From the NCBI GenBank assembly GCA_050575255.1, contig JBNZDD010013718.1, forward strand, positions 2,163,670-2,227,669: 64,000 nt of DNA. The letters run 5' to 3'. This DNA comes from Harriotta raleighana. Lineage: Eukaryota. This document shows, piece by piece, positions 1 through 64,000 of this stretch. The translations under genes and the position numbers were made by a program. Under the pieces are notes generated by a model. That model had not been told where the DNA came from. It worked only from the letters and a program-made list of their open reading frames with translations, and made no database searches. Every line of letters starts with the position of its first letter. Position 1 is the stretch's first letter.

Positions 1-2547
1 AAGTGGAATTTCAGTCAGCAATGGCAAGGCAGAGATAACTATCCACAATCCTATCTTTGTACCTTTTATTTTCCTCGTTGCGATGTGGACCTTTTTAAAA
101 ATCTTGTCCCTGTCCGCCCACCACCCTCAGTTTGAAAATTACCTCCCTATTTCCAGGGAAAGAAAGGTCTGGACGGACCAATGTTTACCCATTGAATGTG
201 GCCTATGTGCCATTATTTTTGCTACAGTATGAAGTCTAAACGTGCTGTCAGAAACGATGCTGCAAATCAAACTGGGATACCAGTAACAGGGTCCTCCATG
301 AGAAAATTTATGTTAAAATTAGTAATAATAATCTTTACATTTGACTGAGCGCCTTTCATATTGGGCGAATGTCTCAAAAGAGCTGCAGGAATTACTGCAA
401 GGTGCAATCACTTGTGTTATTTTTGGTAGGCAACCTCCACCCCCCAAATAATTTCCTATTGTCCAAATCCCATATGAAGAATCTTCTACCTTGTTGTGGG
501 GACCTGAATTTGTGTGTGCGAGAGGGTAATTTTAGAATGCTTCTTATCCAGTAAATGGGCTTGGGGTTATTCGGGTCTACTTCTAATAGTCCAGATGAAA
601 GGCTGCTCTTTTGATCAGGGTTTGTTTGTGTTTGACTATAATTCTGCTGACATCACAAAGCACACACAGACCACCCAGCTTTTTGAAGTTTAGGGCACTT
701 CAATATTGGGCTCTTCCTGCCACAAGCATATCCTGCAGAGGGAACAGCTAAGTAAGTGTTTGCAATAGGAAGTTCCAACCCACAGGATGTACTTTCAGCA
801 GCGAGGCTTCAATTACATCAACACACCTGAAGAGGAAACCGATGTGGATGGACCCAGGAGTTGCAGTCACCGGTGGTAATGGTACAGCAACTCTGTAAGG
901 AGTTGGGCAACAGCCTCAAATTGACGAAATCAGAAAGTCACCTTTCAACACATCCATTATTACAATTATGACAGATCATTAAAAAAAAGCACTTAATATT
1001 TGTAAAGTAATTGAAAGCAGCTGCCTATAACTGATTCAATTAGCTCTGACTCTAGTCTGTGCCAGGGCTACACACATGCTTGACCTGGGTCAAAATCCCG
1101 ACCTCCACTATTTTTTTTCCTTGAAAACTTCCTACAATTTCCATAGGTTTGATGAGTACAATCCTTTGCTTTGCTTAAAATTACTTTATTTTCTTACATA
1201 ATTCCACATTTGGATTACTTTTCCAGGCTGGTAAATGCCATGAATTCATCCTTTACAATATTAAAAAATTTAAAAAGTACAGTTGACATGTATGATTTTT
1301 TTCTAATTATTTTCCTTTTTTATATATATATATTTTTTAAATTGGCTTAACGTTGGTATTCCACTGAGAAAAGGTGTTTCTGTAAACTACAAGCCAACCC
1401 AGACTTGATGTGAGATGGGATTAGTTTCAATTAAGCCCTTCTGTGAACACGGAAGTGAACAATTCTTTGATGAAATTGGTTTTATGCTTTATTTGGTGGT
1501 TAAAATAGATCACAAGTTCATATTTTAACAATGTTGTTTTTCATATTAATCATAATCCACTAGGATTCTGTAAATTGATCAAATGCACATATAGGATTAG
1601 ATAAATAGAGAAGGAATTGTAAGTTAGAATGTGCCAGGGGCCACAAATAGTGTAAATCCACAAATACTTAAATCGGCATTTCTTGAATGGCCAATCTATA
1701 ATCCCATATTCATCACCCATTAGGTCCTTTGGATCATTCAGAGAGACAAATAACTAGTACTTTACAATGCTTTACAACTCCCATGTCTTTGTGGTTTGAT
1801 TGAGGGGGTCAGAAAGTATCCAATAAGTTGATCATTAATATTAAACGGGAGGTTATTTTATGTAATCAATGCATTTCAGCCACATCTCAAATGGGGACAC
1901 TTGTTTTTGACTCGTTCTTAGGATGGCACAAAATCCCAGTGGTAGGCCTGCCAGTTCATTCCCCCACCCTACCACCCCCCCCACCACCCAAAAGTATCAT
2001 ATAGTTCGAGTGGGGTTCAGTGCTGTCTTGAGCAATGAGCATCACTGAAGTGGTGCTGTGTTTTCCGACTAAAAGGTAGCGATGAGATATTGCAGTGTTT
2101 TTTTTGTTTGTTGCAATGGACCCGAGCTCTCAACGTTTTAGTAATAAATCTAGTAGCAAAGTACCAGGCTTGGTCTTTGTTGGCAGCTACACAGGTTTGT
2201 CTGGGGGCTCCAGGGTACGAAAGATCTTCAGTGAGAAAGCCGAGTCCCACCTGTTTTGAGTGGCTTCACATTCTTACAGGTCAATCGCTAATTGTATAGA
2301 ATTTCATTGACGTTAACGAATGACAAAATCATTCAAAAATCATGTGTTAGGGTGTCATTTACGAAACTTGTCCTACGACAACAACAACTTGGTTTATATA
2401 GCACCTTCCACGCTGTGCGGCATCTCAGAGCGCCTGACAATGGCAGAGCCCGAGGCCGAGCCAGGGGGAAGGGGAAGGTGATTGGAGGTGTGGTCGGAAG
2501 GTCCTAAAGGGGCCTGAAGAAAGTTAACTTAGATGAAGACTACAACT

Positions 2548-2700
2548 AATAATAATCCTTGCATTTGATAAAGCACCTTATCGCATCTTTTAGAAGTCTC
2601 AAACCATTTCACAGAATATACTGTCAAGCAAATTGCCTATATTTTTGTGGCCGAAACGCAGTGGCCCATTGTGTTGCAGCAGTGTCCCATGGCAGGGGAT
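2548..2700 (-). mobile_element. SINE 3' fragment of the same family
   Basis: AATAATCCTTGCATTTGATAAAGCACC...CACAGAATATACTG...GCAGTGTCCCA. Further approximate tail fragments: 325-430(-), 5385-5445(+), 5890-5960(+), 8740-8870(+), 9190-9320(+), 9835-9945(+), 11995-12085(+), 13160-13265(+), 29005-29135(+), 34850-35030(+), 37285-37432(+), 57015-57185(-), 57340-57427(+), 57770-57890(-), 61405-61570(-), 63940-64000(+). Confidence 0.75.
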
Positions 2701-5700
2701 TCAAAGAGAGTTGACTTGTTTTGATGGTGGGGAGTGAGAAGCAATCTTAATATTTTGAATGTGTTAACGGTTGCCCTCTTCTGCCCGCACCTCAACAACA
2801 CCAGGTGTAACAGTCCTACCCCATCATTTTGATGATCTCTCTTCCATTAGGGTATCTTGTTTCTCTGTATCCTCATCTCAAGTTAAGTATTTGTTTTCTT
2901 CAGTAAAATTGAGAATCGTTAGTATACATTATCTTCACTCACTTATACACAATCTTCAATGATGAGAGCAAACACGACCTCACTGATCACATTGCATGTA
3001 TTTGACATTTGCCATCTTGGTAATTAAATTGTTAACCAATATTCTCCCACAGTCTCAGTAATAAATGCACCGTATATTTTTATCTGATATGGATGTGTTT
3101 GGGTTGGTGGAAGGGAAGATTACCTTGACCCATAAGGAGGAAGTTGATCAGCGTTCTTGCCCTCCTTGATATCCAGTGGTCTCTGCTGGAAGATTATTAG
3201 TGATTATTTTGTGCGTTTGATGCCTTTTATGTCAAATTGCAGTCACTCGTTTTTGTACATTTTGCAGATAAAGACTTTTGCTTGTATAAATTTGTTTCCT
3301 GCAGTGAGTTTTGGTTTCTCCAGAGATTTCCTGGACCTGGGGTGAGCTCATTGACGCTTGCCCATAAAAGGGACAGAAAATCAGTTTCTGGCTGATTTGC
3401 ATACCCGCTGTGTTGTTCAGCTGTTAATGTGCAAATTCAGAATGTTTGTTGTGAAAGTGGAGGAAGTATCTCATTTCTCCCTGAAATCCTCGTATTGATT
3501 TCTGTTCCATCCGCTTTATCCAAACATCTGCTCTTCTGTAGCATGTGAATAAAGCCTATAAATAAATGTGCAGAGTGACCCACACCACGTGCCTCTCACA
3601 GCGGCAGTGTAAAATGCTGTTGCATATGGGCGACCTTAACTGAATGTAAATTGGATTAGTAGTGGCCAGCTCTGGGCTTTCATCTCACAGGAAGCTAATT
3701 GTGTTATACTAAGAGAATCTGACAAGCCACTTTTGTAACTCAGGCAAAAGGCTGTCAGTAGCATTGTGCTAAAACAAAAGCAGATTGCATTTTACATTCG
3801 GAATAAGATCAGGGGCATTAGTAACTCACAAGAAAGTGTGAAAACCTGTTTGAGCTATAGAGCGCTCCCTACATTTCCTTAGAATTCATTTATTTAAAAA
3901 ATACTTTTAACGTGGACTTAAAAATGCAAAAATTTGATACCAGACCGTAATGTTTTTTTTCTCTTGTTTTAAACTTTGCCTCAGTTACTAGAATGCTAGT
4001 GAAATGCTGTGATGTACTTCAAGCTTTAGAGAAAGCAAGTGATTCATTAATTCTCCCTTCCCCCTGTTTTTTTAAAAGAAAAATGTATTCATTAATTTGT
4101 CAGATTTACCCAGAGTCAAAACTATCAATGCAGCAAATAGATTTGAGGGGTTAAAGGGAGGGTGGGGGGAACTGATTTGCATTTTAGCACAACTTGATGA
4201 GTTTTACATGTGCTTTAATTCCTCAATTTACTACAAAATGTTTTAAGTAACACAATGTGTTGAATCTGTTCGAGCTTAAAGGGTCACACCAGCTTTTAGT
4301 TAAATAAGATAATTTGTGAGATTACATTTTCCTTGCTTGACTGGTATAATAAATGCAATTAAACCATATAAAATGCAAGGATTATTATTATATATGTGAT
4401 GACCAAAAGCGTATAGTACAAGCTACCCTCTTAACTGTAATACAGATGGTGTCTCCTGTTACTATTGAGGCTGGTGGGGTGGGCATTTTAATTTCCATTG
4501 GTAAATTGTGCTGGATCTTTCAGAATGATTGATCTCTGACATTTATTGGCCCCCCCTATGGGCTGGTTGATTATTAATTGATTGCAATCTGTATTTTTAC
4601 CCATTGATTAGGCTTTGGGTTTCTTTAATCTTTCAAGGTTTCCATTGATGTGCGAACGCCCGTCTTTGTTTATGACACCAGAGTTTAGATTTAATTCCTT
4701 TTTACATATTGATGAGTCGCAAGTTTCAGGCGCCGTGAAATATTTATAAGCCGTAATGATCTGCTGATTGCTGGTGTGAAGGCTGCCGGAGTTTTTCTGG
4801 GCTGAATGAGTAAATGAGGCACTTTATCTTGGGAAAGTTTTTTTGTCACCTGCAACTGTGCAATCCTGAAAGACTCTGGAGTTCCTTTCAGATCCTGGAG
4901 TGTGAGAAATGACTTCGCTCACCAGGTTCCTTTCAATTACTGCTGGCAAAACATCTGTGAGATGATGACTGCAATCAGTGAAAAATAGATGATTTTTCAC
5001 ATTGCTGCAAGTCCCATCCAGTTGATACACAAGCTATCTGCCAACCAATTTCTACACCAATGCCCAAATAGCAAGAATTTTCTGTTTAATTTCCTACTTT
5101 TGTTTTCATTGTAAAATGCTGAAAGTTTCACAATGTTTGCCTGACTTGTAGGAAAACATTTAAAAAAATGTAAATGTGGGACCTTTTTGTCATCTGAAGT
5201 CGAGGCAAATTCCTATTTCTTCATCTGATAGAAACTGATCTACGATTATTGAACGCTCTATTGAAAAATATTTGGTTGTAATATAAATAAAATGCTACGG
5301 TTAAAATGGAATGTAAGTTGTTTCATTTGTTGAGCACAAGGTGACTGACATTTGGATTTGAATCTAGTTTGAATATATAACCTCAGCGCCTTGGGGCGTA
5401 CTTCTGACGTGAAAAGCGCTCTATAAATATAATTTTGTTGTTGTTAGCAACATTTATCCAGTGGTGCTGCCTGCCTATGTAGTCACAGTATGTGTCCTTG
5501 TAGTCCATGCTCATATGCGCAATATAAATTCAGAGATGGGTCTTTGTCACTGTGCGCAGAGTTTAAAGCTGTCGAGAAAATTCACGTACTTGTGGAAGTT
5601 ATCTCTTATCTATTACAAATTAATCTCTGAAAAGCTGTTACTGTTTCACTTAGACGAAAGTGTAAGAATAGTTTGAACATTATGGCTGTTGAGACTGTTT

Positions 5701-5982
5701 GGATTGTTGCTTCTTGCGTTCGCTATTTGAAGGTTGAAAGGCAACTTCAGAAACTTCAGAAGTACTAATTGCTTCCGTGAGTTGCTTTCGACTTTTTCCT
5801 ATATAGCCTGCTCTATTTTGGTTTTTAAACTCACTTCCACTTCGCAGCTTTACAGCCCAGCTCCTGGCTCTTCAATGTGTCTTTAACTTTGCCTTAGGAC
5901 GTCCTTTCGACGTGAAAGGCGCTATACTAATGTATTTTTGTTGCTGTTGTTGTTGTTGTTCACTCTAGCCATTTCATTCTAG

Positions 5983-6127
5983 GTATGACTCCATTTGAGC
6001 TGCAACCAACCAATACAGTGGCCAGCAAAGGGGAGGTAGCACGATTTGTTTGCAAGATACAAGCCAATCCTCCGCCCATCATAACCTGGGAATTCAACCG
6101 GACAACACTTCCGATGGTGACGGACAG
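5983..6127 (+). CDS. PRTG: Protogenin coding exon (mammalian exon 3 equivalent), Ig domain 2 N-half
   Basis: AG at 5981-5982, GT at 6128. Encodes MTPFELQPTNTVASKGEVARFVCKIQANPPPIITWEFNRTTLPMVTDR, matching PRTG ...GVARFACKI...ITWEFNRTTLPMTMDR. Upstream exons lie outside the window. Confidence 0.93.
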
Positions 6128-6223
6128 GTATGATGGTCTGTCTTATTTAGTGTCACCAAAGGAATACTTTGGAGTTCTGCACCAAAATACAACGACGGAC
6201 ACTATATATGAATCGTAATGTAA

Positions 6224-6508
<285 letters not shown>

Positions 6509-6968
6509 TGAAACCCATTTGTTGGAACATTTTTAAGAAAGTTATTCATTTGCCAATACCGTCTATAGTTTGTTTGTGGTGCGAAACCTGAGGGGCCGAT
6601 CTCTGATGAAATGATCAGACGATGCCTTTTTTTTGGGGGGGGAAGCTGATCAACAAGCGACAGACAAGCCAGGTGTTCTCTATCAAATTGCGGCTCACAG
6701 TTGCTGAGATTTATTCGGGAAGTTTCTAAACTCCCCAAACCTATTCCTGTAACCGGCAAAACAACCGTGCACCGACACACGGCGTTTCACCAAAGTTCTT
6801 TGGGAAAGAGAAGGCTATTTTAAAAAAAATGTTGCTCGGAGGCCTGGCAAACTCGCAATGAGAATGTGTCTGGGAGGGATACCTCTAGAGATATGAAATT
6901 CTACTTTTGAGTATTAAATGAGGCTAAGCAGATTTCTCCCGCTTGCTACCAATTTCCATGCCACTGCG

Positions 6969-7796
6969 TTACTTTAAATCAAATGCATCTGTGAATATTC
7001 ACACAGTTGATCGCTCCAGTTAATTGTGTGGATATTTTTGTAAAAGAATCTCTTGCCGTTGCCTAGAATGGAAACCTACATCACAGTTCGCGACCTGCCT
7101 CCTGACATTACAGAAACTCTCACTGTGATAGGATGTGCCTGGTGGCATCAAGGGAATGGAACATTCAGGTTCTAAAGTCTAAATATGTACCTTTGGCCCC
7201 CTTTTAGTATTACTTCCTTTTATTATTAAAAGGAAATCCTTTAACCAAGTCGGTATTCCAATTTCCCCCGTTTCCTCCCTTCAGATGGGGCATAAATAAA
7301 TAAATAAGTATTAACCCTTACATTCGAGATTTACTATGAAATAGAGTGACTGTGGATTTTCTAGGCAAAGTGTTTGCAAACAGCCGTGGTGTGAGTGATC
7401 CGTTTTATCCAGGGGGAATTGTTGGCCAGGACACCTGGAGAAACTCGCGTTTCTTTCCAAATAGTGCTTTGGAGGCTTTTAAAGTCCCACCTCAACAGGC
7501 AGACGGGTTCTCAATTTTAAATGTCTCACCTGAAAGATGACACTTCCAACAATGTAGCACTCACACCCCCACAGCACTGCGGATTAAAGTCCCGATGTTG
7601 GGCTTGAACCCATAACCTGCTGTTCCAGGCGAGCATGCTCCCAACTTAATCAAGACTGACGCCCAAGTGTATCTAATATTTGTTTAGCATATTGCATGAG
7701 GTGTATGCATTACTTTAAATCAAATGCATCTGTGAATATTCACACAGTTGATTGCTCCAGTTAATTGTGTGGATATTTTTGTAAAAGAATCTCTTG
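6969..7796 (+). repeat. 87-bp direct duplication (6969-7055 and 7710-7796)
   Basis: One mismatch (gatcgct versus gattgct); no N between the copies. Confidence 0.9.
7345..7660 (-). mobile_element. Older DeuSINE (SacSINE1/AmnSINE1-like Deu domain)
   Basis: GTTGGCCAGGACACC...AACTC...AATAGTG...CCACCT...GCAGACGGG...GTCTCACCTGAAAGATGACAC...TTGAACCC. Related pieces at ~38920-39100(-) and ~55850-56190(+). Confidence 0.75.
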
Positions 7797-7814
7797 GAAT
7801 GTTCTGTTTGTTAA

Positions 7815-8027
<213 letters not shown>

Positions 8028-8108
8028 TGAAGTAGCAAATGAATTGAGACTGGTTACGATGGAAAGCCATCTACTAATCCCTGCTCTTGCTTTTTTATTT
8101 CCAAACAG

Positions 8109-8267
8109 ACCACAAGTCCATTGACGTCTTTAACACTCGAGTTCTGGGCAATGGAAATCTGATGATATCGGATGTGAAGGTGCAGCATGCTGGAGTATAC
8201 GTGTGTCGGGCAACCACCCCAGGGACACGTAACTACACCGTAGCCACTGCACTGCTCACTGTGTTAG
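8109..8267 (+). CDS. PRTG: Protogenin exon 6 equivalent, Ig3 C-half
   Basis: acAG/GTaaga; [53 protein letters not shown], nearly identical to the PRTG motif. Confidence 0.97.
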
Positions 8268-8284
8268 GTAAGATAACTTGTCTA

Positions 8285-8490
8285 AGTCCCCCGACCTTCC
8301 TTCAGCCTTCAGCTACTCTAACCCTGACCTCTGGAATTCCAACTTGCAGACCTCCGCCGCTCCCCCTCCCTAGGCTCCTTCAAGTTCGGTTTGAAGACCC
8401 TCCTCATAGATGGTCCCATTGGTCACCCCAAATCCTCCACCCTCTCCGATCTCAATCCCAGCCCAGGTCTGAAACATTGACTGTTGTTGT
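8285..8490 (+). mobile_element. L2-type LINE 3' relic
   Basis: GCCTTCAGCTAC...CTCTGGAATTCC...TCCTTCAAG...TTGAAGACCC...GGTCACCC (AFS...LWNS...SFK..LKT). Similar relics at ~29230-29390, ~35040-35190, ~35600-35835 (+) and ~49560-49805 (-). Confidence 0.6.
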
Positions 8491-8926
8491 TGTAAGTCAT
8501 CGGACCTGCCCGGAGCCTGACATGCATTCAAAATTCCAACATTTTAATGGAAGATAATTTGCCATTGAAATGTTTTGGAAGCTTTTGGTGGTACAATTTT
8601 ACATAGAAGTTCTACAATGAAAAGCATACTACTGTATATATAATCTCCTTCAAAGTAAAAAGAAATGGTTAACACTACAGACGGGCTGGATAAATGTTGT
8701 TTCTGATGTTAGCTGGGGTTCATATCCTTATTCGTAGGAATAATTGGGAGCGATATGTTTTGCCTGCAAAATATACAGTCAATTCACTTTATTGTGAAGC
8801 ACTTTTGAGACACCTCAAAGACTTGATACATCGCTGTATTAAATGCAAGGATTATTTAACTATTATTAGTAAGCCGAACTGACCTGTGGCCCAAGTCTTA
8901 ACCCAAGACGTTTCCTCATGTTTCAG

Positions 8927-9089
8927 CTCCTCCAGCTTTTGTTGAGTGGCCCGAGAGCCTGACCAGACCACGGGCCGGCACAGCCAGGTTTATGTGCCAG
9001 GCAGAGGGTATTCCTACACCGAAAATCAGCTGGTTGAAGAACGGAGAAAAGATTCATTCCAATGGACGCATCAAAGTCCAATACAGCAG
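8927..9089 (+). CDS. PRTG: Protogenin exon 7 equivalent, Ig4 N-half
   Basis: tttcAG/GTacag; manual translation [55 protein letters not shown] (not in ORF track). Confidence 0.96.
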
Positions 9090-9434
9090 GTACAGATTGT
9101 TCTGTAAAAGTCTTCTCTTGTAAAATCTCCCCCCATTGACTTCGGATCTAAAGGTGTTTTAGGCAAAGATCTATCTTGGAGAAACTACCTTGTTTGTGGG
9201 ACGCTGCAATTGGCCGCCACGTTTCACTCACAAGTATACAGTCGATTAACTTTCCAATATATTCTGTGAAGTGTTTTGAGACGTCTGGGAGACTTGTAAT
9301 CATATCAAATGTAATTATTATTGCTAAAAAAAACAACAGATCCCCTAGAGAGTATGATAAATTCTGGACTTGAAAACTCGGGTTGTTGAGCAAAAAAAAA
9401 TTTGTGTCAATTTATTTTAATGATTATTTTTCAG

Positions 9435-9682
9435 CAAATTGGTGATCAATCAAATCATTCCCGAAGATGATGCCATTTATCAGTGCTTGGCCGAGAACCC
9501 ACAGGGCTCCGTCCTTTCGGTGGCCAGACTGATCGTCATCATGTCCGAGGACAGGCCCAGCGCACCGCGGAATATCCGGGCAGAGACCGTCTCCAGTTCG
9601 GGGATTCTTCTGTCCTGGGAACGGCCCATGTACAACTCGGAGAAAGTGATTGCGTACTCGGTGCATTACATGAAGGCAGAAG
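9435..9682 (+). CDS. PRTG: Protogenin exon 8 equivalent, Ig4 end and FN3-1 start
   Basis: tttcAG/GTgagt; [46 protein letters not shown]...YSVHYMKAE. Confidence 0.97.
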
Positions 9683-11049
9683 GTGAGTGTTGCCATTCAT
9701 TGATCCACTCTGGGCACGTACGTGCTCATGATAAACCTGTGTTCTGGTTCAGACAGTTGACCACGTCAAAAATATATACAGTTTATTGTATGCGGAGCCA
9801 GGCAACAAGGAAAGGGTTAATGTATCAGATGCAGCAATTGGCTGCTGCCTTTCGCCCAGAAGATATACAGTCAATCCACTGTACGGGATATTCTGTGAAG
9901 CGATTTGAGGCGCCTCAAAGAATCTCACAGCAAATGCAAGGGTTTTTTTTGATATCGTTATGTATAAAGTGAATTTTGTCCAGAAATTTGAAGGCGGTAT
10001 TCAGAATTTTCTTTACTGAACTGCTGCCTGAAGCTCGTTATAAAGCTAATCTGCAAGGCATCATCCTCTTTTGCTTTTTTTTTGTTGTTTGGGGCTTCAC
10101 AGTTCTCAGAGCCTAATTGGAATGTGAGAAGTTTGCCATCTGTTGTTAATATTCTGTTGTGGGCAGAGGTCACAAAGAGAGAATAGCCTGTCTAATGAAA
10201 TGGGAATAGCAGCCTTCTCTGTACAAACAATGCGATCTGCTGAGATGATTAAAATTGGGTAGAAGGTTTACCTTCTCAAGGGAAAGGTGTTTATTATGAG
10301 TTCATAGAGCGGGAGAGTATAGAAATGCATGAAGGTGCAATTGAAGTGTGTTCAGGCACCAGCACTGATTTTCTGAAGGCTTTAAAGTGTTGGCTGCGGA
10401 GCATAGATTGCAGTCGAGCAGTCGCTTTGTATTCCATTATAGTTATTTCATTAAGTCTCAGCGTGAGTTCTGCTGGAGTATTCAGCAGGGTAACAAGACT
10501 CTTTAATTTTCCTTCAAGGATTTTGTTTACTAGGTCAGAAATCAGGACTTTTTCAATTCATTATTAATCAGCAATTACTGCTCATGTATGGGGCCCTTGA
10601 GTTGTGCAAATTAAGCTGCTATCAAGCTCATTCATGAATGTGGGAAAAAAGTAATTGGTGAATTATTTTTTTTCTTTGCTTGTTGCTTTATTCAAAATTC
10701 AGATCTTTTGCGAGACAGAGAAAAGTACGGGCTAAGGTTAGTCTAGGAGGGTCAAGTTTTGACACAAATTATGACTTCAGTATTTTTCTCTCCCTCTCTC
10801 TTCCCCCTCCCCCCACCCACCACCAATGTTTAAGTGAAGGAAAAAGATTCTCTGCTTTAAAATGCATTTTTTTAAAACTTACAAAGTCTGAATTCCCAAA
10901 CCATTTAAGCCACTACAAGGGTTATTTTGACCGCTCTCTTGGTTTCTTTTCTACCACTTATCGCCCGCTGAAGAACTGTAGCCTGAACGGGCTGCCCATG
11001 TTAATTATCCTAGGCTTGCCAATTGATGCAAGATTTTTCTTTTCTCCAG

Positions 11050-11214
11050 GTTTAAATAATGAGGAATATCAAGTGGTCATTGGGAATGACACAACTCGTT
11101 ACATTATTGATGATTTAGAACCGGCCAGCAATTATACCTTTTACATTGTAGCGTACATGCCCATGGGAGCCAGTCGCATGTCGGAACATGTCACTCAACA
11201 CACTCTGGAAGATG
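11050..11214 (+). CDS. PRTG: Protogenin exon 9 equivalent, FN3-1 C-half
   Basis: ctccAG/GTgaat; [55 protein letters not shown]. Confidence 0.97.
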
Positions 11215-11457
11215 GTGAATATAGTTTTGTTTTGAATTTTTTCTTCCTTTTAAAAATAAACCGCTCTGACAGTCAANCAATTATACCTTTTACATTGTAG
11301 CGTACATGCCCATGGGAGCCAGTCGCATGTCGGAACATGTCACTCAACACACTCTGGAAGATGGTGAATATAGTTTTGTTTTGAATTTTTTCTTCCTTTT
11401 AAAAATAAACCACTCTGACAGTCAACATATTTCAGACGTCGTCTTTTCTGCAGCAAT

Positions 11458-11595
11458 NNNNNNNNNNNNNNNNNNNNNNNNNNNNNNNNNNNNNNNNNNN
11501 NNNNNNNNNNNNNNNNNNNNNNNNNNNNNNNNNNNNNNNNNNNNNNNNNNNNNNNNNNNNNNNNNNNNNNNNNNNNNNNNNNNNNNNNNNNNNNN
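11458..11595. other. Assembly gap (N run)
   Basis: Run of N in PRTG intron 9. Confidence 1.
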
Positions 11596-12399
11596 AAAAA
11601 AAAAGTGAGAAACTTACTACTGAATGGCTTGAGAAACTACGATTTGTTCACTTATATATATATATATATTTACATATGTATATATGTATGTATAAAAAAA
11701 GAAAATCGGGAATTCTGTAATAGAGGAAAGTTTCCTTGCTCTATCACCAATGTCCTTGCTCACTTGCTCTATCTTTAATGTGCCAGTTTGCCTTGAATCA
11801 ATATTCTTTTTTCTCTCTCTCTTCTACTCTAGATTGCAGTTCCCCCGTTATATTTATGGAGCATGGGGAGCCATTACCCCGTCTATGAATTGTGCCACCC
11901 TTTGTGCATGCCCTTGTTTTCTATTTAATATCCCCCTCCCTCCCCGTCGGCTGATATAATCTGATGCATATCATTTAGTTATCCATCAATGAGTGACTAC
12001 AAATGCCAGTCACTTTACAGTGTAAACAGTAAAATGCTTTGAGACGTCCTTCTGACTTATGCAGATGTTGTTGTTGTTGTTGTTTTTACATCAGGTAGTG
12101 ACTTCAACCACTTAAACCAATAGTTAAAACAAAATAAAGTAGATTTAGTTATTTCTGTGGTTGTGATTGTTTCTTTGAATCATAGTCTTACCTTGCTCTA
12201 TTCGCACTTGATGATGATAAAATTCATTATTATAATCACGCAGCAGCAGCAACAACAACAAGTTACATTTTTATACCTCCCTTCAAGCCAGCCGGTGTCC
12301 TGGAACGCTTGAAATCCAGCTGTTGTAGTGTATGGATTAATTCAGGATAATTTTGTTGAAGATATTCCTGTTGCCTAATTGCCCTTTTCTCTCACACAG

Positions 12400-12705
12400 T
12401 CCCCCTGAGGGTGCCAGAGATCAGCCTGACCAGCCGCAGTCCTACCGACCTCCTAATCTCTTGGCTCCCAATTCCCACCAAGTTCAGGCGAGGGCGTATT
12501 GTTGCCTATCGGGTTTACTACCGTAAGAGCACGGAGAGCGACGTCCATTTCCTGGAGCTCCCTGGGAACACTCTCGAGCATCTACTTGAAAGTGTCGATC
12601 CCGACAGCATTTACCTCGTACGGATCTCTGCGGCAACGAGTGTGGGATGGGGAGATTCTTCAGTCTGGACATCTCACAGGACCCCAAAGTCCACCAGTGT
12701 CGAAG
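12400..12705 (+). CDS. PRTG: Protogenin exon 10 equivalent, FN3-2
   Basis: cacAG/GTgatt; [26 protein letters not shown]...[16 protein letters not shown]. Confidence 0.96.
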
Positions 12706-15305
12706 GTGATTTATTTATTTGGTTTCGATCGGAATGGAATTCCCAATTGTTTTTTTTTCTCTTTGGAAAATTCCCCAGCCCTCGCCTGTAATGCCAAGTC
12801 AATCAGTGTCCACTAAAGTTACAGTGAAATGGTTAAGGCTTGTGCGCTGAATCTCAAAATCTTCATCTGTTCTAAGAATTGCAATGGAACTTGTTTCTTC
12901 AATGAGCTTCTCTCACTAGTTCGCTGCTCTCAACATTTTACCTCAGTTGAAAGAATATCACTTTACATTAGAATATTTAAGAGATCAAGAGAAGAACATT
13001 TTCCTTGTTGCTTGAACAACCTTTTCTGTTATTATCTTCCGTAAAGTAACTCTTAAGTGTATCGCAAGGATACGTTGAGGCACAAATAACTTTCCAAATG
13101 CCTGTAAATGTGTGGGAATAGTGAGTTAATGTGAGTGCAACTCAAATCATGGAGAAAGATGCACAGTCACTGCGCTTGTAACTGGCAGTGAATCCCGTGA
13201 AGCGCTTTGAAATATCCTCCGGAGGCGAAAGAAGCTGTTTTAAAATAGATATTATTATTTTATATTACGATTCATGGGCCCGTCTTTTCTTTTTTTTAAA
13301 AAACTTGAACTTTACATATCTAGTTAATGCACACGGGACAAGAGACGTCTGAACTGTTAACTGCCAAAAGACGTCAACAGAACTGAATTTATCCTTGCTG
13401 AATTCAAGTAGTAAGTGCCCCCCCACCCATTCAGCAAAGCGATTTAATTCTACGCATCTTATGTATTCGGCACGCTATGTTTCTGTAACCAAGATACAAG
13501 ATGCCTCTTTATTATGACAAGCAGAGGGAAAATTAAAACCTCTCCTCTGAGCTGGAGCATATGGTGATCGGCCTGTTGTTCAGAAGAGATTGTTGCAATA
13601 TTCGTGTTAAGATGTTGCAGTTGTTACCCAAGTGACCTTTGGCCCTGTGCCAGTAACATCAGAATGGGCCCCAAATCAATGGATCTGGGGAGGAAGGTTA
13701 GTTAGTCAGTCAGTTCAGTTAGTTAGTTAGCTCGCAATGGCTCTTGATAGCCCTCAGTCTTGAGGAGGAACCTATTTGCGTTAACCTATTCTCTCGGTGG
13801 GTGGGTGGGTGCGGGGAATACATGTAGCTTTGATTTTTTTTTTAGTAACTGGTGTAGGTCCAAAGAATAATTCAGGTTGGCCACAAACAGGGCGATTTCT
13901 TGTGTTTACCTTTGCCGTTGCATCCAAATAAACAGTCGAAGCCTTCAGTATTTCACTCTGGTGCCTGCTATCTTCGACCATCAATCTTGTGGCTGTCAGG
14001 CAGGGGGCAGAACACATCCCTGTGGGGATCCAGGCCTGTTGTTTTCATCAGATTAGGGGAGTAAGCAGCAGGGTGGACAGCATTCCTTCCCTTAAAAGAA
14101 GAAAAGCCAGACTTAAAAAGCTCATCTCGAGCTCTGCTTCTTCTTCTTGGCTTTTTTTTTGGGGTATCTTCCCTTTGTGTTTCAAACCCCCTCCCCACCC
14201 ACCACCCTCCATTCCCATCCCATCTTGGATTTGCCCTTCCTTAATCACGCTTTTATATAAAATCTCTTGCGTGTACCTTAGATCTCCTCTTAGTGTGAAC
14301 GCTGACTGTTTAAAACTCCAGACCTAAAGCGGTGTATCATTGCAAGGATGCATGCGTGCGTGCTTGTGTATGTAGAAAGTTAGCCTGAAACTTGAATCCA
14401 CAATTTGAATTACCCGGTGCAGAGCTCAAGCTTGTTCGGAAGCAGAAAGTTGCCAACTTCAGTTCTTGGAAGCAAGCTACTGTACTTACTTTAGCGAAGC
14501 TTTAACTCTACTTTAACGCAAGTTCCAAAAAGCAAGAGATGTTTGCGGGCTTCACATTGGGTGTTTTTTTTCTGCCCTCTCAAATCGTTGCACGATCCAT
14601 AACCAGTCAGCCATCACCCATACATGTGGCTCTTTTCCATGCCCACAAAGATCAAAGGCTGTTGAGATCGAGGCTGATAATACATTTAGCAACTGTACAA
14701 ATCCCACACACCTTATTTGTGGTATTTTTCGCTAGGCTTTTCTGTTTACTTGCACCCTTGTCACTCCTAGCCTCTGGCAGTCACAAAAGGGAGCAAGTAA
14801 GTCACTTCTATTAGCAAGATGTGCATTTTGTTTATATAGCAGAAACCCTAGAAACTATTCAAAGTGGTTTCTTCAGTTCAAGCAACGACAAAGGGTCAAC
14901 TGTTGACCTATTTTGAGTGTTACAGAAGGTGAAGAATGTCACCTTGCAAGAAAAGACTTAATACAATAGATCCTTCGTAACACGGCGGCACTTTTGATTA
15001 ACTCTCCGTGGCTGGAAGAGAATCCATATTTAAGCAAGTTCGAATGAGGCTCCCAAAGTCAGCACTTTTTTTAAAAAATCTTTAGTGAGGATGTGTTAGG
15101 TACTTAAATAACCATAGTGTGGGAGGTAAATTATAATAATCCAGGGTTTAAGAGGGAAGAGTTTTGCTTGTATAATTTAACCAAAACATGGGGAATTAGC
15201 CAAGTTCCTTCTGCAGCTTTCAAGCCCATTTGCTACCTTGTTAGGAGATCCTCAAGGGATATTTTAATAATGTTTCCCAATGTTTTGTGTGATTTCATTC
15301 CACAG

Positions 15306-15494
15306 TCCCCCTGGCTCCCGAGTTGCAGTTAGAGCCTTCGAACTGCACGACCATCATGGTAAGATGGAAGAAGGCGGAAGACAACAGCGTGAAGATCCAG
15401 GGATACCGGCTTTTCTACAGGGAAGAAAGCCAACAGGAAACTGGGCCAATTTCACTGGGCATGCAAGATTCCCATTACACCATCAGTGGGCTAG
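15306..15494 (+). CDS. PRTG: Protogenin exon 11 equivalent, FN3-3 N-part
   Basis: cacAG/GTatgt; VPLAPELQLEPSNCTTIMVRWKKAEDNSVKIQGYRLFYREESQQETGPISLGMQDSHYTISGL. Confidence 0.95.
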
Positions 15495-18400
15495 GTATGT
15501 ATTGTGACCATTGACTTGAAATCGCTCAAATTCTCTGATTTAGAAAAGTGTTGTTATCTTTTTCTCTCATATTTCCAGGCCCTTCCAATTCCTTTTGTGT
15601 TAGAAAAAGAACATTGGTTCTGAACGACAATATTTTGGGTGTCTGCCCTGCTGTGTATTTTGATACCTTCAAATGGAGGTTTTGTCAGACTGTTCTTTCC
15701 ACACTTCCCTGTTTGTGTTGCTCTTTTGAGCTGGAAATCCACAGGGGTTAGGGAAAGGGCCTCATTCTCCCCCTTGAGCAGCTTCACAATAAAGTTTAGT
15801 AACCTCAAGCAAGCTGCTTGACATAGAGTAGCAAGAGGGTGTGAGAAGCATTTTTTTTGGAGAATTTGCCCACGAAAATGTACCCAGTATTGCTCTTGAA
15901 TGGGACAATGACAAATAATTATTTTGTGGTTCTGGTCTTAAGACAAGTTTCTCTTAAGTGAGATTATCAAGGAATTCCCCAGAGGAGCAGCTTCTAAAGG
16001 AGTGGAACACATCTGTGTTCCTGAGGGTACAACCTTTTAAAGTACGGGCATGTACAATGTGAAGAGTTACAACATTCAGCGCAACAATATCAAATGGATT
16101 GACTTTCAGTTACTGCTCCCTTCTCCTTTTCTGGAGAGCCATAGGACAGATTTACCCTGTACAAGATCTTAACCCAACACACAAATACATACACACAGTA
16201 TGTAGACAGAGGTTCTGTGCGCCAGTTGTTCAGTATTCCAGTTAAACAGGAGTCTTAACGTGTTGTAAATGAACAATTGCGGAAGGTGTAGCTAATATAT
16301 GAAGGCCCCCAGCTATACAATATCCAACCTCATTGCCATTTTAATTGCTTTGTGTCCATTCCAAGCACTGTTTGTGTCATTGGTTCCCCACACTTTACAC
16401 TCACTCACTTGCACAGACTCTTGCTGGGGCTCAGTTGCGTGAGTTCCCTCTGCTGATTCCACTCGTGCTGCTTGTGATCAGCTGAGTTTAGGCCAGAGAA
16501 GGTTCGATTCCGAGACCTTCCTAATCTCCATTGCTCAGTTTCACGCTGGACAGTGGCTTTGTGAACTGAACCTTCAGAATGTCTCACTGCGCAACTGTTT
16601 CCATTCAATAATAATAAAATAAATAATAAATAATTTGATTCAGCTTTAATGTTGGGAAGAACATCTCAAAGTATGTCATGGGATTTAAGTCTAATGACTC
16701 TAGGTTTTATCGGCTTAAGCCTTTGACAGCCCCCCGCAAATAGCCCCAATTTTAAAACAATCTTTATATATTGTTGTGCTGGAAAAGTTCAGAATCCTAT
16801 GAAATGGGGGTGATGTCAACGAGCATTTCTACTGTCGCTTGACTAGCCTCCCAATGGCTTCTCAGAAGCCACGCAAGTTGTGGGGAAATTATTGTCCTTC
16901 GCGTACAACCCACAAGGAACAAGATGAGCTCGCTCTGTAATTTATTTACAACCTATTGGAGCAAAGTTTTTAATTGTGCTTCTCAGTGGGTGGGGGGGAA
17001 GGACAAGGCTTAAATAATTGGAACTGTACAGATTTTCTACTAGTTAGCCCTGGGTGGAACTTGTGAGTGACTCTGTAGGCGTGATCATATGGACAGGGTT
17101 TGGTCTACCCTCAACGAATATATCCTGATGTTATTACATTTGAAACCCTTGTGGTGAATGTTGTAGAAGTGTAAGCCATTCCAGAATGATTAGGTCTGAC
17201 CCCAGTCACTGTTTGGCTGTGGCCCTTGACTGTTGCTTGGTGATGAGCTTAGATTCACATATCCCTGCAATGGGCCTCAAGCCCTGTGTGATGTGAGAAC
17301 AACAGCACATTCTTAACTACTAACTGGACAACTGACCATCTGTGGCCATTCCAGCCATAGCAGGTGGCTGCCAGCTGACCATTTAAACAGGCAAAAAAAA
17401 AACCTCGGGACAATGGAGAATGAGGATAGCATAAAACTAAAGTACTGATTGCATTTGCCTCATATCTGGTATCTTGTGTGTCCATACTTTTTCGAAGGGA
17501 TTTCAGTTCCTCCCACATCCAGACTGGACTGCTTTACAAAATGATACACTGGAACAAGCTAAATATAATTCCTAATGGGCGGGTGGGAGGGGGGTGTTGG
17601 GGGTTACCATGTGCGACTCAAATCATACCCATTGTTCCCTTTGTCGGATCCAACTCACAAACATTGGCTGGATTACAAGATGTACGTACACCTTGAATTG
17701 ACAGTTAAATCCCAAGAGCAAATTTGTAACGCACAAGCCCTGACTGAAGGAACAGGGAGATTGAGCTGCAGTTGGACTCGCCTCCACACTGAGAGTAACC
17801 GGGGAAGAATGATATTAAGCGAACAGCAATGTCAACCGAAAGCCTCTGGAGACAAAACTTTCTTTCAGAGACGCAAGCACACATTTTGTTGTTTGGATAT
17901 AACTGGTGAAATGTACAATTAATTGACTGTAGAAAAGCCGTATATTCTTGTCTTCATGCCAGACGGTTTTTGCATTATTCTGCCTGTAAACATTCATGAT
18001 CAACGACCACTGGCATTGAAAAAATCCAGTATAAATCCTGGGCAATTTCTACATTAAGAATATTTGAGTGTTTGTTTTTTATCTTGCTACGCTTATAAAA
18101 TTAATCAGTAATTGAACAGCGTGCTTGGACTGCTGGTGAACAGTGTTGACATTTTATTGCTATACATGTAGATCAGTTTAATGTGTGGCTAATATCTTTA
18201 CCTCTGTTTTTTCACTAAATTCCAAGTGGAGGTTAGATGAGCCCAGTTTGCTTAAGGCACTCGCCCCAGTCACTGCCTTTTGACCTCTACAAACGCAGTA
18301 TTTAATCTCTCCCAGTGAACTCGGCTGAAGGTCTGCCTTTACTGATGGTTGATAGTGTCACAACTGAACAAAGCATTGACAGTCTGCCGAGTTTTACAAA

Positions 18401-21400
18401 TGTATCCTTTGCAGCCTGCTCCTCTCACAATAACCAGATATATATAGTCCGTCAAGACTTGAAGCAGTAATAAGAGGGTTTCTCAGCTATACTTGTGAAT
18501 GCAATTGCAGACCAGTTGCTACATCGAGATGTGGCCGTACATCTGATATCATTTGCAGTGGACAGACAACACACAAATCACAGCGCTGGGAGATGTGGCT
18601 TTTTGTTTTGGCGGAGCAGTGAAACAAAAATATCACAAACTCTATAATCAAATATGCAACGAGGAACAAGTAGAGTGAAGAAGGAATGCACTTTTTGCTT
18701 TGAAATACTGTAGTTACGACTGTGATTTTAACCTATTATCCATGCAGTTGTTCTGAAGTTTGCTGCGCACAGGAAATGTTAGTTTCAAAAGTGATTTCAT
18801 TTGTTTGATTGGGTCTATTTTTTTAAAAAAAAACCTCCCCAGCAGCCCCTGCTGGCTACTGAGGACACTGCAGAGCGACATTGGCTCCCAATTTAAATGT
18901 AATTTATGCTCCCCAAAAATCCTTCTGAATACTATAGATCTGGCATGTTGTATAGTCAATTAATTGTATGTTTGGGCTATTGCTTGTTTTAGGCAGTAAT
19001 TTATTTTTAATTGGTCAGTGTTTTGAGGCCGGTGTCTGTGTACCAGAGGGTTCTGTTTAAATCAAAATCTGACTTTTGTACTGGTCAGAAACCCGAAGAG
19101 AGTTTTTNAGTAATTTATTTTTAATTGGTCAGTGTTTTGAGGCCGGTGTCTGTGTACCGGAGGGTTCTGTTTAAATCAAAATCTGACTTTTGTACTGGTC
19201 AGAAACCCGAAGAGAGTTTTGTTTTGTGTCTCTGAATGAGAGCAGTTTTGATTTGACTTCTGTGTTGGCTGCTTTTGCTTTCAGCCTTTAGTTTAACCAT
19301 TGGGTCGTGTGTAATCTTAAGAGTTAAGTTGGTCATTCGCAGATGGGATGGCAGTGGGGTAGAGTTATGTTTCTACAAAATAACCAACCTCAGGGTTCCT
19401 GCATCTGATGCCCCCTAGATGGGGTTTGAAAGAGACTCTCTCTCTCTCTTTCTCTCTCCTCCCTCTGCACATTTGGGCCGACAACCAGTGGGTTCCAGCA
19501 CTCATAAAACTGTACAACAACATAGAAAGCACCAACTCTTGAGAACTCAGCTGTGATGGTAACCGAAGGGCAAAGTTAAAAACAATTTACAATAAACACA
19601 ATAGGGCACTCGGACTGCAATAGTAATTGGTCTCTGCCCAGAGGAATCGTGTGTTTCCTCCCTTGACGGATGTTGGTCGGCCAGTGTTGGTTTTATTTTC
19701 AAAATAACAGGAGTTGAGAGCTTGCTGGGGTGAGCTTACTTTTTTTGGGGGGGTGTGTGGGGAGGGGGACATTTTGACCTATGCACTCGAGGCCCACTTT
19801 AATGAGGGGCTCCCAGGGTGCAATAAAATTATACAGGCCAGGGTGGGCCTGAAAGACAACACAAATCGAGCTAAGTACTCTGAAAGGGGGAGGTAAATTG
19901 GTAGGAAATGGAGTCTTTTACTAGCTGTTTGTGTTTAAATAGTTGCTGTGAGTTAACAAGGTGTGAAAATCTAATAAACTTCTGAACACCTGTATGGAAG
20001 TGTGCCATTTTACAACGAATGCAGCAGGCTTTCTTTCCTGCGGTCGTTTTTTTTAAAAAAAACATGGCTGAAGGCTGAATTGTGCAGAGTTGCTCCGTGT
20101 TTGCAGTGTGGAGATATGTGTGTGTAGACCCTGATTTCTTTTGAGTAGCTTGAACCTGTGTTTTAAAGTTTTTTTTTAATGTATATATACACACACACAC
20201 ACCGTTAAAATGATTGAAACCAGGAAACGTCTGAAAAACTGCTCGGCCTCTTTTCAGTTGGACAGAACAGATTTCCACATTACACACAGTCAGAATGGCT
20301 GAGACCTCAGTGTGTGAGCATAACCTGTTTGTGGAATTTGGGAAAACGCAAAAAGATTCACCCGCCTGATCAAGAAGAATTTAAATTGACGACATTGCAA
20401 CATTGCTAGCATTCACCAATGTTTTGCTGAGCCCATTGAAAGAACTCTTTTAAGTCTTGTGTTACAGGCGGTAACACAGCTCTACTTTAATGTTCAAACT
20501 TAACAATCACGACTAATGAGTTCGAATGAATCCTAAAACAAAGGAAACTGTGGTTGTTTGTGTCCCAGATCATTTCCAAACCCCAACCATCATACAACTC
20601 TCTGGGAGATAAGGTGCTGTGATGTAATCATTGCTCATGGTTTGTTGTGAGAAAAATGACAGTACAATAAAATGGCAATTTGACCATCGCATGAGAGAAA
20701 GATTTGTATTAGGACAGAGACCATTTTTAACATGGTTCAAAAGTTCAATTGACTATTGCTTTACCAATGGCGAGATCCTTCTCCTGTTTCATTTATTGCT
20801 AAACGGACATGCGCTATTCAGTTTATAGGAAGAGTGGCCGTTTAGTGGTTCAAGAGAAAGCCGGGAAATAATACTATCTCAGGAGAGCGTTAAATTTATA
20901 ATGGAATGACAAGTCTTAAATGTGGTGGGTTATCATGGGACCCTGAGCAAGAAGGTTGAGGCCAAAGAGGAGCAGATAATGGCAGAGTTGATGTATCTTT
21001 CTCGGTGGGTTTACTGACATCAGTAGTGGAAGGCTCTGCAGGCTTTTAAACATGGACTCATGTCATTATTCCTATTACTGATAGCCCTCTGAATGATTAA
21101 TACAGGTTAATCTTCCTAGATGCCTGTGCAAAGCTGTTTTTTTTTACGGTTCCATTGGTTAAGTATGAAAGTGTATGAATCAGTGAAGCGATTACGCTTG
21201 GGTTTGTCTGCCTTTTGTACTTTTATCTTCCAGAGGGTCATTCAATGTTTGTAAACTGGTTGTTGACACTGTTTAGTTTGCTTTAGGAGCCAATCTGACT
21301 TGCTCAGAGTGCTTTTTCACCTCGGGACTTCAAAAGTCCCGAGTGCCTGAAAAAAATACACAAGGGTTTCAGGAAGCGTTATGAATACACGCACTTATTG

Positions 21401-24318
21401 CTAATTGAAATTCTTTTTATTAAGGCAGTTTGTCGTGATTCATCATGCGCATTATTGATCAGCCCAGCGCGATCAATAAAGTAATATTCTCAGTGTGCCA
21501 TTATTTCTTTACGAACATTGAATGGGTTTCTCCTTGCAAAACACCCTGTTCACTGCCACCTCAGCTGACCGCAGCGATACAGGACTCAGCCACGTAGACT
21601 ATTGGGACTATAGGCGCTAAAAAAAAGTGAATTCAAATGATCTGACCCTGTGTATCATCCCCACCAGTAATTAGCGTTTTTTAAAACATTGCTTGTTTGA
21701 ATTTTTAAAAATATGCTTACTGATTGAAGCTGACCAGTACCCCATATTTAGATGCAGAGAAGACATTAAACAGTTGCAGATATTCATTTGACAATTTTTG
21801 GCTTCAATCATTTTTGCTTTTAATTACCCGGTCTCTTGAACAGGTAAATTTGGTGGGTTTACCCTCAATTTATATACAAACTGTATTAAGGACAGGGTTC
21901 AAGAGGATCTGCCCTGTTTTAAAAGCAGTGCTGTGTTTCTTTGAAGGTTATATAAAGGAGCGGAGGTTGTAAGACGAAAGAATTGTGTTTTGTCAGGGTA
22001 GAAATCACTGCGTACTTCAAAAGGTAGAGGGTTCAGGCTCCGGCACTGTTTAGCGATCTGAGACGCAATCCCACGTGAACTGCGGTAATAAATGCAATCT
22101 GTTATTGTTGAGGTTTTCTTTTCTCCATCCAGCATGTTTCATGTGCTCTTCTCTTCTCCGCTGCATCTATGGCAGGTAGAGCTTTCAGCCATTCAGCTCC
22201 CACTATGGGGGACTCTACACTGAAGTCCTGATGTGAACGACGCTGGCTGTATCAAGTGTAAACCGTTTGTAGTTCATAACGGTTGGGAATCATCAAAGCA
22301 CTTACCCTTCCTGGCAAGCCATGAGGCCACATGCTTCCGAGCGCTTCAAAGGTCACAATTAGTTGATAACTGGGCACCTTCAAAATATTACTCTTCATTT
22401 ATAGCATTAAGCTTTATCGCCGAGCAGCAAGATCAAAACGCTGGCCTCGTTTTATCTGATAAATTATCGGCAAAGACTGTAAAATCCTGTTTGAATAAAT
22501 GCCAGATAAGAGCTATGGATGGATCCGTAATGATATAAGTAAACAGTCGAATGACTTGCAAACACAGTTAATAGTTTGCTGTGTTTAACTTGGTAAATTA
22601 TTAACTTGATACACTTTTCTTTGGAGTGACCCATGTGTTGTCCGGCTATTATACAATCTCTCTGTGGTGACTTGGCTATAGTCAAGCCTTGAGTAATAGC
22701 CTGCTGTCATATTAATTTTACATGTTGTTTTGTTGCTGAAAATCAATACACTAAATAGACTTGTGTGCGCATGAACCACAAAGCCCCTGGTATAGTTCTG
22801 GGTATAAAAATAGCTCATGAGCTTTAAAAACATATCATTGTAAATCCTCTTTATTTTAGTAGAGCATAACTACATACCAAATCAGTGGTAATAGCTAATG
22901 GAAGGAAGTGCATTCAGTTGGAGGGGAGGGTGAGTACTTGTGATGAAGTTTGGATTGAAAAGCTCCAATGTTGCTTTAAATTACATTGACCAAATCTGCG
23001 CAGGAACAAAAAGGGAAGTTAGTGCTTTAGAAAGCTTTGTTGGGTCAGATGTGCAGAATCTTTCCATGCCCCCAAGTCTTAGCTGTAATCTGCCGAATTT
23101 GACAGTCTAAACAGAAGCCCATGTTTAAAAGAGTTGATCCTAGAATTTCTTGAGACAGTAACTGATGAAACCGCACGACTAAAACAATCATCAAAAATCG
23201 AACGTCGCAGAGTGATTTTAAAGCCTTTCTTCACACCAGATGAGGGGTCACTGCAATGTGACGTTTTGAGCTGGCTGCTTTCTCTCCATTAATCACATTG
23301 TGAGGCAAAATGTGGCTGTTCATTGATTGCCCTCGGAAGAATAAGAAGCCATCGGATAGATGTGTGAGGTCCTGAGTCAAAGGTGCACCAAGCTCTTTGA
23401 AAAGATGCTGCAACTTATCACATGAAACGGGCGTGAAGGCAGTTGAGAAGTAAAGAGATTGTGTGGCTGAAGCTGAAATCCCAGACAAATGGTTATACAA
23501 AAACCAGCCTTGGCAAGAGTCAATGAAATGCGGCGTTTTGAAGTATGGCTCTTTTGACTCCGATCTGAAGGCTGATGTTGGTTTTTGCAATGCCCCTTGT
23601 TGATTTTTGGTGTTGAGTTATGAAATTCCTACGGTTTGCCTTAGGAAGACGTCACATTCCACAACTATTGGCGTCCGACTGGCAGAAATCTTACACTTGC
23701 CTGTCAGGACCTCCTGCCCCCAGAACCCTCCGGAGAAAGCGCTTTTGTAAGATTCAGTATCGATAACTTGCCCCGTGTCCTCTATGTGAGAGTACTTACA
23801 ATGTTGGGGAGAAAGTACGGAACCTCTGTTCTGATGCAAAGGGAAGGTGTGTGGGTGAGAAAGAGCCAACCTCCCTTTGGCTACAAATGGCTGGTGCCTT
23901 TCCACTGGGGCAGTTGATTAGTCAAAAGTTTGAAGGAAAAGCACATTGAGACATTGATGTCCATGTATCTGGGGACAGCTCGACCTCTTTATATGACATA
24001 TTTTTGCCACTACTGGCAACCACGAGTGATGCTCAAGAGTTAGAATTCTTCCATTAATGTTAATTTTTACTTTTTTTAGGAATGGGACAGCCTATTTTTC
24101 CCCTCCCCCCCCATACTCACGAATACAATAATATTATAAATCTTTGCATTTGATGCCGNCTTTTTTTCCCCCCCCCCCCCCCCCCCCCCCATACTCACGA
24201 ATACAATAATATTATAAATCTTTGCATTTGATGCCGTACCCTTTCGTGTCCATGGAAATCTCCCAAAGCGCTTCACAGCATTTACTGCATTTCTCCGTAT
24301 TTTGTAGGTGCAATGATG

Positions 24319-25069
24319 CAGAAGTTTGGAATCCTCGTTGGTGTAAAATCGGGTCGAAAGGGGCACAGTAGGATTCTGTGATCAGAATTCCCAAGATTTA
24401 AAGTGCTTAATTGTGTGCCCTCCTTGATCTCATTTTTAAGATGTATACTGTCACTGGTTTGGTATATTAAGGTTGTTAGGTGTTCCCCTTATTTTAATCA
24501 GCCTTGTGACTTTTTGGCCCCCCTCCTCGTTTGATTAAGTGGAATTGTACTAAGCGCAATTGTAATGAAGTGACGCCGAGAGCAAACTCTGCCACATCAT
24601 TTACTTTCCACTGTGTTAGAATAGCAACAAACTCCCCCCCGAGTTGCCCTTAAGTGGGGTGGGGGCTTGTGGATTAGCAGAGATCTGTGAGCACATAGAG
24701 CCACAGCAAATTCAAAGGCTTGCCTCTTTCATCTATAGTGATCTACAGCATGAATGTAAATTCTACACGCCCATGTCTGGTTTGTGCAGAAAAATAATTC
24801 TCTACCCTCCACACCCCCACTTCCCCTCTGTAAAACAGCACAACTGAAAGATGCAGAGAAAAGATTCACAGGGACTGACACAATGTTGTAGACTCATCCA
24901 GGAATTTATTCAGAAGTTTTGAATCCTCATTGGTGTAAAATCGTGTTGAAAGGGGCACAGTAGGATTCTGTTTTGAGAATTCCCAAGATTTAAAGTGCTT
25001 AATTGTGTGCCCTCCTTGATCTCATTTTTAAGACGAATACTGTCACTGGTTTAGTATATTAAGATTGTT
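24319..25069 (+). repeat. 159-bp direct duplication (24319-24477 and 24911-25069)
   Basis: Colinear copies with about a dozen scattered substitutions; no N between them. Confidence 0.9.
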
Positions 25070-25129
25070 GGATTTTTCTTCCTCCTCAAGGATTTACCAG
25101 GATTAAGTGGATAGATACAGCTGTCAAGA

Positions 25130-25550
25130 AAGATGGGATGGGTTGGAGCTTTTCTCTCTAGAATTAAGATAATTGAGAAGAGACCTGATAAAGGTTTTTT
25201 AAGATTGTTCAGGGACTCGATAAGTTGGATGTTGATGGGCTGCTCCCAGTCGTCGGTGAGTCCAAAATGAGGGGCCATGAATGTAAGGTCATCAGAACTG
25301 CAAGGGAGTTTAGAATTAATATCTTTATGCAGAGAGTGGTGAGATGTGGAACTTGCTGCCGGAAGATGGGAGAATCAATGTATTTAAGATTGGTTTGGGT
25401 GAAGAAAACCCTAGGCCCATTTGATCACAACCTTCTTGAATAGAGAGGTACAGGATACAGTGGATTAGCAGGGAAGTGGGGGTGGAAGGGCTCATGGAAT
25501 ATCAACAGCAACACAGACTAGTTGGTCCAAATGTCCTGCTTCCATGCTTA
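25130..25550 (+). mobile_element. CR1 LINE 3' end relic
   Basis: Degenerate ORF2 C-terminus (FSLE-R-LR-DLI-VFKI--G-D--D; S--RGH--K; F-QRVV--WNLLP) followed by a CR1-like 3'UTR. Confidence 0.85.
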
Positions 25551-28500
25551 AGCAACCAGCTGCTTCTGCACCAAAGGCAGTGCTTGACAGCCCTCCCTCC
25601 CCCCCACCTCATATATATTCTCCCAAGATACTTGTGGCCGGTACAACTTGTAGAGAATTTAAGCACCTTCCAAAGTGCAGCAGAGCTTTCTGAGGCTGCC
25701 CTGTGCAGCCAATACCAGGCTGTTGCCTTATTGCCGTCCTTTAACCAATTGAGTGGTTGTAAGTTTTTGTTCTGTTGCAAGGTCACAATGGTAGTTAACC
25801 CATGAAAAACCCAATAGATCCATGTTGATTCTAGAAGAAAATGTATTTCTTCGCCTAAGGGGACAGTTAGGCCCAAGTCGATGTCTTCCTTTTTTTGGTT
25901 AATATTTGATACTGCTTCGCGCTGTGCACTGATGCGAAGCTTGGACTTTTAACTGGTGCTGGCTGAGGCATTTGAAAGCCTTTGAATAATTCTGTCGCTT
26001 CCACGCCAAGCTTAACACCTGAAATTCCACCTGGACTTGTTTTTTTAAAAAAAACTTTTTGTGTGTGTCTTTTTTCTAAAAAAAACTCATGAGATTATGC
26101 GGAATTGAGGATTGTTGTCCATCTTGATTAAACATTCTCACCTCTGTCCCGTGCAAAAAAAGACCATTTGTTTTGGAAGGTGAGCCAGGGTTCGGTGGGT
26201 GGGTGGGGGGGGGCATGGGGTGGGGAGACGAGAGAGGGGGAGGAGGAGGAGAAGAGGCTATGTTTGACCTGAGGGCCTTCAAAGGAGGAAACAGAACAAA
26301 GACTCCCAGATAGGCAGCATTAGGCAAATAAATCATAAACATCAGGTGACCATGAAGATGTGGAAGGATTTACAATGGGTTAGCGCAGCAATTAAATCCT
26401 TTAAAACCTTGGTTTACACTACATTTGCAAATTCGACGATTGTTGATGCACACTAAATAGACAAGACGGAGCAGGGCGCTGGAGAAGTTTATTTCACTCT
26501 GGTCTTGGCCTCGGAGGTCACGTTGGGCACTGAAGTGCATCTTCCCTTTTCTTTTCGAACCGAAAGTAAATTGTCAGATCGACGACTTAATAATGAAGGA
26601 TGGCTGGCCGTCTGCAGAAATGGTCCAAGATTTGCAGCGAGTTGAATATAAATTGCTCCTGAATTATTAAGCGGCTACAGTGTGAATTCATCCAAGGGCA
26701 GGCACATGGCACGCAATGTTGTCTGTGCTGTGAAGTCGAGCAAATGTTTTCTTGGGATTCTTACTGGTTGGGTGGGGGGATGGGGGTTTGGGGAATTAGG
26801 GTACATGTCAGCACTGCCTTAGATGCCCTGGTTTCACAAATGAAACTGTAGTAACATTTTGTCTGGTCGTGTTGTCATGGGTAGAAAAAACAACACTTTT
26901 CGGAGGTTTCTGTAACATCATACAGCTTACTTTAGGCTTTGTTGTGTGAGTGCTTCCCTTACAGTCCCTCTCCCCTCTTCCCCTCCCCCACCTACCCCCC
27001 AGATCTCACAGTCTCTCAATTGCTTCAAAAGCAAGGCTTTAGTCAAGGCAGATTCTAAGCGTGTCAAAGGGCATGGCCCAGATGTCACACCATCTAACAT
27101 GGTTGGATTCTTTCCTGCATAATTGCTGCATCTTTATTGTATTCTGAGAATGGGCTTGGGGCAGTGAGCTCACCCCAGCAGGCTAGCCCTCTGGACTGCA
27201 GCAGGACAATGAGCAATGGGCTCACTGGAAACCAGCAGCAGCAGTAGAAGGCAATGACTTTTTTTTGTGTGCGTGTGTATGTTGGGGGGAGTGGGGGGGG
27301 GGGGTGGAAGAAGAGTTACAATCAATCTCCCTCCCAAATCAGAACTGAAAATTGTGCTTGTGCTTTTTTTTAATAAAAAAAACAAGATGGAACTCTATCT
27401 TGTGTTAAATACTCGGTGCAGCTGTAAATTTTTGGTGCAGGCACTGTTTTTGTCTTGTCTAGCCAGCCCTTATCTGTTGCTTGGTCCCAGAGGGAACCTT
27501 TTTTTTTAGAGCTAAAGGTCTGGTTTTTCAGGGGCTTTCGCCTCAGCCTTTATCACTAAATGAGGGTTAGTGTGGGTGGACTGACCCTTCAAAAAAAAAA
27601 CATTTCTCCATGGTTTTGACCCCAGATTCATCTTGCATTTCTTCTCTCCGCAGTGACCTGCGAGCCCTTGTTTTCTTCTTTTTGAAGGTCCTTTTTTTTG
27701 GGGGTGGGGGGAGGTTTTGCAAACATTTCCAGCAGAAAGGAGAAACCCACGATTTACAGCTTGTCATTGGGAATGAATGGTTAGCAAACATTTGCCGGGC
27801 AATGATGCATTTGGCAGATTGTTCAAAATGCTTTGCTGACATGTTGGTGCAACCCTTAAATGAACAATTCAGTTCAGTTAATTTAGGCCCCTGGACAACT
27901 GTGCTAAAGTGATTGCACGCAGTGCTTCAGTGAGGCCATAAACTCAAAACTGAGTATAACGTTGTACAACACAGTTTGCATTTTAGGCTGTTTACCTTTA
28001 ACCCGAAAACTCGGTCTCTCTTTTCGCAGTGTACTGGAGGCCAAAACATCCAGCCAGTCTTAAACTGTAGAAAGAAACATTTTGCCTTAAAATGTCAGTA
28101 AACAAATATGCTGTTCTGTTTTAATATGGTGAAAACAATTGACAACTGGAACTGCGGAAACCCGTTATCCAAATTAACACAAGGGTGGAAGAATTCTCTA
28201 GTTACTGCACCAGTTGAGGAAACTCGACATCCTTGTGAAAGTTGTGCTTTCTCTTTTCCAAATTTTTATGTTTATTTTGAGAGAAATTTTGTAAGTGAAA
28301 GTCCCACCCAGTTCAGTGCTTAACTATAACCACTGGACTATGCGGCGTGTTGCAGTCTGTAATACTCTTGTCTATAGGGAGCAGGCAAGATGGACTTTCT
28401 TGTCAGCATCTCTAGATGCTTCTAGTATTCGTCTGGGTCCCACTTCTAAAGCAATAGAAAGCTTCACACCTATATGCAAGCTTGTAAATATTTCATTCCG

Positions 28501-30031
28501 TTTTTAGACACGTGTTGGTAACTAACTGTACGTTTGTTTTGGATCGGAGAACCATAATGGACTGACTGGTTAATGATGATCCAGCAATGATCTTGTCGTG
28601 GCGAATCTGTCTAAGTTGTGTTGAAATGCTGGCAAGTCCTCAGGGTTTCTCTTGGAGAGTAGACAAGCAATTAAATATTACGTCTGTGGCTATGGTCATA
28701 GATTGTAGCTGAGTGACCCAATTCTTGCAGAGCATGGCATCTAATGAACCTTGACGTGCTTTCAAATATTAAAGACCTCCTTTTTAAAAAAAAATCCTAT
28801 GAGACAGCGTCTCGTTAGTTTGAGAGATTCAACGGAATCTGCTGAACTCTCAGAGGAGTGTGAAAGAAAGTGGCTTCATCCTTGTAATTGCAGAAGCACG
28901 AATCTCCCTTTAGCAGGTCACCTTGTCCAGGCTTGATGTTTGTTCTGGACATTTGACAGATCGATTGATTTTTAGTTCAGCGTTTATGTTTCCAAAACCA
29001 GCTGTCCATTAGGGAGTGCACAATTTTGTTGCATCACAAAATACACAAGTCAATTCACTTTACGGTGTATTCTGCAAAGCATTTGGGGGCATCGCAGCTC
29101 TGTGGTAATGCACTGTATCAAATACAAGGATTCTCATTATCCAAACTACTATGGAGCTCAGTAAATAGGGTTTTAAAATGGGTGGATCAAGGTGTAATAA
29201 ATCTTGTTTTTGTTTTCCTCCCAAAACTTCTCAAATGAATCCCTCCACCGTGTTCCCTCTTCATCTTTAAATCACACCTTTCCAATCGTGTCGCTGGTCA
29301 CTGCCCTCCTCTTCGTTGCTTGGCATCCAAACCCTGCCACTGTTTAATTCTCGGAGACACTATCATGCTGCATAAATGGAAGTTGTTAATGGCTGGAGCA
29401 GTTTTACAATTTATAGCCATTGGGAAGATCAATAGGATCTCCAGTGATGGCTTCATTGCTGGCTTGGATGCACTAACAGCAAGTTGCTGAGCAGCGAGTG
29501 CACAGAGATGCCACTCAACAGCAGTATGCCCTGTTCCATGGAGCTCCAGGTGGCAGCAGAATCCTTTTTTTAATCAATGATTTAGTTGGGAGACTGTGTA
29601 CGATCTTCCCTTTATTGCAGATAAGCACGACTTGCAGATCTTCCATCTCTCTTATCAGTCCCATTTACTCCTGTCTGTAGAGGCAATCTTTAATGACCCT
29701 GAAAACAGAATACATCACTCGCTGAAATTAGATGCAAGATGCCTTGCAGCGTTAGCTTAATGGCGACAAGATGAGTTACTTAATATTTTTTTTAAAACGT
29801 GCCATTTGCTGATACCATTTGTCTCTCACAAACATACATATGGATTCATATACACACATTCCTTGCACCCGTTATCGTGTGATAAAGTTTTTATAAAATG
29901 AAACTCTCTTTTTAACTCTCCCCATTGTATTATTAAGAAAAGCGTGGCTAATCTTTCGAAATCACATCCAGCGCTAAGAAAATGCCAATTCTTGCCAATG
30001 CGTTAATGGGGTCAATTATACCCTGTGTGTT

Positions 30032-30313
30032 CAGTAAAATCCTGTTTATCCAGCACCCTCGGTGGGGGGGGGATCGACTAATTGATTGTACCGGATAAAC
30101 GGGGGGCAGGTTGCCGAAAACCCAACATAAAAAATAAACTTATTTTAAAACAAAAAAGCATTTTTTGCCCATCAGTAGAAAAACCCAAGTTTGTGAGTTT
30201 GATAAGTGCGCATGCACACGCATTGCACGCATGTGCAAAGCGAGCAAACTCGCGATTGCTGGAATAGGGAATTGCCCCAGTTGATCGGGTCACGGATAAA
30301 CGAGGTTTTACTG
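30032..30313. mobile_element. Non-autonomous DNA transposon (MITE), Tc1/mariner-Tigger-like TIRs
   Basis: Left CAGTAAAATCCTGTTTATCC and right GGATAAACGAGGTTTTACTG are imperfect 20-bp terminal inverted repeats, with an internal CCGGATAAAC subterminal repeat. Confidence 0.75.
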
Positions 30314-30524
30314 AACTATGTGCTGTATTAAGTGAATAGAGAGGCTTAAAGGTGGCCTCAATTGTGTAATTAACCAGCCCTGAAAAATGATTTATTAATG
30401 ATATATTTAATAACCGAACCTTTATTCTTAATTAAAGGCAATTACAATTTCCTCTGTGCACATGCATTTACACATGGCTTACAATAGATCTCAGTCAGCA
30501 AATCCCATGTGTGTTGTTTTGAAA

Positions 30525-30785
30525 CGTACAGATCAGAAAGTTCTCGTGTTTAATCCCTGATTCATGTTGAATTAACCAATCTCCCCAATACCCTGTTGTG
30601 GGATGCTGAAGGGAAGGGTAGAGGAGGGAATGTTTAGCCTGGAGTTCCTTAAGATACCTCATCTAAGAGTATTTTTCACGAGGGTTTGGACTGTAAGTGT
30701 TGGGAGAGTTTATTTGACTATAGGGAATATCTCAACCAACCCCATCCTGTCACCATATGACATCCACTCACGCCAGCAGGGTTTA
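30525..30785 (+). mobile_element. Ancient LF-SINE-like tRNA SINE relic
   Basis: Degenerate head/body (GTTTAATCCCTGATTCATGTTGAATTAACCAATCTC...TTAGCCTGGAGTTCC); related antisense pieces at ~16430-16545, ~48420-48570 and ~54085-54170. Family assignment is from recall only. Confidence 0.4.
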
Positions 30786-33343
30786 CTGAATACAGATCTA
30801 GTAAAGGAACTCGTTGTTCTAGTAATTTATTTTTTGTGAAGAAACCGGCTGCACTCAAGAGCATTTGAAATGCTCATTGAGATGATTCAACTGAAAGTTA
30901 GTTTGATTATTTTGGGCTAATTTGTTTTTTTAATTTAAATGCTCCTTCAAACCTTAATTTTCTTATATGAAACAATATTTTTCTTTCTCTTTTTCTCTCT
31001 CTCACACACAATGTTTTACAGTTATATATATATATATATATACTGTTTATACATATATACACACACATAAACCAAGCCAATAAATATTCATAAAAATTTC
31101 AGATTCAATTATTTACTTGTATTCAAAGCATAGGCTGATTTCTACTGTATTCTGGCATTCGTAATAAGTTTTAGCTTTCTATTTAGTTTCAACTTCCAAT
31201 TGAAGGAATTCGTGAAATTGACAAAGAGGAATCTTTACAAAAAATTAACTTTATGGGAAACTTTGCACTGAAAACAAGTTGCTGTTGCTGGTATGGGTTT
31301 CAAGTTTTTACAAACTTTCCGGGAGCTTCTGTAGGTCATCAAAACGAAGTTGCTTTGAAATCTCGGAAGAGATGCTTTAAACATCTTCGTTTAATATCTT
31401 AATAGAGCTGCAGAGTGATGGATGGCTTGCATTTACAAAGAGAAAACAGCATGTGTTAAGGTGCATTGTACAGCCCATTGCTGTAAGCAGTCTCGCTCTC
31501 AGGAAGGGCAATTCTGTGTTGACATTAGACCTTCACTTGTCTCCATTTAATGGACAGTGACCGGTTCTGGGTGACCACTCACAAGGCCAGCAGGCATTTT
31601 TTAAGCCACCTGACAGTATGATGAATGGTCAGTGTTGCCAACCTCTTTGACATTCCCTTGCAGATTAAGTTGCTTTGTGGGAAGGGCAATTAGCCTGTCC
31701 TTTATTGTTTTCTGTGGGATAAGAATATTTTGGCATCTTGCTTTATTGCCACTAATTTTGATTGTGGAATTTGCGTGTGTGTTTTTTTTTAAAAAAAGAT
31801 TCTTTTTGAGAATCCAGTATCTGGAGTTAGGAGAAGGGAAGAAAAAGTTTTCTGGACAAATGTCTAGTGAGCTGTTTCGGGCAGGAAGGTAAATGTCTTC
31901 TCTCCGATCTAAAAGTAGCCAAACTCTGACCTCCCTTTGCCACGATAAATCCTCTTGAGCTTCACTGAGCAGAGAGAGAGAGGCGAGTAAGAGACACCCC
32001 AGGCAGTTGGACACTAAATAAGGTGGCTGTATATAGCTTGTGTAGAGAACACCCGTTTTCCCCTTTGCCGATGTGTATCTTATTTTGAAAAGGTGCCTGG
32101 ATGCAAACTTGACTATGCCTGTGGCGTGTTAATGCAGTGTGTGCAGATTTTCATGTAGGTTGCTGGGTGTTGAGAGGAACCGGTTGGTATAAGCGGAGCA
32201 GCTTTGCTAACGTGACATATATGAAGACAATTCAGTTGCTGACCTTTTCTCCCCCCTCCCCTCCCTACCCCCAGCCCATTGGCCTCAACACAAACTCACT
32301 TTGAAATATCCCTGGGGTGAGTGTTGGGTGGCCTGGATACCAGAGCAGGAATTTCCCAAGATGAAACCTTGCTTACTCTTAATACCTACTAGGTTAAGTT
32401 TGTTTTCCAGTGTTGCATTTTTTTTTTAAAACTCCCCAGTGATAGAGCAGGCAAACCACACTGGAGAGGGTCAGTGAGATCATGGTGGTGGGGGCGGGAG
32501 GGTAGAGGGATGGGGAAAAGACATGAGAGAGTACTGCACTGTACCGCAAAGCTAATTGTCATGTGGCCTAACTGAAACAGTCGAGAGAGGGAGAGATGGA
32601 GAGGCGAACTAAACAAACAAAAGTTGAGGGCAGGGAGGGTAAACTTCTCCTCTCCCAAGAGTGGGGGCGGGAGAGGGTTTAAACTCGTCAAAAAAATAAA
32701 TATTGCGGGGTGGGGGATGGTCGGGGGAACAGCAGGTAGCGTGCCAAATGTAGAAGGGTGTCATAAAACGTCATTGTCACTGTAGGGGATTGCTGTTGCT
32801 ATTGAATGCCAGTGTCACTGTACAATTGCAGAAGAGACAAGATGAGCTGCAAATGATTACAGAAAAGAGGAACGAAATCTCTGAATCAGTGGAGGATTTA
32901 TCCTCCACATTCTTGACATTAAATGATGGATAAATGATTGGATTTACTTCCCCACAGCCACAGCTTTGGTCATCTTTGTACTTTGCTGTGTTGCGTTTTC
33001 TTTTGACTACAATTCCATTTTTCAAACAATATAATTTTTTTGAACCCTGTAGAAATCCCCTTCAAAAATTGTGTAGCTTGATTTCCTCACTTTTGACTGG
33101 CATTTAGTTTAGCTGCTGCATAAAATATGTTCCTCGCCTGAACTGGTGGCAAACTTAATTCCTTCCAACCCACCTCACTTAACAACACTTTTGATCGCAG
33201 CAAATAAGGTGGGAATTACTGGGAATGAATAAAATTACATTTGTTTAGTGCCTTGGGAGGGAGGACTTCCTAAGTTTTCACACCATACACACAAGGCTTT
33301 TCGAGTCTTTTCTTCACAAACTCTTCTCCTTTGCTTCTTTCAG

Positions 33344-33439
33344 ATCCTCGACGGAAGTACCACATGAGGTTGCTGGCGTATAATTATATGGGTGAAGGGT
33401 ACCAGGCAGACCAGACTGTGAGCACTCCTGGATGTGTGT
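33344..33439 (+). CDS. PRTG: Protogenin exon 12 equivalent, FN3-3 C-part
   Basis: Long polypyrimidine tract + cAG, donor GTaagt; [32 protein letters not shown] (manual translation). Confidence 0.96.
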
Positions 33440-35262
33440 GTAAGTGCACCTTAAACATTCCTATGTAGGAACATGCCTCCAGTGGGTTAGTTCTGTTCTG
33501 AGTGAAACTGGAGTTGCGGTGAATTCGCTCTTGCAATTTATTTTAAAATGCACCCATCCAAAATGTTTTCCTTTCACTTCTTTCACTCTTCCTTCCTCCC
33601 CCATCCCCTCCCCCCACCCCCCTCCCCATCCGACCACCAAATTCTTAATCCAGATGACAAAATGCTGAATTCAAAAGTCAAGTCATTAAGAGGGTTGGTA
33701 AACAAAGGTTGTCTGTCAATCACAGCTAAAGCTGCTAGTTAGTTGTTTTAGAGTCACCCGCTCCCATTAATCACTGAGATTTCCAGGAAGTTTGAGTCTC
33801 CTCATGTTTGTTTTGTTTTATAAATTATTTTCGGCAGGCCTTTCTTTCTCTTTTTTAAAAAAAACACACCCACTTGAGGAACTCGCACACCAGCAGGTAA
33901 AATGGTTTGTGCTGGGTGAACAAAACAATCTCGGAAAATACAGTAGGTGGGAATTGTGTCCCACAAAAAAAGCTTAGCAAAAAAGCACAGCTTCCGACCA
34001 CAGAACAATAAATTCAAGCCCTTCACAGCGAGGGCTGTTGAAAAGCACAGAGCAATCTAGCAAATCAATACCTTGGGGGAATGTTTTTCGTTTTAACAAT
34101 TTAAAACCGTCTCTTGCCCTTTTGTGTGCATTTCCGTTCAATGCACATTTTTACCTTGCAATTTCTGTCAACCAATTTGGCTGCTTAAGTTTTCTTGAGC
34201 TTCCTTTCTTCCTTTTTTTAATCCCAACCCTCAAAAGCATCTTTACATGTACTGGTTCTACTTTTAGACATGCTTATTTGATCGCACGTTCGATCATCTT
34301 TCCTCTCCCCGGCCCCCTTTGGTTCCCACCTCCAGTTTAACAGCCCAGCTAGTGATTGGGACTTTGCAACATCCTCCCAAATTGAAAGATGCTGTAAAAA
34401 TGTTAACTGAACTGCATTTTGCTGGATAATACACCATTGCTACACTTTACATCGCTTTTTTTTTTGACAGCGTGTACTGCAGTGGATAAAGCAACTACAA
34501 AAAAAGTTTGCACTTTTTAATCTTCTAGCAGAAATGATTCACCTGATATGACTCATATCCACATAATCTTGTTTGCGTATTTGTAATCAAATCCACCTTG
34601 TAATTCTAGAGTTTGTGATCCCAGAGGTTCAAGACACCTTATCTCTCAATTGAGGGTTTTATGTGCAGCTGGTATTCCGTAGGAGCCACTTTACTTAAAT
34701 TAATGCTCCCGTAATAAGATTGTGATTTTAAGGAAAATGATTCCGGGTTTCATATTGCATGCCTCTCACCTGCAGCTTCCTCCCTCTCTACACCTTTGTC
34801 CCAACCCATCTCGTGTCTCCCAGAGGCCTGGCCAAGAATTCCCCCTGGCAAAATTGTGGTCACTCACTACATGGCTGTCTGTTGGACATTGCTCTGCATA
34901 GAGTGGCTGCCACCTATGCCCACAAAAGCACAGACAAGTCATACCAGCTTCCAGGATATCCTGTGAGATGCTTTTGAGATGTCTCGACGACATGATAAGC
35001 CACAATGTCAAAAACAAGGAATATGATTGTTATCTGTCTGAAGTCCCACCTTTAAAAACTACCTCTTTACCCGAGCCTACACTTCCCTCTCCTCTCCCTT
35101 GCTCAGCTGACTTCTGACCCTGTCTCTCTAAAGCGCTCTTGAGACATTATCCTACACACAGGGTGCTGTATGAAATGCAAGTTGTTGTTTAAATACATAC
35201 ATACATATATATATATTTTTGAAGCCTCAAATTATTACAATTCCATTTTTTTGGATTAACAG

Positions 35263-35449
35263 CTGTTCGAGATCGCATGGTTCCTCCCCCACCACCGCCT
35301 CACCACCTGTATGCAAAGACCAACAGTTCGTCTGCCATCTTCCTGCACTGGGGGAAGCCGGCCTTCACCGCTGCGCCAGTCATTAACTACACCGTCCGCT
35401 GCAACCCTGTGGGGCTGCAGAACGCCTCCCTCGTCATGTACCTGCAGAC
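35263..35449 (+). CDS. PRTG: Protogenin exon 13 equivalent, FN3-4 N-part
   Basis: aacAG/GTaagt; [63 protein letters not shown]. Confidence 0.97.
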
Positions 35450-35892
35450 GTAAGTTTGCAGATTCAGCTCTTGCTTGTGTCACCGAAGCCAACAACTGCT
35501 GTTATTGAGCGTGTGGTTGAAGTGACTCTTTACCTCCGCTCAACGGGCACTGACCTGCTCCATGCCCCCCGCCCACCCGCCCGGCCATCCCCACCCCATC
35601 CATCGGTGGTCGGGCCGTTAGCCTCTCTGCCCCCATCCTTCAGAACTCCATCCCACAATCCTTTGGCCTTGGTCCCTTGCCACCCTCAATGTCCGTCTAA
35701 AGACCCTTCTGTTTGGCCATGTCTTCGGTCACCCACCTATCCCCTCTCCTCCCTGCTGTCCACCGCTCCTGATACCAACCCCCAGCTCGGGTCAAAATCC
35801 AGTGTCTTGTTGTGGTGGTTGATGTTGTTGTGAAGTTCATCCTATTTACAGTATATTGTTCATTTTCTCCCCCCCCGCTCCGAATTAAATAG

Positions 35893-36020
35893 GGCTGAAA
35901 CTCACATGATTGTCCAGGGTCTGCAATCATTCACTAAGTATGAGTTTGCGGTGCGTCTCCACGCAGACCAGCTCTCCAGCCCCTGGAGTCCGGTGGTTTA
36001 TCAGACGACTCTGCCAGAAG
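35893..36020 (+). CDS. PRTG: Protogenin exon 14 equivalent, FN3-4 C-part
   Basis: aatAG/GTgagg; [42 protein letters not shown]. Confidence 0.96.
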
Positions 36021-36036
36021 GTGAGGCCAGCGTCAC

Positions 36037-36076
<40 letters not shown>

Positions 36077-36380
36077 CTGCATGAGGTGCTGGTCGTTAAA
36101 AGACTCGAGTACCTCCCAATTCTAATGAACCCTGAAAATGAGCGTTGTGAGATCGGAAAGACGCGCAGTCCGCTGGCGAATTAATATACAGCATCAAAGG
36201 CTTTCAACCCCCAAACGCAGTGAGATTCCTGATCTGTTTGTGGGTAATGAACAAACAGGGTCAGCTTCGGTGGGTGTGGGGGGGGCGGGGGGAATAGTCA
36301 AAGTCAGGCGCCCACCAGGAGTTTGCAGGCTATTATCTGGGCTGTCCGTACTGTCTCTCATTGATGGTTTTGTTCCGCAG

Positions 36381-36551
36381 CCCCGGTCAGCCCTCCGGCA
36401 AGTGTGAAGGTCACTCTGATAGAAGAGGAAACAGCCCTGGTTTCTTGGAAGCCTCCAGAGGACACCACCATAGCCATCACCCGCTACACCATCCTTTACG
36501 CTTCCAGAAAGGCCTGGATTGTGGGCGAATGGGAAGTGCTTCACAGGGAAG
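36381..36551 (+). CDS. PRTG: Protogenin exon 15 equivalent, FN3-5 N-part
   Basis: cgcAG/GTgagc; [57 protein letters not shown]. Confidence 0.97.
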
Positions 36552-37605
36552 GTGAGCAGGAAGGTCGCTCAATAGGCTTTTTGGGTGTTTATAAGCACGT
36601 GATTTTCTGGGACGTAATATTTGGCTAGTGGATGTCTTTGTCATTCCCATGCAGGCCAGACTCCCTTGTTCGCTTTCTCTCCGAGCGTATGAGTGTCTGG
36701 CCAGCTCCCAACCTACACTGCTCTCGGGGTCCAATGATTGTGGCAGTAACTTGGGAACTGTGCGATGTGGCTAATCGTCCCCTTGGCTCTCTCTCTCTCG
36801 CTGTGTTTACTTTGGATTTCTCTTGTCTTTTAAAAAATAAATAAAGTATAAGATTTACAGGCACATTTATTGTTTGAAAGCACCCAGGCTTCATCGACTG
36901 CTGCTCTTGACACAGCTGTTAGGAGAGTGTTTCCAGGAACTTCTATTGCCCGATACATAACTGTGTAACTTCCATATCTCAGTGTACTGTGCTTCTGCTC
37001 ACTGCAAATCATCCAGTGAGCAGTGACCGACCTGTATAAAGTTTGTACAGTGAGCAATCTGCATGAAGAGCTTGGGTTGGCACTTGGTGTGTAGAAATTA
37101 GTCATGTATTTGCCATGTCCTAGCAACAACATACGTCACAAAAAGAAGCAATCAAATTGGAACTTAACAACGGATCCTGGCATGAGTAGATATTTGATAA
37201 AACCTGAACGTTACTTTAAAGCTGTATTGAGAACCTGGGCGCTGATTTCCCTTCAATTTACAACCAGATAATTTTTACAACTTTTTATGGGACACTGCTG
37301 TGCCCAATTAATTGGCTGCCACGTTTCGCCCACAAATATATCATAGTCAATTCATTTTACAGTATGTTCTGTGAAGCGCTTTGAGGCGTCTAGAAGTTGT
37401 GAAAAGCGCAATATCAAATGCATGGATTATTTAAAAATAGTCTTGAGAAGCAATATTTTGGCCTGTCTTCGCCCTGTAAAATGTTCAAGTGAGTGAGGTT
37501 CAACTAAAATACCAGTTGTCATCATTTGCAGGTACAAGTTAAAGTTAGTGGTCATTGCAGGTTTTTTTAATGTATGGTGTGAATGTATCTTAGCACTGCA
37601 ATGTA

Positions 37606-37871
37606 CAGGTAGACCTCTCTCAACATTGCTTCGGTCAACCTTTTCTAGTTACTGTATTACAATGCTCACACATAGGGAAACATCTATTCATTTAACATTG
37701 CGACGTTCGCTATTACGTTGTTTGCGTGGATGGAAACAAACTACTATGGGTAGCGTAGGTGTACATAGACACTGAACATCCTGTGTTCTTGCGCGGGTTC
37801 GCTTAACAACGTTTCGCTTAAAGTCGCACATTTCGCAAATGCAACTGCGACGTTAAGCGAGGGCTAAAGTC
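37606..37871. mobile_element. Degenerate Tigger-like MITE
   Basis: TA-CAGGTAGACCTCTCTCAAC left end versus GACGTTAAGCGAGGG...TA right end; internal TTCGCTTAA repeats. Confidence 0.55.
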
Positions 37872-39183
37872 TATATTACATAAGGCGTTCTGAACTTCTA
37901 CACATGCTTATCGGAAGGAAATCCTAATTGATTACAGATAGCAGGGTAAGCAATGTGAAGCATCCTCACTTTGTTCTGCAGCACCACCTCTGAGAGGGTC
38001 AGAAGTTAGGAGAATTGTAACCCCAGTGTTCTTAGGTCCCCAGTAAATCATGCCCAGGACAGATCCTTTTAATGCTGCCAATCAGACGAAGGCTGTCTTG
38101 TCGATGTCTTGCTGTTGAAATTTGACCCCTTTCTTAAGGGACGGGGAATGCCGCCTCCACTTTGGTTCTACTTTGCGAACCCGACCCTGGTTGAAACCAG
38201 AAAAAAAATTTCCTTCTCTTTTTCTTCCCCATGTATACGTTACACTCAGCTGTCTGAAAGTGATGGATCATAACAAAGTCTAACAGAGACGGTGGCACGG
38301 TATAGAATTCCCCTTGTTGCTGTTTTATAATTAATAGATCTGAAAAAGATCAGACCCCAGTGTTTGTTCCATGATTGAAACACAATAGCGACAGCATCTT
38401 CATCCAACTCTCAAAATATAAATGCGTTCCCCCCCCCTCCCACCCTGCCCCCTGAAGGTTATCGAAACCTTGTGATTCTGTTTGAGAAGCTGACCGCATT
38501 CCTGCACGCTTGGATTTTCTAATATAAAAATCCCAGGTTTTTGGGGATGTTGGTTAAAGTAGGGATGTTTTGCTGTTCGTGTCTTCCGTCTCTGATTGAT
38601 GTTTTCGTGACCCGGTTTGTCAGTGGCCAGCGCATGGACACGCTCATTTTGTCTGTCTGTGCTGCCTGACTCTGTGGATGTGCTTCAATCAAGCAGAGGA
38701 AAGATTCCAGCAGTTATGACGGTGATTTGTCCAATAATCCTGTGAGATCAGAAAAGTTTTATTCGTGGTGCTGCTATCGGCTCTCCTCTTATTCCAATCT
38801 GAATCTGCTGAAATCTTTGTTATGGCCATTAATGGCTGTACAATGACCCAATTCCTGAGTTGCCATCAGTCTAGCTTGTTCTGGTACCCATGGGCCATTC
38901 TGGCCAATAATTTACTGCGATTGTTAGTGACTGTTTTTGCAGTCGGACACGGGACCCATTTTTGTGTGTGGCAATGCCCCACAAACAGCCATGAAGTGAG
39001 TGACCCATTTGGTTTTCAATCTGGAGGATTGTTAGCCAGGACACCAGGAGAAACTCCTTTCCCTTTTCGAATAGTGAACCATGGGATCTTTCCAACACCT
39101 AACTCGACATGCCCAGAGCTGGAGGGCTTCTGCCACCCTTCAGTAATGCACGATCCATTGATTCCATATTTTTTTCTCTGTAG

Positions 39184-39375
39184 GAACGATAACCATGGCT
39201 TTGCTGGAGAACCTTCTGCCCGGAAACATCTACCTCATTAAGATATCGGCAACCAACGAAGTAGGAGAAGGACCCTTTTCGAGCACTCTGGAACTGGCCA
39301 TTCCTCCAAAGGAAACTGTATACCTCAGCCAGGGACCTAAGTGGTCTGACTCTCACGGCAATGGAGATGCCAAAG
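39184..39375 (+). CDS. PRTG: Protogenin exon 16 equivalent, FN3-5 C-part and stalk
   Basis: ctgtAG/GTcagt; [64 protein letters not shown]. Confidence 0.95.
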
Positions 39376-40608
39376 GTCAGTAAACAGTCAGCTGCCATTA
39401 AGCAAGTGCTCCCAACTATGTGGCTAATGTAATCCTTTAGGCTGTTTCTGACAATACCTCTCTTAATGGCAGCCTCAACGGGCCTACTTGTCAGCGAAAC
39501 AGTACAAGTAAAGCAATCAAAAACCTGCAAAGAAGGAATCTAAAACCAGACAACTTAAAGCCCGTCAGTGATGTCTGTCAGCCAGTTCTCCCAACTGGCT
39601 ACTAATTAAGTCCTAATTATCTCATAGCCGAAATAGCAAAATACAGATCTATAATAATCGTCACACTTTTAATATTTTTGTGGGAGATAATGCACAGAGT
39701 CTGGTTTGAATCTGATTTTAATGCAGGTTACGGGGTTTAGCTTGCCATTAAGGAGGGGGAGGAGGACAGGAATATTTTCCACTGATAGTTTGGAGATGCA
39801 ATAAAAAGTCCCTAATTTTCAGGAGCTAAGGCAAAGAATGTGTTTTACAGCAGGATTCATTCATTCCATGTTATCAGACTATTTAAAGGGAACGATTCAA
39901 CACCAAGCAAGTGCGCATCTCCAGAGGTGGTGGTTGGGTAGGGGGTAGGTGGGTGGTGGTGTGTGGGGGTGGGTGGGTGGGATGTGGGGATAAGAGGAGG
40001 GAAGAAAGGAAAGTCACATTACAATTACCAGCTGTGTGTGCAGAAGCAGTGTTTGAAAATCCAAAGGATTCATTTTTTGTCGAAACTAAAGTGGGTGGAT
40101 GTGAGTTCTGTGAATGACCTGATTTTGTCAAACATTCCAAGTGGATTTACAGACACCTGTTGTGCTCCAACCCCACCTTGTGCTTTGCAGAGGGAATAAA
40201 ATGGGGGGCGTTTTGACATGTACAAAGTGACACGTGCAAACTAAATGCTGGCTCCGGTGAATTATAACTAAATATAGAAGTTGTCCTACTCAGAAAACTA
40301 ACTTAAAACCCAGTCGTGTACTATCTACTTATGGGTAGTTCTGCACTGTTTAATTGTGTAAATATAGAAAAGCTTTTCTCTATATAAAGTTAATAAAGTT
40401 TAACTTGCGTGTCAGAGCAAAATCGGTTGTTTGGGTGATTCTTGAGCCCTCAAGAGCTTCAGATTCTTGCCCACTTTATTTTTGCTCCTGTGAAATCTCT
40501 AGGCTCCAAAATTAACAGTAGGGAAGGTATCCTAACAACCGAAAGGGAGCACACTGAAGCACTTAAGAGTTAATCGTTCTAACTTCCGGTATCATTCTGT
40601 TTACACAG

Positions 40609-40735
40609 CAGCGGATTCCGACGGCTTTTACCACCTGGACCAAAAGTCAATGACTGGAATTATTGTTGGAGTTTGCATTGCCCTGACTTGTATCGTCATT
40701 TGCATCCTTATCCTTGTTTACAGAAGCAAAGCCAG
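40609..40735 (+). CDS. PRTG: Protogenin exon 17 equivalent, transmembrane segment
   Basis: NAGNAG acceptor (cAGcAG, start 40609 or 40612), donor GTattg; [42 protein letters not shown]. Confidence 0.95.
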
Positions 40736-40987
40736 GTATTGTGTGAACATACAACTCACCCATCCACTGTAGATTTGGGGAAGGAGAGATAATTGTAAGA
40801 TTTTATGCATAACATATTTTAAGATGATAGAGGAACATGTTGTGGTTAATAATAATTGTGAATAATAATCCATNCATACAACTCACCCATCCACTGTAGA
40901 TTTGGGGAAGGAGAGATAATTGTACGGTTTTATGCATAACATATTTTAAGATGATTGAGGAACATGTTGTGGTTAATAATAATTGTG

Positions 40988-41200
40988 AATAATAATCCAT
41001 TCCCCCCAAAAAAACCACAATAATAAAAATTGGTCATTTTCAATCCACGGCTGTTTGTGGGACGCCGCTGTGCGCAATTGGCTGCCGCGTTTTGCCCACA
41101 AATATACAGTCAATTCACTTTACTGTATATTCTGTGAAGCGCTTTGAGACGTCGATAAGATGTAAAAAGCACTATATCAAATGCAAGGATTATTATTATC
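40988..41200 (+). mobile_element. 5'-truncated copy of the tRNA-SINE family (young, CpG intact)
   Basis: Close match to the core and tail of the 55491/59884 copies. Confidence 0.85.
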
Positions 41201-41411
41201 GTTGATGTTATCAACTGCCTCTTTACCGTGTGTAATTGTGCATATTCCCTGAAGTCAGAACCCAGCAATACCTTGTACCCACCAACGTGTGGAAGTTTTA
41301 GAAAATACCTCAACGATGCAATATCTTAATTGTATAAATGTGCGCATCGCTTACACACCTGTCAATCTGGAGAACAGCATTTTAATGGTACCGCTTTTTG
41401 TTATGACTTAG

Positions 41412-41577
41412 AAAATCATCTGCTATCAAGGCTGAGCAACAGGGTAACATCCAGTTGGCACACGTGACCAGGCCACTTGTCAATGGAAACCATGTCCAGA
41501 AGAGTCAGGATGGACAGAAAGAGAACGGAGAGTGCTTGATGCCGATGATGGCTGGGAGTGACTTTTTGGATACCAAG
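41412..41577 (+). CDS. PRTG: Protogenin exon 18 equivalent, cytoplasmic
   Basis: cttAG/GTaagt; KSSAIKAEQQGNIQLAHVTRPLVNGNHVQKSQDGQKENGECLMPMMAGSDFLDTK (KSSA...LMPM...F.D.K conserved). Confidence 0.93.
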
Positions 41578-41987
41578 GTAAGTTGATCTTGTTGTTATAT
41601 ACACATATATATATTATATCTTTTTTTGAAAAAGGAACTTTCCACTTTTTACAACTAAAATCAAACCCTTTGCCTTTTCTTTCATGTCAGCCAGACTTTT
41701 AACTTGGATACAATTGTTATCAGAGCTGTGGATTCCTCCCATTATTTGAAGCAATCAATGCTGCTCTCCCCACACACGTCACATAGAAACATTTATAGTA
41801 TCGTGATTCTAAGACGTGAATAATTGGAAGATGATTGGTGGGATGAGAGAGCGAGAATTTACAAGGTGTTTTTCCAGTGGCCCCAATCATGTCACATGGG
41901 TGGCTGGAGCAGCCCACCTGCCTGTAGTGCTTTTCAATCTTGACTCTCGGCAAATGATTAAATGGATTATGTTTTTCGATCGGACAG

Positions 41988-42098
41988 GGTGGAACTGACA
42001 TGATCATCAGGAGCTCTGCCCAAGTCGAGGAAAAGCCCCCAAAGTGGTCATTTTTTAAATCTGTAAAGAAATCGACGAAGGCGCCCAAAGAGAAGCAG
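41988..42098 (+). CDS. PRTG: Protogenin exon 19 equivalent, cytoplasmic
   Basis: gacAG/GTcaga, phase 0/0; GGTDMIIRSSAQVEEKPPKWSFFKSVKKSTKAPKEKQ (cf. PRTG GGTDLIIN...KWFFF). Confidence 0.92.
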
Positions 42099-42410
42099 GT
42101 CAGATTCGAGCTCTTAACTAATAAGAGGGAGCAACAGATTGGTTAATGATATAGAACAGACATCAGGTCATTCCTGGTCCTTATGGCAATGTAGTGCATA
42201 CACCAACTAAGTTACAGTGGGGATTCCTTTTTCAATTTCACCATGATGAATTTTAATCAAAATTGCATGAACATTCAATGAGAAGGAATTTGTGTTGTAT
42301 TTTATAAGACCCCCACCCCACCTACTTTTTTTTGTTGCTTAAAAGGAGACTGAACTGTATAATTTGAAGTTGTAGCTAAACGTAATGCCTACACGTTGTT
42401 TTGATCACAG

Positions 42411-42854
42411 TCGCTGCGAAGGAACGGCCGGGACCTGAGCTCTTACCACCTGACGTCCGCTGAATTGACCCGTGATGAATCCGATTGCTGCATGTTGGCC
42501 CCCCCCATGTCCCTCCAGGCCGTGTTCAGCACTGCGGGCGACACCGAGTGCTCCCACAACAGCGAGGGGAGCCACGAGACCGCCGACTCAGGGAGATACT
42601 CGCACGACTCCAGGGAGGAAATGGAATTGGCTCACCTCTCGTCCGTCACCTGCACCACACCCACCTTCGACGGTCCTTTCCTGCCCGCGGAAGTGTCTGG
42701 CTCACCTGTGTCGCCCGCCTCGGAGAAGGCCCAACTCCTGCTGATTGTTTCACACATGACGACAACTACCTCAGACCTGCTGGCCTCGCCAGTGTATCCG
42801 ATGCCTTCTCTAAAAACTGCTGGTGAAAACGATGACAACCAATTTCTAATATAG
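42411..42854 (+). CDS. PRTG: Protogenin last coding exon with stop codon
   Basis: cacAG acceptor in frame with ORF 42465-42854; conserved DTECSHNSEGSHETADSGRYSHDS motif; ends ...DDNQFLI-TAG. Confidence 0.93.
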   Translation, partial: SLRRNGRDLSSYHLTSAELTRDESDCCMLAPPMSLQAVFSTAGDTECSHNSEGSHETADSGRYSHDSREEMELAHLSSVTCTTPTFDGPFLPAEVSGSPVSPASEKAQLLLIVSHMTTTTSDLLASPVYPMPSLKTAGENDDNQFLI

Positions 42855-44992
42855 GCAGCCCGACCGTATTGCGCAGTAATTTATCTGCACAATGGACAAT
42901 GTGCAGGGAACCAAAGAACACTCGGGAAAGCAAATCTGGGTCTTTTTACACCTCCCAGATTCTTACCATGCTTTTGTTTTTATGAATGTTACATTTTTAT
43001 TTTACCCACCATGAATGTCTGTAATTCAAAAAAAAAATGTGAAAAAGGACCGCTACATTTCTTTTGATTGTTTTTTTGAAAGGTATATCACTGGAGCAGA
43101 AATAATATTTCAGGCTTTCTACTGAAAAAAAAGAATCTACCTCAATATTACCGGAATGGTAAACTCCAGTATTTAACAGGTATTGTACTCCTATTACCTT
43201 TATATAGCTGTTCCTTCCTTGCAGCAATATTCGTTTGGCTAAAAGAAATGTTTGTTGATATCGTTCTGTTGTGTTGTAGGGCTGTAAGGACATTGCCATG
43301 AGAGTGTTTGACTAAAGCTCTGTTTACATGTGCAGGTGCCATTCTAAAATGAATACTGAAAGGCAGAGCAGGGCATCCAAAGCTATTTTGGTTCCCTCGA
43401 AGTCTCTTTTATTTAAAAAAAACTGAGGCAGAGAGAAGGCAGCAACAAAAAACCTGAACAGAATATTAAATAGATCCCAAGTACAATTGCTGATAAATAT
43501 TTGAAACCTAATTAAGATCACATTGCAATTTTTTATGTCCCTGTTCGTGGATGGCGGGGGGGGTGGGNTGTTCGTGGATGGCGGGGGGGGAGAGAAAACC
43601 ACAAGCAATGATTGATCAGACCAAAGAGGCTTTGGGTTGAGCAGTTTTAAGGAGCTGTTCACGCAAGTCCATGTAGTGCCTTGTCTGTACACTGAACTAT
43701 TCAAAAGTTTCACCTCCTGTTAGCTTGAAAGGCCCAGCGAGTTAGAGCATTGGTACTGTACTCTCTTTACACTACACTTGTCATTGAAAACAAATGGTGC
43801 ATCTGAACCAATATAAAATGTGGGTCTGGGTACCTAGAGGCGCTGAGTTGAGTATCTGCTGGAATGCATAACGTTCAGATTGAACCAGGCCAGGGTTAAC
43901 TGGAATGATTACCTAAATGCTTCCTGTTCTAAAAACTGGAAAATACGATGCAGATGCAGAAATTAGGAATTACATGCCTCCTACAGTGACCCAAATCACA
44001 CTTGGCCTAGGTAGGTTTTGCTTTCATGCATCCCAGCAAATAGTACATTTTTTTGCTCCTTTATCAGTGAATATGCTGATCATCCACTAGTTCATTTGTC
44101 AGATAAATCACGCTTGTACTTCGTTATTTTGGAATGATTTGTTGTCACATTGGGAAGTTGCTTTAAAAATTTGAAAGCCCCAGTACAGTATTAGACTCTC
44201 CTTGGGTACAGTGTCTGTTGAAGAAACCTAAATTGTGCAAAGCAAGAATGTAATCAAATTGGTTTGAAGTGCCCGGTGTTACTCTAAAGGAGCTTTAATG
44301 TCTTGACTCAGTAGTCTGGGCTACCTGTTTTAAGGCTTCTGTGCACAAACTTTTTTTTTATAGAACTACATCACCCTGACACTTCTTTCATTAATAATGA
44401 AGTACCTAGATAATGAACTGCATTTTACTGATTCATTACGTTAGATTGCATGACATGTACTTGCCAATAATGTCACAATGCGCACTGAATAATTCACTTT
44501 ACAAAAGTTTCTGGAGTACAGTACTAAACCTTTCAAATTCGCTGAGGCCATCTTTAGAATTTTGCTTTTGAATGGTACTTTGATTTAGAAACCTAAATTA
44601 ACAATAAGTTTCAAATTTGATTGCAGTTTTCAAATTGAATGGAAGCTATCTGTTGCTTCGGATGCATTCTGAGAACTAGATGGCCAGCTCTTAGCAGAAT
44701 TTTGCAGAGGTGGAATTGTGAATTCTGCTGTGGAATATGTATATAATAGAAATGACCACCATTCTGCACGAGGATTTTGTCAGTGAAAAAGATAACTGAA
44801 TTCTGCTCCACATAGTTAACGAATGCCCCTGCCTGCCTACCTGCCTACCAATGCAGAACAAATTCACTTCGGTGTTGCCATTAAATCAAGTAACCTCTTG
44901 GTTACTTGTAATCCAAAGAGTACTATTAATCCATCGCAATGCTGCTGGTGTGTTTTCTTTAGAATTGCTTGCATAAAACAGAGCTTTATGAT

Positions 44993-45322
44993 ACCAAAGA
45001 TTCACAGGGAATAGAAGCTGCTACTCTCATGTGCTCTAGCCTTGCACTTCCTGTTTGATACTACCTCTTTTAAAACCTATTTTAGTGTTATTCTTTATCT
45101 AACCTCAGGGATCAATTTGTTACATTTAAACTGCCGCACCGAAATGTGTTGGCGTACTGACAGGGTATCTTGCTAGAACTTTTGATTGAAATAGTTACTG
45201 TGTAGCTTTTAAGAGTTAGAACAGATCACTAGAAATACGTGCCAGTAAATGTTTTGCGATGCCGATTATATTAAAAAAAATATTTTAAAACAAGCTTACC
45301 AAAGAAAATTATAGTGTATATA
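44993..45322 (+). promoter_or_regulatory. Cluster of miRNA seed sites (miR-9 x2, let-7/miR-196, miR-125, miR-10) plus a Pumilio element
   Basis: ACCAAAGA 44993 and 45298; ACTACCTC 45060-45067; CTCAGGGA 45104; ACAGGGTA 45160; TGTATATA 45315. Confidence 0.65.
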
Positions 45323-46586
45323 AAGTTTGCTTCCGTAGGATATTTGTGGGCCACATCATTTTTTACCAGTTGAATTCTAATCTTTGTTTAATGATAGTTA
45401 CTAATCATACAACAGTAGTGACTTGGATGTGTTTGAATAGAAATTGATTGCTTTTCCAATACAGTGTGACATCAATGTATTTGGAGCGTTTGTTTTTTTT
45501 TGGGGAGAGACTAGATTGCAGTGAGAATCTAAACAGCCTTTGGGTGAAAGTGGCTATTCCTCCTTTACTAGCAAAACTGCTGGACCGATATTAATTATTG
45601 AACTTTTCTTTTGATATTGGAAAAACTGGTTTCAAACGAGCATTTTTGCCCTATTCAAATGTAAACTTATTCAGCATTTGACTCTATTTTTAGATGAAGT
45701 GAAACAATGATGTCTTTGTATCGGCTCAAAGAAAGAAAGATCATTAGTATGAACTACTGAGTACAATTCTGGTTAGCTGCACTCTGCTCTTTATAAAGCA
45801 TAGATCAGAAATTAGAGAATATAGTCAGTTTAGCACTTGTCTTTCAGATTAGTGTCATCGCATAGTCTTAGTGCAGGGTGGTATGCAAAGGTAAAAGACA
45901 TATGTCCACATCCAAAGATTTACTTTTTCTTGCTGGACATTTTTTAATCTTAAAATTATCGGGCACTGTGTCTACGCAGTATCTTGAATCTCAGACCTAA
46001 GAACTATGTCACTTTGCACCTTGATGGACAAATTGATTTTTAAAAAATAGCGGATTAAATAAAAAGAGAATTCTCTTGTCGTTCTAAATGTAGTCTGACA
46101 ATGTGCATTTCTACTCCATATTGCAATAAGTACAGGTTTAATATCACTGAACGAGCGCAAGAGCATTCTCTTTCACTGACTGACCGATTTGAGGAAAACT
46201 TCAGATAAGTTGACTGAGTGGCCCTTCCTCTCCCCCCTCCGCCCCCAACAGACTACATCCTAATGCACAACTAAATCTTTTGCATGAATCAAAGTAAAAT
46301 ACTTCAGCTGTCTTTTAAGATTCACTTTAATCTTCAGGTGATTTGATTGAAATCCTGCCATGCAACAACTTGCAGACTCTTCCTCTTGGTGGCAATAGAC
46401 TAATTATCAGCAGAGGTTACATTAAAATGCCTAACTTGATAGCCCCAGACAGAGCACATGAGAGAAAACGTTTAATAACTTTTAAATTTTTTATATATAA
46501 TATATATATATACACATACACCATGTGGCAAAATGATTCCTTCTCTTAACTACATGCGTTTCACCAAGTTACATGTTGCATTCCTA

Positions 46587-46592
46587 AATAAA
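46587..46592 (+). terminator. Candidate proximal polyadenylation signal AATAAA
   Basis: Canonical hexamer inside the putative 3'UTR; usage unverified. Confidence 0.35.
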
Positions 46593-46663
46593 GTGCTTTA
46601 ATATTGAAAACCAAAAATGATGAAAAACCAATGAATTCAGAGTTAAGGTAACTTTATTTTCAA

Positions 46664-46698
46664 ATACAGCTAGAACAGCAGCCCATAAAAACCAAAGA
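46664..46698 (+). promoter_or_regulatory. miR-9-5p target site with extensive 3' pairing
   Basis: ATACAGCTAGA (complement of miR-9 nt 11-21) + 15-nt spacer + AACCAAAGA (complement of nt 1-9). Confidence 0.75.
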
Positions 46699-48179
46699 AT
46701 TTTTTTTTGGCTTACCTTTGTATATCAGACATAGCAGTTTTAGTCCGACGTAACTAGGAAGGGCAGATTTTGTGTCTCCTCGTGAATGTTGTTCGAAATC
46801 CCTTTTTTGTTGTTGTTGTTTTGCTGCAGAAGCGCATTCTCTTATCTGAAGTCAACAACCAGCATGTTTTTTTACCTCTTGATAGCCGCCAGTATATTTT
46901 CCCACCTTTATAATGGCATTAAAGGGAATATGTAAATTTTATAGGAAGCACCGGCTTGAGGAATATTTCAGGCAGGTTCTAAACCAGACACTCTGTGTGG
47001 GTTGCTGGAGGAATGTGCTATTCCCTGCTCCCTGAACATTTGCAAATCTTGCTTTCTAACTAACTGTATTCACCTGTAAGGGAAGCCATTGAAATTTGAC
47101 TGGAGTTTCTGTTAAGCGTGGCAGCTGAAAATGCCTTATGCCATCGACAGAATGTTAAACAGAACAACTGGGACATTTTATCCTTGGCGTTATACCATTT
47201 GCAGAGGGGGAAAATGTCCCCCAAATGTATAGGCAATCCCCCAAATATCTTGAGGAAAATGTCCTGTGTGGCTGATAAAATTTTGCTGGTATTTCATTTG
47301 AATTTAGAGCCGTTTAGTTAAATATATTGTAATAGAAACCACTGCCTCATTTGAATTTGACAAAATACATCTTTTGAAGTATTTGTTGATGCACATTAAT
47401 CTGGAACTGTGTATTAAACTGTCTTGATATAGTATTTTAATTTTTATATAATATGTATTAAACATGTGTGGCTGGATGTCATGTTCACATTTGATGCTTT
47501 ACGGTATCCACACACCTGACCCCTTCGGGTAACCAATGTAGAGATTACCGACAAGTGTTTTGTGTGACTTGCTCATGAAGCCAGGCCAGAAGAGCGGGAG
47601 AGAAAGGTATCTGAACCCGCGAGGGTTTTCTTTACTTTTTGCTATTGTTTTTTTTGAAAAAAAATAAGAACGAACAATATTGTGTTAGTTTTTGATTTAG
47701 AGAATGCTGTTAAGATGTGAACTAAAGGGAAGAAGTGGAGGGTTTGGTGTCTCGTGTTATCTCAGGTGTTCCTGACCTTCCATCTTCAATTGCCAATTGT
47801 CATGTAAAGACAGTGTTTGCGATTCTGCGGACTGGACACGTGGACCTGGATTATATCAAATTTTATTTGTCTCAGGGGATCAGTTCCACTCTTGTGTCCA
47901 ATCCTGTGGAAGAGCCAACGCTTGCCTTGACTTGTGAATGTACCTCATTTATGTCTTTAACTACTTTTTAACTGTTTTATTGAAAAACTGTGTTCCTCTT
48001 CTCCCCACCCCACCCCACCCCTATTTTATAATTAGCAATACAGTGACTGTTGCCTAACATACAGGTGTCTGATCTGTAATCTTGCTGAGTCATGCCAAAA
48101 ATTATAACTCGTCTAAAAAAGCCAAAATGTTTTAAAACTGTTGTAAAATAGTCTGAATTTTGAACGATTGCACAGTTTA

Positions 48180-48185
48180 AATAAA
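48180..48185 (+). terminator. Candidate distal polyadenylation signal AATAAA
   Basis: Canonical hexamer at the end of the repeat-poor AU-rich stretch, just before repeats resume. Confidence 0.5.
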
Positions 48186-49996
48186 GTTTTTCCATAAAAC
48201 GAGAATATTCTGTATCTGCACATTCATTCCGATGTTTAAAAGTATTCTTGCGATTCACATCTTTCAGCTTTTTATCCACAGAAATTTGTATTCATATTAC
48301 ATCAAGCGACTTGTCACTTGAAAACTGATATGACCCAGGATTTTGATTAGTTCACATTCATAACGAAAGAACACCATTTCTTCATTTGAAGCATTTTGGC
48401 ACATTTTCCTATGTACCAGACTGTTGTACGGCTTAGCAAGCACTTGTTGCCCTCCAGTCCCTCACCCAAGTGACTGTTATTCACGCACAAATTTTGCCAA
48501 GCTCATCCACCACAGGGATTCAAAATTGAAATGGATCCAACCAGCATCCATCTACACTACATACTTTCCAGCAATAAAAGGGAGGAAGATTACTTGTTAA
48601 CAGCATAGAAAACCTGAACATTTCACTTTACCGTCAACCAATTTGTACACCCCTGTGTCCCACAAACATCTGTGGAGTGAATGACCAATTCTGTCTGGGG
48701 TTTTGTTGGCCAAATGCACATTTGTGACAATTTACAGTAAATCCAGTTAAATGCTTTTGAGTCAGCCACTGGAAGTGAAAAGTGCTGTAATTTTATGGCA
48801 GTCAGCCTTAGTGTTTGGACAAGGCGAAAACAGACAAGATTTCCATAAGTGTATGCCTCCCTGACACATTGGGAAAGTTGCGATATTAGGAATTATTATT
48901 AACTTCAAGGGAATAAACAAAGGGTGGAATTTTGGCTACAGCACAGCAATAAGGGATAGCAAATGTAAGTGTGTTTAAAAGGATCAATAGTGGCAGCTTG
49001 TGTGGTGTGGCAGGATGTGCTTTCTCTTCCAACACACATGCCTTTGATCTCATCAGGCCATTTGGGGGAAGGGGAGAGAGAAACAGGCAGAGAGGTGGGG
49101 GTTGGGTGGGGGGGGAAGCCTGATGAGCCAATTCACAGCACTTAGATAAGCCAGTTTAGACTGGCACTGACCAGGAGTCTTGGGTCAGCCTTTGTGCTGA
49201 CCATTTGTTTGTGAGTGCGGCCCTGTGGGACCTAAAATACTGGGAAAATAAAAGTATGAAACATCCGGGGAGAGATATTAAATGTTGTTTCAAAAAGTTT
49301 GTGTTCTGCGGCAACTTGGTTTTTCATTTTTGTCTTTTTTAATCTCAAATCGACTCTTATCGACGCAGAAAACCACAATCTATTAGGGGACTGTGGTGTC
49401 GATAAATAAAAGTGGAGACTTCTAAGAGAGAATAAACAAACACTTAACCCAGTGCTATGGAATAGTTGATGCATGGATAAGTAAGTGCAGAGATCAGGGA
49501 AATTGTGGTACAATTAAGGCTGAGGCAATGGCCAAAAAAAAAGGGAAGAAATTAATCGAGGTAAGGAGGGCAGGGTCATTAGAGTTAAGTGAGGGGATAA
49601 AAGAGAAGCTGAAGGAGGCAATGCAAGATGGGAGTGATCAAGCAAGGGTGATCGCTATTCATTGTATGTACTGTAGAATCCTTCAAACAATAGGTGGACA
49701 AGACGAGGGAGAGTTGCTATGTGATTCTCAATGCCTTAATAAGATTGTAATTTTATTCAGGAGCAGAAGGAACGGCTGCAAATTGGCAGAGCAGAGGGAC
49801 CCCTGGTTACTTTTGTAATTGGAAATACACAAGTGTGGGGCCCCTTCACTAGCTGCCAATGAATTCAATTGATGCATGAGTTTAAGCCATTGGTTATGAT
49901 TTTGCAACATGATTTGGGGTAAAGGTTCATACGTCAACTTCTCTAAATATATCAGTGAAACTATTTGCATTTCAACCAAATGCAATAGCAACAAAT

Positions 49997-52690
49997 TGTG
50001 TGTGTGTGTGATGATGGGGGTGGGGGGTGGGAGAGGGAAGTGTGTGAGTGGGGTGTGTTGTGTGTATGCGTATGGTAGTGGGAGGGTTGTGCAAGTGGGG
50101 GGAGGTGGGGAGTGTTGAGTGTGAGGGGGGGGTGAGTGTGTGAGTAGGGGTTGGGTGTATGTGTGTAGGGAGTGATTGTGTGAATAGGAGGTGAGAATGC
50201 ATGTGTGTGTGAGTACGTGGGGGGGGTGAGTGTGTGTGATTGAGTGGGGGGGGTGAGTAGGGTCTGAGTGTATGTGTGTGAGTAGATGGGGAGGGGGAGG
50301 AGGGGGNNNNNNNNNNNNNNNNNNNNNNNNNNNNNNNNNNNNNNNNNNNNNNNNNNNNNNNNNNNNNNNNNNNNNNNNNNNNNNNNNNNNNNNNNNNNNN
50401 NNNNNNNNNNNNNNNNNNNNNNNNNNNNNNNNNNNNNNNNNNNNNNNNNNNNNNNNNNNNNNNNNNNNNNNNNNNNNNNNNNNNNNNNNNNNNNNNNNNN
50501 NNNNNNNNNNNNNNNNNNNNNNNNNNNNNNNNNNNNNNNNNNNNNNNNNNNNNNNNNNNNNNNNNNNNNNNNNNNNNNNNNNNNNNNNNNNNNNNNNNNN
50601 NNNNNNNNNNNNNNNNNNNNNNNNNNNNNNNNNNNNNNNNNNNNNNNNNNNNNNNNNNNNNNNNNNNNNNNNNNNNNNNNNNNNNNNNNNNNNNNNNNNN
50701 NNNNNNNNNNNNNNNNNNNNNNNNNNNNNNNNNNNNNNNNNNNNNNNNNNNNNNNNNNNNNNNNNNNNNNNNNNNNNNNNNNNNNNNNNNNNNNNNNNNN
50801 NNNNNNNNNNNNNNNNNNNNNNNNNNNNNNNNNNNNNNNNNNNNNNNNNNNNNNNNNNNNNNNNNNNNNNNNNNNNNNNNNNNNNNNNNNNNNNNNNNNN
50901 NNNNNNNNNNNNNNNNNNNNNNNNNNNNNNNNNNNNNNNNNNNNNNNNNNNNNNNNNNNNNNNNNNNNNNNNNNNNNNNNNNNNNGGGGGGGGAAGCCTG
51001 ATGAGCCAATTCACAGCACTTAGATAAGCCAGTTTAGACTGGCACTGACCAGGAGTCTTGGGTCAGCCTTTGTGCTGACCATTTGTTTGTGAGTGCGGCC
51101 CTGTGGGACCTAAAATACTGGGAAAATAAAAGTATGAAACATCCGGGGAGAGATATTAAATGTTGTTTCAAAAAGTTTGTGTTCTGCNCTGAGTGTATGT
51201 GTGTGAGTAGATGGGGAGGGGGAGGAGGGGGTTGTGTGTGGGTGAGTGAGTGGGGGGGATGAATAGGATCTGAGTGTATGTGTGTGAGTAGATGGGGAGG
51301 AGGGGGTTGTNCTTATCGACGCAGAAAACCACAATCTATTAGGGGACTGTGGTGTCGATAAATAAAAGTGGAGACTTCTAAGAGAGAATAAACAAACACT
51401 TAACCCAGTGCTATGGAATAGTTGATGCATGGATAAGTAAGTGCAGAGATCAGGGAAATTGTGGTACAATTAAGGCTGAGGCAATGGCCAAAAAAAAAGG
51501 GAAGAAATTAATCGAGGTAAGGAGGGCAGGGTCATTAGAGTTAAGTGAGGGGATAAAAGAGAAGCTGAAGGAGGCAATGCAAGATGGGAGTGATCAAGCA
51601 AGGGTGATCGCTATTCATTGTATGTACTGTAGAATCCTTCAAACAATAGGTGGACAAGACGAGGGAGAGTTGCTATGTGATTCTCAATGCCTTAATAAGA
51701 TTGTAATTTTATTCAGGAGCAGAAGGAACGGCTGCAAATTGGCAGAGCAGAGGGACCCCTGGTTACTTTTGTAATTGGAAATACACAAGTGTGGGGCCCC
51801 TTCACTAGCTGCCAATGAATTCAATTGATGCATGAGTTTAAGCCATTGGTTATGATTTTGCAACATGATTTGGGGTAAAGGTTCATACGTCAACTTCTCT
51901 AAATATATCAGTGAANGTATGTGTGTGAGTAGATGGGGAGGAGGAGGAGGGGGTTGTGTGTGTGTGGGTGAGTGAGTGGGGGGGTTGAGTAGAGTCTTGA
52001 NTTGTGTGTGTGAGTGAGTGAGTGGGGGGGATGAGTAGAGTCTTGAGTGTATGTGTGTGAGTAGATGGGGAGGAGGAGGAGGTTGTGTGTGTGTGTGTGA
52101 GTAGATGGGGAGGAGGAGGGGTTGTGAGTGTGTGTGTGTGAGTAGACAGGGAGGAGGAGGGGTTGTGAGTGTATGTGTGTGAGTAGACAGGGAGGAGGAG
52201 GAGGGGNNNNNNNNNNNNNNNNNNNNNNNNNNNNNNNNNNNNNNNNNNNNNNNNNNNNNNNNNNNNNNNNNNNNNNNNNNNNNNNNNNNNNNNNNNNNNN
52301 NNNNNNNNNNNNNNNNNNNNNNNNNNNNNNNNNNNNNNNNNNNNNNNNNNGTGTGTGTGTGTGAGTAGACAGGGAGGAGGAGGAGGGGTGTGTGTGAGTG
52401 AGTGAGTGTGTGTGTGTGTGTGTGTGAGTGGGTGAGTGAGTGCTTGAGAATGACTGAGATTTATTTTGAGGAGGTGTGTAGTATGGACGTGCTTTCNGTG
52501 TATGTGTGTGAGTAGACAGGGAGGAGGAGGAGGGGTGTGTGTGAGTGTGTGTGTGTGTGTGAGTAGATGGGGAGGAGGAGGAGGGGTTGTGTGTGTGTGT
52601 GTGTGAGTAGACAGGGAGGAGGAGGAGGGGTGTGTGTGAGTGAGTGAGTGAGTGAGTGAGGGGGTGTGTGAGTGAGTGAGTGAGTGAGTG
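49997..52690. repeat. GT/GA-rich minisatellite (GTGTGTGAGTAGATGGGGAGGAGGAGGGG)n, with gaps and a mis-assembled duplicate
   Basis: Repeated unit visible; N gaps 50307-50985 and 52207-52350; single-N joins 51188, 51311, 51916, 52001, 52497. Confidence 0.85.
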
Positions 52691-52743
52691 CTTGAGAATG
52701 ACTGAGATTTATTTTGAGGAGGTGTGTAGTATGGACGTGCTTT

Positions 52744-52851
52744 CTGATTGGCTAATCCATGGCAGTGACCGGAGGCCCCGCTTGTGATTGGCCGTTGCCA
52801 TGGAGATTGTGGGACGCTGATCCGAAAATGTATGAATGAATGTCCACGTGG
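52744..52851. promoter_or_regulatory. Orphan promoter-like element: two CCAAT boxes, an RFX X-box and an E-box
   Basis: CTGATTGGCT 52744, GTGATTGGCC 52784, GTTGCCATGGAGAT 52794-52807, CACGTG 52846; locally CpG-rich. Confidence 0.6.
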
Positions 52852-53069
52852 GTCACCAGTGTGTGATCCTGCTCAGCTTTCCCACACAACACATACACTC
52901 GGCTGGGAAATCATTCATATCTTTTAATTCACCGAAAAAAATGGATTCTCACAGAGTCAGTTGGTTTGGGGACAGTTTCTTTGTTTTAAAAACACAGGTT
53001 TTTCTTTTTTTAAAAAAAACACACACACAGATCCTGAAATCCCAATTTGATATAATATACTACTGATGT

Positions 53070-53345
53070 TAATGCAGTAAAGCACCCTTGCATTTGGGGT
53101 ATAGCGCTTTTCTCGTCTTCTAGACGCCTCAAAGCACTTCCCAGAATATACTGTGAAGGGCATTGACTGTATGTTTGTGGGCGAAAACGCGGCAGCCAAT
53201 TGCGCAACAGCATTGCGTGCGGATTGAAATGGCCAATTTATTATTTTTTTCTTGTGGGGGGGGGGGGGGGGGGGGGGGAGTAAGGAAACTCACTCAAGGT
53301 TTCGCCCTGCCCGGAATTGAACACAGGTCTCTCGCTTCTAACCAG
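53070..53345 (-). mobile_element. Same tRNA-SINE family, diverged copy
   Basis: CCTTGCATTTG...GCGGCAGCCAATTGCGC...GGAGTAAGGAAACTC...GAATTGAACACAGGTCTCTCGC. Confidence 0.8.
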
Positions 53346-55490
53346 TTAACTGGAGGGATCCCACTCTGTGGACTCTCTCAAGGTTGTTGGTTGCTAATAA
53401 AAGTAACAAGTGACCCGAGAGCATGTTCCAGCCAACTTGAGAGAGGTGCATCAGGGCCAGGGAATCTGGTTGGGATCTGTCTTCTCAATTGTGCAATTGG
53501 CAGGAGATGGGAACCCTGTGGGGAAAGGTATCTGCAATCGAGAAATCTGTTGTTTTCCCCCCCATGTTTATTTTTTTAAAAATCCACAAATAAAGTATAA
53601 ATAATACAGATTGGCAGTAAAATGTATCTCAATAACACCAATCAACTCCACCGCAATTTTCCGCAGCATGCTGTTCAGATTGCCCTACAAAATTTTCCTG
53701 CAAGTAGAAATTNTCAATAACACCAATCAACTCCACCGCAATTTTCCGCAGCATGCTGTTCAGCAAAATTTTCCTGCAAGTAGAAAGATTTTCAAATTTT
53801 CCCACAATTTTGGGGGCAAGTATTTCCGCATCTTTCTTTTGGCCCAGCTAATGATCATCTGTGTTACACTCTCCACTGTATCTAAACCCCAGAGAAGTCA
53901 CGACCAGCAAATCAAGATAATGTCTCTGGTGTGTCCATGTCACCTTACAATGAGACATATACACTCACACACAAGGTGATACATGATGTCCCTGACACTG
54001 ATCTGCATCACACAATCATGCTAAGATGCACTCGGGAATATAAATTGTCCTGTTGAGAGGGGCAGTTGTGCGCTGGGGGCCTCCCTGACTGCAATCAGCC
54101 AACTCAGTGCAGACAGAGATTTGAACCCGTGACCTTTCGGTCTGGTCTGTATGGCCTAGTGCTGAGTCTTGATGGTAAAGTTGCCCACTGCGTTACCATC
54201 AAGTCCTGGCTTGGGGAGAGGACAGGGAAGCTGCTGTTTTGCAGGTTTCAAACAAGGTCTATCTCTGCCTTGAAATGACTGGTGCCACGTGTAATTCTCT
54301 GAGCTGCTGTATTACATGTCTGTAAAAGATGAAATTTTTGGAAGAAACGTAAGGACAGGATGGTCTATTTTCCCCCCTGTGCAGCAGATGTTACAGCCTA
54401 TATGTATGTGTGTGTGTGCTCCCCTTCACCAGCTGCTTTGTTTGGATTTAACCCTTTCCACCACACACAGACACACACATGCACAGACCAGAGAGAGAAC
54501 ATGATCAAATAGGCCTTTGATTTTTTGCAGTGTGAAGAAGCCCCCACCCATTCACTTTGTGGATCAATTGCAAGTATTAAAAGGAATCTTTTGAGTCAGG
54601 TACTGTTTGCTCAGCTCTTAACCACAACGGGACATGCATATATATCGCCGGTCCGAATCCAGCAGTTTGCATCTGCTGGATGTGAATCCAAAAATGTTCT
54701 GTAGCCGTTATTAAAAAAGGAGCACTCACTCTGAAGGGAAGGTGGAAAGTTTCATCCCAAACTCACATCAGAAGTTAATTTGCACAATTCACGTGGAGCA
54801 CTTTGATGGTAAGCAGCTGTAAAACTGCGGAACGAATCTGATTGTACAGCTGTACTTTCAACAAAGCTTTTGACCTCAATGATCAGGCTGACCTCCACGG
54901 TCAGGCTGAGGCACACTTGCTGTGTGATAGTGTGGGACAAGACTAGACAATAGGAAGGTTTCCCCCCCACTCCCCACATCCCTCTCTCTTCCATTGATTT
55001 AGGGATATGGAAAATAATACAATTCAGTTAGCTTTAGTTAGCTTGTCTGTTTGTGGTTTGATGTTTCACTTAGATCAGCTAGACTCCTAATCGTGTCTCA
55101 AGCGGTATTGGATACAAATTCTATCTGAACGGGTCTGAAGTCTGCTCTTGTGGGCTACATACATTACCAGGCCACTCCCAGCAATTGTTCTCATTGTAAA
55201 ACATCACAAGATGTACTCTGGAACCTTACTTTTAATGCTCTGTATGTTGCTGGTTATGTAACCAATGCGCACTGAATCCTAATTTAGGACCAGTAACTTA
55301 ACTGTGAACCGAGTGTAATGTTCTCAGTAGGAACAAAATATATACTCTAACCAATTTTAATAACTAGGCAACTACATGAATCAATTCAAGTGTGCAGAGA
55401 TCTGACGAAGCCTGATGGAATCAAACCGGATCATTTAATGATAGAAGCCACAAGGTCTCTCCATGCTACGATCAAACAACAACAGAATTA

Positions 55491-55775
55491 TGTAGCTCAG
55501 TGGTTAGAGCACTAGCCTTACAAGCGTGAGACTTGTATTCGAATCCAGGCAGGACAAAACCTTCGGCGAGTTTCCTTACTCCACACGCCTAATAATAATC
55601 CCTAAAAAAAAATTGGTCATTTCAATCCACGACTGTTTGTGGGACACTGCTGTGTGTAATTGGCTGTCGCGTTTTGCCCACAAATACGCAGTCAATTCAC
55701 TTTACAGTATATTCTGTGAAGCACTTTGAGACATCTAAAAGACGTAGTATATCAAATGCAAGGATTATTATTATT
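55491..55775 (+). mobile_element. Near full-length tRNA-derived SINE (Deu-like core, L2-type tail ending in (ATT)n)
   Basis: A-box TAGCTCAGTGGTTAGAGC, B-box-like TTCGAATCC, core ...TGTTTGTGGGACACTGCTGTG...AATTGGCTG, tail TGTGAAGCACTTTGAGAC...CAAATGCAAGGATTATTATT; many homologous copies in the window. Confidence 0.88.
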
Positions 55776-56302
55776 ACATTTGTATAATGCCTTTCACGTC
55801 GGGAGGACATCCCACTGCAATGGGAATAGCAGTTCTGATAAGATTAGCAGCTTTTTCACGCTTCGTGTAAGGTGACATTGTCACAGGAGCCAACCTTCGG
55901 ACGAGTCGTTAAGCTGAGGTCCTGCCTATTCCGGTGGTCATTAAAGATCCCCGGGCTCGATTCAAAAAGTAAAGGGAGCAACTCCTGGTGTCCTGGTCAA
56001 CAATCTCCCAAATACAATTGGTCATTCACTCCATGGGTGTTTGTGAGACATTCTTGTGCGCAACGGGCTGCTGCATTTCACCCACAGAATGCACGGTCAA
56101 CACCACTTTACAGTATATCTTGTGAAGCTTTTCAGATGTCTTGACGACATGCTAAAGCACTTTATCAAACGGAAGGATTATTATTATTATATGGTGAAAC
56201 CAGACGTGGTCTGAAACTAGCCTTTATTCCGGAGGGAATCTGGTGTGAATTCAGCTTGGTATTAAGGGGGGGTGGGGAGGCCATAGCAAAAGGGGGCATT
56301 GC

Positions 56303-56450
56303 GAACACAAAATACTGCAGATGCTGGAAATCTGAAACAAAAACAGAAGTCCCTGGGAACACTCAGCAGCTCAGGCAACATCAACGGAGAAAGCTGCCAT
56401 AGATGCTGGCTGACGTGCTGAATGTTCCCAGCGACTTCTGTTTGTGTTTT
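56303..56450. mobile_element. Shark-type palindromic repeat (Penelope-like terminus)
   Basis: AAAATACTGCAGATGCTGGAAATCTGAAACAAAAACAGAA...CTCAGCAG...GATGCTGGCTGACGTGCTGAATGTTCCCAGCGACTTCTGTTT forms a long hairpin; a second partial copy lies at ~63295-63420. Confidence 0.7.
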
Positions 56451-57429
56451 AATAAGCTAGTGGAACAGGCTCAATGAACTGAATGGCCTCCTCCTCTCCC
56501 TGCTTTCTCATCTTTCTAAAAGAACCTTTTAGTTGATGGTTAATTCTGAGACCCGGGATAGTTCACTTTTTGTGTGTTTTGTCGACTTTCGCTAGCACGT
56601 AGTTTTGCCACACTTTGACTATGGCCTCTGCGCCAGATCATAAAAATAATCAGATCAAGTTAATCCCTTAAAAGAAATATTTCCCTTCCTGGTATCAAGA
56701 GCATTGATTGTATGACTTTAGACAGCCCCTGTTATCTATTCACCAGAAATGAGGTCATATCAGTTCAAGACTGATAGCTGGTACAGAACCCACAATCTCT
56801 GGTAAGTGTCACTGTGCAGGAACAAAGATACAAATCCATTTGACAAAGGTCTCCTCATTGGCAAAATAGTCAATTAGTTAAATGATTAGAAAGTATACAC
56901 ATATATTGACGAATTTCCTCTGATGCGCCAGTGAGCAAATGATCCAGTGATTACTCGATAACACAGAACTGGAAAGTCACCAGCTCCAGTTCTGGAGTAG
57001 AAAAGAAAATAATAATTATAATAATAATCCTTGCATTTGAAATAGCACCTTATCACGTCTTTGAGACATCTCAAAGCGCTTCACAGAAAATGCTGTAAAG
57101 TGAATTGACTGGTTATTTTGTGGAGTGAAACGTGGCAGCCAATTGCAGTGTCCTACAAACAGTCGTGGATAGAGTGACCAAATCATTATTATATTTAAAA
57201 AAAATTGTTTGAAGAGATTATTATCCCTGGAAAAGTTAACAGCCAATCGACTAAAAACCCGTTTCCTACTTACTGCTAGGTAAACAGAGGTGTTGGGAAA
57301 GAGAACTTGTGTTCCTGCCCAGGAATTAAACAAGTGTTCAATTTACTGTATATTCTGTGAAGCGCTTTGAGATGTCTAGAAGATGTGAAAAGTGCTATAT
57401 CAAATCCAAGGATTATTATTATTATTAAG

Positions 57430-57760
57430 TTGTTCATGTAAATTCACTTTTCTATTTGAAGTTCCGAATCACAAATTGATGTCAAATTAAAAAATGTAAA
57501 ATTTCCATTTGTAAAGGGAAGGCAATAGAATGCGTCTTTCCCCACATCACATCTCACCTTGTATCCACTGGAAGCAAAGTGGGCAGCAAAAATGTGGCAG
57601 ATGTTTTGGAGTGAAGTCCAAATGGCAAAAAGAGAGAGAGTGGACAGAGCAACAAACTTATCTCAAGGCTGAAAGCGTTTTACTGCTCTCTGCTGGCTTT
57701 CAGTGGTCGTGCAATTCACGATTCAGAACTTCAAATAGAAAAGTGAATTTACATGAACAA
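57430..57760. repeat. 41-bp inverted repeat (57430-57470 / 57720-57760) nested in tail-to-tail SINE ends
   Basis: TTGTTCATGTAAATTCACTTTTCTATTTGAAGTTCCGAATC versus its reverse complement, one mismatch. Confidence 0.85.
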
Positions 57761-59249
57761 ATTAATGATAATAATAATAATAACCCTTGCAGTTGATATA
57801 GCGCATTTCCATGTTTTCTACATATCCCAAAGCTCTTCAGAGACCATACTCTAAAGTGAATTGACTGTATATTTTGTGGGTGAAAACTTGCTGGCTGATG
57901 AATCAGTCCCAGCTTTTAAGACCACCAAAAAGCACAAGATGAGAAAAGGCTGCTTCTCCCACCCACTCTTATATCCTTGGGGGGGAAATTCATCACCAAT
58001 AGCTTCCTGATCCCCAAAGGCAACTAGGGAAAAATCTCTGGATCATTCACCGCTAGCCTGCTTTCCTGCACAGACAACAACCATGCTTTGCCTGCCCTTG
58101 CAAGAGAGAAACTCTGATGTCACATAAAGTATTTACTCAGTCTATAACCTCTAATAATCATCAGAGTCTATAACCAGTAATATTCTTGCCTGGATACTTA
58201 TCCTTGAAAGAGGTAACTGCAGAACAACAAATTTCTTTGATGGATTTTATGGTAGAGTTGCAGATCTCCCTTATTGTACCAAATGTCTTCTTATATAAGT
58301 TTGGAATGAATCCCAAATCTGTCTGTGAAGAAAAGAACCAGGTTTTGAAACCCCAAATCCTATGGGTCAAAAACTTTTCTGCCCTTTGCCGTTTCTGGTC
58401 TTATAGTTGTTTTGGTTTTGTATAGTTACTTGATCGACCCCCTTCTGCCCACCACCCACTTCTGTTTTTTCACTCTTACTGAGGGCTCTTTTTTTGATGA
58501 ACGAGGAGGTGTCAAAAGTCAACTCATATTGCACTGGGATGCGAATGCTGATATCAAGGGCTAATACACAGGGCTTAATTTCCAATGTTTATCGTTTGCA
58601 TGTGAGATACAAATTAAGATAAAGCACAAAAGACTGCAATGACCCTGGGCCTTACGTAAAGGCCTCTGCTTGAAATATATCTAGAATTTAAGGCCACCTG
58701 GTCTGACTGAAGTCAAATGAAACATAAGATAATAATTAATAATAATTAAACTTCAGTCTGACCACTTGAATCATGGGCCAAAGTTATCCAATGACTGATA
58801 TCCTCCGAATGTAAGGAGGAGCTGATGTTATTGAAACCCACTGGTTATGGAAACATTTGACTCTCTGTGGCAGAGGAATTCTCGGTAACTTTGAATACTT
58901 TGATAGAATATGGCACCTTCTAGTGGTCGAATCTGTGAACTTTTGAAACTACTGTACTGCATGCCTCTGTCAACTAATGTGATTCATATTGTAACACAGC
59001 GAGAACAATATCTGTTGTGTGTTTCACTTGAGATTAAAAGTGCAGAGCCATCTCAGTTATCCACGCCTCAATCATTCCCAAATATTTGTCATAAAATGAA
59101 CGGCAGATAATGAGCTCACAGCTCTGCTTCTCGCTCATCTTTCCCATCAAGATTGAATCTCGTTTTTAGGCCTGGCTGCTTATGATTGTGGTAAAAGCCC
59201 ATCTGTTTTGCTAACCTTGCTGTATCAAATGCAAGCATTATTTGTTTGT

Positions 59250-59282
<33 letters not shown>

Positions 59283-59883
59283 CATCAGCAAGAGATCCTG
59301 GATCAGCAAGAGTTCCTCTCAGTCTTCCATCAATCATTCGGCTTTCAGCTGCAACTCAAATTGGTATTGATTCGAAAAAGTTTCCGGGAGTAAAGTGAAA
59401 CGTGGAAATGTGTAGAGTCTCCTTATGTTAAGTGAGGCTTCGAATGCTGGAAAACCAACAATGAATCAGTATGTATGAATCAGCTTCACAAATTCTCCCG
59501 CATTGCCCGGATGACTGGCTTCCTAATGCAAAGCCAACTTGATCAGCAAGTCACCAAAGAGAGTCATAGGATCATTAATCCATTGGCCGAGGCCTTAGCC
59601 AAGAGTCACAGTTGAGGTTCGGACAAGGTACGAGTCGATAATTATTCAAAGGTTCTTGTCTCCTTTACTTCTGTGCTTATCAGTGAAATCAATATGCGAG
59701 ATACAGGCACACACATACATTTTCTTTGCTTGCCTACTTTCTCAGCCCGTTTCAAGTAATTGAGAAACAATCACCCGCTTGGGCACCTAACAGAACTCTA
59801 CAATCAGCACATCAACCACTGGCCAGTGGGCTGAATTTAGGCAGCCAATCGATTCTGTAATCTCCTCTATGTTTAGAGGCTTT

Positions 59884-60195
59884 AATAATAATAATAATAA
59901 TAATAATAATCCTTGCATTTGATATAGCGCTTTTCACATCTTATCAACGTCCCAAAGCGCTTCACAGAATATACTGTAAAGTGAATTGACTGTATATTTG
60001 TGGGCGGAACGCGGCAGCCAATTGCGCACAGCAGTGTCCCACAAACAGTCGTGGATTGAAATGACCAATTTTATTATTGTGTTTTTTTTTTGGAGGGATT
60101 ATTATTAGGCGTGTGGAGTAAGGAAACTTGCCCAAGGTTTTGCACAGGTCTCATGCTTGTAAGGCGAGTGCTCTAACCACTTAGCCACAGGAGCT
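59884..60195 (-). mobile_element. Near full-length copy of the same tRNA-SINE family
   Basis: Reverse complement of the 55491 element, with (AAT)n tail; short deletion around the B box. Confidence 0.88.
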
Positions 60196-62578
60196 CCAAC
60201 GCTGTGTCTGATTTGCAGTTTGGAATTGGGATTGTGCTACAGTATTGTGTTAAGGAATGCAGCGAATAGTATAGGTTCCAGGGAGTCTAAAGAATCCAAG
60301 TTAGAGTATATGTGTGTGTGTCTATGTGTGTCCGTACGTGTGTGCGTGCATGTTAGGCCACAACAACAACACAACAACAAAATTACTCTCGTATGGCGCC
60401 TTTCGCATCAGGAGGATGTACCAAGGTGCTGGGATGCTGGCAGAAATATCTGGCCAACATCCTCTCTCAGGGTCAGTATTCAAATCTATTCCCTTAAATT
60501 TTCTGAAATAGAGTAAAACTAGGGTTTAAGGAATCCTGAAATTGAACCCAAGTCTCTCGCTTGCAATGTGAATGCTCTAACCACTGGGCTACCAGACTCC
60601 ACATGTCCAAATATGGTTCTGACCTGTTGCCGAAAAGTTCAATTCACTCCAATATTAGAACGCAATTAATTCTTCAACAAACTAAGTCAAAGTACTTCCG
60701 TTTCAATTCGCAATCGAGCCTTCATTTCTTTTGCTCGGATTTGCATTCCTTCACTTCATCTCTAATTTCAGTCCTTGTACCTCAACTTTAAGCTCCTTGA
60801 TGGAATTTCTCTCTTCTCAGTCGGCCGTGTTTGCTTAATCTTTGGCCTGTAAGGTTCATTGAATAAGCCGGAAGTGGAAGGGGTGGTGGTGGGGGGCTAG
60901 TTTGCAATCTCTTGCCCTATTATTCAGGGTTGAAATACTTTTGAAGTCATCAAGACCCACTATGATACTGATAACACTTGCCCAGAGATTGGACGAAAGC
61001 AGTGTTTTAGCCAGGTTTCTAATCTGCACTCTGACTCTCCCCTTTCACCAAAAGATAATAGAGTTTACGGTCTCGCAATCTTCTTAAAAAGAAAGTGTTT
61101 ACATAAGCGAGCCTGTCTCTTGTGCAATTTCTTTATCTTAACTCTGTTCTTATATCTCGTCTTCCTGTTAATTATCTTCACTGATCTCTTTTGCATTTGC
61201 ACTGACTTCCTGACTCTTTGTTATTTAGGCCAGACTACATGTCAAACTCCCAGAATCACTGGAGCCACAATCTCAACTGCTGCTGGCCTTCTATTGAGAT
61301 GAGAAATTCACCTCATCCCGAGCTTAAATATATATATTAAATCATTGCTAGTACATATGTGAATTCTTAAAATACTGCAGTATAATAGTATAACAGCGAT
61401 AAACAATAATAATACTCCTTACATTTGATATAGCACCTTATTACATCATTGAGATGTGTCAAAGCGCTTCACATGATATACTGTGAAGTGGATTAACTGT
61501 GAGCGAAATGTAGTAACCAGTTTGAGCACAGCAGTGTCCCACAAACAGACATGGAGTGAGTGGCCAATTTTATTTAGAAACAGTATAAATGGCCATCTCC
61601 GCACAGCAGTGAGTGCAGGAAGATGTTTGCAGTACCACTTAACATAGTTTTCTGAGTGAATGTGAAATTCCAATTTGTCTGCCACGCAATAGCTGGGCTG
61701 CTCCGCAGGTTCCTTTCGTACTAGATGATATTTATTGTAACAATAACAATCCTTGCGTTTGATTTAGTGCCTTATCACACCGTCGAGACGACTCAAAGTG
61801 CTTCAAAGGCCATGGGTAGGGGTTATGGGGAAAAGACTGGAAAATACCACTGCTCTTTCAAACACCCAACACAGACATGATGGGCCGAAAAGCTTTCTTC
61901 TGTGCTGTGAATTTCAGCACAGATATCAATACTGTACCATAGACTCTGTTAATACCATTCTCACCTGTCTCATTTTGTACTTCTCTGGATCAGGAGTGCT
62001 CGTGGCAAAGGGCAGAGCTTAATGTGTAAATTACATGGAGTTTCAGGGGCTATAATTCCGACTCAGGGTGTTAATGATTGGGCAACAACAACAAAAGTAC
62101 ATTTCTATAGCTCCTTTCATGTCGGGAGGGCAACCCAAGGTGCTGGGCAATCAGTATTCGTGCCGTAACAAGCATCTGGTGAATAATAAATAATAATCAT
62201 TATAATGATACATTACAATTATAGTAATTATTATAATACTAGTGAATAATAATAATCATGCTGAATGTGCCCACTTAGCAAACATGTTGTAAACATGTCC
62301 GCCTTATAAAGGGGGTGGTGGTGGGGGAGAGGCAGAGAGTGTAAACAACCTCGTTAAATTACTGTACAGTACTTTTATATTAAACTAGATTTGTAGCCCC
62401 CAAAACCCGCCAATTACTAGCCCCAAAGGTAGCCCAATGTTGTGTGTTGCCTCCTATGGGGCAGCTGGAGGGGCTTTGGAAACTGAGTAAGAAAAGCTCT
62501 TGAAAGGGGAGGGGGTGGGGTGGGGGGGTGGACCCACAAGTGTTGCTTATTTTGAGTGAAAAGGTTAAAAATTAGGCA

Positions 62579-62750
62579 CCCGCCCAAAGCAGAGTCTTTC
62601 AAGCCCAATTGGGCGTGAAAACCCGCCCAACCTGGTCGGGGGGGGGGGACACACGCACACACACACACACACGCGCACGCGCACACACAGCAGCTGGAAG
62701 TGAGTCCGGAAGAGACTCTGCCTAGCAACCGAAAAGCGTCACTAGCAACC
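62579..62750 (+). promoter_or_regulatory. DNAAF4 promoter: GC boxes, CCAAT, ETS and two RFX X-box-like sites
   Basis: CCCGCCC at ~62579 and ~62622; CCCAATTGGG ~62604; CCGGAAG 62706; CTGCCTAGCAAC 62718-62729 and GTCACTAGCAAC 62738-62749 immediately upstream of the ATG. Confidence 0.75.
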
Positions 62751-62761
62751 GCCTGGGAGCC

Positions 62762-62884
62762 ATGCCTCTGATGGTGAGGGGCCACAGCTGGGAGCAGAGT
62801 CAGTCACACGTTTACATCAAAGTGCCTCTGAAAGGGGTGATCGCCGCCAAAGCTGATGTGTTTTGCACAGAGGAGTATTTAAAG
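62762..62884 (+). CDS. DNAAF4: Dynein axonemal assembly factor 4 (DYX1C1), first coding exon, p23/CS domain start
   Basis: gcCATGc start; MPLMVRGHSWEQSQSHVYIKVPLKGVIAAKADVFCTEEYLK aligns to DNAAF4 [41 protein letters not shown]; donor AAG/GTgagg; same-strand synteny with PRTG. The rest of the gene is beyond the window. Confidence 0.93.
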
Positions 62885-62889
62885 GTGAG

Positions 62890-63260
62890 GTGGGGGAGGA
62901 GGGAAAGAAGGAGGGAAAGGAAAGGAGGGAAGGGAGGGAGGGAGAAAGAGGAGAGAAGAGANGAGGGAGAGGGAGGGAGGGAGGGAGGGAGAAAGAGGAG
63001 AGAAGAGAGAGGGAGGGAGGGAGGGGAGGTAGGAAGGAGAGAGAGGGGAAGTGGGGAAGGTAGGAAGGAGAGAGAGGGGAAGTGGGGAAGGTAGGAAGGA
63101 GAGAGAGAGAGAACGAGAGGAATGAAGAGAGAGGGAAGGAAGGGGAGGGAGGGAGGGAGGGAGGAGTGGGGGGTGGTGTGGTCGAGGGAAGGAGGGATGG
63201 ATGCAGAGGGAGGGAGAGAGAGCTAGCTCCTGGTCCCTCTCTCTCTCTCTCTCTCTCTGA
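62890..63260. repeat. Purine-rich (GA/GGGA) low-complexity tract and (CT)n in DNAAF4 intron
   Basis: Direct inspection; generates spurious R/E/G-rich ORFs. Confidence 0.85.
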
Positions 63261-64000
63261 TGGATTCAGTCATAAGAATTTGCTATACACAAAAAAGCAA
63301 AATATTGTACAGCAGATGCTGGAAATCTGTAAAAAAAAAACTGTAGTCACTGGGAACACCCAGCAGGTGAGGCAAATGAGTTCACTTTTCAGATCCAATG
63401 ACCATTCGTCATAACTGGGGGCTACTGGAAGGGAGCGGATTATAAGGTCGAGCCGAGAAGGAAGCGGGAAGACAAAGGCCAAGGGGAGGAAAGAAAGACA
63501 AAAGGAAATATTTCACTGGAGGACAGAGATTGACGAGATCGACTGTGTTGATGGTGCAATGCAAAAGCCAATACTGTAGTGGGAGATTATAGAAAGAAAA
63601 GACGAGTCTAAGACCCAAAGGATGTGTGAATGCGTCTAGAAGAAGAGAGAGGGCACGGGTGCTGGGAGAGGGCAATGCTGAGAGAAGTTGGGAGCTGTGT
63701 TTAAGGTCTGATAAGAATTGCTATTTTGGTTTGCCTTCACTATCCTGGCAGTCGCATGCAAACATATCATGTCCTAAATGATATAATGTGTATACCGAGA
63801 TACTATTTTGTAACAGAAATCTATTTGATTTGTCCTTGAAACAATTGACATTGTCAACTTCCATGACAACCCAAGGGAGCCTGGCCTCCATGCACAGTCC
63901 CGCTCACAATCCAGTCTTCGGATCCATCCTATAGTGGGTTTGCTGTCTGAGAAGCTACCCTGCCTAAGGGGATGCTATATAAATGCAAGTTGTTGCTGTT

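What the first reader, a model, noticed from the sequence alone, without database searches (positions are those of the whole stretch)
46660..46698. miR-9 site with perfect seed plus 11-nt 3' pairing across a 15-nt loop: candidate TDMD trigger or high-affinity site in the PRTG 3'UTR
Seen: TC-AA-ATACAGCTAGA-acagcagcccataaa-AACCAAAGA. miR-9-5p is UCUUUGGUUAUCUAGCUGUAUGA (complement TCATACAGCTAGATAACCAAAGA). Nt 1-9 match 46690-46698, nt 11-21 match 46664-46674 perfectly, and nt 22-23 could pair with TC at 46660-46661. Only nt 10 is unpaired, opposite a 15-nt target loop. Established: seed plus long 3' pairing with a central bulge is the architecture of ZSWIM8-dependent TDMD triggers (e.g. Cyrano/miR-7, Nrep/miR-29b), and PRTG is a reported miR-9 target marking early neural progenitors. 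Inference: PRTG mRNA may degrade or sequester miR-9 early and then be silenced by it later, a mutual-antagonism switch for neural timing. The loop is longer than in most known triggers, so it may simply be a very strong repressive site.
Basis: partly seen in the sequence, partly recalled or inferred. Interest (0 to 1): 0.85.

Follow-up and report, generated by a model that had tools for sequence, protein, structure and literature searches.

The report
Long-loop miR-9 site in protogenin mRNA
The tail of a cartilaginous fish's protogenin gene carries five perfect seed matches for the brain microRNA miR-9, and one of them has an unusually long second match across a 15-base loop; it likely works as a strong silencing site rather than a signal that destroys the microRNA.

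Summary
The genome's own miR-9-5p pairs nt 1-9 with 46690-46698 and nt 11-21 with 46664-46674, across a 15-nt loop. The gene is protogenin (PRTG). The site is one of five 8mers in a 5.3-kb 3' UTR (0.15 expected); PRTG silencing by miR-9 is published. The 11-nt 3' block is rare per site (about 1e-5) and is the only such match in the genome outside the three mir-9 genes. However, 0.3-0.4 are expected genome-wide, and conservation could be read in only one informative relative (about 4% divergent; both blocks intact; weak evidence). Against a degradation (TDMD) trigger: validated loops are 3-11 nt; ZSWIM8 binding falls about 3.4-fold from a 4-nt to a 10-nt loop; miR-9-5p does not rise in Zswim8-null mouse embryonic brain; six other sites favour decay of the mRNA. 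For it: 3' pairing is trigger-strength (-16.9 kcal/mol), and early stages are untested. Verdict: likely a silencing site with long-bridge 3'-supplementary pairing (0.5), or an ordinary 8mer with a chance block (0.3); TDMD about 0.12. No RNA data show that the site is in the mRNA. The scan has no note on this DNA; it gave a similar reading for a shark miR-148 site.

The parts
42411..42854 (+). Last coding exon of protogenin (PRTG); stop codon ends at 42854; exon start inferred from the AG at 42409-42410
   Evidence: ORF list; sequence; homologs (91% to C. milii protogenin over 140 aa)
42855..48200 (+). Inferred 3' UTR, up to the distal poly(A) signal
   Evidence: Inferred from the stop codon and the AATAAA at 48180; no RNA evidence
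46691..46698 (+). miR-9-5p 8mer seed site (nt 2-8 plus A1); 46690 can also pair with nt 9
46675..46689 (+). 15-nt A/C-rich target loop (offset +14)
   Evidence: one substitution (46687) in organism C
46664..46674 (+). 11-nt perfect complement to miR-9-5p nt 11-21 (12 nt, nt 10-21, for the L002 variant, using 46675)
   Evidence: no difference listed in organisms A and C
42910..42917 (+). miR-9-5p 8mer, longest 3' run 3 nt
43620..43627 (+). miR-9-5p 8mer, longest 3' run 3 nt
44913..44919 (+). miR-9-5p 7mer-A1
44993..45000 (+). miR-9-5p 8mer, longest 3' run 4 nt
45298..45305 (+). miR-9-5p 8mer, longest 3' run 4 nt
45912..45918 (+). miR-9-5p 7mer-A1
43137..43144 (+). let-7 8mer; further let-7 7mers at 45061-45067 and 47941-47947
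   Evidence: let-7 taken from the genome; sites
46587..46592 (+). Proximal AATAAA, 72 nt before the 3' block; poor context (no upstream TGTA, A-rich downstream, predicted inside a stem)
48180..48185 (+). Distal AATAAA with two upstream TGTA and a U-richer downstream stretch; likely main poly(A) signal
   Evidence: sequence context only

Best explanation
The site is one of five perfect miR-9-5p seed matches downstream of the protogenin stop codon, and it likely acts as a silencing site whose second, 11-base match is predicted to strengthen binding across the long loop rather than to trigger destruction of miR-9. Steps: (1) Argonaute-miR-9 binds the 8mer (site shown; binding inferred from canonical rules and from published repression of human PRTG). 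(2) The A/C-rich loop bulges out and nt 11-21 pair with the upstream block, the positive-offset form of 3'-supplementary pairing (predicted; bridges up to 15 nt worked in vitro for another miRNA). (3) Together with four other 8mers, two 7mers and three let-7 sites this lowers PRTG as miR-9 rises in neural progenitors (inferred from mouse and human). (4) The long loop gives a duplex path that ZSWIM8 recognises poorly (extrapolated from 0-10-nt loops).
For: Five 8mers against 0.149 expected, 0 of 2000 shuffles reaching five; one 8mer in the other 57.7 kb of the + strand and none on the - strand. Human PRTG 3' UTR reporter is repressed by miR-9 and seed mutation removes this (PMC3848287); Prtg is a miR-9/let-7 target in retinal and spinal progenitors. 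The 3' block is rare per site, 1.3e-5, and unique in the genome outside mir-9 genes. AGO2 tolerates bridges of 1-15 nt with more than 10-fold affinity gain for GC-rich supplementary pairing, and more repression up to 15 nt (10.1101/476960). Pairing that starts at nt 11 needs a positive offset (PMC8940178), as here. Both blocks have no listed change in organism C, whose single change inside the site is in the loop. Against TDMD.
Against: Affinity gain falls steadily beyond offset +4, and with AU-rich supplementary pairing a 10-nt bridge gave only 1.9-fold, so the gain at +14 may be small. The block would be intact in organism C by chance with probability 0.62-0.84, so selection on it is not shown. 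About 0.3-0.4 such matches are expected per genome. In a 400-nt fold the seed match (0.92) and the block (0.68) are predicted largely paired within the mRNA. No RNA data show that transcripts include the site. The 3' duplex (-16.9 kcal/mol) is as strong as those of validated triggers (-9.6 to -17.1 by another program).
Confidence: 0.5

Rival explanations
1. An ordinary conserved 8mer silencing site; the 11-nt block upstream is a coincidence that adds little or nothing.
For: 0.28-0.40 exact matches expected genome-wide. At 1.3-2.5e-5 per site, tens of thousands of conserved miRNA sites (number recalled; the source paper was not held) give roughly one such case per genome over all miRNAs. Offset +14 is far from the optimum of +4. 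The whole 46536-46730 stretch, not only the block, is slow in organism C (3 changes in 195 nt against 14 in the next 245; Fisher p=0.026).
Against: The one genome-wide match falls on a miR-9 8mer in a UTR that is 30-fold enriched for miR-9 8mers; within this UTR the chance is about 1e-4. For miR-9 alone the chance expectation is far below one.
Confidence: 0.3
2. A ZSWIM8-dependent degradation (TDMD) trigger: PRTG mRNA, abundant in early progenitors, destroys the first miR-9 molecules and is silenced later when miR-9 wins.
For: 8mer seed, 11 contiguous Watson-Crick 3' pairs (12 of 13 validated triggers have at least 6), 3' energy -16.9 kcal/mol, ratio to an ideal trigger 0.82 by my approximation, location in a 3' UTR. 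A 10-nt-loop CYRANO variant still bound ZSWIM8 about four times better than seed-only (0.32 against 0.08). TDMD and target decay compete and shift with relative abundance (PMC6175985), which would allow an early window. Known triggers were mostly found by looking for known shapes.
Against: Loop 15-16 nt against 3-11 in validated triggers and 2-8 in TDMDfinder. ZSWIM8 co-IP means 1.08, 0.73, 0.41, 0.32 for loops of 4, 6, 8, 10 nt. Score under my version of the Lin et al. rules 4.0, against 9.5 for the same pairing at a short offset. miR-9-5p logFC -0.15, FDR 0.97, in Zswim8-null mouse brain, where miR-7a-5p is +1.90; near-equal paired columns at E18.5. Six further canonical sites favour cooperative decay of the mRNA. 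nt 22-23 are unpaired in the predicted duplex. The mouse data are indirect: whether mouse has this block is unknown, and late embryos express little Prtg (recalled).
Confidence: 0.12
3. The site lies mostly outside the mRNA because the AATAAA at 46587 is used; or it is part of an alternative-polyadenylation switch in which only the long isoform carries the strongest site.
For: Canonical AATAAA 72 nt upstream of the block, with no change listed in organism C.
Against: No TGTA in the 120 nt upstream, downstream stretch 53% A and 20% U, hexamer predicted paired (0.99); the distal AATAAA at 48180 has two TGTA and 42% U downstream. Sequence alignable in three other organisms continues to at least 47100, and a let-7 7mer lies at 47941.
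Confidence: 0.05
4. A decayed antisense copy of a mir-9 hairpin that gave rise to the site.
For: Nine bases of the loop equal the reverse complement of the L003 precursor just upstream of its mature arm (P 0.012-0.026 in four post-hoc tests); a weak echo of the 3p arm follows the block on the - strand.
Against: With both blocks fixed and flanks randomised, the best alignment to the three precursors is no better than the null under four scoring schemes (P 0.78-0.95); 3p-arm similarity P 0.11-0.14; no Rfam match in the window; the - strand folds weakly (-9.4 kcal/mol).
Confidence: 0.03

Closest known systems
Canonical miR-9 (with let-7 and miR-125) repression of PRTG in human, mouse and chick cells (PMC3848287; review PMC3760135 citing La Torre 2013; bioRxiv 10.64898/2026.10.02.755877)
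   Same: Same gene, same miRNA, several seed sites in the 3' UTR, let-7 sites alongside.
   Different: The passages read describe seed sites only. Whether the mammalian UTR has the long-offset 3' block could not be checked.
Seed plus 3'-supplementary sites with a long bridge / positive-offset binding mode (10.1101/476960; PMC8940178)
   Same: Perfect seed, 3' pairing that starts at nt 11, extra target bases looped out; bridge length at the 15-nt limit shown to work.
   Different: Those were synthetic targets for other miRNAs, with 4-nt supplementary pairing or an optimum at +4. The natural examples named there have offsets of +1 to +2. Here a natural site has 11 pairs at +14.
ZSWIM8-dependent TDMD triggers (Cyrano/miR-7, Nrep/miR-29b; PMC10899785, PMC13083262)
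   Same: 8mer seed, at least 6 contiguous 3' pairs, 3' energy in range, 3' UTR location.
   Different: Loop 15-16 nt against 3-11; only nt 10 unpaired in the miRNA; six more canonical sites on the same mRNA; miR-9-5p not ZSWIM8-sensitive in the mouse data seen.
TDMDfinder predictions for miR-9-5p (PMC8887481, supplement)
   Same: Six human miR-9-5p pairs are predicted (AMMECR1, ERBB2IP, KCNN3, ONECUT2, SIRT1, SLC30A5), none high-confidence.
   Different: No PRTG/miR-9 pair is listed. The pipeline allows only 2-8-nt bulges, so it could not have listed a site like this one.

Membership tests
Canonical miRNA 8mer target site | Perfect match to nt 2-8 followed by A | tested here: met
   46691-46698 against the genome's own miR-9-5p
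Canonical miRNA 8mer target site | Lies in the 3' UTR of an expressed transcript | tested here: inconclusive
   3.8 kb after the stop codon; distal poly(A) signal has the better context; no RNA data
Canonical miRNA 8mer target site | Seed kept in related species above background | tested here: inconclusive
   Intact in organisms A and C, too close to be informative; five 8mers against 0.15 expected points to selection on the set
Canonical miRNA 8mer target site | Seed-dependent repression | not testable with these tools
   Shown for the human UTR in PMC3848287, not for this site
3'-supplementary site, positive-offset mode | Contiguous pairing that includes nt 11/13-16 | tested here: met
   nt 11-21
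3'-supplementary site, positive-offset mode | Bridge within the range shown to add affinity (1-15 nt) | tested here: inconclusive
   15 nt if nt 9 pairs, 16 if not; at the limit, and far from the +4 optimum
3'-supplementary site, positive-offset mode | Measured gain in affinity or repression from the 3' block | not testable with these tools
   Needs a binding or reporter assay
ZSWIM8-dependent TDMD trigger | Seed pairing | tested here: met
   8mer
ZSWIM8-dependent TDMD trigger | At least 6 contiguous 3' pairs, energy -9.6 to -17.1 kcal/mol | tested here: met
   11 pairs, -16.9 kcal/mol by RNAduplex; range (another program)
ZSWIM8-dependent TDMD trigger | Central loop of 3-11 nt (2-8 in TDMDfinder) | tested here: not met
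   15-16 nt; binding falls with loop length
ZSWIM8-dependent TDMD trigger | The miRNA rises when ZSWIM8 is lost | tested here: inconclusive
   No rise in mouse embryonic brain; no data for this species or for early stages
ZSWIM8-dependent TDMD trigger | 3' block conserved across species | tested here: inconclusive
   Intact in organism C (chance 0.62-0.84); organism D covered but its rows were cut from the output; organism B not covered
ZSWIM8-dependent TDMD trigger | Site deletion raises the miRNA at physiological expression | not testable with these tools
   Needs knockout or site mutation

The most novel reading that the evidence does not exclude
A natural TDMD trigger with a 15-16-nt loop, longer than any validated one and invisible to pipelines that cap the bulge at 8 nt. 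PRTG mRNA would clear early miR-9 (best the genome's nt-10 variant, which pairs nt 1-21 without a gap) and set a threshold for the early-to-late neural progenitor switch, before its six ordinary sites let miR-9 silence it.
Probability: 0.1. Interest if true: 0.8.

Novelty: new variant of a known kind. Interest (0 to 1): 0.33.

Why it matters
On the likely reading it matters modestly. It extends the known miR-9/let-7 brake on protogenin to a cartilaginous fish. It also offers a natural test case for a question so far studied with synthetic RNAs: whether Argonaute uses strong 3' pairing across a 15-base loop, and where strong silencing ends and miRNA destruction begins. If the block proved conserved across jawed vertebrates, prediction tools that cap the loop would be missing a class of sites. 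If it destroyed miR-9, it would add a feedback switch to neural developmental timing.

Tried and rejected
Rfam scan of the window: 0 matches at gathering score. Hairpin-relic origin: rejected. Pairing of nt 22-23 with TC: not in the minimum-energy duplex. miR-9-3p site lists: discarded, because the 3p arm was taken 1-2 nt out of register; true miR-9-3p sites were not counted. Hairpin over the proximal AATAAA (46574-46672, -18.5 kcal/mol, z -3.2): only fifth of 103 UTR windows in the scan (z -2.4 there), and two changes in organism C (46646, 46647; the second shared by D) break predicted pairs, so it is not claimed as a conserved structure. Organism B (X6) has no cover at the site, which proves nothing. 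No base-level reading for organism D and no RNA reading were obtained. CLASH-type supplements: PMC4674787 has 3 PRTG rows, all in the Huh-7.5 file (cut when stored); the 2 seen are miR-16 and miR-320a. PMC12863257: 0 hits in 2 small files. Neither samples early neural tissue as far as seen, so these blanks are uninformative. Searches for a report of this site or of a vertebrate miR-9 trigger: 'prtg'+'mir-9' (55 papers, 25 listed); 'target-directed'+'zswim8'+'mir-9'+'trigger' (59, 40 listed); 'zswim8'+'mir-9-5p' (9, 8 listed); 'tdmdfinder' (4). No title or abstract start shown names one; most were not opened, and subscription journals are not held. Friedman 2009 was not held. Earlier scan notes: none for relatives of this stretch, none with protogenin/PRTG.

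Full report
Observation. The miRNA was taken from the genome: Rfam mir-9 (RF00237) matches three loci over the cut-off (65 candidates scored, so a lower bound). L001 and L003 carry the canonical 23-nt 5p arm; L002 differs at nt 10. Canonical miR-9-5p pairs nt 1-9 with 46690-46698 and nt 11-21 with 46664-46674, leaving nt 10 and a 15-nt target loop; duplex energy -24.3 kcal/mol against -36.7 for a perfect match and -11.5 for the seed part alone. The L002 variant pairs nt 1-21 without a gap across a 14-nt loop (-26.3). The predicted duplex does not use the TC opposite nt 22-23.

Gene. FN3 exons lie at 35.8-39.4 kb and a transmembrane-like exon at 40.6 kb. The last exon gave 10 hits among 443 candidates: 9 named protogenin or protogenin-like, 1 named IGDCC3; 88-92% identity to Callorhinchus milii proteins, 51-66% to sharks and rays. 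The window is therefore inferred to come from a holocephalan (chimaera-like) fish. The stop codon ends at 42854, so the site lies 3.8 kb into the inferred 3' UTR.

Between 42855 and 48200 lie five miR-9-5p 8mers and two 7mer-A1 sites. Shuffles give 0.149 8mers on average and 0 of 2000 reach five; the other 57.7 kb of the + strand hold one. With let-7 taken from the genome, the UTR also has one 8mer and two 7mers. Only the site at 46691 has long 3' pairing; the other six reach 3-4 nt. [quoted passage not shown]

Is the 3' block more than chance? Per site, at least 11 contiguous pairs within offsets -2 to +14 has probability 1.3e-5 (2.5e-5 to +30); for seven sites about 1e-4. The 3' duplex (-16.9 kcal/mol) was matched by 1 of 20,000 shuffled contexts; the whole-site energy by 0.3% of 10,000. 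A genome search for block, 0-30 bases, 8mer gave 4 matches: the three mir-9 genes and this site; the reversed control gave 0. The chance expectation for that pattern is 0.28-0.40. So the match is not surprising as a genome-wide event, but its position on a miR-9 8mer in a miR-9-rich UTR is. Over all miRNA families (tens of thousands of conserved sites; recalled) about one such case per genome is expected, so chance remains a serious rival.

Conservation. 24 runs were listed and 4 laid. Organism A (X4): a low-depth contig over 46612-46722 with no difference; too close to inform. Organism C (X10): one contig over 46536-46975 with 19 substitutions and 9 gap letters; 17 of the 19 and all gap letters are displayed. 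Inside the site the only listed change is in the loop (46687); 3 bases are inserted just after 46698. Both blocks would survive at this distance by chance with probability 0.41-0.73, the 3' block alone 0.62-0.84. The surrounding 195 nt are slower than the next 245 (3 against 14 changes, p=0.026). Organism D (X13) has one contig across the site (46269-46832; 42 substitutions, 24 gap letters), but its rows for the site were among the 51 substitutions and 13 gaps not shown, so its state is unknown. Organism B had no cover. No shark or bony-vertebrate DNA was within reach. Selection on the block is neither shown nor excluded.

Is the site in the mRNA? An AATAAA at 46587 lies 72 nt before the block. 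It has no TGTA in the 120 nt upstream and an A-rich (53%), U-poor (20%) downstream stretch, and is predicted paired; the AATAAA at 48180 has two TGTA and 42% U downstream. Alignable sequence continues past 47100 in three organisms. This favours the distal signal, by sequence alone; there is no RNA evidence.

Trigger or target? For TDMD: 8mer seed, 11 contiguous pairs (12 of 13 validated triggers have at least 6) and 3' energy at the strong end of the validated range, -9.6 to -17.1 by another program (PMC10899785, section 10); ratio to an ideal trigger 0.82, or 0.89 for the variant, in my approximation of the TDMDfinder measure. Against: validated loops are 3-11 nt; TDMDfinder requires 2-8 (PMC8887481, passages); Lin et al. 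penalise offsets over 3 (PMC13041716, passages), which in my version gives 4.0 instead of 9.5 (their cut-off was not seen). In the reconstituted system, ZSWIM8 co-IP with CYRANO loops of 0, 2, 4, 6, 8, 10 nt averaged 0.26, 0.88, 1.08, 0.73, 0.41, 0.32, against 0.07-0.10 for seed-only (PMC13083262, passages and source-data rows; one supplementary PDF could not be searched). Nothing as long as 15-16 nt was tested; at 10 nt binding was still about four times seed-only. In Zswim8-null mouse brain miR-9-5p has logFC -0.15 (FDR 0.97) while miR-7a-5p has +1.90; trimmed fractions 0.112 and 0.109 (PMC10499020, supplement rows; 2 of 8 tissue rows seen, heart logFC -1.48, FDR 0.15). In PMC10620050 miR-9-5p occurs once in the supplements, in the abundance sheet: forebrain 146,836 and 142,294 CPM, hindbrain 111,223 and 97,877, with miR-9-3p moving as much or more; genotype order was not shown. 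These mouse data are indirect. mRNA decay, but not TDMD, gains from several sites, and the two compete (PMC6175985, passage), so six extra sites would shorten the life of a would-be trigger.

Mechanism proposed. AGO2 has separate seed and supplementary chambers that a target loop of 1-15 nt can bridge; with GC-rich supplementary pairing, bridges up to 15 nt gave more than 10-fold higher affinity and some extra repression, with AU-rich pairing only 1.9-fold at 10 nt (10.1101/476960, passages). Pairing that begins at nt 11 needs a positive offset, peaks at +4 and declines steadily beyond (PMC8940178, passages). The site fits this mode at its far end. Shown here: the pairing potential, the site cluster, the gene. 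Inferred: inclusion in the mRNA, AGO binding, a gain from the block, silencing in neural progenitors, poor ZSWIM8 recognition. A caution: local folding predicts the seed match partly hidden (probability unpaired 0.067, against 0.04-0.35 for the other six sites; mean paired 0.92 in a 400-nt fold).

Rejected. A relic of a mir-9 hairpin: a 9-nt loop match to the L003 flank has post-hoc P 0.012-0.026, but whole-region alignments are no better than null (P 0.78-0.95).

Novelty and scores. miR-9 silencing of PRTG is known. A natural 8mer with 11 3' pairs at offset +14 is an unusual variant; the searches showed no report of it (listings only for most papers), and the TDMDfinder tables list six human miR-9-5p pairs, none with PRTG. 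Supplements of the bioRxiv preprints were not seen. Long-bridge silencing site 0.5; ordinary site with chance block 0.3; TDMD trigger 0.12; outside the used UTR 0.05; relic 0.03. Interest 0.33; 0.8 if the trigger reading held.

Noticed in passing
L002:1501-1577 (- strand; G000:C13630): One of three mir-9 genes has U instead of A at nt 10 of the 5p arm; this variant pairs nt 1-21 of the site without an unpaired miRNA base. Whether it is expressed is unknown.
   Followed up: partly
window 46574-46672: Predicted stem-loop (-18.5 kcal/mol, z -3.2) that pairs the proximal AATAAA with a 9-nt complement ending just before the miR-9 block; could hide the signal, but two changes in organism C break pairs.
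   Followed up: partly
window 47124-47264: Most stable 99-nt window of the UTR (z -5.35): a perfect 10-nt inverted repeat (47170-47179 / 47211-47220) with a third copy of one arm at 47254-47264; possibly a small mobile-element remnant or a structured element.
   Followed up: partly
window 46991-47150: Stretch that aligns in organisms B, C and D at about 85-92%, with extra contigs whose flanks differ, suggesting a repeat-derived piece inside the UTR.
   Followed up: no
window 46675-46683 and L003:1502-1510: Nine loop bases are the reverse complement of the mir-9 L003 flank next to its mature arm; post-hoc P 0.012-0.026.
   Followed up: yes
window 40750-41000, 43550-43590, 49100-52900: Near-identical duplicated stretches next to Ns and long N runs, most likely assembly artefacts; the nearest N is 3 kb from the site.
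   Followed up: no
window 59553-59560: The only miR-9-5p 8mer on the + strand outside the PRTG UTR; context not examined.
   Followed up: no
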